Assembly: GCA_025980465.1 (NCBI GenBank) | Contig: JAICXJ010000003.1 | Coordinates: forward strand, 47,549-111,548 | DNA from: Frankiales bacterium | GTDB taxonomy: Bacteria > Actinomycetota > Actinomycetes > JAFAQI01 | Length of the DNA stretch: 64,000 nucleotides | Reading direction: 5' to 3' | In this document: piece by piece, positions 1-64,000 of the stretch | Position numbering within the stretch: position 1 is the first letter of the stretch | How the letters are laid out: every line of letters starts with the position of its first letter | Notes under the pieces: generated by a model | Seen by the model: only the letters and a program-made list of their open reading frames with translations | What the model was told of the DNA's origin: nothing | Databases searched by the model: none | Made by a program: the position numbers and the translations under genes

Positions 1-155
1 TACGGGCCCAGCCGGACAGCCCCAGCTCGAGTGCTCGCGACCGGATCCACCAGCGCATCCCCACGCCCTGGACCCGCCCCCGCAGCCATACCGTGAGCCG
101 GGCCGTCTCCGGCGGCGTCATCGCTGTCCAGACTGATGAGTCACCATCGACTGAG

Positions 156-1019
156 TCACCATCGACCGCTGTTCGGTCGCGGCTGACACTTCGGACACCG
201 GTACGACGATCGGTTGGTGAAGTGTTCCCGCACGATCGGGGTCCCGCAGCGCGAGCAGGGCTGGTCGTCGCGCCCGTAGACCTCCAGTGAGCGATCGAAC
301 CAGCCACTCTCACCGTTCACTGCGACATAAAGCGCATCGAAGGAGGTGCCGCCGGCAGCGATTGCCTCGCGAAGGACCACGAGGATGCCCTCGAGGAGCC
401 GGTCGACCTCGGCGCGCCGCAGCCGATCGGTCGCCCGCGCGTAGTGCAGCTTGGCCCGCCACAGCGCCTCATCGGCGTAGATGTTGCCGACGCCGGAGAT
501 CAGGGTCTGGTCGAGGATCGCTCGCTTCACTCCGGTACGTCGTCGCCGCAAAGCGGCGGAGAACGCGGCTGGATCAAATGCCGGCTCGAGTGGGTCGGGA
601 GCGACGTGCCGCAACTCCAGTGGCACGCCGTCGACCGTTACGCCCTCGTCCGCGAGCGCGAGCCCGCCGAAGGTGCGTTGGTCGTGGAAGCGCAGCTCCG
701 GTCCGCCGTCGTCGAAGCGGAACCGCGCCCGAAGGTGCGGCGCGACGGGCGAATCGCAGGCCAGCGCGAGGAACTGGCCGGACATCCCCAGGTGGGCCAG
801 CAGAGTGGCGCCGTCATCGAGGGGCAACCACAGGTACTTCCCGCGGCGTCGTGCCGCGATCACCTTCCGCCCGGACAACCGGCCCATGAAATCGGCCGGT
901 CCGAGCAGATGACGCCGCAACGTCCGCTCGCCGTGGACCTCGACCGAAACGATGCGCCGCCCCACCACCCATCGCTCGAGCCCGGCTCGGACTGTCTCTA
1001 CCTCCGGCAGCTCGGGCAT
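156..1019 (-). CDS. mutM: formamidopyrimidine-DNA glycosylase (Fpg/MutM)
   Basis: N-terminal MPELPEVE catalytic motif; C-terminal CxxC...CPKC zinc finger; 287 aa. Confidence 0.9.
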
Positions 1020-1022
1020 GCC

Positions 1023-1781
1023 CTACGGCTGCGCTCCCTGGGACCGCGCCGCCTGACTTTGGGGAGCGTCGGCCTCGCCGTCCTCGGCGGACAGCGCGGT
1101 CCACGCCTGCTCGGCCGCTCGCTGCTCGGCTTCCTTCTTGCTCTTGCCGGTCCCTTCGCCGACCCCCTCGCCACCGACGATCGCGGTCGCGTGGAAGCTC
1201 TTCGAGTGATCCGGCCCGCTCTCGACAACGACGTATTCGGGCGCACCGAGTGAACGACCGGCCGACAGCTCCTGAAGCGAGGTCTTCCAGTCGAGTCCGG
1301 CGCCAAGACCGGCAGCGTCCTGCAGGGCGGTGGCGAACAACCGCAACACCAGGCTCCGGGTCGCCTCCATGCCACGGTCGAGGTAGTACGCCCCGATCAC
1401 CGCTTCGAGAGCGTCGGCCAGGATCGAGGACTTGTCGCGGCCACCGCTGGACTCCTCGCCGCGGCCGAGCCGCACGAAGCGGCCTACTTCGACGGCGCGG
1501 CCGATCTCGGCCAGCGCCCGGGCGTTGACGACTGCGGCGCGCAGTTTGGCGAGCTGCCCCTCCGGCAGGTCGGGGAAGCGCCGGTAGAGCTCCTCGGTGA
1601 TGACCACGCCGAGAACCGAGTCGCCGAGAAACTCCAACCGCTCGTTGGTCGGGACGCCGCCGTTCTCATAGGCGTAGGAACGGTGGGTGATGGCCAGCTC
1701 GATCGCCGCCCGGTCGACGTCGCCACCGAGTGCGTCGATCAGGGCGGCGACGTCCTCCCCGGCTCCGACCGGCTTGGCCAC
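1023..1781 (-). CDS. rnc: ribonuclease III
   Basis: RNase III signature [17 protein letters not shown] motif, C-terminal dsRBD-like region ([12 protein letters not shown]). Confidence 0.9.
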
Positions 1782-1784
1782 GCG

Positions 1785-2048
1785 TTAGGCCTCGCTCAGC
1801 ACGCCGCCGTGCGCCACGACGTACTCCACGATGTCGCCGAGCCGACGCATCCGGCCGAGCGAGGCGTCGTCGATGTGCAGGGCCACGCCGGCAGTGGCAA
1901 GATCAGCTTCGACGACGTCAGCAATGCTGACCCGGGCCAACGAGTCGGCGCCGAGCGCCGCCAAATCCGTCGCGGCATCCAGCTCTGCCGGGTCCACCCC
2001 GCAGACCAGCGCGACCGCGCTTCGGACGGCGTCCAGCGGTGCGGTCAT
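1785..2048 (-). CDS. small acyl-carrier-protein-like (phosphopantetheine-binding) protein
   Basis: LGADSL serine motif and ACP-like helix pattern. Start placed at the internal ATG (2048) because the longer ORF to 2114 would overlap rpmF. Confidence 0.5.
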   Translation of the reverse strand: MTAPLDAVRSAVALVCGVDPAELDAATDLAALGADSLARVSIADVVEADLATAGVALHIDDASLGRMRRLGDIVEYVVAHGGVLSEA

Positions 2049-2058
2049 GGCTGTCGAT

Positions 2059-2232
2059 TCAGACCGGGACGACCTGGCGGTCGTTGTAGGTGCCGCAGAC
2101 GCTGCAGGCAGCATGCGGCAGCTTGGGCTGACGGCAGCGGGGGCAGTCGACGAGGGTCGGCGCCGCGGCCTTCCACTGCGAGCGGCGCGAACGCGTGTTG
2201 CTGCGCGACATTCGGCGCTTGGGGACGGCCAC
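2059..2232 (-). CDS. rpmF: 50S ribosomal protein L32
   Basis: Hand translation from a GTG start gives [57 protein letters not shown] (57 aa, CxxC...CxxC). Absent from the ORF track, which only lists ORFs of 60 aa or more. Confidence 0.85.
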
Positions 2233-2234
2233 GA

Positions 2235-2855
2235 TCAACTCTCCTGTGTCTTCGGGTCTGCGGCGCCTGGCACGTCCGCAGGTGATGTCTTCCCATTATC
2301 GTCCGGATCCGTCGATGGTGGGGTCAAGCCCGCCAACGCAGCCCACCGAAGGTCGATCTGGTCGTGACGGTGCTCCGACCCGACCTCGGCGAGCCGCGCC
2401 CCGCAACCCGAGCACAGCCCGGGGCAATCCTCGTCACAGACCGGATTGAGCGGAAGTGCGAGAAGCACGGCGTCACGGAGCAATCCCGCCAGGTCGATGA
2501 GGTCGCCGTCGAGCGTCGATGCCTCCTCATCCTCCGGGTCGGGCTGGTAGCTGAACAGCTCCTGGATCGCAGCGCTGAGCTCGGTCCGGATCGGTTCGAG
2601 GCAGCGGCCGCACTCAGCGCTGAGCGGTGCGGTGACGGTGCCGCTGACGAGGACGCCGTCCATCACCGACTCCAGCCGAAGATCGAGCTCAACCGGTGAG
2701 CCGGGCGGCACCTTGACGAGCTCCAGGCCCCAGTCCGGCGGCGCGGACAGCTGCCGGCGTACCTCTCGCATCGAGCCGGCCCGACGGCCCAGCTCGTGGG
2801 TGTCGAGTACGAACTCGGAGTGCGGGTCGAGGTGGTGGGACGGGCGGGAGCGCAC
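2235..2855 (-). CDS. YceD/DUF177 family protein
   Basis: Sits upstream of rpmF in the same orientation, the conserved DUF177-rpmF pairing; paired CxxC motifs (CGRC, CSGC). Confidence 0.75.
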
Positions 2856-2895
2856 GTCGATCCAGGCTAGCCGGGTCCGGCAACTGCTGGCGGGC

Positions 2896-3393
2896 CTAGC
2901 CGGGGAGGGGTTCGGCCAGCTCGTCGGAGTCGGCGAGGTCCTCGAGCTCGTGCCGACCGTTGATCTTGTCGCGGCCGTGCTCGACAGCTGACAAGGTGCG
3001 ATGCAGGACGATCTCGAAGTTGGCGAGCTTCGCGTCGACGTAGTCGTCGACCTCGCGTCGCATCCGTTCCGCCTCAGCTTGCGCGGCGGTCACGAGCCGC
3101 TCAGCCTCGCGGGTGGCTTCCTTGACCACCTCGGAGCGAGAGATCAGCTTGGCGCGGCTCGCCTCGGCCTCGTCGAGGATGGCCTGTGCCTCGACCCGGC
3201 CCTCCTCGAGCACCGCGGCACGGTCACGCAGCACACCACGCGCCTTCGTCAGCTCGCCCGGCAGCGAGGCCCGCAGCGCCTCGATCGCCTCGACCATCTC
3301 GGATCGGTTGACGATGCACGACGCTGACATCGGCATCGCGCGGGCGTTCTCGACCATCGCCACGAGTTCGTCGAGCTTGTCGGTGATGCTCAC
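2896..3393 (-). CDS. conserved coiled-coil protein (ATP synthase b-like/DivIVA-like)
   Basis: Long Ala/Glu/Arg-rich coiled-coil region. Start set at GTG 3393, preceded by GGAAGG; the N-terminal extension to 3510 looks non-coding. Confidence 0.55.
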   Translation of the reverse strand: MSITDKLDELVAMVENARAMPMSASCIVNRSEMVEAIEALRASLPGELTKARGVLRDRAAVLEEGRVEAQAILDEAEASRAKLISRSEVVKEATREAERLVTAAQAEAERMRREVDDYVDAKLANFEIVLHRTLSAVEHGRDKINGRHELEDLADSDELAEPLPG

Positions 3394-3418
3394 CTTCCGC
3401 CCTTCTGACCCGTGGTGG

Positions 3419-3895
3419 TTAGGTGCCGAGCCGCTCCCGCAGCCGGCGGAGGACAGGCTCGGGCACCAAGCCCGAGATGTCTCCTCCGTAGGTCGCAACC
3501 TCCTTGACAAGGCTCGACGACAAGAAACTGTAATGCGGGTCCGCTGGCATGAACAACGTGTCGACCGACGCGAGCGATCGATTCATCTGTCCCATCTGCA
3601 ACTCGTAATCGAAGTCGCTGACCGCTCGAAGCCCCTTCACGATCGCGGAGATGTCATGCGCCACGCAGAACTTCACCAACAAGCCGCGGAAGACGTCGAC
3701 CTTGACGTTGCCGAGATGCGCCGTCGCCTCTTGGATCATCTCGACGCGCTCGTCAGGCTCGAATAGCCGGTTCTTCGACTGGTTGATCCCGACCGCGACG
3801 ACGATCTCGTCGAACAGGTTGCTGGCTCGTTCGATCACGTCGAGGTGGCCGTTGGTGATCGGGTCGAACGAGCCCGGACACACCGCCCGCCTCAT
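3419..3895 (-). CDS. coaD: phosphopantetheine adenylyltransferase
   Basis: GSFDPITNGHLD nucleotidyltransferase motif; 159 aa from MRRAVCPG. Confidence 0.9.
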   Translation of the reverse strand: MRRAVCPGSFDPITNGHLDVIERASNLFDEIVVAVGINQSKNRLFEPDERVEMIQEATAHLGNVKVDVFRGLLVKFCVAHDISAIVKGLRAVSDFDYELQMGQMNRSLASVDTLFMPADPHYSFLSSSLVKEVATYGGDISGLVPEPVLRRLRERLGT

Positions 3896-3911
3896 TCGCG
3901 GGACACCCGCC

Positions 3912-4463
3912 TCATGAGGCGCGACCGTACCAGAGCGTGGCGTCGCCGTACCTCCTGGATTTGAGCGCGGTGATGCCTGCGGGCCAGCTGAGCGCGGCGT
4001 CGCGGCTGGCGCGCTCGACACACACCACGCTTTCCGGGGCCAGCCATCCCCCGCCCGCCAGCGACACCAGGTCCGGCTCGATCGGCTCCGCGTACGGCGG
4101 ATCGGCGAACACGACGTCGAACGCGGTGGGCGGCTCACCGGCGAGGAACTGGGCCACCGTCATGGCTCGAATGGACACCCCGGTCAGCGCCAGCGCCTCG
4201 ACATTCGACCGCAGCACGCTCAGCGCGGCGGCGGCGCGCTCGACCAGCACCACCTCGGTAGCGCCGCGGCTTGCCGCTTCCAGACCGACTGCGCCCGATC
4301 CGGCGTAGAGGTCGAGGAACGAGCGGCCCGCGAGATGGCCCAGCAGCGAGTCGATCGTCGAGAACAGTCCTTCGCGGGTACGCGCCGAGGTGGGCCGGGT
4401 CGTCGCGCCCACCGGCATGCTCAGCCGCCGGCCACCGGCCGATCCCCCGATCACGCGACTCAC
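3912..4463 (-). CDS. rsmD: 16S rRNA (guanine966-N2)-methyltransferase RsmD
   Basis: FADPPY motif and IGGSAGGRRL N-terminus. Start trimmed to a GTG downstream of the recG stop. Confidence 0.8.
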   Translation of the reverse strand: MSRVIGGSAGGRRLSMPVGATTRPTSARTREGLFSTIDSLLGHLAGRSFLDLYAGSGAVGLEAASRGATEVVLVERAAAALSVLRSNVEALALTGVSIRAMTVAQFLAGEPPTAFDVVFADPPYAEPIEPDLVSLAGGGWLAPESVVCVERASRDAALSWPAGITALKSRRYGDATLWYGRAS

Positions 4464-4476
4464 CTCCGCCGCCCGG

Positions 4477-6618
4477 TCATGACTTGTCCAGGTAGTCGGC
4501 GGACTCATCATCGACCAGCAACTTGGCGGCGAGGGCAAGGCCGGGACTGCGGTCCAACAGTGGGTCGGCGGCCACCAGTTCCCGGGCGTCGTCACGGGCC
4601 TGCGCGATCACCTGTTCATCTCGCAGCACCTGCAGCATCTTCAGCGTCCGCCGAGACCCCGACTGCCGCTCACCCAGCACGTCGCCTTCCCTACGCTGCT
4701 CGAGATCGAGCCGGGCAAGTTCGAAACCATCGAGCGTCGCGGCCACACCGCCAAGCCGCTCGCGCGCCGGTGAGCCCTCGTCGGCGTGAGTGATCAGAAG
4801 GCAGATCCCCGGGTGGTCGCCGCGGCCGACCCGGCCGCGCAACTGGTGGAGCTGCGAGATGCCGAACCGATCGGCGTCCAGCACGATCATCGCCGTCGCG
4901 TTGGCCACGTCGACCCCGACCTCGATCACCGTCGTCGCGACGAGGAGGTCGATCGCGCCGCCCGCGAACCGGCGCATCACGTCGTCCTTCTCCTCCGCCG
5001 GTAGCCGGCCGTGGAGAACTCCGATCCGTACGTCGGACAGCGGTCCCTCAGCTGCGAGCTGCGACGCGATCTCCTCGACGGATGCGGCCTGGGCCCACGA
5101 GGGGTTGTCGGGGAGCGGGTTGTCGGCGTCGGTCGCGTCGATCCGCGGGCAGACCACGTACACCTGCCGGCCGTTGTCGATCTCCTCCCGGGCCCGCTCC
5201 CAGGTCCGCCGCAGCCAATGAGGTTTCTCGCTGACCGGAACCACTGTCGTCTCGATCGGCTGCCGACCGGCGGGCAGCTCGGCCAAGGTCGAGGTCTCGA
5301 GGTCACCGAAGACCGTCATGGCCACGGTCCGAGGAATCGGCGTCGCTGTCATGACCAGGACATGCGGCGGGGTCGGCGCCTTCGAGCGCAAGGCATCGCG
5401 CTGCTCGACGCCGAACCGGTGTTGCTCGTCCACGACGACCAGACCCAAGTCGAAGAACTGGACGGTGTTCTCCAACAGCGCGTGAGTACCGATCACGATG
5501 CCGGCGTTGCCGACGCCGATGTCGAGCAGCGCCTCCCGCCGCGCCGCAGCCCCCATCGACCCGGTGACCAGCGCGACAGTCGTGGACTCCTCGGCGGCAC
5601 CGAGCTGGCCCTGCTGCCCGAGCGGGCCGAGCAGCGCCTCGATCGACCGGGCATGCTGCTGAGCGAGCACCTCAGTCGGGGCGAGCAGGGCGGCCTGGCC
5701 ACCCGAGTCGACGACCGCGAGCATCGCGCGCAGCGCGACGACGGTCTTGCCGGAGCCGACCTCGCCCTGGAGCAACCGGTGCATCGGCACCGGACGGGCG
5801 AGGTCGGACATCAGCTCCTCGGACACTGCCCGCTGCCCAGCGGTGAGGGTGAACGGAAGCTGGGCGTCGAATGCCGCCAGCAACCCGCCCGCGCGCGGCG
5901 CTCGCGGTGTCGCCGGCTCGAGCGCAGCGAGATGCCGGCGCTGCGCCAGGACGACCTGAACGACGAAGGCCTCGTCGAACCGAAGGCGCTTGCGGGCCTC
6001 GGCGACCTGGTCCCAGTCCTCCGGCCGGTGGATCCAGCGCATCGCCTGGTCGATCGAGATCAGCTTGTGACGCTGACGGATCTCCTCGGGCAGGGTCTCG
6101 GGCAGGTCGACCACATCGAGCGCGGTGCGGACCGCTTTGCGGATCGTCCAGGTCCGCATCTTGGCGGTGGCCGGGTAGACCGGCATCAGCTTCCCCGCAT
6201 CACCGAGAAACGCATCCGCGTCCTCAGCGACCTCGGGTTGCTTGAGCTGCAGCTTCCCCCGAAACGACTCGATCTCGCCCGACATGACGATCTCGTCGCC
6301 TTCTTCGAGCTTCTTTGCCAGATAGGGCCGGTTGAACAACGTCGCGGTCAACCGGCCGGTGCCGTCCGTCACGACGATGTCAGTCTTGTGAAGCTTCGGG
6401 CGCAGCCTGACCGCGCTGATCTTCACGATCTTGACCTGGATGGTCGCCTGCTCGCCCACCCGCAGCTCGGCCAGGTTGGTGAGCTGCCCCCGCTCGTAAT
6501 ACCGCCTGGGATAGTGGCGGAGCAGATCCCCGGCGGTCTCGATGCCCAGCGACGACACCAGAATCGTGCCGGTCTTGTGACCGACGACGTCCCGGACCTT
6601 CGCGGACTGACTCACCAC
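4477..6618 (-). CDS. recG: ATP-dependent DNA helicase RecG
   Basis: Wedge domain followed by a helicase core (GSGKT Walker A, DEQHRFG); 713 aa. Confidence 0.9.
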   Translation of the reverse strand: MVSQSAKVRDVVGHKTGTILVSSLGIETAGDLLRHYPRRYYERGQLTNLAELRVGEQATIQVKIVKISAVRLRPKLHKTDIVVTDGTGRLTATLFNRPYLAKKLEEGDEIVMSGEIESFRGKLQLKQPEVAEDADAFLGDAGKLMPVYPATAKMRTWTIRKAVRTALDVVDLPETLPEEIRQRHKLISIDQAMRWIHRPEDWDQVAEARKRLRFDEAFVVQVVLAQRRHLAALEPATPRAPRAGGLLAAFDAQLPFTLTAGQRAVSEELMSDLARPVPMHRLLQGEVGSGKTVVALRAMLAVVDSGGQAALLAPTEVLAQQHARSIEALLGPLGQQGQLGAAEESTTVALVTGSMGAAARREALLDIGVGNAGIVIGTHALLENTVQFFDLGLVVVDEQHRFGVEQRDALRSKAPTPPHVLVMTATPIPRTVAMTVFGDLETSTLAELPAGRQPIETTVVPVSEKPHWLRRTWERAREEIDNGRQVYVVCPRIDATDADNPLPDNPSWAQAASVEEIASQLAAEGPLSDVRIGVLHGRLPAEEKDDVMRRFAGGAIDLLVATTVIEVGVDVANATAMIVLDADRFGISQLHQLRGRVGRGDHPGICLLITHADEGSPARERLGGVAATLDGFELARLDLEQRREGDVLGERQSGSRRTLKMLQVLRDEQVIAQARDDARELVAADPLLDRSPGLALAAKLLVDDESADYLDKS

Positions 6619-6686
6619 CGAGGGAACTGTAAGGGCGCTGCGCGACGTTTTTGAGTCGGCCCGCGCACCCGGGCTACCCTGGCGCC

Positions 6687-6875
6687 GTGGCAGCTGTGTG
6701 TGATGTGTGTGGCAAGGGTCCCGGGTTCGGCATGAACGTGTCGCACTCGCACCGTCGCACCCGCCGTCGTTTCAACCCGAACATCCAGCCGGTGCGAGCC
6801 GTCGTGGGTCGCGGCACCCGCAAGAAGCTCAACGTCTGCACCTCCTGCATCAAGGCCGGCAAAGTCACCCGCTAG
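6687..6875 (+). CDS. rpmB: 50S ribosomal protein L28
   Basis: [15 protein letters not shown]...HSHRRT...[10 protein letters not shown]; GTG start at 6687 inside the listed ORF. Confidence 0.85.
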
Positions 6876-6878
6876 CAG

Positions 6879-7358
6879 CTAGTCGAGGTTCGCGAGGTTC
6901 TTCGCGAAGCTGAGCGCCAGCGGGGCGTGCGCGTAGTGGCCGTAGCCGTCGATCTGCTGGAAACCCGACGTCTGGTAGAGCCTGATCGCCTCCGGCTGCG
7001 CCTGACCGGTCTCCAGGACGACACGGGTGGCGCCCATCGCCCTGGCGCGATCCTCGAGCGCGGCGAGCATGAGGCGGGACAGCCCGACCCGCCTGGCGGC
7101 CGGGACGACATACATCCGCTTGATCTCGACGTCGGACCCGCCCCGCCGCCGCAGCCCGCCGCTCGCGACCGGCTCGCCGTCGAGGTAGCCGACGAGGAAC
7201 AGTCCGTCCGGCACCGCGAACTCGCTCGCGTCGATCGGTGAGTCGTCAGGACCGCCGTACCTCACGACGTACTCGGCCTGGACTTCCGCGATCAACCGCT
7301 GCGCGCTGGAGCTGTCGTAAGGCTCGTCGCGGATCTCGAAGCGCGACTCGTCAGTCAC
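6879..7358 (-). CDS. GNAT family N-acetyltransferase
   Basis: Acetyl-CoA binding-like RRVGLSRLMLAALE motif; 159 aa. Confidence 0.75.
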   Translation of the reverse strand: MTDESRFEIRDEPYDSSSAQRLIAEVQAEYVVRYGGPDDSPIDASEFAVPDGLFLVGYLDGEPVASGGLRRRGGSDVEIKRMYVVPAARRVGLSRLMLAALEDRARAMGATRVVLETGQAQPEAIRLYQTSGFQQIDGYGHYAHAPLALSFAKNLANLD

Positions 7359-7364
7359 GCCACC

Positions 7365-8156
7365 TCACTCACCCAGCGCCCAGCCGTGATCGACCGGACC
7401 GATGCCGGAGCCGAGCGGGAACCCGCCGCGAATCGCACCGCTGACGTAGTCCTTCGCCCGGGTCACAGCATCGAGCATCGTCGCGCCTCTCGCGAGGTAC
7501 GACGCGATCGCCGACGCCAGCGTGCAACCGGTCCCGTGGGTGTGCACGGTCTCGATGCGCTCACTCCTGAGCTCACGCACCTCAGCGCCGTCGGTGAGCA
7601 GGTCGACGGCTTCGCCGGCGAGATGGCCACCTTTGACGAGCACCCACTGCGGGCCGAGAGCCAGCAGCGCCTCGGCCGCCCGCCGCTGACCGGCCGGGTC
7701 ATCGACCGTCAAACCGGTGAGCCGGGCAACCTCGGGCAGGTTCGGCGTCACGATCGTCGCGAGCGGAAGCAGCTCGCTGACCATCGCCTCGAGCGCCTCC
7801 GGGACGAGCAGCGGGTCACCGTGCTTCGACACGCACACCGGATCCACGACGATCGGTGCTTCGACGTCCGCGAGCAGCTTCGCGACGACCCCGACCAGAT
7901 CCGGCGAGGCCAGCATCCCGGTCTTCACGGCGTCGACTCCGATGTCACCCAGCACGGCGGCGAGCTGGGCCGCCACTGCCCCGGCCGGCAGCTCCCAGTA
8001 GCCGTGTACCCCGGTCGAGTTCTGAGCGGTCACCGCGGTGACGACGCTCATCCCGTGAACCCCGAGGGCCAGCATCGTCTTGAGGTCCGCCTGGATGCCG
8101 GCGCCGCCGCCGGAGTCGGATCCGGCGACGGTGAGAACACGCGGCGGGGTCGGCAC
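7365..8156 (-). CDS. thiD: hydroxymethylpyrimidine/phosphomethylpyrimidine kinase
   Basis: [20 protein letters not shown] and [11 protein letters not shown] motifs. Start set at GTG 8156, downstream of the thiL stop. Confidence 0.85.
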
Positions 8157-8166
8157 GTCCTCCAGG

Positions 8167-9147
8167 CTACGAACGGAAGTGCTCGTGGCCAGCCGCTTTC
8201 GGCACCGGGCGGTCGACTGCAACTCCCGGCTCCTCGCCGCCCGGTACGGCGACGACCCGACCGATCCGTGGGATCGCGAGGTGGGACTCAGGCGGCACCG
8301 TCGCGGCGAAGCAATGATCGTCACCGCCGGCCACCACCCAGTCGAAGGCGTCGGCGCCGAGCGCGGCTGCCGCCGGCTCGAGAGCCGGGTCGATCGGCAG
8401 GTCGGCCGCCGTCAGTTCGATTCGCACCCCTGAGGCTTTCGCCAGGTGGCCGAGATCAGCGAGCAGTCCGTCGGAGACATCGATCATCGCTGTCGCCGCG
8501 GTCGCCAACGACAAGCCCGAGGCATAGTCGATGGTCGGACGGCGGTGTGCCTGGGTGAGTGGATGATCGAGCGTCCCGGAGCGAAGCAGGTCGAGACCCG
8601 CCGCCGCCCTTCCCGGCCAGCCGATCAGCACCACCACGTCGCCCGGGCGGGCGCCGGAGCGAGTCACCGGGTCACGACCCTGCAGGTCGCCGAGCGCGGT
8701 CCCTGCCACCACCACCACGTCGGCGGCGGTGACGTCGCCCCCAACGATCGACGCGCCAACCAGCGCCGCCTCGTCGCGCAGCCCGTCCGCGAGCGCCTCG
8801 GCCCACTCGATCGGTAGGTCGCCCGGCACCCCGAGGCCGACGAGGAGAGCGGTCGGCCGAGCGCCCATCGCCACGATGTCGGCGAGGTTCGCCGCAGCGG
8901 CGCGGCGCCCCACGTCGTATCCGGAGGACCAGTCCCGGCTGAAGTGGCGGCCCTCGACGAGCAGGTCAGTGCTGGCGACGACCCGGCCGTCGGCGGCGGT
9001 CACCACAGCAGCGTCGTCACCCGGCCCGAGGAGCACCTCGGGCTGCTGCGGGAGCCGAGCCACGACTCGCGCGATCAGTCCAAACTCGCCCTCGCGGGAA
9101 ACCGAGATGACACGCACTCCGTCCGGTCGGATACCGTCTGCATTCAC
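8167..9147 (-). CDS. thiL: thiamine-monophosphate kinase
   Basis: [10 protein letters not shown]-terminus and AIR-synthase-like fold motifs. The true start may be the internal GTG at VRVIS. Confidence 0.85.
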
Positions 9148-9172
9148 CCTGCAACGCTCACTCTTGTTGGGA

Positions 9173-9415
9173 GTGCCCGTGACAGTCCAGGCCTACATCC
9201 TGATCCAGACCGAAGTCGGCAAGGCAGCAGCGGTCGCTGCTGAGATCGCGAACATCAAGGGCGTGACCATGGCCGAGGACGTCACCGGTCCCTACGACGT
9301 CATCGTCCGAAGCGAGGCGCGCAGCGTCGACGAGCTCGGCAAGCTCGTCGTGGCCAAGGTCCAGGCGGTGCCCGGCATCACCCGTACCCTCACCTGCCCC
9401 GTGGTTCACCTGTAG
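9173..9415 (+). CDS. small Lrp/AsnC ligand-binding (RAM) domain protein
   Basis: About 80 aa with an AsnC C-terminal domain pattern (YILIQTEVGKAAAVAAEIANIKGV...). Only the 3' end of the 228-aa ORF is taken; the rest is antisense to thiL. Confidence 0.6.
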   Translation: MPVTVQAYILIQTEVGKAAAVAAEIANIKGVTMAEDVTGPYDVIVRSEARSVDELGKLVVAKVQAVPGITRTLTCPVVHL

Positions 9416-9445
9416 GGGAATCGTCTGAAGTCCTGCTACGCCGCT

Positions 9446-9883
9446 GTGGGTGCGGCGGCACTGGCGTGCGCTGCCTGCGCCCATGGCACCTTCACCGTCC
9501 AGCCACCCAATCCCAGCGGCCCGGTCCAGCAGCTGTGTGCGCATCTCGGTGACCAGCTGCCTGCGTCGCTCGGCTCGTTGAAGTCGCGGGTGGTCAGTCC
9601 TCGGTCGCCACTGACCCATGCCTGGGGATCGCCACCTGTCGTCCTGCGCTGCGGGGTCTCGGCGCCGCCCGGATACTCCCCGGCATCGTCGGCGACGACC
9701 GCGATCAACGGCGTGCGCTGGTACCAGGACGTGGGATCCGGTGAGGTGGTCTGGACAGCGATCCGTCCCGGCCCGACCAGCCGTTCGTCGGTGTTCGTCG
9801 AGCTGGCGGTGCCGAGGTCGTACCAGGCCCAGGGCGGCCTGCTGGTCGATCTTGCCGGCCCGATCAAGACGGCGATTCCCTAG
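9446..9883 (+). CDS. DUF3515-like exported/lipoprotein
   Basis: N-terminal LACAAC lipobox-like signal; conserved position between thiL and ddl. Confidence 0.55.
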   Translation: MGAAALACAACAHGTFTVQPPNPSGPVQQLCAHLGDQLPASLGSLKSRVVSPRSPLTHAWGSPPVVLRCGVSAPPGYSPASSATTAINGVRWYQDVGSGEVVWTAIRPGPTSRSSVFVELAVPRSYQAQGGLLVDLAGPIKTAIP

Positions 9884-9889
9884 GGAATC

Positions 9890-9939
9890 GCTGATTAATG
9901 CCGTCCGTCGCGACGCGCAGCAGGACAGTGCATTGATCA
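9890..9939. terminator. imperfect inverted repeat between convergent genes (candidate bidirectional terminator)
   Basis: ctgattaatgc ... gcattgatcag arms with one mismatch, plus an internal cgtcgcgacg palindrome. Confidence 0.35.
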
Positions 9940-9960
9940 GTGGTTTCCTAGCCGGGCCGG

Positions 9961-11034
9961 CTAGCGCAGCCCGGTCCCCCGGCGCACCGCGTCATCGATG
10001 AGGCGGGCCACCAGCGTCGGGTAATCGACGCCGCTAGCCGCCCACATCTGCGGGAACATCGAGGCTGGAGTGAAACCGGGCATCGTGTTGACCTCGTTGA
10101 CGAGCAGGTCGCCTGACTCGGTCACGAAGAAGTCGACCCGCGCCAGTCCCTCGCAGTCGAGCGCCTCGAAGGCCTCGATCGCGGTTTCCTGCACCTGTTT
10201 GATCAACGGCTCGGGCAGGTCCGGCGGGATGTCGAACTCGGTCCCCGACCCCGGCATGTACTTCGCCTCGAAGTCGTAGAACCCAGCGGCGTCGGCAATC
10301 CGGATCTCGGCCGGCAGCGATGCCTCCGCCCGGCCCCCGTCGGCGGCGCCGAGAACGCCGCACTCCACCTCCCGCCCGACCACCGCTGCCTCGATCAGCA
10401 CCTTCGGGTCGTGCTGGAAGGCCAAGTCGAGTGCCGCATCGAGGTCGTCACGGTGGTGCACCTTGGAGATCCCGATGCTGGAGCCGCCACGCGCCGGCTT
10501 CACGAACACCGGCCAACCCAGGTCGGCGAGACCCACCGGCAGCGGTCGGCCGACTCGGGCGACGACCCAGGCCGGTGTCGGAAGGCCGGCTGCTCGCAGC
10601 AACCGTTTCATGTGGTGCTTGTCCATCGCCGCGGCGGAGGCGAACACCCCCGACCCGACGTACGGAACACCGGCGAGCTCAAGCAAACCCTGGATCGTGC
10701 CGTCCTCGCCGTACGGTCCGTGCAGCAGCGGGAAAACGACATCAACCTCGCCCAGCGCCGGTGGCAGCGCGGTGGGGTCACCCGGAATCGCCATGGACTC
10801 GCCGCCTGCGGTTACCGACGGCAACTCTCGCCCCCGCATCTGGAGCGCCCCGATCTCCACCGTCGCGGCGTCCGCGAGCACCCACCGTCCCACCTCGGTG
10901 ATCCCGATCGGGACGATGTCGTAGCGCTCCGGATCAAGCGCGGCGAGGACGCTGCCGGCCGTCACGCACGAGACGGCGTGCTCGCTGCTGCGACCACCGA
11001 AGACGACGGCGACGCGCAGCCGGCGATCCGTCAC
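9961..11034 (-). CDS. ddl: D-alanine--D-alanine ligase
   Basis: VAVVFGGRSSEHAVS N-terminus and ATP-grasp motifs; 357 aa. Confidence 0.9.
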   Translation of the reverse strand: MTDRRLRVAVVFGGRSSEHAVSCVTAGSVLAALDPERYDIVPIGITEVGRWVLADAATVEIGALQMRGRELPSVTAGGESMAIPGDPTALPPALGEVDVVFPLLHGPYGEDGTIQGLLELAGVPYVGSGVFASAAAMDKHHMKRLLRAAGLPTPAWVVARVGRPLPVGLADLGWPVFVKPARGGSSIGISKVHHRDDLDAALDLAFQHDPKVLIEAAVVGREVECGVLGAADGGRAEASLPAEIRIADAAGFYDFEAKYMPGSGTEFDIPPDLPEPLIKQVQETAIEAFEALDCEGLARVDFFVTESGDLLVNEVNTMPGFTPASMFPQMWAASGVDYPTLVARLIDDAVRRGTGLR

Positions 11035-12230
11035 CGCTGGTACGGGCGAACCGCCCCGATGTACTCAGGCCAGTCGTAAGCACTGATCTGAACGTTGGCC
11101 CCGGTGTGGGGCGCCTCGACCATCTGTCCGTTGCCGATGTACATGCCGACATGATGGATCGTCGCCGGATTCGATGTGTCGTAGGCAAAGAAAACGAGGT
11201 CGCCGGGCCGCAGCTGCGCGCGGCTGACGTGGGCGCCCTCGTTCCATTGGAAGCCGGTCCAGTGGTCGAGGTGGACACCGACCTGGTCGTAGGACCACAT
11301 CACGAGACCGGAGCAGTCGAAGCGGTTCGGCCCGGCCCCACCCCACAGGTAGGGCTTTCCGATCTGCTGCTCGGCGACATGTACGGCGGCGAGGCCGGTT
11401 GCCGCGGAGATGGTGCCGGCGAGACTTCCGGAGAGGTTCGCGTACGGGCTCGGGCCGGTCGACACCAGCGGATCCGCCGCCGCGGCCGCCCGCGCCTCCG
11501 CGAGCGCGACGATGTGCTGGCGCTGCAGCTGGTTCGCTCGGCCGCGGGCGTCGGCGAGCAGGGCGGCGAGGTGGCCCTGGACCTGCCGAAGCGAGCTCAG
11601 CAGTGCCTGCTGCTTGTGGACCGCGGTCTGCGCAGCTGCCTTCGCCTGGGCCGCCGCGGTCGCGTCACGCGCGGCGTTGGCAGCGACGGCGTTGGCCTGC
11701 TGGGCGACGACGCCGTGATAGAGCCGCGCGGCATCGAGGCGCTGCAGCGTGGTGCGCTGGGTGTTGGAGATGACGTTGAGAGCACCCACGCGGGACACCA
11801 GCGTGCCGGTGCCACCTGGAGCGAGGACCGCGTCAACGGTGGAGATACCGCCGCTCTCGTAGGCCTCCCGGGCGAACCGGTTGACTTGGCGCTGGCCGTT
11901 CGCGACGGCTCGGTTCGCGGCGATCAGCACCCGATGCGCGGCAGCCGACGCCTGGTTCGCGGCAGCGAGCTTGACCCGGGCCCCGTCGTAGGCCTCGAAC
12001 GCCACCTCTGCCGCGGTGTTCAGCTTGCCGAGCTGGCCCTTCGCGCGTCCGACCTCGGCCGCAGCCGCCTTCACCTCACGCAGTCGCTGGGCGACAGCCG
12101 CCCGACTAGCCGAGAGCTGGTGCGCAGTGGGGTTGTGGTGCGAAGCGAGGGCGGGCGTGGGCGAGACCACGACCGGCGCGAGCGCCGCGCTGCAGCCGAG
12201 CGCGCACAGCGCGACGCTGACGCGCAGCAT
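11031..12230 (-). CDS. NlpC/P60 family peptidoglycan endopeptidase with N-terminal coiled coil (RipA-like)
   Basis: C-terminal NlpC/P60 domain (DCSGLVMW Cys ... HHVGMYIG His). Signal peptide starts at MLRVSVALCALG, so the start is set at 12230. Confidence 0.8.
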   Translation of the reverse strand: MLRVSVALCALGCSAALAPVVVSPTPALASHHNPTAHQLSASRAAVAQRLREVKAAAAEVGRAKGQLGKLNTAAEVAFEAYDGARVKLAAANQASAAAHRVLIAANRAVANGQRQVNRFAREAYESGGISTVDAVLAPGGTGTLVSRVGALNVISNTQRTTLQRLDAARLYHGVVAQQANAVAANAARDATAAAQAKAAAQTAVHKQQALLSSLRQVQGHLAALLADARGRANQLQRQHIVALAEARAAAAADPLVSTGPSPYANLSGSLAGTISAATGLAAVHVAEQQIGKPYLWGGAGPNRFDCSGLVMWSYDQVGVHLDHWTGFQWNEGAHVSRAQLRPGDLVFFAYDTSNPATIHHVGMYIGNGQMVEAPHTGANVQISAYDWPEYIGAVRPYQR

Positions 12231-12336
12231 GCGGCGGCTGAGCCAGCCACGACCTGCCACGACTGTGACTGTAGTGCCAGAAGTGGCCGATGTCCGGTTC
12301 TTCTCCCCCGTCACGCGGTGCAACCCCCTCAGGCGT

Positions 12337-13626
12337 TCAACCAGCCACGCTGTCGAGCGCGCGGCGCAGATCAGCGATCAAATCGTCGGCGTCCTCGAGC
12401 CCGATCGAAATCCGAACCGCCGCTGGGCCGATACCTGCTGCCGCGAGCGCGGCGTCGTCAAACTGGCGATGCGTGGTCGAAGCAACATGGCTCACGACGG
12501 TGTGGGTCCCGCCCAGGCTAGTGGCGACCTGCCCAATCCGCAGCAAATCGGCCAACCTGAAGCCGGCCTCCCGGCCACCCCTCGGGGTGACCGTGACGAT
12601 CGCGCCGTAGCGGACCCCTTCGGGGCCGGAATCGAACAACTTCGCGGCGAGGGCGTGCTGGGGGTGGCGTGGCAGCCCCGGATAGTCGACCCGCTCGACG
12701 GCCGGGTGGTCGGCGACCGCCTCGGCAACCCGCAGTGCGGTCGCGCAGTGCCGTGTCACCCGAAGTGGCAGCGTCGACAACCCGCGATGCAGCAGGAACG
12801 CCTCGTCCGGCGCCAGGCTGCCACCGAGGTCGATTCGGGCCAGGCGGACCTGGGAGAGCAGCGCGATGTCGCCGACGGCGACGCCACCGGTCACGTCGGA
12901 ATGACCGCCGAGGTACTTCGTCGCCGAATGAACGACGATGTCGGCCCCCCACGCCAGCGGCCGGCACACCGGCGGCGGCGCGAACGTGCTGTCGACGCAG
13001 AACGGGATCCGACGGCCGGCGGCCGCGCCGGATTCGCGACAGACCGCGGCGACGGCGGGCAGGTCCGTGACGCCGGTGGTGGGGTTCGCGATGGTCTCGG
13101 CCCACACCAGGGCCGTCTCAGTTCGCATCGCGGACCGCACTGCCTCGGTGTCGGTCATGTCGACGAAAGTCGATTCGACGCCGAAGCGGCGCAGGACGTG
13201 CTCGAGAACGCCGTACGTCCCGCCGTACACGGCGGCCGGTGCGACCACATGGGCGCCGGCTCCGGCCAGCGCGAGAAGCACGGTTGAGATTGCCGCCATG
13301 CCCGACGCGAATGGCTGCGCCGCCACCGCCCGGTCGAGGCCGTGGGCCTCGAGCGAGGCCAGCCCGAGCGCGAAAGCATCAGCGGTCGGGTTGTCGATGC
13401 GGCTGTAGCTGTAGCCCGCCGAGCGGTCGCTGAGGATGTCGGCGTAGTCCTGCGCGGTGTCGAACTCGAAAGCACTGGTGCGGTACGTCGCAAGCCCCAT
13501 CGCCCGCACTCCCCGCAGGTCCGGCAGCGGAGTGTGGACCGCGCGAGTTGCCTCACCGGTCGAGTCCGCAACGGGTTCGACGATCGGGAGGTTGGACGGA
13601 CGAGCGGGCTGGTCAGACATCGGCAT
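12337..13626 (-). CDS. PLP-dependent Cys/Met-metabolism enzyme (cystathionine gamma-synthase/lyase family)
   Basis: [18 protein letters not shown]-lysine motif; 429 aa. Confidence 0.8.
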
Positions 13627-14620
13627 CCTGCTCGTGCTTCGGGGAGCTGGCCAGCAAGGACGCCAGCATGTCAGGCACGGTCACCCCTTCGTCGACGACT
13701 TTGACGACGTGCTCGGTGATCGGAGCGGCAACACTGTGCTTTTGAGCGAGGTCGAGGATCGACCGGCAGGACTTGACCCCTTCCGCAGTCTGCTTCGTCT
13801 TGGCCACCACCTGCTCGACGGTCAGGCCGCGCCCGAGGTCCTCGCCGAACGTCCGATTCCGCGACAGCGGCGAGGAACAGGTCGCCACTAGGTCGCCCAT
13901 TCCGGCGAGGCCGGCAAACGTCAAGGGCTCGGCGCCAAGTGCCACGCCGATGCGGGCAGTCTCGGCCAGGCCGCGAGTGATCAATGATGCGCGGGCGTTG
14001 TCACCGAGCCCGAGACCTGCGGCCATTCCGACGGCGAGGGCGATGACGTTCTTCACGGCGCCGCCGAACTCGCATCCGATCACGTCGTGGTTGCGGTACG
14101 GCCGAAAGTAGCCGGAGTGACACGCGCCCTGCACCTGGCGGGCTACATCGAGGTCGGTGCAGGCGACAACCGACGCAGCGGGTTCGCGCATCGCGATCTC
14201 GCGCGCGAGGTTCGGGCCGGAGACGGCCGCGACCCGGCCCTCGGGGAAGTCGGCGACTTCGCGGATCACCTCGGTCATGCGCTTGTCGGTGCCGAGCTCG
14301 ACCCCCTTCATCAAGCTGACCAGGATCGCGTCGCGCGGCAACAGGCCGGCGAAATCGCTCAGGTTCGTCCGCAGCGTCTGCGACGGGACCGCGAGGACCA
14401 CGATCTCCGCCTCGCGGACCGCCTCGGCCGGGTCCGCGGTCGCCCGCAACCGACCGGCGAGCTTGACGCCGGGCAGGTAGTCGGGGTTCTCCCGGTCGTC
14501 GGTGATCGCTGCCGCGACCTCGGCCCGACGCGCCCACAACGTGGTGTCGGTCCCGGCGTCGGTCAGCACTTGGGCGAAGGCGGTGCCCCACGACCCGGCG
14601 CCCATCACCGCCGCCTTCAT
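13613..14620 (-). CDS. gpsA: NAD(P)H-dependent glycerol-3-phosphate dehydrogenase
   Basis: [14 protein letters not shown] Rossmann N-terminus; 335 aa. Confidence 0.9.
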
Positions 14621-14672
14621 CTGAGTGCCTGCCGAGTTGCGCGCGATGCGATCAACGTCGCGAAGTGAGACG

Positions 14673-15383
14673 TCATGCGGCTTGCTTCGGGTCGTAGGGG
14701 ACAGCGGGCGGCTGGCCGCCTCGGAGCTCGATGAGCAGGTCCGTGATCCGTCCCATGATCACGTCGGTCACCTCGCGCAGCAGCTCAACGGTGATCGGCT
14801 TTCCGACGTACGCCGACAGGTCGATCGGATCACCGGTGATGACATGGACCTTCTTCCGGGGTGGCAACGGATGCGGAAGCTTCGACTTGTATTTCCAGAG
14901 CTCCTGCGGTCCCCACTGCGCCATCGGAATCACCGGCGCTCCGGTCTGCAACGCGAGCCGCGCAACACCGGTGCGCGCCTTCATCGGCCAACCCTCCGGA
15001 TCGCGGGTGGCGCTGCCCTCTGGGTAGATGAGCACGCATTCTCCGGACTCGACCGCCTCGACGGCTGCGGACAGCGCGTTCGCCGCGTCGGCGGTGCCTC
15101 GGTAGACCGGGATCTGGTTGGCACCGATGAACACTCGCTTGAGCAACGGGACCTCGAAAAGACTGGACTTGGCGAGGTACTTCGGCACCCGACCGGCCTC
15201 GAGGACATACAGCCCGAGCGTCAACGGATCGACGTAGCTAACGTGGTTGGCAGCGAGGATGGCGCCGCCAGATTTCGGCACCCGGTCCTGGTTGCGCCAG
15301 TCGCGCGAGGTGGTCACACCAAGGACTGGTTTGACCACGACGACGACCAACCGGTACCAGAAGCCCAAGCGCCCATACCGCAC
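14673..15383 (-). CDS. plsC: 1-acyl-sn-glycerol-3-phosphate acyltransferase
   Basis: NHVSYVDP (HxxxxD) and VYPEGS acyltransferase motifs. Confidence 0.8.
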
Positions 15384-15401
15384 CCTGCGAGGATGCCAGA
15401 C

Positions 15402-16028
15402 ATGACGCGTCGCGGCGATCAGTGGTCATTGATCGTGCCCGTGAAACGACTCGAGTCGGCGAAGACACGTCTCGCAGTCGATATCGAGGCGCGCGCCGAC
15501 CTCGCGGTCGCGATGGCGTACGACACGGTGACCGTTGCGCTGTCGTGTGAATCCGTCGGTGAGGTACTCGTCGTCACCGACGACGGTCGGGCGCAGGTCG
15601 CGCTCGAGGGTCTCGGCGCGCGGGTGATTCCGGACAAGCCGGACGCCGGTTTGAACGCCGCGCTGACGCACGGCGCCCGGAACGTCGAGTTCGACCTGCT
15701 CGCGACTCTTTCTTCGGACCTTCCCGCGTTGCGACCTGACGACCTCGATGACGTCCTTGCGACCGCCCGGGCACATCGACAGTCCGTCGTCGCGGACCTC
15801 CCCGGGACCGGTACGACGGTGTACGCGGTGACTGCCGCCAACAGCTTCGCACCGGCATTCGGTCCTGATTCGCACAGCCGGCACCTCGCCGGCGGTGCCA
15901 TCGATCTCACTGCGATCGCTGCCGAGTCGGTACGACGCGACGTCGACACGATCGAGGCACTACGTAGCGCGATCGCGCTCGGGGTCGGGCCGGCTACCGA
16001 GAAAGCCTTGGCAAGCTTGGAAATCTAG
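15402..16028 (+). CDS. cofC: 2-phospho-L-lactate guanylyltransferase (F420 biosynthesis, CofC/FbiD)
   Basis: WSLIVPVKRLESAKTRL N-terminal signature; 208 aa. The 5' part of the 467-aa ORF is antisense to plsC and is discarded. Confidence 0.75.
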   Translation: MTRRGDQWSLIVPVKRLESAKTRLAVDIEARADLAVAMAYDTVTVALSCESVGEVLVVTDDGRAQVALEGLGARVIPDKPDAGLNAALTHGARNVEFDLLATLSSDLPALRPDDLDDVLATARAHRQSVVADLPGTGTTVYAVTAANSFAPAFGPDSHSRHLAGGAIDLTAIAAESVRRDVDTIEALRSAIALGVGPATEKALASLEI

Positions 16029-16098
16029 CGTCGACCCGGGCGGACTCGTGCGAACGACGGTTGCCTCGTAGGTCCGTTGGCGGAATTACAGTTGCCCC

Positions 16099-16302
16099 AT
16101 GCAGGCAACGGTCCGGCAGTTCGATGACGAGACGCGCTCTGGGGACGTCCTGCTCGATGACGGAACGGTGCTGGAATTCGACGCCGCAGCCTTCGATCCG
16201 TCGGGACTTCGACTGTTGCGGATCGGTCAGCGGGTCCGGCTGCGCGTCGATGCGGACGGTGCGGTTCGCATGATCACGCTCGCAACGTTTCCGGTCGCCT
16301 AG
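16099..16302 (+). CDS. small hypothetical protein (67 aa)
   Basis: ATG-initiated ORF in an otherwise empty plus-strand gap, with high GC3; no recognisable motif. Confidence 0.4.
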   Translation: MQATVRQFDDETRSGDVLLDDGTVLEFDAAAFDPSGLRLLRIGQRVRLRVDADGAVRMITLATFPVA

Positions 16303-16360
16303 ACAACCGACGACCGGCAGCGAGATCGCTGCCGGTCGCTGGTGGTGTCTGGGTGAAGAA

Positions 16361-16861
16361 CTAGCGCCGCGCTGCCGACTTCTTCGCAGCCGTCTTCTTC
16401 GCAGTCGACTTCTTGGCCGGCGCCTTCTTCGCCGGCGCCTTGGCTGCCTTGGTCGCGGCCCGCTTTGCAGCGGTCGTGGCCTTGCGCGGTCCCGAGGCTG
16501 CCGTCTTTGCGGCCGACCGGGCCGTCGACGCCGAGGACTTCGCCGCCGCCTTCGTCGCAGCGTCCGCGACCTTGCCGAGCTTGATGGTGCCGTTCACGAC
16601 ACCCTTGAACTGGGTGCCGGGCCGGAACTTCGGCACCGAGGTCTTCTTGACCTTGACGGTCTCGCCGGTGCGAGGGTTACGGCCGGTGCGTGCAGCACGG
16701 TCGACCTTCTCGAAGACACCGAAGCCAGTGATGGCGACCCGCTCACCGGCCGCGACCGCACGCTGGATCGCGTCGAGAACTGCGTCGACGGCAGTCTCTG
16801 CCGTGCGCTTGTCCGTGCTGAGACGGTCACGAATCTGATCGATCAGATCGGCCCTGTTCAC
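16361..16861 (-). CDS. hupB: HU family DNA-binding protein with Lys/Ala-rich C-terminal tail (HupB/MDP1-like)
   Basis: HU fold ([22 protein letters not shown]) followed by AKKTAAKK repeats. Confidence 0.9.
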
Positions 16862-16928
16862 GTTTTACCCTCCGCACCTCGCGTCGAGGACCGCCCTCGA
16901 CCTGACGCTGGACGCTAGGGCGAATTTG

Positions 16929-16982
16929 GCCGCGACACAACGATTCCAGCGACTTTTTTCTTGTGTCGCGCCGATTTTTTTT
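16929..16982 (+). terminator. intrinsic-terminator-like hairpin followed by T8, plus-strand sense
   Basis: cgcgacacaa ... ttgtgtcgcg 10-bp stem followed by ccgatttttttt. Lies in the leuD-hupB intergenic region and has no U-tract in the minus-strand sense. Confidence 0.35.
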
Positions 16983-17002
16983 GGCGGGAAGGTCGTGATG
17001 CG

Positions 17003-17590
17003 TCAGGTCGTGACGGGCATCCAGCCCGGTCGAGTCGACTCGTAGTTCGCGATGTCGTCGGTGTGCCGGAGGGTCAGACCGATGTCGTCGAGGCCCTCCA
17101 TCAGCCGCCATCTGGTGTAGTCGTCGATCTCGAAGGAGGCCACTAGGTCGTCCGCGCGCACCTGACGTTCGACGAGATCCACGGTGACCTCGACGGCCGG
17201 CTCACGTTCGATCCGGTCCTGCAACGCGGCGACGACGTCGTCGGGTAGCTGCACCGGCAGCAGCCCGCCTTTCAAGGAGTTCCCACGAAAGATGTCGGCG
17301 AACCGCGGCGAGATGACGGCGCGAAACCCGTAGTCCTGCAATGCCCAGACGGCGTGTTCGCGCGACGAGCCGGTGCCGAAGTCGGGTCCGGCCACGAGGA
17401 TCGTCGCGCCGTCGTACCGATGATCGTTGAGAACGAAGGCAGGATCCTCCCGCCAGGCCTTGAACAACGCGTCGTGGAAGCCGGTGCGAGCAACCCGCTT
17501 GAGGTACTCCGCCGGGATGATCTGGTCAGTGTCGACGTTGTTGCGCCGCAACGGAACGGCACGACCGGTGTGGGTGGTGAACGCATCCAT
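17003..17590 (-). CDS. leuD: 3-isopropylmalate dehydratase small subunit
   Basis: Aconitase swivel domain; 195 aa. Confidence 0.9.
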
Positions 17591-17611
17591 GGTGAGAATC
17601 CCTTGCGCTCT

Positions 17612-18982
17612 CTACAGGTCCGCGGGGGCGGTCAGACGACCGGTGACGGCAGTCGCGGCGGCAACGGCGGGCGAGACGAGGTGGGTGCGGCCGCCGGGAC
17701 CTTGCCGTCCTTCGAAGTTTCGGTTGGAGGTCGAGGCGCTGCGCTCCCCCGGCGTGAGCTTGTCGGGGTTCATGGCGAGGCACATCGAGCAGCCGGCGCC
17801 ACGCCACTCGGCACCCGCGGCAGTGAATATCTCGTGCAATCCCTCGGATTCCGCGGCCTCCTTGACCTGCACCGAGCCGGGGACGATCAGCACCCGTACG
17901 CCGTCGGCGACGTTGCGGCCGCGCAGCACGTCGGCGGCGGCGCGGAGGTCCTCGAGCCGGCCGTTGGTGCAAGAGCCGATGAAGACGGTGTCGACCGCGA
18001 TCTCATGCAGCGGCGTACCGGCAGTCAGGCCCATGTAGTCCAGTGCGCGCTCGTCACCGGAGTCACGCGGCTCGGGCACCGAAGCCGACAGCGGCGCACC
18101 CTGGCCCGGGTTGGTGCCCCAGGTGACCCACGGGGCGAGCTTCGATGCGTCGATGTGCACGACCTTGTCGAACGTCGCGTCGTCGTCGGTGACGAGTTGC
18201 GTCCAGACGGCGACCGCGGTGTCCCAGTCGGCAGCCTGCGGCGCGTGAGGACGGCCCTTGAGGTAGTCGAACGTCGTCTGGTCGGGAGCGATCAGCCCGG
18301 CGCGGGCGCCGGCCTCGATGGACATGTTGCAGACCGTCATCCGACCCTCCATCGACAGCCCGCGGATCGCCTCGCCGCGGTACTCGACGATGTAACCCTG
18401 GCCGCCGCCGGTGCCGATCTGCGTGATGATGCCCAGCACCAGATCCTTCCCGGTGACGCCGTCAGGCAGCTTGCCGTCCACCTCGATCGCCATCGTCTTG
18501 GGCCGCTGCAGTGGCAACGTCTGGGTGGCGAGGACGTGCTCGACTTCGCTGGTTCCGATGCCGAAGGCGATCGCGCCGAAGGCGCCGTGGGTGCTGGTGT
18601 GGCTGTCACCGCACACGACTGTCATGCCGGGCTGGGTCAGGCCGAGCTGCGGTCCGATCACGTGCACGATCCCCTGCCCGGCATCGCCCATCGGGTGCAG
18701 CCGAATGCCGAACTCCTCGCAGTTGCGGCGCAGTGCACTGACCTGCTCGAGGCTGATCGGGTCGGTGATGGGACCGCTCGTGGTGGGGACGTTGTGGTCC
18801 TCGGTGGCGATCGTCAGATCCGGCCGGCGGACCGTGCGGTGAGTGTTGCGGAGGCCGTCGAAGGCCTGCGGGCTGGTGACCTCGTGCACGAGGTGGAGGT
18901 CGATGTAGATGAGGTCGGGCTCGCCTTCGGCACGACGCACCAGGTGGGCGTCCCAGACCTTCTCGGCCAACGTTCGACCCAT
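17612..18982 (-). CDS. leuC: 3-isopropylmalate dehydratase large subunit
   Basis: Aconitase family, Cys-ligand region [16 protein letters not shown]; 456 aa. Confidence 0.9.
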
Positions 18983-19008
18983 GAGCTCGCTCCTCTTGCA
19001 CTACTTGC

Positions 19009-19025
19009 GTATCACGATGTGATAC
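19009..19025. promoter_or_regulatory. candidate IclR-type operator palindrome GTATCAC-gat-GTGATAC
   Basis: Perfect 7-bp arms with a 3-nt spacer, 15 nt upstream of the iclR ATG and 27 nt upstream of the leuC start in the divergent intergenic region. Confidence 0.45.
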
Positions 19026-19039
19026 AGCAGTATTGGGAT

Positions 19040-19786
19040 ATGACACAGCGTAGCAGCGTCGGCGTTCTTGACAAAGCGGTGACGGTCCTCGACTGCCTCA
19101 CCGCCGGCCCCGCCTCGCTCGCTGAGCTCGTCAGTCGAACCGGACTCTCCCGCCCGACGGCGTACCGACTTGCCGTCGCGCTGGAGGTCCATGGCCTGGT
19201 CGAGCGCGACGGCGACGGCCGGTTCGGGTTCGGACCGCGCCTGCTCGACCTCGCCGGCGCCGGCCGGGCCGATCCGCTGGAGAAGGCGGCTGGGCCGATC
19301 CTCGACAGGCTCTGCGGCCTCACCCACGAAAGCGTGCAGCTGTACCGCCGCGCAGGCTCGATGCGGCGCTGCATCGCGGCCGCCGACCGCGCCAGCGGCC
19401 TGCGCGACACAGTGCCGGTGGGTGCGCAACTCCCGATGACAGCGGGCTCGGCCGCGCAGATCCTCCTCGCCTGGGAGCCCGCCGCCGAGGTCGAAGGAAT
19501 CCTGGCCGAGGCGCGGTTCTCGGCTGCAACCCTCGCCGGGGTACGGCGCCGGGGTTGGGCGGCGAGCGTTGCCGAGCGCGAAGCCGGAGTCGCATCGGTC
19601 TCCGCGCCGGTCTTCGGCACCGACGGCCGGGTCGTCGCGGCGGTGTCGGTGTCCGGCCCGATCGACCGCTTGACCCGCTCGCCAGGAAAGCTCTTCGGCG
19701 ACGCCGTCACGGCAGCAGCGCGAGAGCTGTCCACGGCCGCCGAATATGTACCCTCGAGCGGGTTCGAACCGCCGTTACCGCCTTGA
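19040..19786 (+). CDS. IclR family transcriptional regulator (LtbR-like, divergent from leuCD)
   Basis: N-terminal HTH (LSRPTAYRLAVALEVHGLV) plus IclR effector domain. Only the 3' part of the 810-aa antisense ORF is taken, with the ATG at 19040. Confidence 0.8.
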   Translation: MTQRSSVGVLDKAVTVLDCLTAGPASLAELVSRTGLSRPTAYRLAVALEVHGLVERDGDGRFGFGPRLLDLAGAGRADPLEKAAGPILDRLCGLTHESVQLYRRAGSMRRCIAAADRASGLRDTVPVGAQLPMTAGSAAQILLAWEPAAEVEGILAEARFSAATLAGVRRRGWAASVAEREAGVASVSAPVFGTDGRVVAAVSVSGPIDRLTRSPGKLFGDAVTAAARELSTAAEYVPSSGFEPPLPP

Positions 19787-19821
19787 GAGGGCGGCGTCCT
19801 AGGCCACTAGACGACGAGGGC
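19749..19821 (-). tRNA. tRNA-Glu (anticodon CTC)
   Basis: Hand-folded cloverleaf: GCCCTCG acceptor, GTCTAGTGGCCTAGGAC D-arm, anticodon loop CTCTCAA, T-loop GGTTCGAAC. CCA is not encoded. Confidence 0.8.
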
Positions 19822-19833
19822 AAAGTGATGTCG

Positions 19834-19905
19834 CTGGGGTACCAGGACTCGAACCTAGACTAGCTGAACCAGAATCAGCCGGGCTGCCAATTACCCCATA
19901 CCCCA
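19834..19905 (-). tRNA. tRNA-Gln (anticodon CTG)
   Basis: Hand-folded: TGGGGTA/TACCCCA acceptor, anticodon stem GCTGA/TCAGC with loop TTCTGGT, T-loop GGTTCGAGTCC. Lies downstream of gltX, as in mycobacteria. Confidence 0.85.
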
Positions 19906-19939
19906 TGGGTGCGCCCCGCCGTGCGGAGCGCGCTCCACT

Positions 19940-21379
19940 CTAGCCGAGCGCTGCCGCCAGTCGTTGCAATGTGCGCTCCCGCCCGAGCAGCTCGATGGAC
20001 TCGAACAACGGTGGCGAGACGGTCTTGCCGGTCACCGCAACCCGCACCGGACCGAAGGCATGCTTCGGCTTCAAGCCGAGTCCGTCGACCAGTGCGATGC
20101 GCAGCGCGGCCTCGATGTCCTCGGTGGAAAACGACTCCAAGGCGGCGACGGCCTGTTGCGCCGCGCGAAGGACCGGTTCGGCGTCGGGCCCGAGCTGCTT
20201 TTCGGCGGCCTGGGCATCGATCACGAACGCCTCGTCGCTCACCAGAAACGTCAACATCTCGGCGGCCTCACGCAGCGTCGAGACCCGCTCCTGGACCAGC
20301 GGCGCAGCGCGCGCGACGAGATCCGCTGCCGCACCCGTCACTTCCATGAACGTCGCGATCCGCACGCCGACCTCCGCCGCCGGCAGCTGGCGCAGGTAGT
20401 GGCCCGACAACCACCGCAGCTTGTCGACATCGAAGACCGGGCCGACCGGGTTCACCCTCCGCCAATCGAAGGACGCAACCATCTCCTCGAAGCTGAACAC
20501 CTCCTGCCCGTCCGGCAGCGAGTACCCCATCAGGCCGAGGAAGTTGCACAGCGCTTCGGGCAGGAAGCCCTCGTCGACGAACCAGGTCAGCCGCGCAGCC
20601 GGGTTCTTCCGTTTCGAGATCTTCGACTTGTCGGCGTTGCGCAGCAACGGCATGTGCGCGAACTCCGGCCGCTGCCAGCCGAGCCAGTCGTACAGCAGGA
20701 TGTGCTTCGGGGTGGAGGCGATCCACTCCTCACCTCGCACGACGTGGGTGATGCCCATCTCGTGGTCGTCGACCACGTTCGCGAGGTGGTAGGTGGGAAA
20801 TCCGTCGGTCTTCATCAAGACCTGGTCGTCGGGCCGGGGCGCGCTCAGCTCGCCGCGGATCAAATCGGTGAAACTCAACGCCACGTCATCCGGAATCAGC
20901 ATTCGCAGCACGGGCGTCTCGGCGAACCCGGGGAGCGCCGCCCGTTCGTCGCGAGATTTGCCCAGACACAACCGGTCGTAGCCGGTCGGCTGCTTCGCCT
21001 GCTGCTGTTCGGCGCGCATCTCGGCCAACCGCTCCGGCGTACACCAGCACTGATACGCCTTGCCCTCCGCCAGCAGCCGGTCGGCCACCGGGCGATAGGT
21101 CTCGAGCCGCTCGGACTGCCGGTACGGCGCGTAGGGCCCGCCGATGTCCGGCCCCTCGTCCCATTGCAGCCCGAGCCAGTGCAACGTGTCGTAGATCTGC
21201 TGCTCGCTGTCGGCCTGGAACCGCGCCCGGTCGGTGTCCTCGACGCGAAGAATGAACTGCCCGCCCTGCTGTCGGACGAACGCCAGGTTGAACAACGACA
21301 TGTACGCCGTGCCGACGTGCGGATCACCGGTTGGTGACGGCGCGACGCGCAGTCTGACCGGAGTCTGGCTCACCGTCAC
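19940..21379 (-). CDS. gltX: glutamate--tRNA ligase
   Basis: Class I HIGH region (PSPTGDPHVGTA) and KISKRK (KMSKS) motif. Confidence 0.9.
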   Translation of the reverse strand: MTVSQTPVRLRVAPSPTGDPHVGTAYMSLFNLAFVRQQGGQFILRVEDTDRARFQADSEQQIYDTLHWLGLQWDEGPDIGGPYAPYRQSERLETYRPVADRLLAEGKAYQCWCTPERLAEMRAEQQQAKQPTGYDRLCLGKSRDERAALPGFAETPVLRMLIPDDVALSFTDLIRGELSAPRPDDQVLMKTDGFPTYHLANVVDDHEMGITHVVRGEEWIASTPKHILLYDWLGWQRPEFAHMPLLRNADKSKISKRKNPAARLTWFVDEGFLPEALCNFLGLMGYSLPDGQEVFSFEEMVASFDWRRVNPVGPVFDVDKLRWLSGHYLRQLPAAEVGVRIATFMEVTGAAADLVARAAPLVQERVSTLREAAEMLTFLVSDEAFVIDAQAAEKQLGPDAEPVLRAAQQAVAALESFSTEDIEAALRIALVDGLGLKPKHAFGPVRVAVTGKTVSPPLFESIELLGRERTLQRLAAALG

Positions 21380-22134
21380 CTCGCGCCCACCGGATTGCTC
21401 AGCGTGCCGATCCCCTCGATCGTGACCTCCACGCGGTCACCGAAGTTCATCGGACCCACACCCTCCGGTGTACCGGTGAGGATGACGTCACCCGGCAGCA
21501 ACGTCATGCACGACGTGATGTAGGCGATAAGTGACGGAATCTTATGCACGATCATCGAGGTGCGGGAGTCCTGCTTCACCTCGCCGTTGAGCGTCGTTGT
21601 GATCGCGAGGTCGGAAGGGTCGAGGTCGGTCTCGATCCACGGTCCGAGTGGACAGAACGTGTCGTAGCCCTTGGCCCGAGACCACTGACCGTCTGCCTTT
21701 TGCTGATCACGGGCCGTCACGTCGTTCGCACACGTGTAGCCGAGCACCGCGTCCATTGCACGCTCTTCGGGCACGTCTCGGCACAGCCGGCTGATCACGA
21801 CCGCCAGCTCACCCTCGTAGTCGACCCGTTCCGACGACGCCGGAGCGGCGATCTCATCGCCGCTCGCGATCACCGCGGTCGAGGGCTTGAGGAAGATCAG
21901 CGGGCGATCCGGGACGTCACCGCCCATCTCCGCCGCGTGGTCGCGGTAGTTCTTGCCGATCGCGACGACCTTGCTGGGCAACACCGGCGCCAGCGGTTTC
22001 ACCGAAGCCAACGGCACCCGGCCGCCGGTGAACTCGATCGGACCGAAGGGGTGGGCACTGATCTGCGCAACCGTGTCGCCTTCCACCACCCCGAACGACA
22101 CGTCGCCGTCGTGGGAGAACCTCGCGATTCGCAC
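21376..22134 (-). CDS. fumarylacetoacetate hydrolase (FAH) family protein
   Basis: FAH-fold motifs (KNYRDHAAE, DYEGELAVV); 252 aa. Confidence 0.8.
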   Translation of the reverse strand: MRIARFSHDGDVSFGVVEGDTVAQISAHPFGPIEFTGGRVPLASVKPLAPVLPSKVVAIGKNYRDHAAEMGGDVPDRPLIFLKPSTAVIASGDEIAAPASSERVDYEGELAVVISRLCRDVPEERAMDAVLGYTCANDVTARDQQKADGQWSRAKGYDTFCPLGPWIETDLDPSDLAITTTLNGEVKQDSRTSMIVHKIPSLIAYITSCMTLLPGDVILTGTPEGVGPMNFGDRVEVTIEGIGTLSNPVGAR

Positions 22135-22172
22135 CCAGCGCAGCCTAATGAAGCCGCAGCCAGATCACGCGG

Positions 22173-23108
22173 CTACCAGATCCGGTCGAGCTCCTTCGCG
22201 TCCTCCGGCGAAGGCACCCATTGCCCGGCCGCGACATTCGCCGCCACCTGCTCCGGCGTGGTAGCGCCGGCGATCACCGACGTCACCGTCGGCTTCGCAG
22301 CCAGGCCCCCGATCGCCACATCGAGCAGCGACACCCCGCGCGCCTTGGCGTACGACGCCAACGCCTCGATCTTGTCGAACCGTTCGTCCGACAGCCACTC
22401 CGGGCGTACCGACGCGAGCCGGGTGCCCTCGGGCGCCGCCTGGCCGCGCTGGTACTTGCCGGTGAGCAGCCCGTTGGCGAGCGGGAAGAACGGCAGCAGC
22501 CCCAGCCCGAACCGCTCACACGCGGGCACGACTTCCATCTCCACGTCACGCTCGATCAGGCTGTAGTGGTTCTGAGCGCTGATGAAACGGGTGTTTCCCG
22601 TCGTACGCGCCGTCCAGTCGGCATCGGCGATCCGCCAACCGTTGAAGTTCGAGTGTCCGATGTAGCGGACCTTGCCCTCCTTGACCAGCTCGTCGAGGGC
22701 GGCCAGGGTCTCCTCGATCGGAGTCTTCGGATCGGGCGTGTGCATCTGGTAGAGGTCGATCCAGTCGGTGCGCAGCCGCCGCAGCGACGACTCGACCGCC
22801 TTGCGGATGTAACGGCGAGACCCCCGCGCGTCCCAGTCGGCGCCCAGCTTTCCGCCCATGTCGTTGCCGAACTTGGTGGCGAGTACGACGTCGGCGCGCG
22901 CCTCGCCGAGCGCCTCGCCGAGGAAGTCCTCGGAGTCGCCGTACGTATCAGCCGTGTCGAACAACGTGATGCCCGCGTCGAGCGCCGCCCGCACGACCTT
23001 GCGAGTGGCCTCGAGATCGATCCGCCGGCCGAAGTTGTTGCAGCCGAGCCCGACCACCGACACGGTCAGCCCCGACTCGCCGAGCCGCTGATACCTCATG
23101 TCCGCCAT
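22173..23108 (-). CDS. aldo/keto reductase
   Basis: AKR motifs (ITLFDTADTYG, IGHSNF); 311 aa. Confidence 0.85.
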   Translation of the reverse strand: MADMRYQRLGESGLTVSVVGLGCNNFGRRIDLEATRKVVRAALDAGITLFDTADTYGDSEDFLGEALGEARADVVLATKFGNDMGGKLGADWDARGSRRYIRKAVESSLRRLRTDWIDLYQMHTPDPKTPIEETLAALDELVKEGKVRYIGHSNFNGWRIADADWTARTTGNTRFISAQNHYSLIERDVEMEVVPACERFGLGLLPFFPLANGLLTGKYQRGQAAPEGTRLASVRPEWLSDERFDKIEALASYAKARGVSLLDVAIGGLAAKPTVTSVIAGATTPEQVAANVAAGQWVPSPEDAKELDRIW

Positions 23109-23138
23109 GGCCAGGAGCCTATGGCGCGCCGCCTCGCG

Positions 23139-24722
23139 TCAGCCGACCGACTTCAGCAGCCCGAAGGTGTATGAGTCGTCGAGAGCCTGCCACGACGCCT
23201 CGATGATGTTTTCGTCGACGCCGACGGTGTCCCACTCACGCTCGCCGTTGGAGGTGCGAACCAGCACGCGCGTAACGGCGCCGGTGCCATGGGCTCCTTC
23301 GAGGATGCGCACCTTGTAGTCGACCAGCTCGAGCTTCCCGAGCTCGGGGTAGTACCGGGTCAGTGCATGCCGAAGCGCCATGTCGAGCGCGTTGACCGGG
23401 CCGTTGCCCTCACCGGCCGCGACGAGCCGGTCCTCGCCGACGAGGATCTTCACCGTTGCATTGCAGGCCATCCCGCCGCGTGAGTCGCTGTCCGCGACCA
23501 CCTGGTAGGACTCGAGGACGAACGGCCGGTAGCGCTGGCCCTCGACCTCCTCCCGCAGCATCAGCTCGAACGACGCTTCAGCTGCCTCGAAGGTGTACCC
23601 GCCCGCCTCGAGGTACTTCACCTTCTCGATCACCCGTCCGACCGCCTCCCGGTCGACCTCGATATCGAGCTCACGGGCCTTCAGCTCGATGCTGGCTCGT
23701 CCGGCCAGCTCGGACACCAACACCCGCATGTCGTTGCCGACGATCGCGGGATCGGTGTGTTGATACAGGTCCGGGTCGACCTTGAGGGCCGAGGCGTGCA
23801 GTCCAGCCTTGTGGGCGAACGCACTGGCGCCGACCCACGGTTGGTGGTCGTCGGGCGCGATGTTGGCCAGCTCCGCGATGGCGTGGCTGACCCGGACCAG
23901 CTCTGAGATTGCCCCTTCGGGCAGTACCGGCAGATCAAGTTTGAGCTCCAGGCCGGCGACGATGGAGAACAGGTCGGCGTTGCCCGCCCGCTCCCCGTAG
24001 CCGTTCGCCGTGCCTTGCACATGGGTGGCACCTGCTTGCACGGCGGCGAGTGAGTTCGCGACGGCGCACGAGGTGTCGTCGTGGGCGTGGATCCCGACCC
24101 GGGTCCCGGTGTCGCCAAGCCTCTGAACCACGTCGTTCACGACGTCAGCAAGCCGGACCGGAAGCATCCCGCCGTTGGTGTCGCACAGCGCTACCACCTC
24201 GGCTCCCGCAGCCGCGGCTGCGGTCACCACAGCGAGGGCGTAATCGCGGTCGAGGAAGTAGCCGTCGAAGAAGTGCTCGGCGTCGAGGAACACCCGCCGA
24301 CCCTCGCCGCGCAGGAACTCGATCGTGTCCCGCACCATGGCGAGGTTCTCCTCGAGCGTCGTGCGCAGCGCGCGCTCGACGTGGCCGGTGTGCGATTTGG
24401 CGACCAGCGTGACGACCGGCGTCTGCGCGTCGACGAGGGCCCGAACCTGCGGATCGTCGGCCGCGACGACCCCCGCCTTGCGGGTGGCGCCGAACGCGGC
24501 GAGCGTCGCGTGCTGCAGCGAGAGATCCCCGGCCGCGGCGCGACGGAAGAACGCCTCGTCCTTCGGGTTCGCACCGGGCCAGCCGCCCTCGATATACCCC
24601 ACGCCCAGTGAGTCGAGATGCGACGCGACCGCGAGCTTGTCCTCGACCGACAGCGACAACCCCTCACGTTGTGAGCCGTCGCGCAACGTCGTGTCGTAGA
24701 CGTGCAGATCGGTGGTGGTCAC
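23139..24722 (-). CDS. cimA: citramalate-synthase-type enzyme (short LeuA/CimA family, 527 aa)
   Basis: HMG-CoA-lyase-like TIM barrel (YDTTLRDGSQ) plus C-terminal LeuA-dimer regulatory domain. Distinct from the long actinobacterial leuA at 27931-29649. The Ile-Ile leader peptide upstream suggests an isoleucine-pathway role. Confidence 0.7.
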   Translation of the reverse strand: MTTTDLHVYDTTLRDGSQREGLSLSVEDKLAVASHLDSLGVGYIEGGWPGANPKDEAFFRRAAAGDLSLQHATLAAFGATRKAGVVAADDPQVRALVDAQTPVVTLVAKSHTGHVERALRTTLEENLAMVRDTIEFLRGEGRRVFLDAEHFFDGYFLDRDYALAVVTAAAAAGAEVVALCDTNGGMLPVRLADVVNDVVQRLGDTGTRVGIHAHDDTSCAVANSLAAVQAGATHVQGTANGYGERAGNADLFSIVAGLELKLDLPVLPEGAISELVRVSHAIAELANIAPDDHQPWVGASAFAHKAGLHASALKVDPDLYQHTDPAIVGNDMRVLVSELAGRASIELKARELDIEVDREAVGRVIEKVKYLEAGGYTFEAAEASFELMLREEVEGQRYRPFVLESYQVVADSDSRGGMACNATVKILVGEDRLVAAGEGNGPVNALDMALRHALTRYYPELGKLELVDYKVRILEGAHGTGAVTRVLVRTSNGEREWDTVGVDENIIEASWQALDDSYTFGLLKSVG

Positions 24723-24762
24723 CGGTTGGTCCTCTCGTTTCGTCGAGCGCTGTCAGCCCACA

Positions 24763-24783
24763 AAAAAACCCCCGAGCCCGGGT
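24763..24783 (-). terminator. candidate attenuator terminator upstream of cimA (short GC stem followed by U7)
   Basis: Minus-strand RNA cccg-ggcu-cggg-gg-uuuuuuu, 40 nt upstream of the cimA GTG start. Confidence 0.4.
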
Positions 24784-24817
24784 AGGGCAACGAGGGTCGC
24801 GCGTCGGCTGTTGAGCG

Positions 24818-24856
24818 TTAGCCGACGCGCCTCGAAATAATGAGCTGCGCGTTCAT
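24818..24856 (-). CDS. candidate leader peptide MNAQLIISRRVG
   Basis: 12-codon ATG ORF with consecutive Leu-Ile-Ile. Its stop lies inside an 11-bp hairpin (gcgcgtcggct...agccgacgcgc), and a U7 terminator-like element follows. Confidence 0.45.
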   Translation of the reverse strand: MNAQLIISRRVG

Positions 24857-24903
24857 CACGACACAGTCTTCGGCAGGTTGCGGCAAAAGGTCAAGTCCGA
24901 AGG

Positions 24904-25320
24904 TCATTTTCCTGCCGCAACGGGCGCCGACTCGCCCGCCCAAGCGGCCACGATGTCGCGGACTGACAGCATCCCGACGACCTCAGCGCCCTCACACACG
25001 ACGAGGTGGCGGAAGCCGCCCGAGACCATCGCCGCAGCAGCCTGCTCCAGCGACCACTCCGGCGCAGCGACGACGATGTCGCTGGTGAGATGAGCCTGGA
25101 CCTGCTCAACGTCGACGTCTTGGCCCGCTCCCACTGCGGCCAGCACGTCGCGCTCGGTGAGGATGCCCGGCTGGTTGTGCTCGGGATTAAGTACGACGAC
25201 CGCGCCGACCCGGCGCTCAGCCATCCGCTTGGCGGCTTCCCGCAGCGTGTGCGTGGGGCCGATCGTCAACACCGTGCCCGACATCGCATCGCGCACGGAC
25301 CCACCCTCGCGGACGTTCAT
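24904..25320 (-). CDS. CBS domain-containing protein
   Basis: Tandem CBS pair pattern; start taken at MNVREGG. Confidence 0.7.
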   Translation of the reverse strand: MNVREGGSVRDAMSGTVLTIGPTHTLREAAKRMAERRVGAVVVLNPEHNQPGILTERDVLAAVGAGQDVDVEQVQAHLTSDIVVAAPEWSLEQAAAAMVSGGFRHLVVCEGAEVVGMLSVRDIVAAWAGESAPVAAGK

Positions 25321-25445
25321 GGCGCCTCCCGCCAACTCACGGCCAGCCAGTCCCGACGCCTGCGATCATGGCACTTTTCTCCGCCATTCAAACGTCTGAC
25401 CGAAGGCAGGTCGGCCCGACGCGCCGCCCAGTTATCGGTGGCGGG

Positions 25446-26525
25446 CTAGCACACGCGATGCATCCAGCCGTAGGGGTCCGGGCGGCGGCCATGCTGCAGA
25501 TCGACGAGCGCCGTCCGAAGCGCGGAGGCGACCGGAGTGTCGGCCGGCAGGGTGACCTCGCCGCCGCGCCATTTCAGCGTCCCGACCGAGGCGATGACCG
25601 CCGCCGTACCGCAGGCGAAGACCTCACTGATCTGTCCGCTGTCGACGCCTTTGCGAACGTCGTCGATGTCGATTCGCCGCTCCTCGACCTCGTGGCCGAG
25701 CTCCTTGGCAATCAGCACCATCGCATCGCGGGTGACGCCTTCGAGAATCGATCCGGTGAGCTCGGGAGTGATGAGCGTGCCGTCATCGCGGACCGCCCAC
25801 AGATTCATGCCGCCGAGCTCCTCGATCCAGCGCCGCTCGACCGCGTCGAGGAACAGCACCTGCTCGCAGCCGTTGTCGATACCTTCCTGCTGCGCGACCA
25901 GGCTCGCGGCATAGTTGCCGCCGCATTTGGCGGCGCCGGTGCCACCAGGTGCCGCGCGCGTGTAGTCCTCCGACACCCAGATCGACACCTGGCTCGAACC
26001 GGACGCGAAGTACGACCCGGCCGGCGACGCGATGACGAGGAAGGTCACCTCTTGAGCCGGGTGCACGCCCAGCCCGACCTCAGTGGCCACCATGAACGGC
26101 CGGAGATAGAGGCTGGCCTCGCCGGCTGACGGCACCCAGGCAGCGTCCTGGCGGATCAGCGCGTCCGACGCTGCGACGAAGTCGTCGACCGGAAGCTCGG
26201 GCAGCGACAGCCGTGCCGCCGAACGGTTGAACCGGGCCCCGTTCGCCTCGGGCCGGAACGTCGCGATCCCGCCGTCGGGTTGGCGGTAGGCCTTGAAGCC
26301 TTCGAAGATGGCCTGCCCGTAGTGAAAGATGTGGGTCGCCGGATCGAGCGACAGCGGGCCGTAGGGGCGTACCTGCGCGTCGTGCCAACCGTCCGGGTGG
26401 GTCCAGGTCGCGGTGAGCATGTGGTCGCTGAACACCCGGCCGAAGCCCGGCGCCGCCAGGATCTCGGCGAGCCGCTCGGGTGAGGTCGGGGTCGGCGTCG
26501 GCTCAACGCTGAACTCCATCGTCAC
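25446..26525 (-). CDS. ilvE: branched-chain amino acid aminotransferase
   Basis: Fold-type IV PLP enzyme, IlvE-like, about 360 aa; GTG start, with an ATG two codons downstream. Confidence 0.9.
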   Translation of the reverse strand: MTMEFSVEPTPTPTSPERLAEILAAPGFGRVFSDHMLTATWTHPDGWHDAQVRPYGPLSLDPATHIFHYGQAIFEGFKAYRQPDGGIATFRPEANGARFNRSAARLSLPELPVDDFVAASDALIRQDAAWVPSAGEASLYLRPFMVATEVGLGVHPAQEVTFLVIASPAGSYFASGSSQVSIWVSEDYTRAAPGGTGAAKCGGNYAASLVAQQEGIDNGCEQVLFLDAVERRWIEELGGMNLWAVRDDGTLITPELTGSILEGVTRDAMVLIAKELGHEVEERRIDIDDVRKGVDSGQISEVFACGTAAVIASVGTLKWRGGEVTLPADTPVASALRTALVDLQHGRRPDPYGWMHRVC

Positions 26526-26555
26526 GTGAACACCCTGCTCATATGAACACCCTGC
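26522..26555 (-). repeat. 17-bp tandem duplication of the ilvE SD-start module, creating a 6-codon uORF
   Basis: tgaacaccctgc appears twice (26527-26538 and 26544-26555). The minus strand reads agggtgttcatATGagcagggtgttcacGTGA, so the uORF stop TGA overlaps the ilvE GTG start. Confidence 0.5.
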
Positions 26556-26568
26556 CCATCACCCAAGG

Positions 26569-27642
26569 TTAAGCGAGCCGGGCGGCGATCGCATCTCCGA
26601 TCTCCGCCGTACGGCGCGGTGAGGTGCCGCGCTCAGCCAGGTCGGCGGCTGCGGCCGCCTCGACCCGCAACGACGCCTCGTGGAGCGAGAGCGCGTCGAG
26701 CAGCATCGCGGCCGACAACACGGTGGCGGTCGGATCAGCCACACCCTGGCCGGCAATATCGGGGGCGCTGCCGTGCACCGGCTCGAACATGCTCGGCGCG
26801 GTCCCGTCGACGTTGAGGTTGCCGCTCGCAGCCAGGCCGATGCCGCCGGCGATGGCCGCACCGAGGTCGGTGACGATGTCGCCGAAGAGGTTGTCAGTCA
26901 CCACCACGTCGAAACGCTGCGGCTGCGACACGAAGTACAGGCACGCGGCGTCGACGTGTGCGTAGTCGACGGTGACACCCGGGAAGTCCGGGTGGACCAG
27001 CTCGACGGTGCGCTGCCACAGCGAGCCGGCGTGTACCAGCACGTTGGTCTTGTGCACGAGCGTCAGGTGCTTGCGCGGTCGCGCCGCCGCGCGGGCGAAC
27101 GCGTCACGTACGACGCGCTCGACGCCGTACCGGGTGTTGATGCTCTCCTCGGTCGCGACCTCGTGCGAAGTGCCGGTGCGCATCGAGCCGCCGACACCGA
27201 CGTACGGGCCTTCGGTGCCCTCCCGGACGACGACCATGTCGACCTCGCCGGGCGAGACGCCCGCGAGCGGAGTGGCGACGCCGGGATACAGCTTGACCGG
27301 ACGCAGGTTGACCGCGTGCTCGAACGCGAACCTGAGCTTGAGCAGAAGGCCTCGCTCGAGCACCCCGGATGGCACGCTCGGATCGCCGACCGCGCCGAGC
27401 AGGATCGCGTCGTGGCCGCGCAGCTCCTCCAGCACGCTGTCCGGCAACGTCTCACCGGTGCGGTGCCAGCGCGCCGCGCCGAGGTCGTAGTCAGTGGTCT
27501 CGACCTTCACGCCGTCCGGCTCAACCGCAGCCCGCAGCACCTTCAGGCCCTCGGCGACGACCTCAGGCCCGATCCCGTCTCCCGCGATCACCGCGATTCG
27601 TGCACTGCTCACGGCGAGCGAGAGTAGTCGATCAGCCGACAT
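26569..27642 (-). CDS. leuB: 3-isopropylmalate dehydrogenase
   Basis: [15 protein letters not shown]-terminus and isocitrate/IPM dehydrogenase family motifs. Start set at the internal ATG (MSADRLL). Confidence 0.9.
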
Positions 27643-27680
27643 CCGCTGGCCGAGCGCGGGGGCCGAAACGCGCGAGCGTG

Positions 27681-29652
<1,972 letters not shown>

Positions 29653-29772
29653 TCAGTTGAGGATCGGTGGCAAACCGGCGCGCTGCTTCTTCCCACAGCC
29701 GAACCCCGCAGCGGGGGGCCGGTCGGTGGCCCCGCTACGGGCGGGTAAGGAGCAGGCTCGAGCGCATCGTGA

Positions 29773-30618
29773 TCACGGTACCAAACTCGGCCGGAATCGG
29801 CGCGTGATCAGGTAGCCGACGCCGAGGATGACCAGCGCGACGGCGCCGTCGAGCCAGTAGTGGTTGGCCGTGACCACCACGACGTACGCCGTGATCAGTG
29901 GATGGAGGATCGCGACCCAGCGCCAGCGGCTCTTGCTGACAGCAATGACGGCGGCCGCGACGAGGACCGCCCACCCGATGTGCACCGACGGCATCGCCGA
30001 GAGCTGGTCGGTGATCCCCTTGCCAAGTGAGCCGTAGACCGACTGGTGGTAGCGGCCCGCGAGGTCGACCATGCCAAGACCGGGGACCAGTCGCGGCGGT
30101 GCGACCGGCAACAGCCCGACCAGCAACGAGATCCCGGTGAAGCCGGCAACCAGGTTGCGCCACTTCGGGTACGCCTCGCGATGGCGCCACAACAACCAGA
30201 GCAACACCAGGGCGAGTACGACGGCGTGGGCCCACTCGTAGTAGCCGTTCGCGATCCGCGACAACGTCGCGTGCGGCAGCACCGCCCGTTGCATCGCTGC
30301 CTCGCTCGGCAGGTGCAGCACGCGCTCGGCGTGCCAGATCCAGTGACCACGACCGAAGGCGCCCGCCTCGTGGAACAGCGACACCCGCCCGACGATGCGC
30401 CAGAGGACGAACAGCACGTTGAGGACGACGAATTCGCGAATCACCCAGCCCCCGCGGCCAAGGGTGCGCGTGGTGGTCTCGTGGTCGTCGACCGCCAGAC
30501 CTTCGCCGAATGCCCGGCCGCATTGGGTGCAGCTGTTCTCGGCCATGGGCACCCGCGCCCGGCACCCGACGCACACCCATTCCGGAGCAGGCGCCAGCGA
30601 CGCGGCCAGATCGGTCAC
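29773..30618 (-). CDS. PAP2-superfamily membrane protein with N-terminal zinc ribbon
   Basis: PSVH and TANHYWLDG (SRx5Hx3D-like) motifs, multiple TM helices, N-terminal CVGC...CTQC. Confidence 0.65.
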   Translation of the reverse strand: MTDLAASLAPAPEWVCVGCRARVPMAENSCTQCGRAFGEGLAVDDHETTTRTLGRGGWVIREFVVLNVLFVLWRIVGRVSLFHEAGAFGRGHWIWHAERVLHLPSEAAMQRAVLPHATLSRIANGYYEWAHAVVLALVLLWLLWRHREAYPKWRNLVAGFTGISLLVGLLPVAPPRLVPGLGMVDLAGRYHQSVYGSLGKGITDQLSAMPSVHIGWAVLVAAAVIAVSKSRWRWVAILHPLITAYVVVVTANHYWLDGAVALVILGVGYLITRRFRPSLVP

Positions 30619-30677
30619 CTAGCCGATATCGGCCACAGGGGTGATCGACTCAAGCCGCGCCGCCGCGATGGCCGAGC

Positions 30678-31436
30678 TCAGGTGCCGACGTACATCAGCG
30701 AGCCCGGGGTGGTCAGCAACTCGCCGGACTCGAGCCAGGTCTTCAGGCCGGAGAGGATCATCGGCCAGCCGCCCCAGATCTCATCCGTCCCACCCTCACG
30801 CAGCTGGTCGTGGGTGAGCACCAGCCGGCACGAGTCGCCCACCGGCTCAATCTCCCAGGTCACTCTCGACGTGGGCTCCACCTTCGCCGCCTCCGAGAAG
30901 TAGGCATCCATCGTGTGCACCAGCCGGCGGGGCGGGTCAACCTCGAGCACCTCGCACTCGCCGAGCACGAAACCGGCGCCGTGCGCGCTCAGTTGCAGCT
31001 TCGCGCCGACCTTCCACTCACCGACCGGCGCTGCCCCGAAGGTGTACTTCGCCCGTACCTCGGGATCGGTGATGGCGTTCCAGAGCGCGTCGGGCGTGGT
31101 CTTGATGTAGATCTCGAAGATCTTCTCCATTGTCGTCTCCAGTTCGTGCTTGAGGCCTGCCAGGCCCGCCACCCAGGGCTCGGCGTACTTGCTGACCCAC
31201 CGGTCGTGGATTTCCCGGATCGGGACGGGGTTGAGGAAGTGCAACTTCTCCCGGCCGCGGCGCCTGGGGATCACGAGGCCGGCCTCCTCGAGTTGCTTGA
31301 GGTGCTTCATCACGCCGAAGCGGGTCATCGGCACCCGTGCCTCGAGTGCGCTCAGCGTCTGCCCGTCCTCCCGGAACAGCTCGTCGAGCAGGCTGCGGCG
31401 GGTGGGATCCGCCAGCGCCTTGAACACCTCGTCCAC
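30678..31436 (-). CDS. ArsR-family HTH regulator fused to an SRPBCC (AHSA1-like) domain
   Basis: N-terminal ALADPTRRSLLDEL...MTRFGVMKHL wHTH; C-terminal polyketide-cyclase/AHSA1-like domain. Confidence 0.75.
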   Translation of the reverse strand: MDEVFKALADPTRRSLLDELFREDGQTLSALEARVPMTRFGVMKHLKQLEEAGLVIPRRRGREKLHFLNPVPIREIHDRWVSKYAEPWVAGLAGLKHELETTMEKIFEIYIKTTPDALWNAITDPEVRAKYTFGAAPVGEWKVGAKLQLSAHGAGFVLGECEVLEVDPPRRLVHTMDAYFSEAAKVEPTSRVTWEIEPVGDSCRLVLTHDQLREGGTDEIWGGWPMILSGLKTWLESGELLTTPGSLMYVGT

Positions 31437-31447
31437 GCCTGGAGACC

Positions 31448-31463
31448 ATAGGTGACCATTTAG
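31448..31463. promoter_or_regulatory. inverted repeat GTGAC-cattta-GTCAC upstream of the ArsR-family gene
   Basis: Located 12 nt upstream of the regulator start; ArsR-type proteins commonly autoregulate through such sites. Confidence 0.3.
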
Positions 31464-31512
31464 TCACATGTCAACCCGCATCTCCCTGCCCCGAGCAACA
31501 GATGCTGGACCC

Positions 31513-32376
31513 TCAGCCTGCTTCGAGGAAGCTGAGCACCGCCGCCCGGAACGCCTCCGGCGCGTCGACCCACGGGAAATGACCCGCCTCGTCGAGCTCC
31601 GCGACGTGAGCGCTCGGAATCGCGTCCGCGACCAGGTGTCCCGCTCGCACACCGGTCAGCCCGTCGTACCGGCCGACGACGATCAATGTCGGCACGTGCA
31701 GGCCCTGCAGGCCGCGAGGCAGGTCCAGCCCGACGAGCTCGTCGGGAGTCGGCGCGAACGCCGCCATCGCACGTAGCGACATCTGCCCGTCAGTGCGTGC
31801 CGCGTGCTCCTGCGCCCGCTCGTCCCATCGGGAGTAGTAATACGGCCGCAGGCCGGCGTCCATCCGACCGCGGCGCTCCTCCGGGATCTGGGCCAGCTCG
31901 GCTTCGAGCGCCGCCACCTCGCCGTACCAGGGCTCGTTGCTGCGGCTCGCCCGGATCGAGGCAATGTCGTCGGTCACCTCACCGAACCCACGCGCCGACG
32001 GCGTGACCAGGACCAGCCGCGACAGCCGTTCGGGATGACGTATTGCGTAGACCATCGACACCAGGCAACCGGCCGAATGCCCGAGCAGGTCGACCTGTTC
32101 GAGGCCCTGCGCCGCCCGGACGTCCTCGACATCGTCGGCGAGTCTCGGGAAGCTCAGCGATGACCGGTCCTCCGGCAGCGGCGAGAGACCAGTCCCCCGC
32201 ATGTCGATGCGGAGCAAGGTGCGGGAGGCGGCGAGTCCGCCCAGGTCCTCGAGATAGGCCGATGCCCGACCGGGACCGCCCGGCACGCACAGCAGTGGCG
32301 CGCCCTCACCCGTGACGTGGACCGCGAGGGCATCGCCGTCCGCCGCGGTTACCCGCGTGACGGTCGCCTCTGCCAC
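31513..32376 (-). CDS. alpha/beta hydrolase
   Basis: GHSAG nucleophile elbow (LLGHSAGCLV); start trimmed to a GTG after the serA stop. Confidence 0.75.
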   Translation of the reverse strand: MAEATVTRVTAADGDALAVHVTGEGAPLLCVPGGPGRASAYLEDLGGLAASRTLLRIDMRGTGLSPLPEDRSSLSFPRLADDVEDVRAAQGLEQVDLLGHSAGCLVSMVYAIRHPERLSRLVLVTPSARGFGEVTDDIASIRASRSNEPWYGEVAALEAELAQIPEERRGRMDAGLRPYYYSRWDERAQEHAARTDGQMSLRAMAAFAPTPDELVGLDLPRGLQGLHVPTLIVVGRYDGLTGVRAGHLVADAIPSAHVAELDEAGHFPWVDAPEAFRAAVLSFLEAG

Positions 32377-32380
32377 CCGG

Positions 32381-33976
32381 TCAGTCCTGCGGGAGATATG
32401 CGGCGCGGATCGAGGAGGCGCCGACCGCCGTACCGATCTCGTCGAGAGTGCCGGGAGGGACCGCGGAGTCAACGGTCAGCACCATCAGGGCAGATCCGCC
32501 TACCGCCTTGCGAGAGACCTGCATCCCGGCGATGTTGACCTTCGCTTGACCGAGCAGCTGGCCCACCGTGCCGACGATGCCCGGGCGATCCTCGTAGGTC
32601 GCGAACACCATGTGCTCGTTGATCGCGACTTCGACGTCGAAGCCATTGACCTCGACGAGCTTCTGCACCATCCGCGGCCCGGTGAGGTTGCCGCCGACCG
32701 ATATCACGGTGCCATCGGCCAACGCCCCGCGAACCGTCAACACGTTGCGGTAGTCGGGACTCTCCTCGCTGCTGACCAGGCCGACGTCAATGCCTCGCTC
32801 CGAGGCGAGCAACGGCGCGTTGACGAACGTCACCTGCTCCTCGACGACATCGGTGAAGACGCCACGTAGGGCGGCGAGTGCAAGCACCGAGACGTCGTAC
32901 CCGGCGACCTCGCCCTTGATGTCGACGGTGAGGTTTGCCGGGACCTCCGCCGCCAACGCGGTGAACAGCCGACCCAGTCGTTCGATCAGCGGCAGGCTGG
33001 GCCGGATCTCCTCGGCGACGACCCCACCGACCTGGACGTTGACCGCGTCCGGCACGAACTCGCCGGCCAAGGCCAGCTTCACCGACTTCGCGACCGCCAG
33101 ACCGGCCTTGTCCTGGGCTTCGTTCGTCGAGGCCCCGAGATGCGGCGTCACCACGGCGCGCGGCTCGGTGAACAGCGGCGAATCGGTGCACGGCTCGGTG
33201 CCGAAGACGTCTACCGCTGCGCCGCCGAGTCGGCCCTCCTTCAACGCCTGCGCGAGTGCGTGCTCGTCGACCAGCCCACCCCGGGCGGCGTTGACGATGA
33301 TCGCGCCGGGCTTCACCAGCGCGAGCTCGCGCTCGCCGATGAGGCCCTGCGTCTCCGGGGTCTTCGGCAGGTGGACCGAGATGAAGTCGCTGTGAGCGAG
33401 CAGCTCCTCCAGCGGACCCAGCTGGACCCCTAGCTGCGCAGCGCGGGCGGCCGGCACGTATGGGTCGTAGGCGAGCAGCGTCACGCCGAACGCAGCCATC
33501 CGTTGCGCGAACAGCACGCCGATGCGGCCCAGCCCGACGACTCCGACCACCTTGTCGGTCACCTCGACGCCAGTGAATGCGCTGCGCTTCCACGCGCCGC
33601 CCTTGAGACTCTCGTTGGCCGCCGGGATGTTTCGCGCCGTCGCAAGCAGTAGCGCCACGGCGTGTTCGGCCGCCGAGGTGATGTTGGAGGTCGGTGCGTT
33701 GACGACGAGAACACCGCGGGCAGTGGCCGCGTCGACATCGACGTTGTCGAGCCCGACCCCGGCACGCGCGACGACCTTCAGGCGTGCAGCGGCCTCGAGC
33801 ACCTCGGCATCGATCTGCGTGGCACTGCGCACGATGACCGCATCGACGTCGGCGAGCGCCGGCAACAGGGCGCCACGGTCCGCGCCGTCGACCTGACGCA
33901 CCTCGAGATCCTCGGCGAGCACCTCGAGTGCAGCAGGCGCCAGTTCTTCAGCGACGAGTACGACGGGCTTCGGCAC
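32381..33976 (-). CDS. serA: D-3-phosphoglycerate dehydrogenase (long form with ACT domain)
   Basis: 2-hydroxyacid dehydrogenase NAD-binding motif (GVVGLGRIGVLFAQR), C-terminal ASB/ACT domains; 531 aa. Confidence 0.9.
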   Translation of the reverse strand: MPKPVVLVAEELAPAALEVLAEDLEVRQVDGADRGALLPALADVDAVIVRSATQIDAEVLEAAARLKVVARAGVGLDNVDVDAATARGVLVVNAPTSNITSAAEHAVALLLATARNIPAANESLKGGAWKRSAFTGVEVTDKVVGVVGLGRIGVLFAQRMAAFGVTLLAYDPYVPAARAAQLGVQLGPLEELLAHSDFISVHLPKTPETQGLIGERELALVKPGAIIVNAARGGLVDEHALAQALKEGRLGGAAVDVFGTEPCTDSPLFTEPRAVVTPHLGASTNEAQDKAGLAVAKSVKLALAGEFVPDAVNVQVGGVVAEEIRPSLPLIERLGRLFTALAAEVPANLTVDIKGEVAGYDVSVLALAALRGVFTDVVEEQVTFVNAPLLASERGIDVGLVSSEESPDYRNVLTVRGALADGTVISVGGNLTGPRMVQKLVEVNGFDVEVAINEHMVFATYEDRPGIVGTVGQLLGQAKVNIAGMQVSRKAVGGSALMVLTVDSAVPPGTLDEIGTAVGASSIRAAYLPQD

Positions 33977-33992
33977 CCGCCAACCCTACCCA

Positions 33993-34072
33993 GCGCATGT
34001 GCCATGACTGGCGCTATAGGCCCACGGATGGCACATCCGCGGGGCGCTAGGCCCAGCTATGGCACATGCGTG
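33993..34072. repeat. repeat array: inverted ATGTGCCAT plus two direct ATGGCACAT copies inside about 30-bp direct repeats
   Basis: cgcatgtgccat (33993-34004) pairs with atggcacatgcg (34061-34072). Two copies of ggcgcta(t)aggccca-NNN-atggcacat. Lies between the ilvC stop and the serA start. Confidence 0.5.
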
Positions 34073-34074
34073 CG

Positions 34075-35605
<1,531 letters not shown>

Positions 35606-35645
35606 CCCGCCCGCCACCGCAATGGCGCGACGTACCGTCGCCGGA

Positions 35646-37415
35646 TCATTCTGAAACCACCTCGCCCATTTCGTACTCGAAGTCAGGCGCGGTCTCCCGC
35701 GCGATCTTGATGTCGTCATTCGACGTTCCTGCGGCGACCATCGGCCAGACCATGGCGTCCTTGCCCACGACGAAGTCGATGACGACCGGGAGGTCGGTGA
35801 CCGCCATCGCCTTCTCGATGGTCGCGTCCACGTCGGCAGCGGTCTCGCAACGCAGGCCGACGCATCCCATCGCCTCGGCCAGCATCACGAAGTCGGGCAG
35901 GTACTTCGCGCCGGTCTTCAGGTCGGTGTTGGAGTACCGACCTTCGTAGAACAGCGTCTGCCACTGCCGAACCATCCCGAGTGAGCCGTTGTTGATCACG
36001 GCGATCTTGACCGGGATGCCCTCGATCGCGCAGGTGGCGAGCTCCTGGTTGGTCATCTGGAAGCAGCCATCGCCGTCGATCGCCCAGACCAGTGCATCCG
36101 GCCGGCCCACCTTGGCGCCCATCGCGGCCGGCACCGCGAAGCCCATGGTGCCGAGACCACCGGAGTTGATCCAGGTATAGGGCTTCTCGTACGAGACGAA
36201 CTGCGACGCCCACATCTGATGCTGCCCGACGCCTGCGACGATAACCGTGTCCGGCCCGCACACCTTGCCGATCCGCTCGATCACATATTGCGGTGCAAGC
36301 GTGCCGTCTTCGTGCCCGTCGTACCCCAGTGGGTAGGTGCGCTTCCAGCCGTTGCACTGCGTCCACCACGCCGCGTAGTCGCCGTTGTGCCCGGCCTCGT
36401 GTTCGGCCCGTAGCGCCGCGATGAGCTCGATGATGACGTCGCGGACGTCACCGACGATCGGAATGTCGGCGACGCGGTTCTTCGAGATCTCGGCCGGGTC
36501 GATGTCGGCGTGCACCACCTTCGCGTCGGGTGCGAACGACGAGAGCTTGCCAGTCACCCGGTCGTCGAATCGGGCTCCGAGCGCGACCAGCAGGTCCGAG
36601 CGTTGCAACGCGGTGACGGCGGCGACCGACCCGTGCATCCCGGGCATGCCGAGATGCTGCTCGTTGGAGTCAGGGAACGCACCGCGTGCCATCAGCGTCG
36701 TGACGACGGGCACACCGGAAAGCTCGGCCAGTGTCTTGAGCTCTTCGGTCGCGTGGGCCTTGAGGACGCCGCCGCCGACGTAGAGGACCGGCCGTTTCGC
36801 TTCGACGATCATCCGCGCCGCCTCTCGCACCTGCTTGGCGTGCGGTTTCGCGGCCGGCCGGTACCCGGGAAGCTGCATGTCAACCGGCCACACGAACGTT
36901 GTCTGGGACTGGAGCGCGTCCTTCGCGATGTCGACGAGAACCGGGCCAGGCCGGCCGGTGGCGGCGATGTGGAACGCCTCGGCCAGAACTCGTGGGATGT
37001 CGTCGGCGTCCTGCACCAGGAAGTTGTGCTTGGTGATCGGCATCGTGATGCCGCAGATGTCGGCTTCCTGGAAAGCGTCGGTCCCGATCGCCGCCGATGG
37101 CACCTGGCCGGTGATCGCGACGATCGGTACCGAGTCCATGTAGGCGTCGGCAATTGGGGTCACGAGGTTGGTCGCGCCAGGACCACTCGTCGCCATGCAG
37201 ACGCCGACCCGGCCGGTCGCCTGGGCGTAGCCCGTCGCGGCGTGTCCGGCGCCCTGCTCGTGGCGGACCAGGATGTGCCGCAGCCGGGTCGAGTCGAACA
37301 ACGGGTCGTACGCCGGCAGGATCGCGCCGCCGGGAATGCCGAACACCACCTGGGCGTCGAGTTCCTCCAGCGCGCGCACCATCGCCTGCGCCCCGGTGAT
37401 CCGCTCCTGTGTCAT
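35646..37415 (-). CDS. ilvB: acetolactate synthase large subunit
   Basis: ThDP-enzyme motifs (GGGVL...GDG), 589 aa, followed by ilvN-ilvC. Confidence 0.9.
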
Positions 37416-37443
37416 GTCCTCACGCTTCCTGCAGTTCGTACTC

Positions 37444-37457
37444 GGGTCAGCTGACCC
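37444..37457. promoter_or_regulatory. perfect 14-bp palindrome GGGTCAGCTGACCC
   Basis: Located between the attenuator terminator and the ilvB ATG (29 nt upstream). Confidence 0.3.
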
Positions 37458-37460
37458 ACT

Positions 37461-37496
37461 ACATACAAAAGCCCCTCGCGCGAAGCGCGGAGGGGC
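37461..37496 (-). terminator. ilvB attenuator terminator (11-bp GC stem followed by a U-tract)
   Basis: Minus-strand RNA gcccctccgcgc-uuc-gcgcgaggggc-uuuuguaugu, about 45 nt upstream of the ilvB start. Confidence 0.55.
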
Positions 37497-37515
37497 AGCA
37501 CGTGATCCGAAGGGT

Positions 37516-37554
37516 TCAGACCACGTGCTCGCTAACTACGAGAATCCTGTGCAC
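37516..37554 (-). CDS. candidate ilvBNC leader peptide (V/M)[11 protein letters not shown]
   Basis: 12-codon GTG ORF rich in Ile-Leu-Val-Val, immediately upstream of the terminator hairpin, in the ilvD-ilvB intergenic region. Confidence 0.5.
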
Positions 37555-37607
37555 GCAACAACGGTGGACTACCGCTGCGCCCGTGTCAAGGCGACTCCCG
37601 ATGAGGA

Positions 37608-39326
37608 TCAACCGCAGACAGCGCCGATCGCGGCTGACCCGACGAGCTTCACATACTTGGCGAAGACCCCGCTCGGATAGCGCGGCGGCGGCGCCGTCCA
37701 GCCCTTCCGACGTTCCGCGAGCTCGGCCTCGTCGACCAGAACGTCGAGGGTCTTGTTCGCGACGTCGAGCCGGATCCGGTCACCGTCCCGCACGAACGCG
37801 ATCGGCCCGCCGTCGGTGGCCTCCGGGGCGACGTGACCGACGCAAAGTCCCGTCGTACCGCCGGAGAACCGCCCGTCGGTCAGCAGCAGCACGTCCTTGC
37901 CGAGACCCGCTCCCTTGATCGCGCCGGTCACGGCGAGCATCTCCCGCATCCCGGGACCGCCCTTCGGGCCTTCGTAACGGATCACGACGACGTCACCCGC
38001 CTTGAGGTCGCCGTTGGTGACCGCGTCCATCGCGGGCTGCTCGGTGTCGAACACCCGCGCCGTGCCCTCGAAAACCGCCTCGTCGAAGCCGGCCGTCTTC
38101 ACGACTGCACCGTCGGGTGCAAGCGATCCGGTGAGGATGGTCAGACCGCCGGTGGCGTGCATCGGATTGGCCAACTCGCGCAGGACGGTGCCGTCAAGCG
38201 GTGCCGGCGCCAGGTCGTTGAGGTTCTCGGCGACGGTACGGCCGGTCACCGTCATGCACGCACCGTCGAGCAAGCCCGCGTCGAGAAGCGCCTTCATCAC
38301 CACCGGGATCCCGCCGACCCGGTCGACGTCGGCCATCACGAACCGTCCGAACGGCTTGACGTCGGCCAGGTGCGGAGTGCGGTCACCGATCCGGTTGAAG
38401 TCCTCGAGTGTCAGCTCGACGCCGGCCTCGCTGGCAATTGCGAGGAGGTGGAGGACGGCGTTGGTGGATCCGCCGAGCGCCATCACGACCGTGATCGCGT
38501 TCTCGAATGCCGGCTTCGTCAGGATCGTCCGGGCGGTGATGCCCTTCGCGAGCATGCCGATCACCGCCTCGCCGGAAGCGACGGCGTACTCGTCCCTCCG
38601 GCGGTCGATCGACGGCGGCGCGGCGCTTCCGGGCAGCGACATTCCGAGCGCCTCGGCGACGCTCGCCATGGTGTTCGCGGTGTACATCCCGGCGCAGGCG
38701 CCTTCGCCGGGGCAGGCGGCACGCTCGATCGCGTCGAGCTCGTCCTTGCTGATCAAGCCGCGAGCGCAGGCACCGATCCCCTCGAAGGCGTCGATGATCG
38801 TCAGGTCACGATCATCGAGCTTGCCCGGAAGTGACGTGCCGGCGTAGAGGAACACCGAGGCCAGATCGAGCCGGGCGGCCGCCATCAGCATTCCGGGCAA
38901 CGACTTGTCGCAGCCGGCCAACAGCACGGAGCCGTCAAGCCGCTCGGCGAACATCACCGTCTCCACCGAGTCGGCAATGATCTCGCGCGACACCAGCGAT
39001 GCGTGCATCCCTTCGTGTCCCATCGAGATGCCGTCCGACACCGAGATCGTGCCGAACTCCAGCGGCACTCCCCCGGCGTTGCGCACGCCGACCTTCGCCT
39101 GCTGGGCGAGCCGCTGAAGCGAAAGGTTGCAGGGCGTTATCTCGTTCCAGGAAGAGGCGATTCCTACCTGCGGCTTGCCCCAGTCGTCGTCGGTGAGGCC
39201 GACGGCGCGGAGCATCGCCCGGGCGCCGGCCCGCTCGTACCCATCTGTGACATCGCGACTGCGAGGCTTGAGATCCACGTGCGCGAGACTAATCGCAGCA
39301 TCGCTTGCTCCCCCCGCCGGCACCAC
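37608..39326 (-). CDS. ilvD: dihydroxy-acid dehydratase
   Basis: ILVD/EDD family (CDKSLPG, SGGTTG-like and Cys-ligand motifs). Start set at GTG 39326 by analogy with the mycobacterial N-terminus length; the ATG at 39410 lies inside a repeat. Confidence 0.85.
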
Positions 39327-39334
39327 CCGGGTTA

Positions 39335-39450
39335 GCGATGTGACATTGCCTGGCCAGCGATTCGGGCATGCGGGGACGATCAGGGTGCCGCGCCTAGAGC
39401 AATGTGGCATTGCCCGGGGCGCCGCGCGGGCAATGCCACATTGCTTGGCC
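39335..39450. repeat. three copies of a near-palindromic 17-20 bp motif gcRATGYSRCATTGCYYGG upstream of ilvD and downstream of gatB
   Basis: R1 at 39335-39355, R2 at 39397-39419, R3 at 39427-39450. R2 and R3 overlap a perfect 17-bp inverted repeat caatgtggcattgcccg/cgggcaatgccacattg (39400-39443). Confidence 0.5.
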
Positions 39451-39451
39451 G

Positions 39452-40942
39452 TCAGGAAGCTCGCTCGAGGATGAGCTCGCGGGCCCGGGTGGCGTCTGCG
39501 GCCCCTCCGGTCGCCTTCATCACCGCACCGACGATCGGCCCGACCGCACCCTGGTTGCCGTCGCGAATCTTCGCCGCGATGTCCGGCTGCGCGGCGAGGG
39601 CGGCGTCGACAGCGACGATCAGCTCGTCCTCGCCGGCGACCTTCCAGCCGTGGCTTTCGATCACGGCGTCGACGTCGCCTTCGCCTGCGATGACCGCGTC
39701 GGCGACCTGCCGGGCGAGTTTGTTGGTCAGCTCCCCGGAGTCCTCGAGCTCACTGATCCGGGCGACCTGCGCAACCGTGATGGCGAGCTCAGAGACCTCG
39801 ACATCGAGCTCATTGGCGCGGCCGACCAGGTAGCCGAGCCACCAGCCCTTCGACTTCGTCGGCGATGCGCCGGCGGCGATGGTCTCGCCGACCAGGTCGA
39901 GTACGCCGGCATTCACCATCTGCTCGAGGTCGATCGCGGTGAACCCGTTGACCTCGGCGAAGGCGGCGCGGCGCACGCTCGGCGGCTCCGGGAGGGTGGC
40001 GCGCAGACCCTCGACGAGCTCACGCGCCGGTGCGAGCGGCACCAGGTCGGGCTCCGGGAAGTACCGGTAGTCCTGCGCCTCCTCCTTGCTCCGGCCGGGA
40101 CTGGTCGTGCCGCTGTCCTCGTGAAAGTGGCGGGTCTCCTGAACGACCCGTTCGCCGGCGTCGAGGCGTGCACCCTGACGTTCCACCTCGTGGCGCACGG
40201 CGCGCTCGACCGACCGAAGCGAGTTGACGTTCTTGGTCTCGGTGCGAGTCCCGAGCTGGGTCGCCCCGGCCGGCATGAGGGAAAGGTTCACGTCGCATCG
40301 CAACGACCCCTGCTCCATCCGGACGTCGGATACGCCGAGGTCACGAAGTACGTCGCGGAGCTCAGTGACGTACGCCCGCGCCACCTCGGCGGCCTTGTGC
40401 CCGGTGCCCTGAACCGGACGAGTGACGATCTCTACCAGCGGGATCCCCGCGCGGTTGTAGTCGACGAGCGAATGGGTCGCTCCGTGGATCCGCCCGGTTG
40501 CCCCGCCGACGTGAAGTGACTTGCCGGTGTCCTCCTCGAGATGCACCCGCTCAATCTCGACTCGAAACGCCTCGCCGCCCACAACCACATCCAGATACCC
40601 GTCGGTACACAGCGGCTCGTCGTACTGACTGACCTGATAGTCCTTCGGCATGTCCGGATAGAAGTAGTTCTTGCGCGCGAACCGGCACCAGGTCGCGATC
40701 TCGCAGTGGAGCGCCAGCCCGATCTTGACGGTGAACTCGATCGCGGCCTCGTTGGTCACCGGCAAGGATCCCGGCAGGCCGAGGCAGGTCGGGCAGACCT
40801 GCGTGTTCGGCGGAGCGCCGAACGCAGTCGAGCAGCCGCAGAAGAGCTTCGTCGCCGTGCCGAGCTCGACGTGGGTTTCGAGTCCGAGCACCGGCGCGTA
40901 GCGGTCGAGGACGTCGTCATAGGCCCCGAGCGTCGTGGTCAT
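39452..40942 (-). CDS. gatB: Asp-tRNA(Asn)/Glu-tRNA(Gln) amidotransferase subunit B
   Basis: GatB/YqeY architecture, [10 protein letters not shown]-terminal motif; 496 aa. Confidence 0.9.
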
Positions 40943-40977
40943 GCATCTAGTTTGGCCTACATGGCTGCGTTGACTTC

Positions 40978-41460
40978 ATGACCGTGCGCGAGATCCGGCG
41001 TTGGGGCGACCCGGTGCTTCGCACCCCGTGCGAGAAGGTGACGGAGTTCGACGCGGCACTGGCCGATCTGTGTCGCGACCTCATCGAGACGGTCACCGCC
41101 CGGGAGGGCCGCGCCGGGCTCGCCGCCAACCAGATCGGAGTCGGACTCCGCGCATTCAGCTGGTTCATCGACGGCGACGCTGGGGTCGTCGTCAACCCCC
41201 GGCTGGTCACGACCGAAGGTCAGCAGGACGGCGACGAAGGATGCCTGTCACTGCCCGGGCTTTGGTTCCCGCTCAGCCGCCCCGCGTACGCGGGAGTCGA
41301 AGGGGTCGACGAGAACGGCAAGCCGGTCGCGGTGGACGGCTCCGGACTGATGGCCAGATGCCTGCTGCACGAGTGCGGCCATCTCGACGGCGAGCTGTTC
41401 ATCGACCGCCTCACCGGTGAGCAGCGAAAGGCCGCGCTTCGCGCCGCCCGTGAGCTCTAG
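40978..41460 (+). CDS. def: peptide deformylase
   Basis: GLAANQIG, EGCLS and HECGHLDG (HExxH) motifs. Confidence 0.85.
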   Translation: MTVREIRRWGDPVLRTPCEKVTEFDAALADLCRDLIETVTAREGRAGLAANQIGVGLRAFSWFIDGDAGVVVNPRLVTTEGQQDGDEGCLSLPGLWFPLSRPAYAGVEGVDENGKPVAVDGSGLMARCLLHECGHLDGELFIDRLTGEQRKAALRAAREL

Positions 41461-42293
41461 CTCGCCTCGGCCGCCGTGACGAAATCGATGAGCGACTCGA
41501 CCGGGCCGAGGAGCCCGGGCTCGAGGTCGGTCCAGCTCCGCACCGAGCCAAGGATGCGACGCCACGCAGTTGGCACGTCGGCCGCGCCCAGCCGGCTCGC
41601 GATGGTCTCCTTCCACGGCAGGTGCTTCGGGACCTCCGGCCACCGAGCCAGGCCCACCCGCTGCGGCTTGACCGCCTGCCAGATGTCGACGTAGGGATGG
41701 CCGGCGATCAGCACATGCGGACTGTCGATCGCCGAGGCGATCCGGCTCTCCTTGCTGCCGGCGACGAGATGATCGAGCAGCACGCCGAGCCTCGCCTGTC
41801 GACTCGGCGCAAACGAGCGCACGACCTCCGCGAGATTGTCGGCGCCCTCGAGCTGCTGGACGACAACGCCTTCGACCCGCAGGTCCGCGCCCCAGATCCG
41901 TTCGATCAGTTCGCAGTCGTGGCGGCCCTCGACGAGGATCCGGCTGGCTCGGGCGACCCGGGCGGGTCGGCCGTGCACCGCCACCGAGCCCGACGCCGTT
42001 CGACTCGACGCGACCGGGGAAGCGATCGCGGGTCGCCGCAACGTGACCGTCTCGCCGTCGAGCAGGTACGCCGCCCGCGCCCATGGAAACAGCCTGGTCG
42101 CGCCGTGACGGTCCTCGAGGGTCAGCGTCGCCTTGTCCATCGCGACGATGGCGCCGCAGAATCCGGTCGCGGCGTCCTCGACCACGAGATCGATCTCGGC
42201 ATCGACGACACGGATCTCACGCCGCTTCGGCAGTGGCACGGCAAGGACATCGTCGCCGTAGTCCTTCGTCGGTCCGGGGTTGTTCAGCGCCAC
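41457..42293 (-). CDS. conserved actinobacterial hypothetical protein (possibly DUF3097 family)
   Basis: 278-aa ORF with good coding character; family assignment is from memory only. Confidence 0.5.
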   Translation of the reverse strand: MALNNPGPTKDYGDDVLAVPLPKRREIRVVDAEIDLVVEDAATGFCGAIVAMDKATLTLEDRHGATRLFPWARAAYLLDGETVTLRRPAIASPVASSRTASGSVAVHGRPARVARASRILVEGRHDCELIERIWGADLRVEGVVVQQLEGADNLAEVVRSFAPSRQARLGVLLDHLVAGSKESRIASAIDSPHVLIAGHPYVDIWQAVKPQRVGLARWPEVPKHLPWKETIASRLGAADVPTAWRRILGSVRSWTDLEPGLLGPVESLIDFVTAAEAS

Positions 42294-42340
42294 TGCCGCA
42301 GTCTTGCTCCCCTCCCGTCCGCGCGCGACCCGACACGCGG

Positions 42341-44359
42341 CTACGCCGGCTCCTGCAGCGGGAAGTGACAGGCGGCGAGATGCGCCGGACCGAACGGGCG
42401 CAACGCCGGCACCTCATCGGCACATTTCTGCTGGGCGCGTGGGCAACGGGTGCGGAACCGGCAACCTGACGGCGGGTTGATCGAACTGGGCAACTCGCCG
42501 CGAACCGCGGCGATCTGCTTGCCGCGCTCCAGCGACGGGTCGGGGATCGGGATGGTGGCGACCAAACCGGCGGTGTAGGGATGAGCTGGTCGGTTGTAGA
42601 TGTCGTCACCGCTGCCGGATTCGACGAGCCGGCCGAGGTACATCACACCGATCCGGTCGGAGAGGTACTTCACGACCGCGAGGTCGTGGGAGATCACGAT
42701 GTAGGTCAGGTTGTGCTCAGCCTGCAGCCGCTTCATCAAGTTGAGGACCTGCGACCGGATCGACACGTCGAGTGCACTGACCGGCTCGTCCGCCACGATG
42801 ACGGCTGGGTTGAGGATCAACGCCCTGGCCAGCCCGATCCGCTGGCGCTGGCCGCCGGAGAACTCATGCGGAAAGCGATCGACCGAGTTCGGCGGAAGGC
42901 CCACCTCGTTGAGCAGCTCGGCGACCCGGGCGTTGCGGCTGCGACGATCGCCGATGCCCTGGACGACAAGCGGCTCAGACAGGATGTTGCCGACCCGCAT
43001 CCGCGGGTCGAGCGACGCGTACGGGTCCTGGAACATCATCTGCAGGTCGCGTCGGGTACGTCGTAACCTGCCACCGCGCAACGTCGCGATGTCGGTGTCC
43101 TTGAGCCGTAGCTTCCCGCCGTCCGGCTTCTCGAGAGCCACGATCATCCGGCCCAGCGTCGTCTTGCCGCACCCGGACTCCCCCACCAAGCCGTAGGTCT
43201 CGCCTTCCCGCACCACCAGCGAGACTCCGGAGACGGCCTTGACCGAGCCCGGACTGAGGAACGGAAGGAGCGGGTTTCCCACCGGGAACTCGCGGACCGC
43301 GTCGGTGATCTCGAGAAGCACGGGCCGCGAACCGTTCGCGGCGATCGCCTGACTCGGCAGCTCGGCCGGCGGCCGTTCCAGTGGCCCGTCGACGGGGTAC
43401 CAGCACGCCGCCAGGTGTCCCGGCGTGACTCCGGACAGCGGCGGCTCGTTGCTGCGGCAGTGGTCCGTCGCGAGCCGGCACCTCGGTGCGAAGCGACATC
43501 CCGGTGGCGGGTCGGCGAGGTCGGGCGGGATGCCCGGGATCGAGAACAGCCGGGTCGAGGTGTCCTGGTCGAGCTGTGGGATCGACGCGAGCAGCGCCTG
43601 GGTGTACGGGTGATGCATGTGCTCGAACAGTTCGCGGGTCCCGCTGGTCTCGACGATCTTGCCGGCGTACATGACGTTGATCCGGTCGGCTCGGCCAGCC
43701 ACCACGCCCATGTCGTGGGTGATCAGCATGACCGCCATTCCGAGCTCTGCCTTGAGTCGGTCGAGCAGTTCGAGGATCTGAGCCTGGATCGTCACATCGA
43801 GCGCGGTCGTCGGCTCGTCCGCGATGAGCACCTTCGGCTCGCAGGCGAGGGCCATCGCGATGAGCACCCGTTGCCGGAGGCCTCCGGAGAGCTGATGTGG
43901 GTAGTCGTCGAGACGTTCCGTCGGGCGTGGGATGCCGACCAGGTCGAGGACTTCCACGGCTCGCGCCATCGCCTGCGCCTTCGCCATGTGCCGGTGAAGC
44001 CGCAGCGGCTCGGCCACCTGCCGGCCGATCGTCATAGTCGGGTTCAGAGCCGTCAACGAGTCCTGGAAGACCATCGCGATGTCGTTGCCGCGGATCCTTC
44101 GCAGCTCGTCGTCGCCGAGCTCAATGAGGTTCCGGCCGGCAAAGTTGATCTCCCCACCCACGACGCGCCCGCCTGGCGGCAACAGCCGCATGATCGACAG
44201 CCCGGTCATCGATTTGCCGCATCCGGACTCGCCGACGACGCCTAGCGTCTCTCCGGGATTGAGATAGAGATCCACCCCATCGACGGCATGGACGACGGTC
44301 GACGTCAGCTCGATCTCGGTGCGCAGATTTCGAATCTCGAGAATCGGTTCGCCCGCCAC
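42341..44359 (-). CDS. ABC transporter ATP-binding protein with duplicated ATPase domains (DppD/DppF-like fusion)
   Basis: Two Walker A (GESGCGKS), two LSGGQ signatures, oligopeptide C-terminal extensions; 672 aa. Confidence 0.85.
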
Positions 44360-44360
44360 G

Positions 44361-45308
44361 TCAGCGTCTCCGCAACCGAACGTCGAGTGCGTCGCGAAGT
44401 CCGTCGCCGATGAAGTTGAAGGCCAGCACCAGCAGGATCAGGCAGCCCCCCACCGGATAGATCTCCCACCAGTAGCCATTGAGCAGGTTCGTCACCCCGT
44501 CTGAGAGCTGGTCACCCCAGTCGACGTAGGGCGGGTTCAGACCGAACCCGAGGTAGCCGACCGTGGACAGGAACAGGACTGCGTCGGCGATCTGGAAGGT
44601 CACGTTGACGATCACCGTGCCGAGTGCATTCGGGATCAGGTGGCGCCACATCAGCCGCCACTGCGTGGCACCCATCGACCGGGATGCCTGCACGAAGTCG
44701 CGGGTGCGCAGCGACAGCACTTCGCCGCGCACCAGCCGGGCCGGCACGAACCAGGAGTTGATGCCGATGATCAGGACGAACGCGGTAATGGTCCCGTTGT
44801 AGCGAACCGCCAGCACCAAGATGATGAACAGCGTCGGGATCGCCAGGCCGACGTCGACGATTCGCATCAGGAGCGCGTCGACCAAGCCACCGGCCAGCCC
44901 GGCGATCGCGCCCACCAACGTTCCGATCACCGAGGCAAGCGCCGCGGCAGCAAAGCCGATCTCGAGTGCGGTCTGGCCGCCCTTCATGATCCGGCCGAGT
45001 TCGTCGAAGCCGTTCTGATCCAGCCCGAGCGGGTGGCCCTTCCCGGGCCCGAGGTTGGCGTCGGCGATGCTTCCCGTGAGCTGGTTCGAGTGGTACAGGT
45101 ACGGGCCGACGAACGAGAACAGAACGAAGAAGATGACCAGAATGACGCCGATGACCGCAAAGTAGTTCTCGCGGAACGTCTGCCAGGCCAGCCGCCAGGA
45201 ACTCCCCTGCTCGTAAACCTGACCGGCGTCATGCTCGGCGAGCAGCTCGGCCTCGGTCGCCAACGGGGCCGCAGCCTGCGTCGGGTCGACCGGTCCGATG
45301 CTCGTCAT
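44361..45308 (-). CDS. ABC transporter permease (DppC/OppC-like)
   Basis: BPD-transporter inner-membrane component; 315 aa. Confidence 0.85.
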   Translation of the reverse strand: MTSIGPVDPTQAAAPLATEAELLAEHDAGQVYEQGSSWRLAWQTFRENYFAVIGVILVIFFVLFSFVGPYLYHSNQLTGSIADANLGPGKGHPLGLDQNGFDELGRIMKGGQTALEIGFAAAALASVIGTLVGAIAGLAGGLVDALLMRIVDVGLAIPTLFIILVLAVRYNGTITAFVLIIGINSWFVPARLVRGEVLSLRTRDFVQASRSMGATQWRLMWRHLIPNALGTVIVNVTFQIADAVLFLSTVGYLGFGLNPPYVDWGDQLSDGVTNLLNGYWWEIYPVGGCLILLVLAFNFIGDGLRDALDVRLRRR

Positions 45309-45333
45309 CGCTCCATCCCCAGGTCGACGGAGT

Positions 45334-46281
45334 TCATATCAACCGGATCCGAGGATCGGCGAGGGTCAGCGCGATGTCGGCGACGAGGTTGCCGATCACG
45401 ACGAGGATCGCACCTACCAGCGTGTACGCAAGCAAGATCGGATAGTCCTCATTGCCGAGCGCGGTGAAGAACAGCAGGCCGAGGCCCTGGTAGTTGAACA
45501 CGGACTCCACGATCAGATTGCCGGCGAGCAGATCGGGAAGCGACAGCCCCACCAACGTGATGATGGGCAGGCTCGAGTTGCGGGTCAGATGGCGGAACAG
45601 CACCGACCGCTCCGACAGTCCCTTCGCTCGCGCCACCTTGATGTAGTCCTGTGCAAGATTGTCCAACGCCGAGGAACGCATGTAGCGGGAGAACGCCGCC
45701 ACCGAGACGATCACCAGTGCCGAGACCGGAAGAATCATCGATTTGGCGTCCCTGACGACGCCGAAGACCGAGGTCGCTTGACTGGCCTCGAACGGTAACC
45801 AGTTGAGCTTCAGCGAGAAGACGGCGATCAGGACGAGGCAGACGAAAAAGATCGGCCAGGAGTAGAGGAAGAAACTGACCCCGGTCGCGGTGTAGTCGAA
45901 GATCGAGTTCCGCTTGACCGCCTGAGCGATGCCCAGCGGCACTGCGATGAGCACCGCGATGACCAGCGCAACCCCGGATAGCAGCGCGCTACGCCCGGCG
46001 TTCTCCTTGAACAGCTGCCCGACCGACTGGTTCTGCTTGAGCGACTCGCCGAAGTTCAGATGAACGGTCTGGTTGATGTAGGTCAGGAACTGGTGCCACA
46101 GCGGCCGGTCGTAACCGTGAGTGTGGTTGAACGCGGCTACCGCCTGTGGCGTCGCCTTGAGTCCCAGCACAGCCCGCGCCGGAGAGGGATAGACGAGGTG
46201 CAGGGCGGCGAAGATCGCGAGCATCACACCGATGACGACGATGACGGCAGTCGCGGTCCGGCGCAGGATGTAGGTGATCAT
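45334..46281 (-). CDS. ABC transporter permease (DppB/OppB-like)
   Basis: MITYILRRTA N-terminus typical of DppB/OppB; 315 aa. Confidence 0.85.
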   Translation of the reverse strand: MITYILRRTATAVIVVIGVMLAIFAALHLVYPSPARAVLGLKATPQAVAAFNHTHGYDRPLWHQFLTYINQTVHLNFGESLKQNQSVGQLFKENAGRSALLSGVALVIAVLIAVPLGIAQAVKRNSIFDYTATGVSFFLYSWPIFFVCLVLIAVFSLKLNWLPFEASQATSVFGVVRDAKSMILPVSALVIVSVAAFSRYMRSSALDNLAQDYIKVARAKGLSERSVLFRHLTRNSSLPIITLVGLSLPDLLAGNLIVESVFNYQGLGLLFFTALGNEDYPILLAYTLVGAILVVIGNLVADIALTLADPRIRLI

Positions 46282-46341
46282 CCTGCGCCGGACCTAGCAA
46301 CTGGAAAGCCGCACATACCAGGCGTGCTGGGTGCCGGCCGG

Positions 46342-48249
46342 CTACTTGGTCAGCTGCCAGTACTCCGGTGTGAAGCCGAACTGCGACAAGCTGGCGAAGG
46401 AGTCCGGCGGCCCAGTGATGCCCTTCCACGCCGAGATCCGGTCCTCGTTCGGGGTGAAGATGGCCGGCAGGTTCTCGGTGATGTACGACGCCTCAGCCTT
46501 CAGCGCGTCCGGGTTCGAGCTGAACTTCGACGCATTGATCAGCTGATCGGCCTTCGGGTCGGTGTAGCCACCTTCGTTGAACGAACCCTTGATGTTGAAG
46601 ATCTCGTCGGTGGTCGGGTAGATGTCTTCGTTGAAGCCACCGAAGTTCTCGACCTGCCACTTGTTGTTGTTCTGCGGCGCCGACGGATCGTCGTAGTTCT
46701 GAATGATGAAGTTGAAGGTCTTGGCAACTGGCGTGATGTTGACGCCGATCTGCTTGGCCGCGCCCTGCAGGGCAATCGTCTCCTGGCCGGCGACCGGCGG
46801 GTCGTTGGTGTAGTAGACGGTGAAGTTCAGGTTCTGCCCCTTCGGGATACCCGCGCCGCACTGGTTAGGACCGGTGCCCGGGTTCTGGCAGGTAGTCGTG
46901 CCATTCGGAACGACGTTCCAACCGTGCGACTTCAGCAGGTTGGTCGCATCCGAGATGCTGTACGGGTAGGGATCCGTGCTGGCATTCGCGGGCACGTAGT
47001 TGGTCGCCGGAATAGCTGGGACCGGTCCGTAGGCCTCAGCTGCTGCACCGTGGTAGACGCCCTTGATGATCGCCTGCTGATCCTCGAGGTGAGCCAGCGC
47101 CTGCCGGACGTACAACTGGCTGATGATGTTGTTCCAGTGGTTGGTCTTGTCCTTGAAGTTGAACACGATGTAGGAGAAGCCAAGGTCCGGGTAGCCGTAC
47201 ACGTTGTAGCCGGTACGACGCAGCAGCGGGACCTGGGGGATGTCAGCCGACGGCACGCCACCGACGTTGATCTTGCCGGCGCGCAGCGCGTTGAACTCCG
47301 CTGTCGAAGACGTGAAGTAGACCGCCTTGAGCTCGGCGAACTTCGGCTTGACCGGCCCGCCGTACGTCGGGTTGGGCACCATCGTGTTGGCATCGGTCGT
47401 CGGGTTGAACGAGGTCAGCTTGAACGGGCCATCGACGACCTTCCACAGCGGGTTGGATGCGTACGTGCCGACCTTCTTGGCCTCACTGTTGAGGAAGTCA
47501 TAGATCTTCTTCGCGTTCGCAGCGTTGGATGGATCGAGGTGAGGCCCGCCCGTCGACGCGATGTTCCAGTCCTGCGATGGCATCGGCTGGATGACGACGA
47601 GCTGGGTGTCGGTGTACCAGTTCGGGTTGTAAGCGCGGTCGAGGTTGAGGACCAGGGTCGCCGGGTCCGGCGTCTTCATGCTGACCACGTTGTCCGGGAA
47701 GGCGCCGGGCGTGTAGTTACCGAAGTTGGCGTTGTTCTCCTTGACTGCCGCCCGAAGGATGTCGATGAAGAACTCGACGTCCTGGGCCGTCACCGGCTTG
47801 CCATCCGACCACTTGTACTGCGAGTTCATGTGGATCGTGAGCGTCTTGTTGCCGTTGCTGTAGACTGGGAGCTTCGCCAGGGAGAGGGCCTGGTTGATGA
47901 TCGGCCGGTTGCCCTGCGGCGTCCAGTACAGCGGCCGGTAGAGCAGGTACTGGAACTCAGCGTTGTAGACCGAGGTGTCCGCACCCGGCGTGACCGGCAT
48001 GATGTATTGCGGCTGCGAGCCGTTCTCGATGTCGTAGGTGACCGTCCCACCCGTGATCACATTGCTCGACTCCGCAGGCAGCGTGCCGTACTGGCCTTCC
48101 GTCGTACTGGTACTGCCGGCGCCGTTCGGCGCCTGCTTGCCGCCACCCCCGCTCGACCCGCTTGACCCGCACGCGGCGAGCAGGATCGCCCCCGCAGCAG
48201 CGAGAGCGACGAATGAGAAGCGGCTACGACGGAAAACCAGTGGCGTCAT
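46342..48249 (-). CDS. ABC transporter substrate-binding lipoprotein (family 5, peptide/nickel)
   Basis: LAACGSSGSSGGGG lipobox signal; 635-aa SBP_bac_5-like. Confidence 0.85.
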   Translation of the reverse strand: MTPLVFRRSRFSFVALAAAGAILLAACGSSGSSGGGGKQAPNGAGSTSTTEGQYGTLPAESSNVITGGTVTYDIENGSQPQYIMPVTPGADTSVYNAEFQYLLYRPLYWTPQGNRPIINQALSLAKLPVYSNGNKTLTIHMNSQYKWSDGKPVTAQDVEFFIDILRAAVKENNANFGNYTPGAFPDNVVSMKTPDPATLVLNLDRAYNPNWYTDTQLVVIQPMPSQDWNIASTGGPHLDPSNAANAKKIYDFLNSEAKKVGTYASNPLWKVVDGPFKLTSFNPTTDANTMVPNPTYGGPVKPKFAELKAVYFTSSTAEFNALRAGKINVGGVPSADIPQVPLLRRTGYNVYGYPDLGFSYIVFNFKDKTNHWNNIISQLYVRQALAHLEDQQAIIKGVYHGAAAEAYGPVPAIPATNYVPANASTDPYPYSISDATNLLKSHGWNVVPNGTTTCQNPGTGPNQCGAGIPKGQNLNFTVYYTNDPPVAGQETIALQGAAKQIGVNITPVAKTFNFIIQNYDDPSAPQNNNKWQVENFGGFNEDIYPTTDEIFNIKGSFNEGGYTDPKADQLINASKFSSNPDALKAEASYITENLPAIFTPNEDRISAWKGITGPPDSFASLSQFGFTPEYWQLTK

Positions 48250-48376
48250 GGCTCACGAACTCCGTAATGTCCTCGTGGACACTTGTGCGGCGCTACCGCC
48301 CAGTGGCGGAAGTGGTGAGATTCTTACCCCGCGCAACCGGAATCGACAACAACCCCCCGCGAATTCCGGCGTGCCG

Positions 48377-49849
48377 CTACAAATTCGTTACCTGTTCGAG
48401 GAGCCGATCGCTTCCGGTCGCACGCTCCAACGCCGCGCCAACCCGGTACAGCCGATCATCGGCGAGGACCGGCGCCATCACCTGAAATCCGACCGGCAAC
48501 CCATCGTCGGACAGCCCGCAGGGCACCGACATCGCCGGTCCGCCGTAGAGGTTCGACGGAATCGTGCACAGGTCGGCCAGGTACATCGCCAGCGGGTCGT
48601 CGACGCGCTCACCCAGCTTGAATGCGGTCGTCGGAGTCGTCGGCGAGACCAGGACGTCGACGGTGGTGAACGCGTTCTCGAAATCGCGCGTGATGAGGGT
48701 GCGGACTTTCTGCGCCTGCCCGTAGTAGGCGTCGTAGTAGCCCGCTGACAACGCGTACGTGCCGAGCATGATCCGGCGCTTGACTTCAGCGCCGAAGCCG
48801 GCCGCACGTGTCGCAGCCATGACCTCCTCCGCCGACGCATCGCCGTCGTCGCCCACTCGCAAGCCGTACCGCATCGCGTCGTAACGCGCGAGGTTGCTCG
48901 AGGCCTCACTCGGCGCGATCAGGTAGTACGCGGCCAGCGCGTAGTCGAAGTGCGGGCACGACACCTCGACCACGTCGGCGCCGAGGCCGGCGAGGGTCGC
49001 AACCGCCTCCTCGAACCGCACCGTCACGCCGTCCTGATAGCCCTCGCCGGCGAACTCCTTCACCACGCCGACACGCATGCCCGAGACGTCGCCGTCGCGG
49101 GCGGCATCCACGACGGGCGGTACGTCGGCGTCGATCGAGGTGGAGTCACGCGGATCGTGGCCCGCGATCACCGCGTGCAGCAACGCCGCATCCAGCACCG
49201 TGCGGGCGCAGGGACCGGCCTGGTCGAGCGAGGAGCTGAACGCGATCAGGCCATACCTTGAGACCCCGCCGTAGGTCGGCTTCGTGCCCACGGTTCCGGT
49301 GACCGCCGCCGGCTGGCGGATCGAGCCGCCGGTGTCCGTGCCGATGCCGAGCGGGGCCAGGAATCCCGCCACCGCCGCGCTCGAGCCTCCACCGGAGCCG
49401 CCGGGGGTTCGCTCGAGATCCCACGGATTGTGGGCCGCACCATATGCCGAGTGCTCGGTCGAGCTGCCCATCGCGAACTCGTCCATGTTGGTCTTGCCGA
49501 GCACCACGATCCCGGCATCTCGCATCCGCTCGACGATCGTCGCGTCGTATGGCGGGATCCAGCCTTCGAGAATCTTCGAGCCAGCAGTCGTCGGGACATT
49601 GCGGGTGACGATGACGTCCTTCAGTGCGAGCGGGACGCCTGCCAGCGGCCCTTCAACCTCGCCGGCATCGACCCGCTTCGCCTGGGTCAGGGCGCCGTCG
49701 GTGTCGATGTGAAGGAACGCGTTGAGCGTGCCGTTGACCTCGGCGATCCGATCGAGGTGTGCCTGCGCGACCTCGACCGCCGTGACCTCCCGCGCCGCGA
49801 TCTTGGCAGCGGTTTCCACCGCCGTCAGCCTCGTGAGCTCCGGTGTCAT
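48377..49849 (-). CDS. gatA: Glu-tRNA(Gln) amidotransferase subunit A
   Basis: Amidase signature (GGSSGGSAAAVA); 490 aa. Confidence 0.9.
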
Positions 49850-50142
49850 TCGTCGTCCAGGATGCGGGGGACCCGGAACCGGTCTTGCTCGGCGGCGGGC
49901 GCCGCGGCGAGGGCTTCTTCGGCACTCAGACCGGCCGCCGCAGTGTCGGGCCGAAAAACGTTCGTCAGAGGCACGGCGTGAGATGTCGGCGGAATGTCTG
50001 CGGCGGCGACCTGTTGCACCCGGCCGACCGCGCTCAGGATCACGTCGAGCTGGCCCGCCATGGCATCGAGCTCCGAGTCGGACATCGAGATCCTGGCCAG
50101 AGCGGCAAGGTGCGCCACTTCAGCGCGGTTGATTCCGGGCAC
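49846..50142 (-). CDS. gatC: Glu-tRNA(Gln) amidotransferase subunit C
   Basis: 98 aa, upstream of and overlapping gatA, GatC-like. Confidence 0.85.
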
Positions 50143-50185
50143 GCGGCGAGTCTAGGAGACGATCTCGGCGCACCCCGAACGGTAA

Positions 50186-52276
50186 TCAGGCGAGCATGCC
50201 GTGGCCGCCGATGTCGGCGGAAGAGTCGGAAGTGGCGGCAGCCGCAGCCGCCTGGTGGTGCTGGAAGTCGGTCAGCCAATCGGTGAACGGACCCGCCGGC
50301 ATCGCCTTCGCCAGGTACCAGCCCTGTGCGACGTCGCACCCGTAGACGGCAAGCCGGTCCCAGGCCTCGCGGGTCTCCACACCCTCGGCGACGGTGCGCA
50401 GACCGAGCGCGCCGGCGAGGTCGATGATCGACCGAACGATCGCAGCGTCGTCGTCGTTGACGTCCATCCGCATCACGAACGACCTGTCGATCTTGACCTC
50501 GGTGACGGGCAACCGCTTGAGGTGCACGAGTGAGGAATATCCGGTGCCGAAGTCGTCGAGGGAGACACCGACCCCCAATCCCGCGAGCGACAGCAACGTG
50601 GCGGCGGCACGGGCCGGGTCAGCCATGAGCACGCTTTCAGTGACCTCGATGAGCAGCGCCCGAGGCGGGACGTCATGCGCCTCGATGCTCTCGCGCAGCA
50701 TCTGTGCGAAGCCGCGGTCGTAGAGGTCGCGCGCGCTGACGTTGACGGCGGCGTGGATGCGCCGACCCTCGTGCCACCAGATCGACAGTTGGCGCAGCGC
50801 CTCATCCAGCACGAACTTGGTGACCAGGCGCATCAGCCCGGTCTGCTCCGCAAGTGGCAGGAAGTCCTCCGGCGGAATCGAACCCCGCTGCGGGTGCTGC
50901 CACCGCAGCAACGTCTCGACGCCGACCACGTCGCCGGTCCGAAGGTCCGCTTTCGGCTGGTAATGCAACTCCAGGCCGCCGCACTCGAGCGCCTCGCGGA
51001 GCTCGGCGAGAATGCCGAGCCGGACCTTGGAATGGCGATCGATGTCGGGTGAATACACCTGTACGCCGACACCGCGCTCCTTCGCGACGTACATCGCGAT
51101 GTCCGCGCGCTGCAGCAGCGTCTCGAAGTCATTGCCGTGCTGCGGATGCAGCGCAATGCCGATCGATCCCTCGATCTCATGGGCGAACCCATCGTGACGG
51201 AACGGCTCGAGCAGCGCGGCCCGAACCCGCTCCGCCATGTCGAGCGCGATCTGCGGCTCGTCGAGGTTGCGGATCAGGATCGCGTACTCGTCGCCGCCCA
51301 GCCGCGCGATCACATCTCCCGACCGGAGGGTTTCGGTCAGCCGTTTGCCGACCATGTCGAGCAGCAGGTCACCCACACCGTGACCGAGGGTGTCGTTGAT
51401 CTCCTTGAAGCGGTCGAGGTCGATCAAGAACAACGCCAGGTGGGTGCCGTTCTGCGATGCGTCGACGATGGCGTCGGCGACTTCGGTGGCGAGCAGGTGC
51501 CGGTTGCCGAGCCCGGTGAGCGGGTCACGCGAGCTCTGCCGCTCCCGCTCCCGGGTCATCGCCGCCGTGGCATAGACCGCGCCGAGCGGGAACAGCAGCA
51601 GCGGGACGAGGGCCGGTCCCCGCTCGATGACGACGACCACGATCGGTGACATGCCCAGCAGGGCGGCACTTGAGAAGGCCTGGAACGCGAAGTCACCGAA
51701 GAACTCCGACCGCAGCGAGGTACGGCCGCGCAGGGCCAGCGCCATCGAGACGAACGCGTCGTTGACGACGAAGTAGACCAGCGCCGCGACCCCGACAGCT
51801 GCCAGCCCGCGGCCGTTCACGGTCAACGGATGGGTGAGCGAGGCGTGCCGGCCGAACAGGACGAGGACGAGCGCTGCCGCGGAGTACGAGATCGCGAACT
51901 GGCCGACATTGAACGCGGTCCGCCAGGCCGCCCGGCGGTGGGCGAATGCGGCCGCGATCGTCGCGCCGGTCTGCATCAGGAGGGCGATGGGCAGCCCGAT
52001 GTGCAACAGCAGCGCGAAGGTGAACGTCGTGGAGGTGGTCACCCCGGTGACGTCGAGGGTGCCGGCGATGACCAGTGGGCGGACCTCGCCGATGACCAGC
52101 ATCAGCGCAATGACGAACAGCGACCAGCCCAGCGGGGACACCTCGCTGCTGTGGATCGTCTGCAGCTGCCAGGCGAGGACGCCAAGGCCCACCGCTGTGA
52201 CCGCGGCGATATAGCCCCAGAAGGCCCGGGCACCTGCCGGCGGGGCGACGTTGCGCGCCTCTTCGTGCGCGGACAT
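50186..52276 (-). CDS. membrane-anchored GGDEF-EAL protein (diguanylate cyclase/phosphodiesterase)
   Basis: N-terminal multi-TM sensor, GGDEY-like RLGGDEYAIL, EAL domain (ELHYQPK, DDFGTGYSSL). Confidence 0.85.
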   Translation of the reverse strand: MSAHEEARNVAPPAGARAFWGYIAAVTAVGLGVLAWQLQTIHSSEVSPLGWSLFVIALMLVIGEVRPLVIAGTLDVTGVTTSTTFTFALLLHIGLPIALLMQTGATIAAAFAHRRAAWRTAFNVGQFAISYSAAALVLVLFGRHASLTHPLTVNGRGLAAVGVAALVYFVVNDAFVSMALALRGRTSLRSEFFGDFAFQAFSSAALLGMSPIVVVVIERGPALVPLLLFPLGAVYATAAMTRERERQSSRDPLTGLGNRHLLATEVADAIVDASQNGTHLALFLIDLDRFKEINDTLGHGVGDLLLDMVGKRLTETLRSGDVIARLGGDEYAILIRNLDEPQIALDMAERVRAALLEPFRHDGFAHEIEGSIGIALHPQHGNDFETLLQRADIAMYVAKERGVGVQVYSPDIDRHSKVRLGILAELREALECGGLELHYQPKADLRTGDVVGVETLLRWQHPQRGSIPPEDFLPLAEQTGLMRLVTKFVLDEALRQLSIWWHEGRRIHAAVNVSARDLYDRGFAQMLRESIEAHDVPPRALLIEVTESVLMADPARAAATLLSLAGLGVGVSLDDFGTGYSSLVHLKRLPVTEVKIDRSFVMRMDVNDDDAAIVRSIIDLAGALGLRTVAEGVETREAWDRLAVYGCDVAQGWYLAKAMPAGPFTDWLTDFQHHQAAAAAATSDSSADIGGHGMLA

Positions 52277-52374
52277 TGCACCCCTTCGTAGGCTTCCCGG
52301 GCAGGCTGGCGCCTAGGAGAGAAATCGGCATATGGGTGCTCTCCTTGAGCGAGCCGAGGGTCTCAGGCGCGACC

Positions 52375-55469
<3,095 letters not shown>

Positions 55470-55521
55470 GATGGGGACACTAGTAGGACCGTACGACGTC
55501 AGATCTCACCCCGGAGCCTGC

Positions 55522-56748
55522 GTGCACCGTCGCTCAGCAGCCCTGCTGACTGCGCTGTTCGCACTCTCGACAGTCCTCACCGCGTGCGGCTCGGGCAGCG
55601 ACATCGCGAGCCGACCAGGGATCAGTCACCTCATACCGCCGGCCGCGCCCAGCCAGCAGCAGGCTCGCTCGACACTCAGCTACCGCACCATCAAGCACGT
55701 GTTCGTCATCGTGCTGGAGAACGAGTCGTACTCGAACACCTACCGGCACAATCCGCACCACTATCTCGGTCACCGGCTGCAGCAGCAGGGGACGCTCCTG
55801 ACGCGGTACTACGGGGTCGGCCATCATTCACTCGACAACTACATCGCGATGGTGTCGGGGCAAGCGCCCAACCCACAGACGTCCGCCGACTGCATCCGGT
55901 ACACGAACTTCAACCACACCGCTGCCGAGGCAACGCTCACCCACGCCGGCCAGGCGAAAGGCACCGGCTGCGTCTATCCCAAGAACGTCAAGACGCTTGC
56001 CGATCAGCTCTCGGCCAGACACATCGCCTGGCACGGGTTCATGCAGAGCATGGGTCACTCCCCGAGCCGCGAGCACGCCAGGTGTGGCGTCCCGAGCACC
56101 AACGCGTTGGGGATCGACGAGACCCAGGCCGCCTCCGCGGCCGACCAATACGCCGCGCGCCACAACCCGTTCGTCTACTTCCACTCCCTGATCGACTCCG
56201 GTCGGTGCCGCAAGCACGTCCTCCCGCTGACCGCGCTACCTGCCGCTCTGAAGGACGGCAGCAACGCCCGGAGCTTCTCCTTCATCACGCCCGACCTCTG
56301 CGACGACGGTCACGACTCGCCGTGCGCCGGCGCGGATGCGAAAGGATCGAAGGCGGGCGGCCTGACCTCGGTCGACCACTTCTTGTCGGTCTGGGTTCCG
56401 ACGATCAAGGCGTCGGCGGCGTACCGGAACGGCGGGTTGATCATCATCACGTCCGACGAGTCCGACACCACCGACGCGTCGAGTTGTTGCCACGAGAAGC
56501 CAGGGCCCGACGAGGCTCAACCTGGCAATCCCGGTCCCGGCGGTGGACGGGTCGGCGCCCTCGTGATCGGCACCTGTATCCGGGCCGGCGCGACCGACTC
56601 GAGGCGCTACAACCACTACTCGTTGCTGCGCAGCCTCGAGAACCTGTTCGGGATCACCACCGGCGGGACCGACGGTTTCGGCCATCTCGGATACGCCGCG
56701 GCGCCCGGCCTGCGGCCGTTCGGTCGCGACCTGTTCGCGAGGTGTTGA
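55522..56748 (+). CDS. phosphoesterase family protein (phospholipase C/acid phosphatase AcpA-like), Tat/lipoprotein signal
   Basis: HVFVIVLENESYSNTY motif; VHRRSAALLTALFALSTVLTACG signal with RR and lipobox. Start moved to GTG 55522 to avoid overlap with the divergent gene. Confidence 0.7.
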   Translation: MHRRSAALLTALFALSTVLTACGSGSDIASRPGISHLIPPAAPSQQQARSTLSYRTIKHVFVIVLENESYSNTYRHNPHHYLGHRLQQQGTLLTRYYGVGHHSLDNYIAMVSGQAPNPQTSADCIRYTNFNHTAAEATLTHAGQAKGTGCVYPKNVKTLADQLSARHIAWHGFMQSMGHSPSREHARCGVPSTNALGIDETQAASAADQYAARHNPFVYFHSLIDSGRCRKHVLPLTALPAALKDGSNARSFSFITPDLCDDGHDSPCAGADAKGSKAGGLTSVDHFLSVWVPTIKASAAYRNGGLIIITSDESDTTDASSCCHEKPGPDEAQPGNPGPGGGRVGALVIGTCIRAGATDSRRYNHYSLLRSLENLFGITTGGTDGFGHLGYAAAPGLRPFGRDLFARC

Positions 56749-56762
56749 CCGCAGCGACTGCC

Positions 56763-57122
56763 CTAGCGGCCGGTACGACGGGTCGTCGCCTTCTTGGCGG
56801 CGGTCTTGGCCGCGGTCTTCTTCGCTGTGGTCCGCTTCGCCGGCGCACGCCGGGCGGGCGGAAGCGACATCCGCCTGATCGGCGCCCGGCCCGGCGCAGC
56901 TTTCTCGTCGTCCGACTCGTCATCGAGCGGCTCGGCGTCGGCCTCGTCGTACCGCGGTGGCGCAACGTAAGACGTCGTCGAACGCGGTCGGCCCCGCTCC
57001 AGCCAGGCCAGATCGGCGCGCAGCGTCGCCAACAGCTCGTCGCGGTCGGCCGTGGCCGAGCGCACCGCGATGCTGTATCGGGTGATGATGTCGAGGTCGG
57101 TCAGCTGCACCTGATCGGACAT
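56763..57122 (-). CDS. small hypothetical protein with Lys/Ala/Thr-rich basic C-terminal tail
   Basis: MSDQVQLTDLDIITRY ... acidic stretch DDESDDEK, then [21 protein letters not shown] tail. Start at the internal ATG 57122. Confidence 0.5.
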   Translation of the reverse strand: MSDQVQLTDLDIITRYSIAVRSATADRDELLATLRADLAWLERGRPRSTTSYVAPPRYDEADAEPLDDESDDEKAAPGRAPIRRMSLPPARRAPAKRTTAKKTAAKTAAKKATTRRTGR

Positions 57123-57132
57123 AGCGAAAACC

Positions 57133-57669
57133 CTATCCGCCGAGCATCTCGAGCAGTGTCGTGACGGTTCGCCAGTTGCGGTCGGTGCCTGCGACGCCCA
57201 GCCGCTTCGGCCACGCCACGGTCGCCAGCTTCGAACGGCCGAAGCCGTTGGGATGCCAGGTGTAGATCTCGGTGCCGCGGATCGCAAACCGCTCCGGGGA
57301 GAACTCATCGGGATCGAGTGCCCTCACCTTCGCCACCGGGGGCGCGGCAGTGAGGAACACGACGTGAAGAAGCTTCGGCTCGTCGGCGTGCTCCGGGAAC
57401 GGGTTGGCCCTGACCGCCGCGGCGAGCTGGGCTCGGCTGCGCACCATCACGTCGACGTCGCAGCCGCACCCGTCGCGAATCAGCTCGTTGATCTTGCGGG
57501 CCAGGGCAGCGGGCTTGTCGGCGCTGCTCAGGAGGAGGTTGCCGCTCTGGACATACGTCGCGACATCCGGGTATCCCGCAGCCTCGGCGGCCTCGCGCAG
57601 CCACCGCATCGGGACCTTGTTGTGGCTGCCGACGTTGACCCCTCGAAGCAATACGGCGTACCGCGTCAT
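57133..57669 (-). CDS. DUF1697 domain-containing protein
   Basis: [22 protein letters not shown]-terminal signature. Confidence 0.65.
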
Positions 57670-58727
57670 GCGGTCCGATCGATCGTTGCCGACCCGAGCA
57701 CCGCCTCGCCGTCGTAAAGCACCAACGTCTGGCCCGGCGCGACTCCGGTCAGCCCGGGCACCACCTCGACCACCAGCCGGCCGTCGACGACATCGGCTCG
57801 ACAGTCAACCGGCCCACCGTGGGCCCGTACCTGTGCCATGACCGAGGTCAGTGGCATCTCGCAGACCGCGCCGGACCAGGTCGGCGGTCCACATTCGACC
57901 CGGGAGACCGCGAGTCGCTCGGCGGTGGCGACCGTCACGGTTCGTTCGACCGGAGAGATCGAGAGAACGTAGCGAGGCGCGTGATCCGGGCGCGGGCGGG
58001 TCAAGGCAAGCCCGCGGCGCTGCCCCACCGTGAACGCGTAAGCGCCGTCGTGCCGTCCGACGACGTCGCCGGACTCGTCGATGATGTCGCCGGGAGCTGA
58101 CCCCAACCGCTCGCGCAGCCAGCCCGCGGTGTCGCCAGAGGAGATGAAACAGATGTCGTGACTGTCGGGCTTCTCGGCGACCGACAGGCCGCGGTCGGCC
58201 GCCTCTGCACGCACCTGCGACTTCAACGACCCGCCCAGCGGGAACATCGCGGCCGCGAGCTGCTCCGGCCGCAGGACAGCCAATACGTAGGACTGATCCT
58301 TGCCCGCATCGGCGGCGCGGAACAGCCGGCCGTCCACGACCCGGGCGTAATGCCCGGTGCACACCGCGTCGAAGCCCAGGGCCACCGCGCGATCGAGAAC
58401 CGCCGCGAACTTGATCCGCTCGTTGCACCGCACACATGGATTGGGGGTGCGGCCGGCGGCGTACTCCGCGATGAAGTCGTCGACCACGTCACGACTGAAC
58501 CTCTCCGCGACGTCCCAGACGTAGTAGGGAATGCCGATGACGTCGGCGGCGCGACGGGCGTCGCGGGCGTCCTCGAGCGTGCAGCAGCCGCGAGCGCCGT
58601 CGCGGTGCGACGCCGGGGTCTGTGACAGTGCGAGGTGCACGCCGGTGACGTCGTGGCCGGCGTCGACCGCCCGGGCCGCTGCCACTGCCGAGTCGACTCC
58701 GCCGGACATGGCGGCCAACACCTTCAC
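57666..58727 (-). CDS. mnmA: tRNA 2-thiouridine(34) synthase
   Basis: [15 protein letters not shown]-loop motif. GTG start 58727 chosen downstream of the iscS stop. Confidence 0.85.
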
Positions 58728-58740
58728 TGCGACCTGCCGC

Positions 58741-59922
58741 TCATCGGGCGGTGCGACCGGCCGAGCGCGCTCGCTCGACCGCGGGGCCGATCGCAGCGAC
58801 CAGCGCGTCAACGTCCGCGCCGGTCGAACAGTGGCCGAGTGAGAACCGCAACGAGGAGCGCGCCCGTTCCTCGTCCTGTCCCATGGCGATCAGGACGTGG
58901 CTCGGGCGCGCGACGCCGGCTGAGCAGGCAGAGCCGGTAGAGCACTCGACACCACGCGCGTCGAGCAGCATCAGCAGTGCGTCGCCTTCGCACCCCGGGA
59001 AGGAGAAGTGCGCGGTTCCCGGCAGCCGTCGCTCGGGATCGCTGGAAGGGTCCCCGTTCAGCTGCGCGTCCGGCACCACCTCGACGACGCGTCGTACCAG
59101 CTCGTCGCGAAGCGATGCGAGCCAGGACGCCTGTTCGGCCCGTCGCTGCACGGCGAGCTCGACTGCCAGGGCGAACGCCGCGATCGCAGGTACGTCGAGC
59201 GTGCCGGAGCGGACATCTCGTTCCTGCCCACCCCCGTGCAACAACGGCGCGCACTCGACGTCGCGGCCGAGCAGCAAGCCTCCGACGCCGACCGGTCCGC
59301 CCAGCTTGTGACCGGTCACGGTCAGTGCCGCGGCACCACAAGCCGCGAAGTCGACGGCCAGGCCGCCGACCGCCTGGACCGCGTCGGTGTGAAGCGGGAT
59401 TTCGTACTCCGCTGCCAGGGCCGCGAGCTCCGGGATCGCTGACACCGTGCCGACCTCGTTGTTGGCCCACATCACCGAGACCAACGCCACCTCATCGGGC
59501 GCCGTTTCGATCGCGGCACGGAGTGCCGCCGGTTCGACGCGTCCCATCCCGTCGACGGGCACCAGGACCAGCTCGGCGCCTTCTGAGGCGGCGAGCCAGA
59601 TGGCCGGGTCGAGCACGGCATGGTGCTCCGCTGCTCCGACCAGGATTCGCCGGCGTCGGTCATCCTGGGCGCGACGGGACCAGTACAAGCCCTTCACTGC
59701 GAGGTTGTCGCTCTCGGTGCCGCCGCTGGTGAAGACCACCTCGCTCGGCCGAGCGCCGAGAGCGCCGGCTACGGTCTCGCGTGATTCCTCCACGACCCGC
59801 CGAGCGCGGCGACCGGCGGCATGCAACGACGAGGCGTTGCCGACCCCGCCGAGCAGCTCGGCCATGCGGTCGACCGCCTGCGGCAGCATCGGCGTGGTGG
59901 CCGCATGGTCGAGGTATGCCAT
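58741..59922 (-). CDS. cysteine desulfurase (NifS/IscS family)
   Basis: Class V aminotransferase, PLP-lysine region [17 protein letters not shown]; 393 aa. Confidence 0.85.
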
Positions 59923-59979
59923 CTCGGGCCCCAGCCTACGTAGCCGCCTGGCCGGAAGGCCATTTCGTCACTGCGGTCG

Positions 59980-61362
59980 CTACGAGTCGATGAGGATCCG
60001 GCGCGACAGCCGCTCGCCATACACCTCGGCGAACTCGTTCTGATCGAGCACGATCTGGGTCGGGAGCGTCCCGGCGACGGTGCGGATCTCGGTCGCCGCA
60101 CCGATCACTGCTGCCGATTCGTCGGTGCCGTCATCCAGCAGGTGAACAGTGACCCGCGACGCCCCGTCGCGGCGGCGATGACCGACGACGATCCGCCAGT
60201 CGTCAACGTCGGTGCGACCTGCGAGCGCGGAGGAGATGGTGCGAAGGTCCACCGGGTGGCCACCGATGTCAGACACCAGGGCCTTGCGGCGTAGCCCTTC
60301 GACCCGAGGCACCATGCGTCGGCATGAGGGGCAAGGCCCGGTCGCGATTGCGGTGATGACATCGGCGGTGCGCCACCGCAACAGGGCGCTCCCCCGCAGG
60401 CCGAGCTGGGTGATGACCAGCTCGCCGGCACCTGTCGTGTGGTCGCCGGTGTCGGGATCCACGACCTGGACGACCTCGAGGTCGGGGTAGGTGTGAAGAC
60501 CGGTGGTGCCGCCCGAAGCACGGCACTCGCCCCAGAGGAGGCGGGCACCGGCGGGAGCGTGTACGGCGAGGATGGCGACGTCGCTCGCGGCGCCCGCCCG
60601 GTGGAGGGCGTGGGCTGCTGCCAGCCGTTCGGCATCGCTTGGTGCGCCCATGAGTAGTGCGGTGTGGACAGATGCCAGATCGGTGATCCCGTCCAGCAGC
60701 TGGGGCGCCCACGCACTCGGCAGCGCAAGGACGGACGGTGGCGCCAGCCGGACCGCGCCGGCCAGGTCGGCGGGAGCAGCGCCAGGAAACAGCGCCGGTG
60801 CTCCCACACCCATCGCGGCGTACTGGAGTGCGACATGTTCGGTCGTGGCAGCCGGCTCGATCGCGGAGATCAGCACGTCGTTCGCCGTGAGCCCGAGCAG
60901 CTCCCACAGCCGGGCACCGGCGCGCGTGATGACGTCGAGGTCGGCTCGGGTGGACGCGATCGGGTAGGTGAACCCGGCGCCGGAAAAGACGTAGGAGGTG
61001 GCCCTGGTGTCAGCGTCGACGACCCGGCCATAGTCGTCGTTGCGGGTTGCCCGCAGTCGGATCGCCCGCCGGAGATCGGGCCCCGGCGCGTGGAGCGCGT
61101 AGCCGGCCTCGCCGGCCTGAAGGACCAGCGACGACATCCCGGCGGGGTCACCCGTCGGACTCACGTCGCGCTCCCCCATCGCGGGCACGGTCTCGAGATC
61201 GGCAACCGTGCGGATCGATGCGGCCTTGCGGTTCAGCTCGCTGAACCGGCGCCGCCACAGCGGGGAGAACGGCGCGACCGAGTCGCGGACCTGGGAGCGG
61301 ACGAGCGAATCCTGCAGTTGTGCGAGCGAAGACTCGGTGTGCGAATGCCAGGGCGTTGCCAC
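59980..61362 (-). CDS. phenylacetate-CoA-ligase-like (PaaK/CapK family) protein with divergent P-loop
   Basis: N-terminal pattern resembles PaaK (VAPFSPLWRRRF ... DLETVPAMGERDV), but the expected SSGTTG P-loop is replaced by DPAGMSS. Confidence 0.45.
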   Translation of the reverse strand: MATPWHSHTESSLAQLQDSLVRSQVRDSVAPFSPLWRRRFSELNRKAASIRTVADLETVPAMGERDVSPTGDPAGMSSLVLQAGEAGYALHAPGPDLRRAIRLRATRNDDYGRVVDADTRATSYVFSGAGFTYPIASTRADLDVITRAGARLWELLGLTANDVLISAIEPAATTEHVALQYAAMGVGAPALFPGAAPADLAGAVRLAPPSVLALPSAWAPQLLDGITDLASVHTALLMGAPSDAERLAAAHALHRAGAASDVAILAVHAPAGARLLWGECRASGGTTGLHTYPDLEVVQVVDPDTGDHTTGAGELVITQLGLRGSALLRWRTADVITAIATGPCPSCRRMVPRVEGLRRKALVSDIGGHPVDLRTISSALAGRTDVDDWRIVVGHRRRDGASRVTVHLLDDGTDESAAVIGAATEIRTVAGTLPTQIVLDQNEFAEVYGERLSRRILIDS

Positions 61363-61390
61363 GACGCCAAACCCTATTCGACCCGTCGTA

Positions 61391-62344
61391 CTAGCCCTTG
61401 CGCTTCTCGATCTCTTCCGTCAACTGCGGGACGACGTCGAACAGGTCGCCGACGATGCCGAAGTCGACGAGTTCGAAGATCGGCGCCTCCGGGTCCTTGT
61501 TGATCGCGACGATGGTCTTCGAGGTCTGCATGCCGGCCCGATGCTGGATCGCGCCGGAGATGCCGACCGCAACGTAGAGCTGCGGCGACACCGTCTTGCC
61601 GGTCTGACCCACCTGGTTCTGGTGCGGGTACCAGCCGGCGTCGGTCGCAGCCCGCGAGGCGCCCACCGCGGCGCCGAGCGAGTCGGCGAGCTTCTCGATC
61701 AGCGCGAAGTTCTCGCCGCCGCCGAGACCGCGTCCACCGGAGACGACGATCGATGCCTCGGTCAGCTCCGGGCGGCCGCCCTTCTTCTCGAGCACCCGGT
61801 CGAGCACCTTGGCGCCCTTCGCGGCGTCGGACAGCGTCACCGATACCTGCTCCTCGGCAGGTGTCGCCGGTGAGGGCTCGGGAGCGGTGGAGTTCGGCCG
61901 GACGGTGATGATCGGTGTGCCCTTCGACACCTTGGACTTCACCGTGTAGGCGCCACCGAAGATCGACTGGTCGGCGACGAGGTCCGACCCCACTCCGACC
62001 GCGTCGGTGATCACGCCGGAGTCGAGCTTCACGGCGAGCCGGGCAGCGATCTCTTTGCCCTCTGGCGAGGACGGAATCAGTACCGCGGCCGGCGAGGCGG
62101 TGCCGACGATCTGGGCAAGTACCTCGGCTTTCGGCGCGATGATGTAGGAGTCGAGTTCCTCGGCGTCCGCCAGGTAGACCTTCTGCGCGCCGTACTCAGC
62201 CAGCGCGGCCTTGGCGGTGTCGTAGTTCTGTCCGACGTAGACCGCCGACGGCTCGCCAAGCGAGCGGGCAAGGGTGAGCAACTCGAGGGTGACCTTCTTG
62301 GGGGTGCCTTCGACGTGCTCGACGAGGACGAGTACCTCAGCCAT
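61391..62344 (-). CDS. etfA: electron transfer flavoprotein subunit alpha
   Basis: FAD-binding C-terminal domain ([15 protein letters not shown]); 317 aa. Confidence 0.9.
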
Positions 62345-62362
62345 GTTTCGTCGTACTCCTTC

Positions 62363-63145
62363 TCAGACGAGCTTCTGGGATGCGAGGAATTCGGCGAGCT
62401 TCGCGCCGCCGTCGCCCTCGTCCTTGACGATCTGGCCAGCCTGCTTCGGCGGCCGTGCCGCGAACTCGGCGACCTCGGTGCCGGACCCGGCGAGTCCGAC
62501 GCTGCCACCGTCCACGCCGGCGTCGGCGATCGTGAGAGTGGTCAGCGGCTTCTTCTTGGCCGCCATGATCCCCTTGAAGGACGGGTAGCGCGGCTCGTTG
62601 ATCTTCTCGACGACGGACACGATCGCGGGGGTCGAGGCCTCGACCACGTCGTATCCCGTGTCGGTCTGCCGCTCGATCTTCACCGTGGTGCCGCTGACCT
62701 CGACCTTGCGGGCGAACGTGAGCTGCGCGGCGCCGGTGCGCTCCGCGAGCATCGCCGGGATCACGCTCATCCGGGCGTCGGTCGATTCGACCCCGAGGAT
62801 CACCAGGTCGTACTCGATCGTGCCGAGCGCCTTGGCGAGTGCGTTGGAGGTAGCGAGTGCGTCGGAGCCATGCAGAGCATCGTCGACCACGTGAACCGCC
62901 TGGTCGGCGCCCATCGACAGCGCCTTGCGGATCGTCTCCACCGCCTTGTCCGGGCCCATCGTCAAGACGGTGACGGTGCCGTCGCCACCGGCCTCCTTGA
63001 TGCGAAGCGCCTCCTCGACGGCGTACTCGTCGAGCTCGTTCATGACGCCTTCGACGCCTTCGCGATCGACGGTCTTGTCGGAGTCGCTGAGCCGCTTCTC
63101 AGCCCAGGTGTCGGGCACCTGCTTCACGCACACGACGATGTTCAT
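62363..63145 (-). CDS. etfB: electron transfer flavoprotein subunit beta
   Basis: MNIVVCVKQVPD N-terminus; 260 aa. Confidence 0.9.
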   Translation of the reverse strand: MNIVVCVKQVPDTWAEKRLSDSDKTVDREGVEGVMNELDEYAVEEALRIKEAGGDGTVTVLTMGPDKAVETIRKALSMGADQAVHVVDDALHGSDALATSNALAKALGTIEYDLVILGVESTDARMSVIPAMLAERTGAAQLTFARKVEVSGTTVKIERQTDTGYDVVEASTPAIVSVVEKINEPRYPSFKGIMAAKKKPLTTLTIADAGVDGGSVGLAGSGTEVAEFAARPPKQAGQIVKDEGDGGAKLAEFLASQKLV

Positions 63146-63232
63146 GGCCGGCGGCCGACCTCCTGCAGTAGGGGCTTCGCACGTCGCGGATCACGCGACA
63201 CCGATACGGATGCAAACTCTAGCAAGCGCCAG

Positions 63233-64000
63233 ATGACGGCCCGTCGGCGACGTAGCGGTTCCGCTGCGACGAACCGGTCCGAGTCGGCCAAGCGCGCCGA
63301 GCCCTTCTACAAGCCTCAAGTTCCTGGTTGGATCGTGAAGGTGGGGGCAAGGTCGGATCCGGAGGATCCCCGATCGCGGCAACTTCCGACCGGGTTGGTC
63401 ACGTTCCTCATGACCGACATCGTCGGCAGCACCGAGCTGCTTCGCCGGCTCGGCGGCGAGCGGTACGGCGAGGTCCTCGCCACCCATCAGGCTCTGATCC
63501 GAGCCGCCCTCGGTAGCTACAACGGCGCCGAAGTCACCACCGAAGGCGATTCCTTCCTCGCCGCGTTTGACCGTCCCGATGACGCGGTGATGGCCGCGAT
63601 CAGCGCGCAGGAGTCACTCGCCGCACACCGGTGGGGCATCCAGGTCGCGCTGAGCGTGCGGATGGGCATCCACCTCGGACCGGCGACAGCGACCCAGGAT
63701 CGCGACTACGTCTCCCTCGCGCTCCACCAGGCCGCCCGCGTCAGCGATGCGGCGCGCGGCGGACAGGTCTTGACCACCCGCACCGTGGCCGCTGCCGTCG
63801 AGCACCTGCCCGAGGCGAGGTTCACAGCGCTGGGCAGCTACTGGTTGAAGGACTTCCCGAGACCGGTGCCGCTGTTCGCCGTCGCAGCCGCTCGCGGTCC
63901 CGTCGATCAGCCTGCGCCCCGCGCGCCACGGGCCGACCTGTCAAACCTGCCCGCACTTCGCAGCCCACTGCTCGGCCGGGACGACGAGCTTGCCGAACTG
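63233..64000 (+). CDS. adenylate/guanylate cyclase domain protein (5' part; continues beyond the window)
   Basis: LVTFLMTDIVGSTEL...TEGDSFLAAF class III cyclase motifs. ATG 63233 is in frame; the alternative GTG start is 63335. No stop before the window end. Confidence 0.7.
   Translation, partial: MTARRRRSGSAATNRSESAKRAEPFYKPQVPGWIVKVGARSDPEDPRSRQLPTGLVTFLMTDIVGSTELLRRLGGERYGEVLATHQALIRAALGSYNGAEVTTEGDSFLAAFDRPDDAVMAAISAQESLAAHRWGIQVALSVRMGIHLGPATATQDRDYVSLALHQAARVSDAARGGQVLTTRTVAAAVEHLPEARFTALGSYWLKDFPRPVPLFAVAAARGPVDQPAPRAPRADLSNLPALRSPLLGRDDELAEL

Follow-up and report, generated by a model that had tools for sequence, protein, structure and literature searches.

Attenuators of the actinobacterial ilvB(NC) genes (Corynebacterium ilvB-II motif, three-hairpin model, Mycobacterium tuberculosis ilvB1) combine a short, often leaderless upstream open reading frame (uORF) rich in branched-chain codons, a first hairpin that contains the uORF end, and a terminator (PMC10272879, PMC11857589, PMC13236596, PMC1262725). 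For M. tuberculosis ilvB1 it has been proposed that the antiterminator can form while the ribosome is stalled and is masked once the ribosome has reached the stop codon (PMC13236596). In Corynebacterium glutamicum ilvB, antiterminator and terminator are neighbouring hairpins with competition between their bases (PMC11857589). For the ilvB leader of Streptomyces coelicolor, mutations of the candidate regulatory codons left regulation unchanged (reported in PMC1262725). The LEU element upstream of actinobacterial leuA (Seliverstov et al. 2005) has been proposed to act in translation, its Leu codons pairing with the leuA Shine-Dalgarno sequence in a pseudoknot or stem, and usually lacks a terminator (PMC1262725). 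The enterobacterial leaders trpL, ilvL/ivbL, thrL, leuL and hisL sense tRNA charging through a peptide rich in the cognate amino acid and a Rho-independent terminator; their regulatory codons lie inside segment 1, and the 2:3 antiterminator competes by sequence. We know of no dedicated cimA leader in the enterobacterial group. CimA itself is known to be controlled allosterically, isoleucine exerting feedback on the enzyme (Leptospira). Leader-peptide control of CimA was not found in the literature, nor was a published description of a cimA leader; coverage was thin for subscription journals, so that an earlier description is possible.

The window, i.e. the complete stretch of 64,000 nucleotides analysed from a Frankiales bacterium (contig JAICXJ010000003.1), possesses a leader of this general kind in front of a predicted cimA gene. 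It resembles the ilvB attenuators in its uORF, first hairpin and terminator, but the gene downstream is cimA and the regulatory codons are Ile only (II or III) instead of a mixture of Ile, Leu and Val. With the enterobacterial leaders it has in common the cognate codons, the terminator and the presumed sensing of tRNA charging; it differs from them in having just two to three regulatory codons, located 5-8 nt before the hairpin, a probably leaderless mRNA, and no 2:3 complementarity. Like the LEU element it is an amino-acid-specific leader before a LeuA-family gene, but it contains a clear terminator.

The shorter of the two LeuA paralogues in the window reaches 636.2 bits against the NCBIfam equivalog model TIGR00977 (cut-off 450), a family named after the Geobacter sulfurreducens enzyme. 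It stays below the cut-off of every isopropylmalate synthase model (best leuA model 250 bits vs. 517) and of the nifV model (177 bits, cut-off 463), in agreement with the preliminary description, which had called it citramalate-synthase-like. Comparable enzymes of the pyruvate route to isoleucine are the Geobacter-type (TIGR00977) citramalate synthase and CimA of Leptospira and Methanocaldococcus, and the activity of the actinobacterial protein is predicted from the family model; the closest solved structures are only distant isopropylmalate and homocitrate synthases. The long paralogue (27931-29649) passes the leuA models (TIGR00970, 824 bits vs. 697) and has its own leader, MRSSLLLTRP*, with three consecutive Leu codons, which fits the earlier assignment of this gene as the true isopropylmalate synthase. 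LeuB, leuC and leuD are all present in the window. All frames of the window are free of a Ser/Thr-dehydratase PLP motif, in line with the reported lack of ilvA. CimA together with LeuCD and LeuB would make 2-oxobutanoate for isoleucine from pyruvate.

Table 1. Position of cimA and of the elements of its leader in the window.
Feature	Position	Strand	Basis or remark
cimA, 527 aa, TIGR00977 family, predicted citramalate synthase	23139-24722	minus	NCBIfam HMM
-35-like hexamer TTGACC	24889-24894	minus	by sequence; 18 nt 5' of the -10-like box
-10-like hexamer AAGACT, actinobacterial TANNNT type	24865-24870	minus	by sequence
Leader mini-ORF (fM)MNAQLIISRRVG*	24818-24859	minus	probable GTG start, 13 codons
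Regulatory codons ATT ATT (Ile-Ile)	24836-24841	minus	invariant AT.AT columns in alignment A1
Spacer UCGAG (5 nt), last Ile codon to hairpin A:B	24831-24835	minus	
Hairpin A:B	24799-24830	minus	MFE fold; 11 bp, holds the mini-ORF stop codon
Intrinsic terminator (stem-loop 24798-24767, U7 24768-24762)	24762-24798	minus	fold

The leader mini-ORF with its two Ile codons is present on the minus strand as previously described (Table 1). Its codons are GTG ATG AAC GCG CAG CTC ATT ATT TCG AGG CGC GTC GGC TAA, with the ATG at 24856-24854, the TAA at 24820-24818 and, in front of the ATG, an in-frame GTG (24859-24857) that lies 5 nt past the AAGACT box. Homologous loci possess -10 boxes of the sequence CAGACT, CACACT or CACAGT, in many cases 6-7 nt before the GTG or ATG of the mini-ORF and 10 nt before it in Nonomuraea. 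Because the homologues share this arrangement of -10 box and GTG, which suits a transcript with no or almost no 5' leader, the mini-ORF is probably leaderless and would comprise 13 codons from the GTG. The TTGACC hexamer is not conserved among the upstream regions of cimA homologues and is therefore weak evidence for a promoter. The repeat TGACCTT, pointed out earlier together with this hexamer, does occur twice (24906-24900 and 24893-24887, minus strand), but its description needs correction: the first copy runs into the end of the preceding CBS-domain gene, sharing bases with its stop codon, and neither the closest relative (L001) nor the other loci have kept the repeat, for which reason it was rejected as an operator. 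A GC3-based strand call for the upstream neighbour gene was too crude for use. A generic scan for sigma-70 promoters and terminators yields nothing at the cimA leader, its loop limit and hexamer rules being unsuited to an interrupted stem and to actinobacterial -10 boxes.

Hairpin A:B is composed of arm A, GCGCGTCGGCT (GCGCGUCGGCU in RNA form, 24830-24820), a loop of 10 nt (24819-24810) and arm B, AGCCGACGCGC (24809-24799). The stop codon lies inside this hairpin, as noted in the preliminary description, the T of TAA being the last base of the 5' arm. The U7 announced there is likewise found, 39 nt 5' of the cimA GTG (24722); the short GC stem said to precede it is in fact a 12-bp interrupted stem, GACCCUCG-uu-GCCC-uaccc-GGGC-u-CGGGGGUU (24798-24767), that abuts arm B directly, with 0 unpaired bases at the junction. 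The fold of the 186-nt leader region has a z-score of -2.92, and 1 of 200 shuffles is equally stable.

A covariance model (R1) built from homologues of the cimA leader matches 73 of 80 actinobacterial cimA loci, every time immediately 5' of cimA, at a CimA identity of only 63-78%; the match in the window spans 24761-24847 (minus strand) with 58.7 bits. The element is absent from the remaining 7 loci according to the R1 search. A detector that asks for an Ile-Ile run inside a short ORF together with a T-run is positive in 66 of 81 regions upstream of cimA homologues, compared to 0/81 reverse complements, 0/80 intragenic and 0/78 far-upstream controls. In the alignment 95.4% of the cells are paired vs. 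88.2% in shuffles, none of the 500 shuffles reaching the observed value, and 37-55% in slid controls; 12 pairs are changed on both sides. The element is real, far beyond chance. Both helices are predicted and supported by covariation. Hairpin A:B possesses five invariant bottom pairs (GCGCG/CGCGC, the clamp), and its upper pairs are compensatory, with 13, 8, 7 and 29 double changes at four of them. The terminator helix (helix 2 of alignment A3) has 97.7% of its cells paired, with double changes at 6 pairs. Terminator stems of 72 sequences range from -16 to -20 kcal/mol, followed by U4-U7, and the sequence AGACCUCUCGC...GCGAGGGGUCUUUU of the terminator changes unusually little between orders. 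The two helices are flush (0 nt apart) in 62 of 67 unconstrained MFE folds of distinct leaders, and, depending on the locus, between 20 and 290 nt separate the element from the start of cimA.

The conservation of tandem Ile codons at orthologous cimA genes, expected in the preliminary description, is evident both from R1 and from the mini-ORFs: 55 of the 61 distinct peptides possess a run of two (50 peptides) or three (5) Ile codons, and 6 peptides contain a single one. ATT accounts for 67% of the Ile codons in the leaders vs. 3.0% in 80 cimA coding sequences; cimA of the window itself has 15 ATC and 0 ATT. The residue before the Ile run is Leu or Val in 25 of the 61 distinct peptides and Met in the Streptomyces leaders. 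The spacer between the last Ile codon and the hairpin comprises 5 nt in 26 and 8 nt in 27 (Streptomyces) of 67 leaders, and 7 nt in a further 7, which form the frameshifted Streptomyces group (unconstrained MFE folds). In this subgroup a 1-nt deletion replaces the tail IIGSRRAGPQ* with IIGSSAPVRSDR*; the RNA and its Ile codons are nonetheless retained, and the ORF still ends at an in-frame stop. Length and sequence of the ORF vary in general, while its frame is kept, as are the Ile codons and the distance that separates them from the hairpin, and judged from these sequences the peptide tail is conserved as RNA rather than as protein. The detector counts and the Streptomyces variant imply that the mini-ORF is translated. 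The stop codon is located at -3 to +23 relative to arm A, such that a terminating ribosome always opens or occupies arm A; in leaders of the VIID* type the stalled and terminating positions are only 6 nt apart. U runs of the cimA leaders are short (4-7 nt). These runs, the six single-Ile leaders, the 7/80 loci without the element and the unchanged regulation after codon mutations in the related S. coelicolor ilvB leader are points against an attenuator.

Given this pattern, the cimA leader is likely to be a ribosome-mediated attenuator of cimA transcription, with charged tRNA-Ile as the signal that it senses. With Ile-tRNA scarce, the ribosome would wait at the ATT codons. About 11 nt separate the helicase site of the ribosome from the first base of the P site, and stimulators of -1 frameshifting have spacers of 5-9 nt; on account of these distances the hairpin, 5 nt (8 nt in Streptomyces) past the last Ile codon, would be placed just outside the mRNA entrance of the waiting ribosome, and the GCGCG/CGCGC clamp would therefore stay closed. 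A closed, rigid hairpin A:B, flush with the foot of the terminator, would block the lowest terminator pairs in the exit channel of RNA polymerase, and the polymerase would read through into cimA. With Ile-tRNA plentiful, the ribosome would reach the stop codon and have to unzip the clamp; arm B would become single-stranded, the terminator could close fully, and transcription would stop at the U run. Hairpin A:B would hence act as the antiterminator, and this logic of stall and stop equals that proposed for M. tuberculosis ilvB1. Estimates of the ribosomal footprint vary by about 3 nt. With the 26-nt occlusion centred on the codon that has been assumed elsewhere (PMC13236596), GCGCG would be covered as soon as the ribosome stands at the last Ile codon, which counts against the model.

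More tentatively, the cimA and ilvB leaders may share a design in which the antiterminator has no nucleotide in common with the terminator and blocks its foot by pure steric exclusion, one or two further codons license termination, and a codon swap 5 nt upstream resets specificity. The C. glutamicum antiterminator and terminator share a GCC trinucleotide, whereas the cimA helices share none and are simply flush; the M. tuberculosis folds are described as mutually exclusive. Nearest-neighbour folding, by contrast, retains A:B alongside the terminator under any mask, and the proposed exclusion is therefore steric and beyond these folding tools. An extension of A:B into the terminator, modelled on the C. 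glutamicum boundary trinucleotide, was rejected, the flanking bases being unpaired in every lineage. Pseudoknots between loop and terminator similar to ilvB-II were found by eye in Nonomuraea (AAGGAC:GUCUUU) and Streptomyces (CCUCG:CGAGG), but none is conserved across lineages. A -1 frameshift on AUUAUUU plus hairpin was discarded as well, since the heptamer allows no re-pairing of the tRNA.

The layout of the leader would also fit the textbook four-segment mechanism of the trp type, in which the stalled ribosome covers arm A, the freed arm B forms an antiterminator with the terminator's 5' arm, and A:B is only the anti-antiterminator and pause hairpin. A generous footprint of about 11 nt past the A-site codon would indeed cover the first 5-6 nt of arm A, and masking of arm A leaves the 5' arm of the terminator partly paired, at a mean probability of 0.49. 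However, a search with RNAduplex for pairing of either terminator arm with the unmasked sequence upstream (100 dinucleotide shuffles) results in mean z-scores of -0.45 and +0.27, and only 1-6% of the leaders fall below z = -2; the exception is the Pedococcus type, where a copy of the terminator 5' arm is present in the hairpin loop (z = -3.7). The terminator is kept in the MFE structure under every mask (first Ile, last Ile, stop), and arm A is no less masked with the ribosome at the stop codon than with the ribosome stalled. For 14 distinct leaders, whose stop follows the last Ile by one or two codons, nothing but dwell time is left to discriminate the two states. Before the terminator 3' arm exists, the 5' arm is paired at a probability of 0.12 with the ribosome stalled, exceeding 0.5 in 0/67 leaders, vs. 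0.49 with the ribosome at the stop; Escherichia coli trpL, used as a control, behaves in reverse (0.62 stalled, 0.24 at the stop codon). Moreover, this mechanism would account for neither the flush junction nor the invariant clamp. As the terminator arms have no competing segment, we regard a classical trp-type mechanism as improbable. The same RNA-only kinetics opposes the preferred attenuator model and suggests a reversed logic, in which stalling leads to termination. This was dismissed on physiology and on the ilvB experiments, because starvation relieves attenuation at ilvB of C. glutamicum and M. tuberculosis, which are related but not necessarily identical designs.

Two further readings dispense with isoleucine sensing, and both are very improbable. 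According to one, the element is an untranslated structured RNA (riboswitch, protein-binding leader or terminator-ended small RNA) with incidental Ile codons. Downstream of these codons conservation is indeed that of an RNA and not of a peptide, the terminator varies unusually little across orders, and the weak sub-threshold matches in Rfam are small RNAs made of a hairpin plus terminator. Yet a start and a stop lie in frame around AUUAUY nearly always, and never in the controls; frame, Ile codons and hairpin spacing persist while the ORF varies, even the frameshifted Streptomyces variant retaining an in-frame stop. The codons of the sibling leaders fit the products of their own pathways, and an element of just two simple hairpins has no space in which a ligand pocket could form. 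No match at gathering score was found in Rfam 15, any ilvB-associated and leader motifs in it included, for the window, except for two tRNAs, nor for 6 homologous loci; at permissive E-values no family reaches its threshold on the cimA element and the ilvB leader, the best match on the element being an unrelated small RNA with 23 bits (threshold 50). According to the other, the leader is a general sensor of translation stress or growth rate that antibiotics, (p)ppGpp or any other slowing of the ribosome would trigger. Structurally, it would make no difference which codon before the clamp causes the stall, Leu or Val stands before the Ile run in part of the peptides, and uORF stress sensors exist in Actinobacteria, e.g. 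at whiB7 (PMC13236596). Against such a sensor stand the Ile codons, the only ones universally kept, with their strong bias towards the rare ATT, the Met in place of Leu or Val in Streptomyces, and the regulated gene, a branch-specific biosynthetic enzyme. Attenuation in response to charged tRNA-Ile is accordingly retained here as the preferred reading.

A second leader in the window, that of ilvB, contains Ile-Leu-Val-Val (ILVV) codons and has the same geometry as the cimA leader of this genome. R1 matches it with 33.8 bits, the Val-Val codons falling on the Ile-Ile columns, and its spacer likewise comprises 5 nt. One gene cluster thus carries three leader peptides (ILVV, LLL and II), each of which may tune one branch of branched-chain biosynthesis. 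The earlier argument that specifically Ile codons point to isoleucine synthesis through citramalate gains from their conservation and from the TIGR00977 assignment, and the cimA leader most likely constitutes regulatory evidence that the TIGR00977 enzyme makes isoleucine. Such evidence would be independent of homology, on which the function of the clade has so far been based as far as literature was found, and would concern the LeuA paralogue of Streptomyces, Nonomuraea, Pedococcus, Pseudonocardiales and many uncultured lineages, serving isoleucine via pyruvate and citramalate. R1 could be used to annotate an element missing from Rfam 15.

Attenuation in Actinobacteria has been a puzzle since the 'paradoxical' results for S. 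coelicolor ilvB, and the 5-nt spacer, invariant clamp, flush junction and rare ATT codons of the cimA leader offer a compact, mutable model for it. In Streptomyces, branched-chain precursors feed polyketide and avermectin-type starter units, and the leader is a possible Ile-responsive part for engineering these bacteria. For the Streptomyces cimA leader (SCO5529 and its orthologues), a transcript from the GTG of VLSFAMIIGSRRAGPQ to GGGGUUUUUU would be expected.

Ile-codon conservation, covarying helices and a TIGR00977 match support the isoleucine-sensing attenuator that the preliminary description placed in front of the citramalate-synthase-like gene, and with it an Ile-only actinobacterial leader-peptide transcription attenuator whose regulated gene, cimA, is new. 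The 527-aa protein reaches 636 bits with the NCBIfam equivalog for citramalate synthase, TIGR00977 (cut-off 450), and falls below the cut-off in all NCBIfam isopropylmalate and homocitrate synthase models; its long paralogue is indeed leuA, as previously held (TIGR00970, 824 bits, cut-off 697). No solved structure of a close CimA homologue was found. The minus-strand cluster contains ilvD, ilvB, ilvN, ilvC, serA and, further on, leuA, leuB, ilvE, a CBS-pair protein gene and cimA, followed by an aldo-keto reductase, an FAH-family protein, gltX, two tRNAs, a 240-aa ORF, leuC and leuD; all enzymes leading from citramalate via 2-oxobutanoate to isoleucine are therefore encoded in the window. A Ser/Thr-dehydratase PLP motif (PROSITE; a weak test) occurs in no frame of the window. 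At gathering score, Rfam matches nothing in the window except the two tRNA genes directly downstream of gltX. A CBS-pair protein gene lies between ilvE and the cimA leader in two Mycobacteriales MAGs (loci L056, L080) too.

Features of the cimA, leuA and ilvB leader regions and neighbouring genes
Feature	Position	Strand	Remarks
ilvB(NC) leader, whole element	37464-37554	minus	ORF, then hairpin, then flush terminator
ilvB leader ORF	37554-37516	minus	GTG CAC AGG ATT CTC GTA GTT AGC GAG CAC GTG GTC TGA
ilvB start	37415	minus	ATG, about 50 nt past leader terminator
leuA leader ORF	29767-29735	minus	ATG CGC TCG AGC CTG CTC CTT ACC CGC CCG TAG (MRSSLLLTRP*)
leuA start (probable)	29625	minus	ATG, 10 nt after AGGAG
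CBS-pair protein gene	24904-25335	minus	143 aa; between ilvE and cimA leader; stop codon 45 nt from leader start
-35-like TTGACC	24894-24889	minus	read in sequence; 18 nt before AAGACT
-10-like AAGACT	24870-24865	minus	read in sequence; 5 nt before GTG
cimA leader mini-ORF	24859-24818	minus	GTG ATG AAC GCG CAG CTC ATT ATT TCG AGG CGC GTC GGC TAA
Hairpin A:B, arm A	24830-24820	minus	11 bp, 10-nt loop
Hairpin A:B, arm B	24809-24799	minus
Terminator	24798-24767	minus	12-bp interrupted stem-loop; abuts arm B, zero unpaired bases between; runs into T7
T7 run	24768-24762	minus	39 nt before cimA GTG start
cimA	23139-24722	minus	527 aa
gltX	19940-21379	minus
tRNA genes	19749-19821, 19834-19905	minus

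The cimA leader is intergenic, between the CBS-pair protein gene and cimA. Its preliminary description was correct overall and is amended in three points: the supposed short GC stem is a longer, interrupted terminator stem, the mini-ORF likelier begins, leaderless, at the in-frame GTG upstream of the proposed ATG, and the TGACCTT repeat overlaps the stop codon of the upstream gene and is without conservation.

A scan with one genome per species yielded 80 cimA loci (CimA relatives at 63-78% identity, no close relative of the window among them) from Streptomyces, Kitasatospora, Nonomuraea, Actinomadura, Spirillospora, Streptosporangium, Pedococcus, Nocardioidaceae, Pseudonocardiales, Sporichthyaceae, Acidothermaceae and Mycobacteriales MAGs. 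Nearly all 80 loci carry, ahead of cimA, a mini-ORF with Ile codons side by side, the conservation proposed earlier as a check; the peptides (asterisk, stop codon) read VLSFAMIIGSRRAGPQ* in Streptomyces, ...GLLIIGRRAG* in Streptosporangiales, ...TMVIID* in Pedococcus and ...IIIS* in Nocardioidaceae. A detector requiring a T run at most 190 nt from a short ORF that has in-frame start and stop codons and an Ile-Ile run was positive in 66 of 81 upstream regions and stayed silent in all 239 controls (reverse complements; either strand within cimA; either strand 1-1.5 kb upstream). Trained on 31 leaders of the short type, the covariance model gives 58.7 bits for the window and hits 73 of the 80 loci, each time immediately 5' of cimA. 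The element is absent from the other seven; in L004, L055, L058 and L061 cimA directly follows ilvE, and the rest are L032, L046 (Frankia-type) and L041 (Frankineae MAG).

In the homologous leaders the frame with AUUAUY is always open, from GTG or ATG to a nearby stop, and the start codon lies in many loci 6-7 nt past a -10-like CAGACT or CACACT (10 nt in Nonomuraea). A natural frameshift experiment is provided by a Streptomyces subgroup with a 1-nt loss after the Ile codons (L012, L037, L050, L059, L060, L063, L069, L078; leaders about 250-300 nt upstream of cimA, about 410 nt in L012), where the peptide ends in ...IIGSSAPVRSDR* in place of ...IIGSRRAGPQ*, and hairpin arm, Ile codons and in-frame stop are all retained. 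The tail is therefore conserved and selected as RNA, namely arm A; at codon level, conservation is confined to the Ile codons. Among 61 distinct peptides the Ile run comprises two codons in 50, three in 5 and one in 6. Single-Ile or Ile-Met-Ile leaders are those of L049 and L072 (ATG ATT ATG), L067 and L068 (ATG ATG/CTG ATG ATT), L037 (ATG ATT ACC) and L025 (ATC ATG ATT); in the six leaders lacking a tandem pair, either a single hungry codon suffices or the copies are decaying. ATT makes up 67% of Ile codons in leaders vs 3.0% in cimA genes (1331 Ile codons), and cimA of the window has ATC 15 times and ATT not once; a rare, wobble-read ATT would suit a sensitive hungry-codon sensor.

Structure prediction, likewise suggested earlier, bears out a folded leader: the fold of region 24715-24900 reaches z = -2.92 relative to dinucleotide shuffles, and in the alignment of 71 distinct sequences to the covariance model both sides change at 12 of 21 pairs. 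Standard pairs fill 95.4% of cells there vs 88.2% in shuffles (0 of 500 as high), and only 37-55% with slid partners. The first helix is also recovered by an independent MAFFT and RNAalifold run. In A:B the five bottom pairs (GCGCG/CGCGC, the clamp) are invariant and the upper pairs covary freely. A C-C mismatch in mid-A:B (GCGCGC-C-GGUC / GACC-C-GCGCGC; columns 27:107 of the pairing alignment A3) is kept unrepaired in 42 Streptomyces-type sequences; other lineages have C-G or U-A.

A classical 2:3 antiterminator was looked for in the cimA leaders and not found. The terminator is retained in the minimum-energy fold whichever stretch is masked, and complementarity of upstream RNA to the terminator arms is not above that of shuffles (mean z -0.45 and +0.27). 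In transcripts cut just before the terminator 3' arm, the 5' arm has a mean paired probability of 0.12 (above 0.5 in 0 of 67) with the ribosome at the Ile codons and is more often paired, 0.49, with the ribosome at the stop codon; the E. coli trpL control shows the classical pattern (0.62 vs 0.24). If the effective footprint of the ribosome is larger, a classical mechanism is possible, but both the missing antiterminator and the unpaired 5' arm at the Ile codons speak against it.

It is the geometry that the leaders conserve. Helix A:B and the terminator stem adjoin without a gap in 62 of 67 unconstrained folds, as do the helices of the ilvB leader. The spacer between the last Ile codon and the clamp measures 5 nt outside Streptomyces, 8 nt in Streptomyces and 7 nt in its frameshifted group. 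Stop codon positions range from immediately upstream of arm A to 23 nt within or past it; a ribosome at the stop has always unzipped the clamp or sits on it. Ribosomes keep mRNA unpaired up to about 11 nt from the first P-site base, and frameshift-stimulating hairpins lie 5-9 nt past the A-site codon; a 5-nt spacer would therefore bring the closed hairpin right to the entrance of a ribosome awaiting Ile-tRNA. In VIID*-type leaders (AUU AUC GAC UAG, directly followed by CGCGACG...) stalled and terminating positions are only 6 nt apart, and the clamp, closed or open, is the sole structural difference between the two states. Because starvation must switch cimA on, closed A:B is taken as the antiterminating state and, as A:B and terminator share no base, steric exclusion is proposed. 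The terminator foot would have to form deep in the RNA exit channel of the polymerase, with the RNA just 5' flexing; a rigid, GC-clamped A:B with a zero-length linker, held at the ribosome entrance, would block it, and with the clamp unzipped arm B would be an ordinary single-stranded flank and the terminator would work. Steric exclusion, which is outside the reach of secondary-structure computation, would explain the spacer, and also why the clamp is invariant and the junction flush.

Non-overlapping flush helices are an architectural twist common to the cimA and ilvB leaders. The ilvB leader has a hairpin of 14-15 bp with the stop codon inside, flush with the terminator GCCCCUCCGCGC-UUCG-CGCGAGGGGC-UUUU; it scores 33.8 bits (E about 1e-7) with the cimA covariance model, which places Val-Val in the Ile-Ile columns with an identical spacer of 5 nt. 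The leuA leader is followed by no U-run terminator and resembles that of the published LEU element; leuA itself probably starts at the ATG and not at the listed TTG (29649), and alignments to the leuA family models begin only at residue 21-22 of the long ORF. That three branch points are each preceded by a leader with its own codon set is a strong argument for every leader sensing its own product.

Leaders already described in Actinobacteria comprise ilvB attenuators, the leuA LEU element, trp, cys and tRNA-synthetase leaders (PMC1262725, PMC8079986, PMC10272879), and the leader peptide of cimA is not among the eight listed in the reannotated S. lividans transcriptome. A leader of cimA or citramalate synthase is described nowhere in the full-text literature searched, although earlier mention is possible, and Rfam 15 has no family at threshold on the cimA, ilvB and leuA leaders of the window or on six homologous loci. 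For the M. tuberculosis ilvB1 attenuator the same logic, a closed antiterminator under starvation, has been put forward (PMC13236596). The C. glutamicum ilvB model (PMC11857589), with adjacent hairpins that compete at their feet, is close to the cimA proposal, but the cimA leader helices are without any shared base.

The distance from terminator to cimA start is 100-290 nt (mostly 130-190) in Streptomyces and Kitasatospora vs 20-90 nt elsewhere. Rfam finds nothing in this Streptomyces spacer (e.g. L024, 2857-3000), which contains conserved blocks such as CCGGCCCACC...GCCGG and GGTGGAGCCGGTC and may hold a second regulatory element.

Follow-up and report, generated by a model that had tools for sequence, protein, structure and literature searches.

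What are the regularly spaced repeats that separate ilvC from serA in the window, that is, in the whole stretch of 64,000 nucleotides analysed here? A sequence-only reading of this DNA had noted their resemblance to repeats upstream of ilvD and to a half-site at leuC, and had suggested a recognition theme common to the genes of branched-chain amino acid (BCAA) and serine synthesis. The repeats lie in a row of minus-strand genes comprising gatB, ilvD, ilvB, ilvN, ilvC, serA and an alpha/beta hydrolase gene (Table 1). NCBIfam E-values for the genes around the ilvC-serA element range from 1e-69 to 0. Along the stretch compared, the window is identical to the MAG contig JAICMQ010000018.1 (GCA_025929175.1), and the closest SerA proteins with a source label come from Mycobacteriales or Frankiaceae MAGs. 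At gathering thresholds, Rfam searches of the whole window returned only two tRNA matches, which correspond to two adjacent minus-strand genes at 19749-19905.

Anatomy of the repeat arrays in the window

The ilvC-serA spacer is 98 nt long and contains a three-copy array, hereafter element A, which begins 4 nt past the ilvC stop codon and ends 18 nt short of the serA start. The array of ATGTGCCAT and ATGGCACAT cores, the direct repeats of about 30 nt and the outer 12-bp inverted repeat (cgcatgtgccat/atggcacatgcg) described by the sequence-only reading were all found where it had placed them. The cores start at 33997, 34028 and 34059, exactly 31 and 31 bp apart. Each tandem unit is made up of a linker, GGCGCTA(T)AGGCCC, and a core. 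Read along the transcribed strand, a core and a linker come twice in a row before the inverted core, and the middle core forms the tip of the fold. Copy 3 can pair with either copy 1 or copy 2. A larger inverted repeat, the longest in the 64-kb window, has the outer 12-bp repeat at its base; its 37-nt arms (33994-34030 and 34034-34070) are 78% complementary around a 3-nt tip. Folded as RNA, the spacer reaches -62.6 kcal/mol as compared to -50.2 ± 4.1 for shuffled sequences (z = -3.06), a value equalled by none of 200 shuffles. The motif ATGTG-N-CAT was found six times in the 64-kb window as compared to about 0.5 expected from base composition, and all six sites lie in the ilvC-serA and gatB-ilvD spacers. 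Pairs of the motif 28-33 bp apart numbered three in the window and zero in each of 20 shuffles. Chance is no explanation for the array.

Table 1. Features of the window and state of the ilvC-serA spacer in the window and its relatives
Feature	Position	Strand	Description
Alpha/beta hydrolase gene		minus	past serA in gene order; NCBIfam
serA	32381-33976	minus	GTG start 33974-33976; NCBIfam
TAGGGT	33983-33988	minus	6 nt upstream of serA GTG; native sequence, outside element A
Element A, whole	33994-34070	no strand	three-copy array forming one long imperfect hairpin, 77 nt
Element A, core copy 1	33997-34005	plus	exact match to ATGTGCCAT; minus-strand transcript reads ATGGCACAT, the 3′ arm of the outer stem
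Element A, core copy 2	34028-34036	minus	ATGTGCCAT on the minus strand; hairpin tip, own local stem CGGATG-TGC-CATCCG
Element A, core copy 3	34059-34067	minus	ATGTGCCAT on the minus strand; once transcribed, forms the 5′ arm of the outer stem
Element A, tandem units	34010-34070		two units of 30/31 nt, 34010-34039 and 34041-34070, 77% identical
ilvC	34075-35067	minus	stop TAA 34075-34077; ketol-acid reductoisomerase, E 9e-167
ilvN		minus	between ilvB and ilvC in gene order; NCBIfam
ilvB	35646-37415	minus	NCBIfam
ilvD	37608 to about 39275	minus	NCBIfam
Element B, third core	39338-39346	plus	ATGTGACAT; 64 bp from the next copy, without a hairpin partner
Element B	39395-39448	no strand	family member; perfect 19-bp inverted repeat AGCAATGTGGCATTGCCCG/CGGGCAATGCCACATTGCT, 39398-39416/39427-39445
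gatB	39452-40942	minus	NCBIfam
Spacer, L082, L084, L088, L211, L214			empty, 14-23 nt; L082 is the closest relative (SerA 91%; 23 nt)
Spacer, window			same core motif as in relatives, other arrangement and flanks: element A
Spacer, L085			core motif; three GCAATGTGGCATTGC hairpins
Spacer, L086/L087			core motif; two CACCAATGTCACAT copies, 31 bp apart
Spacer, L213			core motif; four ATGTGACAT/ATGTCACAT copies, 32 bp apart
Spacer, L083	450-535 (of L083)		unrelated hairpin; three copies of GGCGTCACG at 30/32-bp steps
Spacer, L215			unrelated hairpin; TGTCAGCG...GCTATAGC...CTGCTGACA
Spacer, L089			DUF2516 gene plus an unrelated hairpin

The second array, element B, is located 6 nt past the gatB stop codon and about 125 nt upstream of ilvD. 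Two of its cores, ATGTGGCAT at 39402 and ATGCCACAT at 39433, stand 31 bp apart inside the 19-bp inverted repeat. The half-site at leuC (cgATGTGAtac, 19015), which had been read as an operator half resembling the core, stands alone and departs from ATGTG-N-CAT. A match of this kind is expected 0.54 times and occurred at least once in 40 of 100 shuffles; the site was rejected as a related element because its frequency is at chance level. It lies about 700 nt from the two tRNA genes.

The three strongest hairpins of the window each start 4-6 nt past a stop codon, those of gatB, ilvC and leuA. The last of them, at 27874-27927, starts 4 nt past the stop of leuA (27931-29649), upstream of leuB (26569-27687), and has 27-nt arms, 85% complementary, with GCTATAGC at the tip. 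It is outside the ATGTG-N-CAT family, giving no match to the family model described below. Its likeness to the hairpin found in the ilvC-serA spacer of L215 (TGTCAGCG...GCTATAGC...GCTGACA) makes a second repeat family probable. Two other inverted repeats of the window, at 46255-46294 and 16303-16346, consist, in the order listed, of a perfect 16-bp repeat with an 8-nt gap and of 21-nt arms that are 86% complementary.

Filled and empty spacers in relatives

Orthologous ilvC-serA junctions were compared in 12 distinct relatives with SerA proteins 82-91% identical. Conservation of the spacer, a check proposed with the sequence-only reading, was not observed: five of the 12, the closest relative included, have a spacer of 14-23 nt without the element. 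Elsewhere the same core motif recurs in another arrangement and with other flanks, or an unrelated hairpin takes its place (Table 1). A family copy occupies the junction in four of 13 genomes and other hairpins do so in three more; thus, seven of the 13 junctions are filled, by three different hairpin families. As random insertion alone does not predict such a filling, the junction may be a hot spot for insertion, or a hairpin may be selected for between strongly expressed neighbours; tolerance of insertions may also account for the repeated filling.

Gain or loss of the spacer element was recent in at least one case, because the serA DNA of L214, with an empty spacer, and that of L086, with a filled one, are 93.7% identical. 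Their junctions read CCGCC-TA and CCGCC-(84 nt)-TA, respectively, and show no target-site duplication. None was found either when the window was compared with the empty site of L082.

The unrelated hairpin of L083, about 85 nt long with two direct and one inverted copy of GGCGTCACG, has the architecture of the window element around a different core, which hints at further families of the same build. In L082, another unrelated hairpin follows gatB. Close relatives also differ in the gene content of the ilv cluster: ilvD and ilvB can be separated by a methyltransferase or a PNPOx-like gene, ilvC and serA by a DUF2516 gene (variable positions: L082 3831-4511; L084 3942-4487; L089 3357-3920; L089 7612-7872). 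A metagenome scan with SerA recovered no relative above 70% identity and rarely an adjacent ilvC, and the ATGTG-N-CAT motif was absent from the approximately 700 kb of these distant loci.

A dispersed family of palindromic repeats in actinomycetes

The pattern ATGTGSCAT-N20-23-ATGSCACAT was scanned in a 596-Gb collection of species-representative genomes and gave at least 120 matches. If base composition is assumed to be uniform, we estimate about 140 chance matches for the whole collection. Of the 120 matches listed, about 100 belong to actinomycetes with 64-75% G+C. Hosts among the matches listed include many Amycolatopsis species, Allokutzneria, Prauserella, MAGs of Streptosporangiaceae, the Mycobacteriales MAGs SMAG_U5570 and SMAG_U5588, a Frankiaceae MAG, Rhodococcus jostii and Mycobacterium nebraskense. 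Some genomes have several loci: at least ten in Amycolatopsis palatopharyngis, at least six in A. suaedae and at least four in SMAG_U5570. The window genome has two within the 64 kb covered. Among the matches listed, the core pair is spaced by 30 bp in 104 cases and by 31 bp in 30, and the 29- and 32-bp classes are almost all chance matches in other phyla. Copies are arranged as +-, ++-, +--, -+- or -++- with a period of 30 or 31 nt. Triples (++-, +--, -+-) spaced 30,30 or 31,31 like element A account for about 20% of the loci among the matches listed.

The family unit consists of two inverted cores, (A)ATGTG[G/C/A]CAT(T), 30-31 bp apart, embedded in flanks that are specific to a lineage yet complementary to each other. 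A typical Amycolatopsis copy reads GTCCCC-AATGTGGCATT-GGGGAC-gttgaac-GTCCCC-AATGCCACATT-GGGGAC. Within a genome the whole unit of about 53 nt is conserved, whereas between lineages the flanks differ and their complementarity is kept. In a 23-pair hairpin aligned over 99 copies, 89% of the cells are paired as compared to 75% in shuffles and 35-42% in slid controls; cells with changes on both sides number 293 as compared to 93. As the flanks of both cores are complementary, a strand can fold into a stem of about 23 bp with a loop of about 7 nt. The flanks of a single core are often complementary to each other too, and a strand can therefore form either a single long hairpin or a series of short ones.

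At five loci of A. suaedae (L129, L142, L158, L159, L197) the hairpin is part of a composite repeat of about 250 nt that contains other small palindromes with 3-nt centres, CGTGAAGG-CCA-CCTTCACG and GTGAGGG-GGC-CCTCAC. Copies at orthologous positions, with the same neighbour genes in different species, were seen in Allokutzneria (L112, L169, L187) and Amycolatopsis (L096, L194). Besides turning over quickly, members of the family can thus outlast the separation of species.

Membership of the window elements was evaluated with a covariance model, R1, built from 99 copies of other genomes and no window sequence. The model matched element B (39395-39448) with 49.2 bits (E 1.7e-11) and element A (33990-34043, the core pair 31 bp apart) with 43.3 bits (E 8.4e-10). 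The kinship between the ilvC-serA repeats and those upstream of ilvD, which the sequence-only reading had proposed, is thereby confirmed. In 139 kb, R1 found both elements, the L085 and L086 spacers and nothing else; the A-centred cores of L213 scored weakly. Element A is identical at 75 of 93 nt (81%) to a triple copy between ligD and ku in SMAG_U5570 (L199) and at 69-72 of 93 to three more copies of that MAG (72/93 for L208), as compared to a mean of 47 and a maximum of 60 for shuffles. Its linker GGGCCTATRGCCC is also present in L095, L130, L199, L208 and L155. Directly after the ligD-ku copy, the closest homologue of element A, runs a series of GGGGTTA heptamers (L199 1080-1110). Overall, both window elements are members of a family with a common anatomy, dispersed over many genomes, biased towards gene 3′ ends and polymorphic in its presence at orthologous sites. 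The family behaves in a copy-and-paste manner, with near-identical paralogues within genomes and both empty and filled orthologous sites.

Gene contexts were obtained with a crude GC3-based ORF caller. About 90% of the copies are intergenic. For the 82 copies with both neighbours called, 31 contexts are convergent (38%), 46 tandem and five divergent (6%), as compared to a background of 93 convergent, 236 tandem and 88 divergent (21% divergent). The nearest stop codon tends to lie about 15-55 nt away. Beside the closest homologues of element A stand ten genes, which code for a radical-SAM protein, GT4, DnaB, LigD, Ku, a MiaB-like protein, DapF, citrate synthase, an aminotransferase and a Lar_N protein. 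Pfam sorts the 66 genes that have a copy directly at their 3′ end into 98 families, no family exceeding three members; Iso_dh occurs once, ilv and serA families are missing, and hence there is no enrichment at amino-acid genes. Because the neighbours are functionally unrelated and the copies lie preferentially at 3′ ends, the distribution is of the REP/BIME type and not that of an operator. The suggested recognition theme common to BCAA and serine genes is thus not borne out, while the relation between the two spacers of the window stands.

The search for a mobilising enzyme in the loci covered gave no candidate. A tblastn search of about 1.7 Mb of loci with approximate queries for IS200 TnpA and the E. 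coli RAYT (YafM) returned noise only. All-against-all clustering of 581 neighbouring ORFs showed no gene family recurring beside the copies, and no transposase is found among the Pfam families listed for the 66 abutting genes. An ORF between two arrays in L153, considered as a transposase, was discarded; judged by eye, it looks like a frameshifted gene of the AbiEi/DUF559 type. No GTAG/CGTC tag was found at a fixed position in the outward-reading flanks. TTAG and CTAA are enriched there, scattered in a way compatible with stop codons. The native GGTAGGGTTGG beside the insertion of element A resembles GGGGTTAGG beside copies of SMAG_U5570. As no motif at a fixed distance was observed across 103 arrays, this likeness was set aside and no target preference is claimed.

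The family seems to be undescribed, its closest known kinds being REP/BIME elements and REPINs. With thresholds on E-value, Rfam gave miRNA-precursor noise only on element A (12-19 bits as compared to gathering scores of 50-124), and no description of the family was found in Rfam or in the literature searched by sequence string and keyword. Surveys of REP elements and HUH enzymes (PMC3733652, PMC12306157, PMC6006769) do not mention the host genera looked for; the RepRanger table has, among Actinomycetota, only three other genomes.

Like the REP/BIME elements of Enterobacteria and Pseudomonas, the actinomycete repeats are short imperfect extragenic palindromes at gene 3′ ends and between convergent genes, occurring singly, as inverted pairs or as short arrays of alternating orientation. 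They also share presence or absence at orthologous sites, the lack of target duplication and stable RNA hairpins within operons, of which the REP hairpin between malE and malF is the classic case. They differ from most described REPs by the missing fixed-position GTAG/CGTC tag, and from REP/BIME elements by an A/T-richer core of 9-11 nt conserved in mid-stem while the rest of the stem is lineage-variable yet complementary, by a period of strictly 30/31 nt, by their high-G+C actinomycete hosts and by the absence of a RAYT match in about 1.7 Mb searched with approximate queries. REPINs, which are REP doublets mobilised by RAYTs, likewise form one long hairpin from an inverted pair and occur as near-identical copies within a genome. 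In contrast to REPINs, no cognate transposase was found for the actinomycete family in the loci searched, and triples and longer arrays of fixed period are common. The hairpin-only 'I-shaped' terminators proposed for mycobacteria are also G+C-rich hairpins directly past a stop codon without a U-tract; however, they are unrelated sequences evolved in place, whereas the copies described here are homologous and share a conserved core.

Transcript ends, the serA start and competing explanations

No U-tract follows the hairpin of element A, and no terminator-like site was found in 33700-34400 or 39150-39600. Classical intrinsic termination is therefore unlikely; termination at hairpins without U-tracts is disputed in actinomycetes. 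Counted on the sense strand in tandem contexts only, G-U mismatches do not exceed A-C mismatches significantly (22 as compared to 18, p = 0.64), which gives no sign of selection on the RNA form of the family. With neither a U-tract nor a G-U excess, we claim neither a classical terminator nor selection on the RNA form.

A sigma-70 promoter scan gave nothing. The arrangement TAGGGT-N6/7-(G/A)TG before serA is kept in the window and in 12 of 12 relatives, with filled and with empty spacers alike. A -10 box at such a distance from the start codon is the geometry of leaderless mRNAs, established for mycobacteria. By its sequence, TAGGGT resembles a -10 box from which serA would be transcribed as a leaderless mRNA, or else a weak ribosome-binding site, and serA probably has its own transcription start there. 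TAGTCT shows the same geometry 7-8 nt before the ilvD GTG (about 39273-39290 in the window, and in L082). Element A covers positions -18 to -94 relative to the serA promoter/start. In the genomes with an empty spacer, the putative -35 region of serA lies inside ilvC.

Taken together, the evidence makes it likely that element A belongs to a family of dispersed palindromic repeats of actinomycetes that are non-coding, similar to REP/BIME elements and REPINs and inserted without target duplication. A regulatory origin would require the cores to be operators phased at three helical turns and bound by an Lrp-like or IclR/NdgR-like regulator of ilvD, serA and the leu genes. The sites are indeed pseudo-palindromic and exactly 31 bp apart; they precede ilvD and also serA, where their centres fall at -25, -56 and -87, and the same core stands in the L085, L086 and L213 spacers, where the rest of the sequence is different. 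Yet the distance to the serA start varies with the genome (-25/-56/-87, -37/-68 or -42/-94/-124), the spacers of five relatives lack the element, and the copies elsewhere lie behind unrelated genes and are depleted from the promoter-rich divergent regions. Moreover, paired cores are always mutually complementary, their asymmetric centre and variable flanks included, as predicted by descent from a hairpin and not by independent operators. We regard an operator array as very unlikely. A riboswitch or attenuator in the 5′ region of serA, to which the alternative pairings of copies 1 and 2 with copy 3 could have lent switching structures, appears extremely improbable: Rfam yields generic hairpin noise, close relatives do without the element, the same element occurs between convergent genes elsewhere, and the conserved TAGGGT-N6-GTG suggests that the serA mRNA begins at the start codon, downstream of the element.

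Two explanations would still place the hairpin at a gene end or treat it as mobile DNA. A terminator or mRNA-stabilising hairpin of ilvC, evolved locally and unrelated to any repeat family, would account for the very stable fold 4 nt past a stop codon and for the unrelated hairpins found at the same place in L083, L215 and L089 and after gatB in L082. It does not account for 81% identity over 93 nt to copies at unrelated loci of another genome or for the match of the family model, and the U-tract is missing; we hold it to be hardly probable, while a stabilising function may be a local effect of the repeat. The terminal inverted symmetry, the dispersed distribution, the presence/absence polymorphism and the longer repeat that surrounds the hairpin in A. 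suaedae would also suit a MITE derived from a classical DDE insertion sequence. Such an origin is very improbable in view of the filled and empty sites compared, which carry no target-site duplication (window and L082, L086 and L214), of a length of 53-77 nt, shorter than that of typical MITEs, and of the neighbour genes, among which no transposase was found.

Returning to the dispersed repeat, we propose that the family would spread as DNA by means of an enzyme recognising the conserved core in the hairpin, and that one copy landed, or was retained, 4 nt past the ilvC stop. Locally, ilvBNC transcripts that run past the stop codon would probably carry a very stable hairpin at their 3′ end, which might hold back 3′-exonucleases, serve as a processing site or terminate transcription in part. 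The TAGGGT box would give serA a transcription start of its own, with element A occupying its upstream (-35) region. That the core has stayed the same from order to order, in Pseudonocardiaceae, Streptosporangiaceae and Mycobacteriales/Frankiaceae MAGs, although the stems drift, points in our interpretation most readily to a trans-acting protein recognising the core within the hairpin. A more specific version is possible but doubtful, namely that the core is the recognition site of a conserved actinobacterial protein, either a hairpin-binding nuclease of the HUH type or a host factor acting at gene ends, and that hairpins are repeatedly captured at operon-internal junctions. If an HUH nuclease did read the core, it would constitute a REP-RAYT-like system in a phylum without a described one. 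Repeated capture at ilvC-serA, if true, would be in line with selection to uncouple neighbouring genes in their expression.

The tempting inference of a shared BCAA/serine operator is removed by these results, the resemblance of the two spacers stemming from a repeat family whose signature is a fixed core of 9-11 nt, a period of 30/31 nt and covarying stems. Its hosts include industrially important actinomycetes such as Amycolatopsis, in which REP-type elements have hardly been described. Repeats of this kind have a bearing on the stability of mRNA, on operon polarity and on the assembly and rearrangement of genomes, and can mislead motif-based prediction of regulons. The relevance of the locus thus lies in the biology of repeats and transcript ends in actinomycetes rather than in amino-acid regulation, and culturable hosts, among them A. 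orientalis and A. keratiniphila, make both a core-recognising enzyme and a role at transcript ends testable.

Follow-up and report, generated by a model that had tools for sequence, protein, structure and literature searches.

A probable ilvL attenuator ahead of ilvBNC in a Frankiales bacterium, and an isoleucine-coded copy ahead of cimA

The ilvD-ilvB spacer

What lies between ilvD and ilvB in this Frankiales bacterium, and does it let the supply of isoleucine, leucine and valine decide whether ilvBNC is transcribed? The enterobacterial attenuators (trp, his, leu, ilvGMEDA and ilvBN) rely on a short ORF rich in cognate codons: the position of the ribosome on that ORF decides the fate of a terminator. 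The original prediction placed a device of this kind in the spacer, on the minus strand of the 64,000-nt stretch of DNA analysed here (the window). The spacer is intergenic, as it had said, and measures 192 nt (37416-37607) rather than 190. Its neighbours had been correctly named: ilvD, ilvB, ilvN and ilvC each score above their own NCBIfam curated cutoffs (the ilvB ORF, 37415-35646(-), reaches 1115 bits against NF005860, for which the cutoff is 881). The leader element occupies the segment 55-139 nt upstream of ilvB, on the same strand; the coordinates of its parts, confirmed base by base, are collected in Table 1 with those of a second copy ahead of cimA.

Table 1. Features of the ilvBNC leader and of its copy upstream of cimA
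Feature	Coordinates	Strand	Details
-35 hexamer, ilvL/ilvBNC promoter	37584..37589	-	TTGACA; direct reading
-10 hexamer, ilvL/ilvBNC promoter	37561..37566	-	CACCGT (position 2 is A, position 6 is T); 17-nt spacing to the -35, 6 nt to GTG
ilvL leader ORF	37516..37554	-	12 codons + TGA; GTG start; no Shine-Dalgarno
Codon run	37534..37545	-	AUU-CUC-GUA-GUU (Ile-Leu-Val-Val); GUA at 37539-37537
Hairpin H_B, positional equivalent of an antiterminator	37497..37529	-	15 bp; AGCACGUGGUCUGAA / CCC loop / UUCGGAUCACGUGCU
Intrinsic terminator	37471..37496	-	GCCCCUC(C)GCGC-UUC-GCGCGAGGGGC; 11 bp, one bulged C; -20.2 kcal/mol
U-tract	37461..37470	-	UUUUGUAUGU; predicted release site of a ~90-nt attenuated transcript
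Palindrome	37444..37457		GGGTCAGCTGACCC; 14 bp; ilvB 5' UTR
ilvB ribosome-binding region and start	37413..37430	-	AGGAAG 37430-37425; ATG 37415-37413
Paralogous attenuator upstream of cimA	24762..24859	-	R1 48.8 bits, E = 2.6e-9
Promoter of the cimA copy	24894-24865	-	TTGACC 24894-24889; 18 nt; AAGACT 24870-24865
Leader ORF of the cimA copy	24859-24818	-	(M)MNAQLIISRRVG; AUU-AUU at 24841-24836
Hairpin of the cimA copy	24830-24799	-	
Terminator of the cimA copy	24796-24769	-	followed by U7

A leaderless leader ORF and its promoter

The short ORF of the original prediction (GTG CAC AGG ATT CTC GTA GTT AGC GAG CAC GTG GTC TGA) is present as it had been read. Three things had been overlooked: the 15-bp hairpin at 37529..37497 (H_B), a promoter, and the rarity of the codons. 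The promoter is of the σ70 type and predicts a transcription start at the GTG; because its geometry places the start there, the ORF would be leaderless. The arrangement is widely kept: 101 of the 117 related leaders combine a matching -10 with TTGAN at a distance of 35-38 nt from the start codon, and no shifted control does; the -35 is retained in relatives L081 and L012, and CCACCGT recurs in L081, the closest of them. (A technical note: a generic promoter scan of the spacer found no promoter, because the -10 is not TATAAT-like; the promoter was tested instead by family-specific geometry.) Experimental mapping has shown the ilvL transcripts of S. lividans (PMC8079986) and C. glutamicum (PMC11857589) to be leaderless.

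Reading of the ORF likewise bears out its four consecutive branched-chain residues, Ile-Leu-Val-Val. Three of the four codons are rare in the window's own ilv genes, in which AUU accounts for 7% of Ile codons, and GUA and GUU for 3% and 6% of Val codons, respectively. The bias is family-wide: GUA occurs in frame in 96 of the 97 distinct leaders and makes up 66% of leader Val codons vs 1.5% in the adjacent ilvB coding sequence, and leader usage is similarly skewed for AUU (46% vs 3.7%) and CUU (39% vs 2.1%). Of 76 related loci, 54 have, upstream of ilvB, a short ORF in which at least four Ile, Leu or Val codons follow one another, as compared with 1/76 on the reverse strand and 0.8/76 in shuffles. 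In the orthologous ilvB upstream regions the Ile/Leu/Val run is kept rather than lost (68/76, vs 7/76 on the reverse strand), so that the loss which the original prediction had named as refuting it did not materialize.

Terminator and palindrome

The GC stem of 11 bp and its tract, placed by the original prediction about 20 nt downstream of the ORF, are there: the stem begins 19 nt after the stop codon, and the DNA letters that follow it (37470..37461) read TTTTGTATGT. The window's U-tract is short (UUUU, then GUAUGU), a point against the attenuator; that of most relatives is UUUUUUGUUG. Across the family the terminator core, CCCC.../...GGGG, is near-invariant; the inner stem shows covariation (GUGC/GCAC in L081 vs GCGC/GCGC in the window). 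The leader fold has z = -5.3 against dinucleotide shuffles.

Could the hairpin and U-tract simply terminate ilvD, with the short ORF a product of chance? They are on the strand of ilvD, 112 nt beyond its stop codon, and would also stop ilvD read-through transcripts. The comparative data contradict this explanation, and on synteny it is rejected, since the element goes with ilvB and not with ilvD: among 80 genome loci, only 21 have an ilvD at most 3 kb upstream, in several cases on the other strand; Streptomyces, Kitasatospora, Actinomadura and Micromonospora loci have no such ilvD, and the leader is present in essentially all of the loci. A promoter at fixed spacing stands between ilvD and the ORF, a second copy of the element precedes cimA, and the ORF is enriched over the reverse strand and over shuffles. 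One would have to be very reluctant to part with ilvD to give this explanation any appreciable weight.

The remaining element of the original prediction is a palindrome, which is indeed perfect and 14 bp long, and lies 28 nt, not 29, before the ilvB ATG. The full-length fold shows it as a third hairpin. A perfect palindrome so close to a start codon might be the operator of a dimeric transcription factor that serves as the main regulator of ilvBNC, the leader being secondary. Its position, in the 5' UTR and downstream of both promoter and terminator, speaks against that role, and so does its lack of conservation in the closest relatives (L081, L082 and L012). Nor is its frequency out of the ordinary: perfect palindromes of 14 bp number 21 in the window, or about one every 3 kb, vs about 9 in shuffles. 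The operator is rejected on conservation and frequency as highly improbable; the palindrome is probably not a part of the attenuation device either, but an incidental feature.

A phylum-wide family of leaders

A covariance model of 102 positions (R1), built from 59 relatives with the window excluded, matches 37554-37465(-) over its entire length (model positions 1-102 of 102) with 55.8 bits and E = 7e-11. At 98 loci R1 finds a match upstream of ilvB, exactly one at each, and the window's score falls within the range of these ilvB-linked matches (33-81 bits). The same layout stands ahead of ilvB in about 100 actinobacterial loci belonging to many families. Both hairpins covary: 81% of cells are paired, vs 36-50% in slid controls, and the covariation score of 0.308 (vs at most 0.079 in the controls) is reached by none of 500 shuffles. 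The ilvBNC leader is a member of the known actinobacterial ilvL attenuator type; the assignment is correct but ordinary.

What distinguishes the family, which extends across the phylum, is a very rigid geometry: a leaderless start, GUA, 10 nt to the hairpin, and a hairpin flush with the terminator. In 75 of 87 family leaders the hairpin base lies 9-11 nt beyond GUA, a gap of 0-2 nt separates hairpin and terminator in 85 of 87, and the stop codon is within the hairpin in 84 of 85. In the window, H_B (-22.2 kcal/mol by itself) has its base 10 nt after GUA, encloses the final four codons together with the stop codon, and is separated from the terminator by no spacer.

Searches of Rfam 15 return nothing that would compete with this assignment: at a permissive threshold (E up to 10) there is no leader, riboswitch or T-box match in 37300-37750, and at the gathering threshold the whole window yields two tRNAs only. 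Control of ilvB by a ppGpp riboswitch or a T-box was considered and set aside, there being no match to an Rfam covariance model. Relatives with an ilvB more than 79% identical were absent from a scan of species-representative genomes, as were relatives above 83% from a scan of metagenomes; because no nearer ilvB relatives were found, there are no very close ilvL leader orthologues to compare.

The window's H_B is distinguished by one substitution: it alone has A-U at a position where 99 of 101 alignment rows pair G with C. The change is compensatory, affecting both strands, and it turns a conserved Arg codon into His; the second half of the peptide is therefore set by the RNA helix and not by peptide function. 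This bears on whether the 12-residue product might be a functional micropeptide, with the RNA structures incidental, as a conserved short ORF with a hydrophobic core could suggest. Length, and sequence outside the Ile/Leu/Val run, vary freely, however, the C-terminal residues follow the helix (as in this Arg to His change), and what is fixed is a rare synonymous codon: conservation at the level of the codon is not what selection on a peptide would yield. The chances of a micropeptide are accordingly minimal.

Comparison with known systems

The Streptomyces ilvL attenuator, upstream of ilvB(N/H)C, is known from Craster 1999, from Seliverstov 2005 (PMC1262725) and from RNA-seq of S. lividans (PMC8079986). 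The Streptomyces loci examined here encode exactly the published leaderless IlvL peptide, MRTRILVLGKRVG (PMC8079986), and the RNA belongs to the same family as the window's, as judged by a covariance model built partly from Streptomyces and Kitasatospora leaders. The two have in common the leaderless start, the R-I-L-V core with its CUC-GUA codons, the stop-enclosing hairpin, the abutting CCCCUC/GAGGGG terminator and the U-tract. They differ in dimensions: the window's hairpin is compact (33 nt, vs 55-80 nt in Streptomyces) and its terminator is 55 nt from ilvB (vs 130-280 nt). The hairpin core is GCACG/CGUGC instead of GCGCG/CGCGC, and because of this difference the peptide ends in SEHVV rather than GKRVG. 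Unlike Streptomyces, the window has ilvD immediately upstream.

The ilvBNC attenuator of C. glutamicum, with IlvL peptide MTIIRLVVVTARRLP (Morbach 2000; PMC11857589), is the member with direct experimental support, and it has the same layout: a leaderless upstream ORF, CUU/CUC-GUA as control codons, a stop-enclosing hairpin whose 5' base lies 10 nt beyond the last GUA, and a GCCCUCG...CGAGGGC-type terminator with its U-tract. The C. glutamicum hairpin abuts the terminator and shares 3 nt (GCC) with it; for the window the figure is 2 nt (GC). Leader translation is required in C. glutamicum, a Val-to-Ala mutant loses valine control, mutations in the terminator base derepress ilvB, and a three-hairpin model has been proposed (PMC11857589). 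What the window lacks is the strong C. glutamicum anti-antiterminator, in which the control codons are paired downstream (UUCGACUUG/CAAGUCG).

The Corynebacterium ilvB-II motif (PMC10272879), with its ORF-containing P1 and its P2 terminator, shares the architecture of the window's leader. A sequence profile of the window's family scores at most 2.9 bits against five ilvB-II representatives, no better than shuffles, the primary sequence of Corynebacterium leaders having diverged too far for it, and because this profile link is negative the ilvL element is not filed under ilvB-II; the antiterminator drawn for ilvB-II, from loop to right shoulder, is unsupported in the window's family.

With the enterobacterial attenuators the window's leader shares its logic, and the geometry of stall site and stop codon is analogous to regions 1-2-3 of trp. 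It differs in having no Shine-Dalgarno sequence and only four regulatory codons, and in that its middle hairpin and terminator are adjacent rather than mutually exclusive, with no long shared strand. There is no sequence relationship, and the Rfam leader families give no match.

How might termination be relieved?

The ilvL leader is in all likelihood, if not with certainty, a functional leader-peptide attenuator that responds to branched-chain amino acids (BCAA) by setting how far transcripts begun at its own promoter are continued into ilvB-ilvN-ilvC, and ilvBNC is very probably raised when Ile, Leu and Val run short. Attenuation by the ribosome, as the original prediction had it, fits the conserved run, leaderless start, hairpin and terminator, and the full-length family match; its "classic architecture" does not extend to a classic antiterminator.

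The following sequence of events can be offered. Transcription would begin on the GTG or no more than about 1 nt from it, and the 12-codon ORF would be translated as a leaderless message by a ribosome that has to read AUU-CUC-GUA-GUU, three of these four codons being rare. As long as charged Ile-, Leu- and Val-tRNAs are ample, the ribosome would reach the UGA and, because the UGA sits in the 5' strand of H_B, keep H_B melted; the terminator would then fold fully and RNA polymerase would release the ~90-nt transcript at the U-tract. If one of the tRNAs became limiting, the ribosome would stall on the run with its front edge only at the base of H_B, which could fold behind the polymerase. Nascent H_B would gain two pairs (G23-C60 and C24-G59) by using the first two G-C nucleotides of the terminator, and this extension would delay or weaken closure of the terminator base, allowing the polymerase to read through into ilvBNC. 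It is in this sense that we infer the stall positions, the role of H_B as antiterminator and its coupling to the terminator; the specific proposal of boundary or steric coupling is advanced tentatively.

Folding calculations define what such coupling could amount to. While the window RNA is nascent, H_B takes over 2 nt of the terminator; the two pairs lost represent a cost of 6.4 kcal/mol, and the terminator stem is shifted 2 nt away from the U-tract. The cimA copy also shows boundary capture; among 88 relatives, only 26 show capture of 1 nt or more on minimum-energy folding. The C. glutamicum leader, folded in silico, likewise has nascent capture (of GCC), and there, as in the window, the terminator wins at equilibrium. 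In the window's minimum-energy structure, H_B and terminator coexist: overlap is at most 2 nt and confined to nascent RNA. Competing terminator and antiterminator pairings, which the original prediction had proposed to look for by folding, do not appear in equilibrium folds with a ribosome masked at every codon in turn; the terminator always forms.

Several more conventional arrangements were tried and rejected: 1) A classical four-region antiterminator, in which 2:3 shares an extended strand with 3:4, is incompatible with the persistence of the terminator at all masked positions. 2) Pairing of the H_B loop with the 3' shoulder of the terminator (Narunsky-type) is not enriched, with a family mean z of +0.55; the window's own 7-bp complement, CCCUUCG:CGAGGGG, has z = -1.3 vs shuffles and the cimA copy z = +0.57. 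3) Pairing of the codon run with the 3' arm of the terminator shows no enrichment. 4) A 1:2 anti-antiterminator hairpin is found in only 19 of 88 relatives, and in the window none of the 11 nt upstream of H_B pairs into it; the feature is clade-specific (CUUGGUC/GACCAAG and CUUCCCAAGCG/CGCUUAGGGAAG are examples).

If the leader is conserved and its terminator real, must the Ile, Leu and Val codons be the sensor? A protein or small molecule recognizing the near-invariant GCGCG/CGCGC and CCCCUC/GAGGGG, effects dependent on NusG or Rho, or simply translation or non-translation of the leaderless ORF could take their place. The stems are indeed unusually conserved in sequence, beyond what pairing demands, and no thermodynamic antiterminator was found. 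In S. coelicolor, regulation is reported to have been unaffected by swapping the candidate regulatory codons (Craster 1999, cited by PMC1262725), and one mutant of a conserved nucleotide, U23A (Val to Glu), left regulation unchanged (Narunsky et al., PMC10272879). Against this, it is hard to see why rare GUA, AUU and CUU should be enriched 30- to 40-fold if there were no stalling, the spacing from GUA to hairpin is fixed, and the run turns Ile-only before the isoleucine-specific cimA. The loss of valine control in the C. glutamicum Val-to-Ala mutant also argues for the codons, and in-line probing of the Corynebacterium motif revealed no ppGpp binding (Narunsky et al., PMC10272879). In the window a compensatory change departs from the "invariant" GCGCG, and this points to a helix rather than a sequence-specific site. 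A sensor other than the codons is, on balance, unlikely.

Returning to codon-dependent stalling: since the window's leader is without an anti-antiterminator, it is predicted to form H_B when untranslated. The coupling model then implies read-through of an untranslated leader, the opposite of what is seen with the C. glutamicum start-codon mutant.

A second copy ahead of cimA

R1 also identifies a paralogous attenuator elsewhere in the window, with its own promoter, leader ORF, hairpin and terminator (Table 1). The ORF downstream of it (24722-23139) encodes citramalate synthase (TIGR00977, 636 bits vs a cutoff of 450). Of nine distinct cimA loci, six keep the copy, and its run is Ile-only in each of them; seven cimA leaders (the window's and six others) have Ile-Ile(-Ile) in place of Leu-Val-Val/Leu. 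CimA relatives up to 95% identical exist. No description of the cimA copy was found in the literature searched, and it appears to be undescribed.

Set beside the ilvL leaders, these leaders show that the run tracks the end product of the gene controlled, which would place specificity in the run and not in the peptide or the stems. Comparison is also possible with leuA, in the same gene cluster, which is preceded by a leader ORF encoding MRSSLLLTRP (29767-29735). The actinobacterial LEU element, or leuA leader, is again a short BCAA leader ORF, described as having a pseudoknot and usually no canonical terminator (Seliverstov 2005, PMC1262725); the window's leuA leader has no R1 match, its RNA being different from that of ilvL.

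Two linked readings suggest themselves: 1) The segment 24859-24762(-) may be an undescribed, Ile-specific attenuator ("cimL"), derived from the ilvL scaffold in a lineage of uncultured Mycobacteriales/Frankiales-like actinobacteria, and controlling citramalate synthase, the entry to the pyruvate route to isoleucine. 2) The family as a whole may use boundary or steric antitermination, dispensing with a classical overlapping antiterminator: a stable hairpin abutting the terminator (0-2 nt) would block or delay closure of its basal pairs in the RNA exit channel, and whether that hairpin forms would depend on a ribosome stalling at a point exactly 10 nt upstream. We hold the two together as a possibility worth entertaining, at slightly less than even confidence.

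Implications

The ilvD-ilvB spacer, then, is not empty, and for annotators ilvBNC in this uncultured actinobacterium is a very probable case of translation-coupled attenuation. Leaders of the ilvL type are practical targets for derepressing strains that produce BCAA. The window is a natural compensatory mutant of an otherwise invariant hairpin core. The Ile-Ile recoding before cimA can be thought of as a natural experiment of another kind, one that points to transcription of the citramalate pathway being placed under the control of isoleucine supply.

Anatomy of the leader

The spacer between ilvD and ilvB, 192 nt long rather than the 190 of the original prediction, holds a leader element, ilvL. 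Its 12-codon ORF with an Ile-Leu-Val-Val run (AUU-CUC-GUA-GUU) is present as predicted, and so are the 11-bp GC stem, which begins 19 nt after the stop codon, and the tract beyond it. Three things had been overlooked: a promoter, a 15-bp hairpin (H_B) between codon run and terminator, and the rarity of three of the four regulatory codons in the window's own ilv genes (AUU, 7% of Ile; GUA, 3% of Val; GUU, 6% of Val). Because the -10 element lies 6 nt before the GTG, transcription is predicted to start on the start codon itself, so that the ORF would be leaderless and require no Shine-Dalgarno sequence. H_B has its 5' base within codon 9, encloses the UGA and ends directly before the terminator's first base; the leader RNA folds with z = -5.3 against dinucleotide shuffles. 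The palindrome GGGTCAGCTGACCC is also there, 28 and not 29 nt from the ilvB ATG, and is regarded as incidental: its conservation does not extend to the nearest relatives, and it is one of 21 perfect 14-bp palindromes in the window, about twice the mean of 9 in shuffled sequence. Many of these carry restriction-site-like cores (GAGCTC, GACGTC, CCGCGG, ATCGAT).

[quoted passage not shown]
Feature	Position	Strand	Description
BCAA supercluster	23139-39410	minus	one strand; order ilvD, ilvL, ilvB, ilvN, ilvC, serA, alpha/beta hydrolase, leuA, leuB, ilvE, cimA leader, cimA, aldo-keto reductase
ilvD	39410-37608	minus	above NCBIfam curated cutoff
ilvD-ilvB spacer	37607-37416	minus	192 nt
-35 TTGACA	37589-37584	minus	17 nt before -10
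-10 CACCGT	37566-37561	minus	6 nt before leader GTG
ilvL ORF	37554-37516	minus	GTG CAC AGG ATT CTC GTA GTT AGC GAG CAC GTG GTC TGA
H_B	37529-37497	minus	15 bp, AGCACGUGGUCUGAA-CCC-UUCGGAUCACGUGCU, -22 kcal/mol
Terminator stem	37496-37471	minus	11 bp, G+C-rich, one bulged C
Tract	37470-37461	minus	UUUUGUAUGU
Palindrome	37457-37444		GGGTCAGCTGACCC
ilvB	37415-35646	minus	above NCBIfam curated cutoff, as are ilvN and ilvC, which follow
serA	33976-32381	minus
alpha/beta hydrolase	32472-31513	minus
leuA leader ORF	29735-29767	minus	ATG CGC TCG AGC CTG CTC CTT ACC CGC CCG TAG; MRSSLLLTRP (Leu-Leu-Leu)
leuA	27931-29649	minus
leuB	27687-26569	minus
ilvE	26525-25446	minus
cimA-leader promoter	upstream of 24859, in 24762-24894	minus	TTGACC, 18 nt, AAGACT, 5 nt
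cimA leader (second R1 match)	24859-24762	minus	48.8 bits, E = 2.6e-9
cimA-leader ORF		minus	GTG ATG AAC GCG CAG CTC ATT ATT TCG AGG CGC GTC GGC TAA; MMNAQLIISRRVG
cimA-leader hairpin		minus	11 bp, GGCGCGUCGGC; stop codon enclosed
cimA-leader terminator		minus	U7
cimA	24722-23139	minus	citramalate synthase (TIGR00977, 636 bits, cutoff 450); 39 nt after leader
aldo-keto reductase	23108-22173	minus
tRNA-Glu(CUC), tRNA-Gln(CUG)	19748-19905	minus	adjacent genes

Membership in the ilvL family

The actinobacterial ilvL family goes back to a prediction by Seliverstov et al. 2005 (PMC1262725). The comparison drew on species-representative genomes (80 ilvB loci) and metagenomes (another 80), with many actinobacterial families represented; the closest ilvB is only 79-83% identical to the window's. 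The anticipated conservation of the codon run is borne out: 68 of 76 loci have, ahead of ilvB, a short ORF in which three or more Ile/Leu/Val codons stand in a row (reverse strand 7, shuffles ~7), and in 54 of 76 the row counts four or more (reverse strand 1, shuffles 0.8). R1, a covariance model made from an alignment (A1) of 59 leaders with the window left out, finds ilvL at full length (55.8 bits, E = 7e-11), and its matches in 98 loci fall exactly one per locus, invariably before ilvB. By this formal test, the window element falls within the actinobacterial ilvL leader/attenuator family. Assignment of the leader to ilvD is ruled out, since of the 80 genome loci only 21 have ilvD within 3 kb on the upstream side; as judged from gene neighborhoods, the leader goes with ilvB. 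No Rfam family matches the window leader; its only gathering-threshold matches in the whole window are the two tRNA genes.

The leader peptide of the Streptomyces loci in the set is exactly MRTRILVLGKRVG, which RNA-seq has mapped as leaderless in S. lividans (PMC8079986); that of another locus, L012, is MQRILVVSQRAS, very close to the window's. The layout TTGAN, 17-19 nt, xAxxxT, 6-7 nt, start codon recurs in 101 of 117 leaders (shifted controls, 0), and an in-frame GUA in 96 of 97 distinct leaders. Codon choice is strongly skewed relative to the adjacent ilvB coding sequence: GUA makes up 66% vs 1.5% of Val codons, and the corresponding values are 46% vs 3.7% for AUU and 39% vs 2.1% for CUU. 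Spacing is constrained too: in 75 of 87 leaders, 9-11 nt separate GUA from the 5' base of H_B (window, 10), the gap between H_B and terminator is 0-2 nt in 85 of 87 (window, 0), and the stop codon falls within H_B in 84 of 85. Both hairpins covary (81% paired cells vs 36-50% with slid partners; score 0.308 vs at most 0.079 in controls), and none of 500 shuffles reached the observed values. In the H_B core, GCGCG/CGCGC, pair 52/136 is G-C in 99 of 101 rows, the sole A-U being the window's (GCACG/CGUGC). This compensatory change converts a "conserved" Arg codon to His, so what fixes the peptide's C-terminal half is the RNA helix, rather than selection acting on the amino acids.

A second copy, before cimA

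R1 matches the window once more, ahead of cimA, which the window encodes besides a separate canonical leuA. This copy has its own promoter, ORF, hairpin and terminator, and reads as leaderless. In its ORF, whose peptide is also given as (M)MNAQLIISRRVG, the rare codons AUU-AUU take the place of ilvL's GUA-GUU; in the model alignment the two Ile codons fill the exact columns of the ilvB leaders' GUA-CUU/GUU. Protein homologs led to nine distinct cimA loci in uncultured relatives among the actinobacteria. Six have an Ile-only leader element (peptides MMNAALIISRRVG, MTQFATIICERVG, MSFTTIICERVG, MTIHRIIIARRVG, MCTLIIISGRVD and MSIIIARRVD); in the three that lack a leader, cimA is packed directly against the upstream gene. 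The literature searched gives no account of a cimA leader peptide, which is not proof of novelty. The scaffold is unchanged and the codons agree with the end product of whichever gene is controlled; the cimA paralog is the strongest internal evidence for the codon run as sensor.

Within the cimA leader (24837-24859, minus strand), the 5'-terminal GUGAUGA can pair with the UCAUUAU that holds both Ile codons; the leaderless start codon would then be sequestered unless melted. Most relatives (L161, L165, L166, L167, L169, L171) have a small CBS-domain gene (~125-135 aa) between ilvE and the cimA leader, and in the window the stretch immediately preceding the cimA promoter (24860-25445, minus strand) looks like the end of a putative gene of this kind.

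Three separate leaders are encoded in the supercluster, one with the codon run ILVV, one with LLL and one with LII. The LLL leader, ~110 nt before the leuA start, is not matched by R1 and fits the leuA leader/LEU element of Seliverstov 2005.

From codon run to terminator

How might the codon run communicate with the terminator? The "classic" attenuation architecture of Corynebacterium and Streptomyces had been proposed; family membership by R1 supports that comparison, but an overlapping antiterminator of the classic kind is not part of the architecture. A classical trp-type four-region attenuator is ruled out because this defining element was tested for and not found. The expected competition between terminator and antiterminator did not appear in equilibrium folds of the window leader: the terminator was never lost, whichever ribosome position was masked. 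The Corynebacterium-specific ilvB leader motif, ilvB-II, is drawn with a loop-to-right-shoulder antiterminator (PMC10272879); pairing of the H_B loop with the terminator's right shoulder is not enriched in the window's family (mean z = +0.55), and the window's own 7-bp match, CCCUUCG:CGAGGGG, has z = -1.3. The window-family sequence profile does not detect Corynebacterium ilvB-II sequences, and the window element is not demonstrably a member of that motif as defined. An anti-antiterminator hairpin is absent from the window and found in 19 of 88 leaders, in certain clades only, where it covaries. In a second leader alignment (A2; examples L001, L017, L030, L112; L047, L053, L069, L142) these clade-specific hairpins, CUUGGUC...GACCAAG in one clade and CUUCCCAAGCG...CGCUUAGGGAAG in another, pair codons just past GUA with the stop-codon region and covary between clades.

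In the nascent fold of the window transcript, H_B gains two pairs (C24-G59, G23-C60) from the terminator's basal G-C pairs, at a cost to the terminator of 6.4 kcal/mol and with its stem moved 2 nt from the U-tract. For typical footprint sizes, a ribosome whose A site contains GUA would extend no further than the base of H_B, leaving it folded; at the UGA, the ribosome would overlie both the loop of H_B and its 5' strand. By abutting the terminator, an intact H_B might hinder closure of the terminator base. We adopt this kinetic boundary/steric coupling as our reading of the link, tentatively, at somewhat less than an even chance.

In full-length minimum-energy folds, the codon region of each copy pairs with sequence past the terminator: in the ilvB copy 37534-37544 with ~37426-37438 (minus strand; UUCU.GUAGUU with AACUGC.GGAA), overlapping the ilvB Shine-Dalgarno AGGAAG, and in the cimA copy 24840-24851 with ~24748-24762 (minus strand; CGCGCAGCUCAU with GUGGGCUG.A.CAGCG). 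Such pairing might link translation of the leader to that of ilvB in read-through transcripts, or be chance.

Comparison with known systems

C. glutamicum IlvL is MTIIRLVVVTARRLP, its transcription starting 1 nt from the start codon; replacing its Val codons with Ala abolishes valine control, a start-codon mutation lowers expression by 80%, and terminator-base mutations derepress ilvB (PMC11857589). Its leader sequence (PMC10272879 supplement) folds like the window's: the nascent antiterminator captures GCC, and the terminator wins at equilibrium. Between its last GUA and the base of the antiterminator lie 10 nt, as between GUA and H_B in the window; H_B would be the positional counterpart of the "H2 antiterminator" of the C. 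glutamicum model. The window element is architecturally equivalent to this experimentally studied attenuator. A contrary report on S. coelicolor, as summarised in PMC1262725, stands against codon-sensing attenuation. Four things give good support to the logic of ribosome-sensed attenuation: selection for rare codons, constant spacing, a leaderless start and the C. glutamicum experiments.

As a finding, the window's ilvL is correct but ordinary, a further case of an already known type of device. What might interest specialists is the cimA copy with its Ile-only run, together with the "flush hairpin" geometry.
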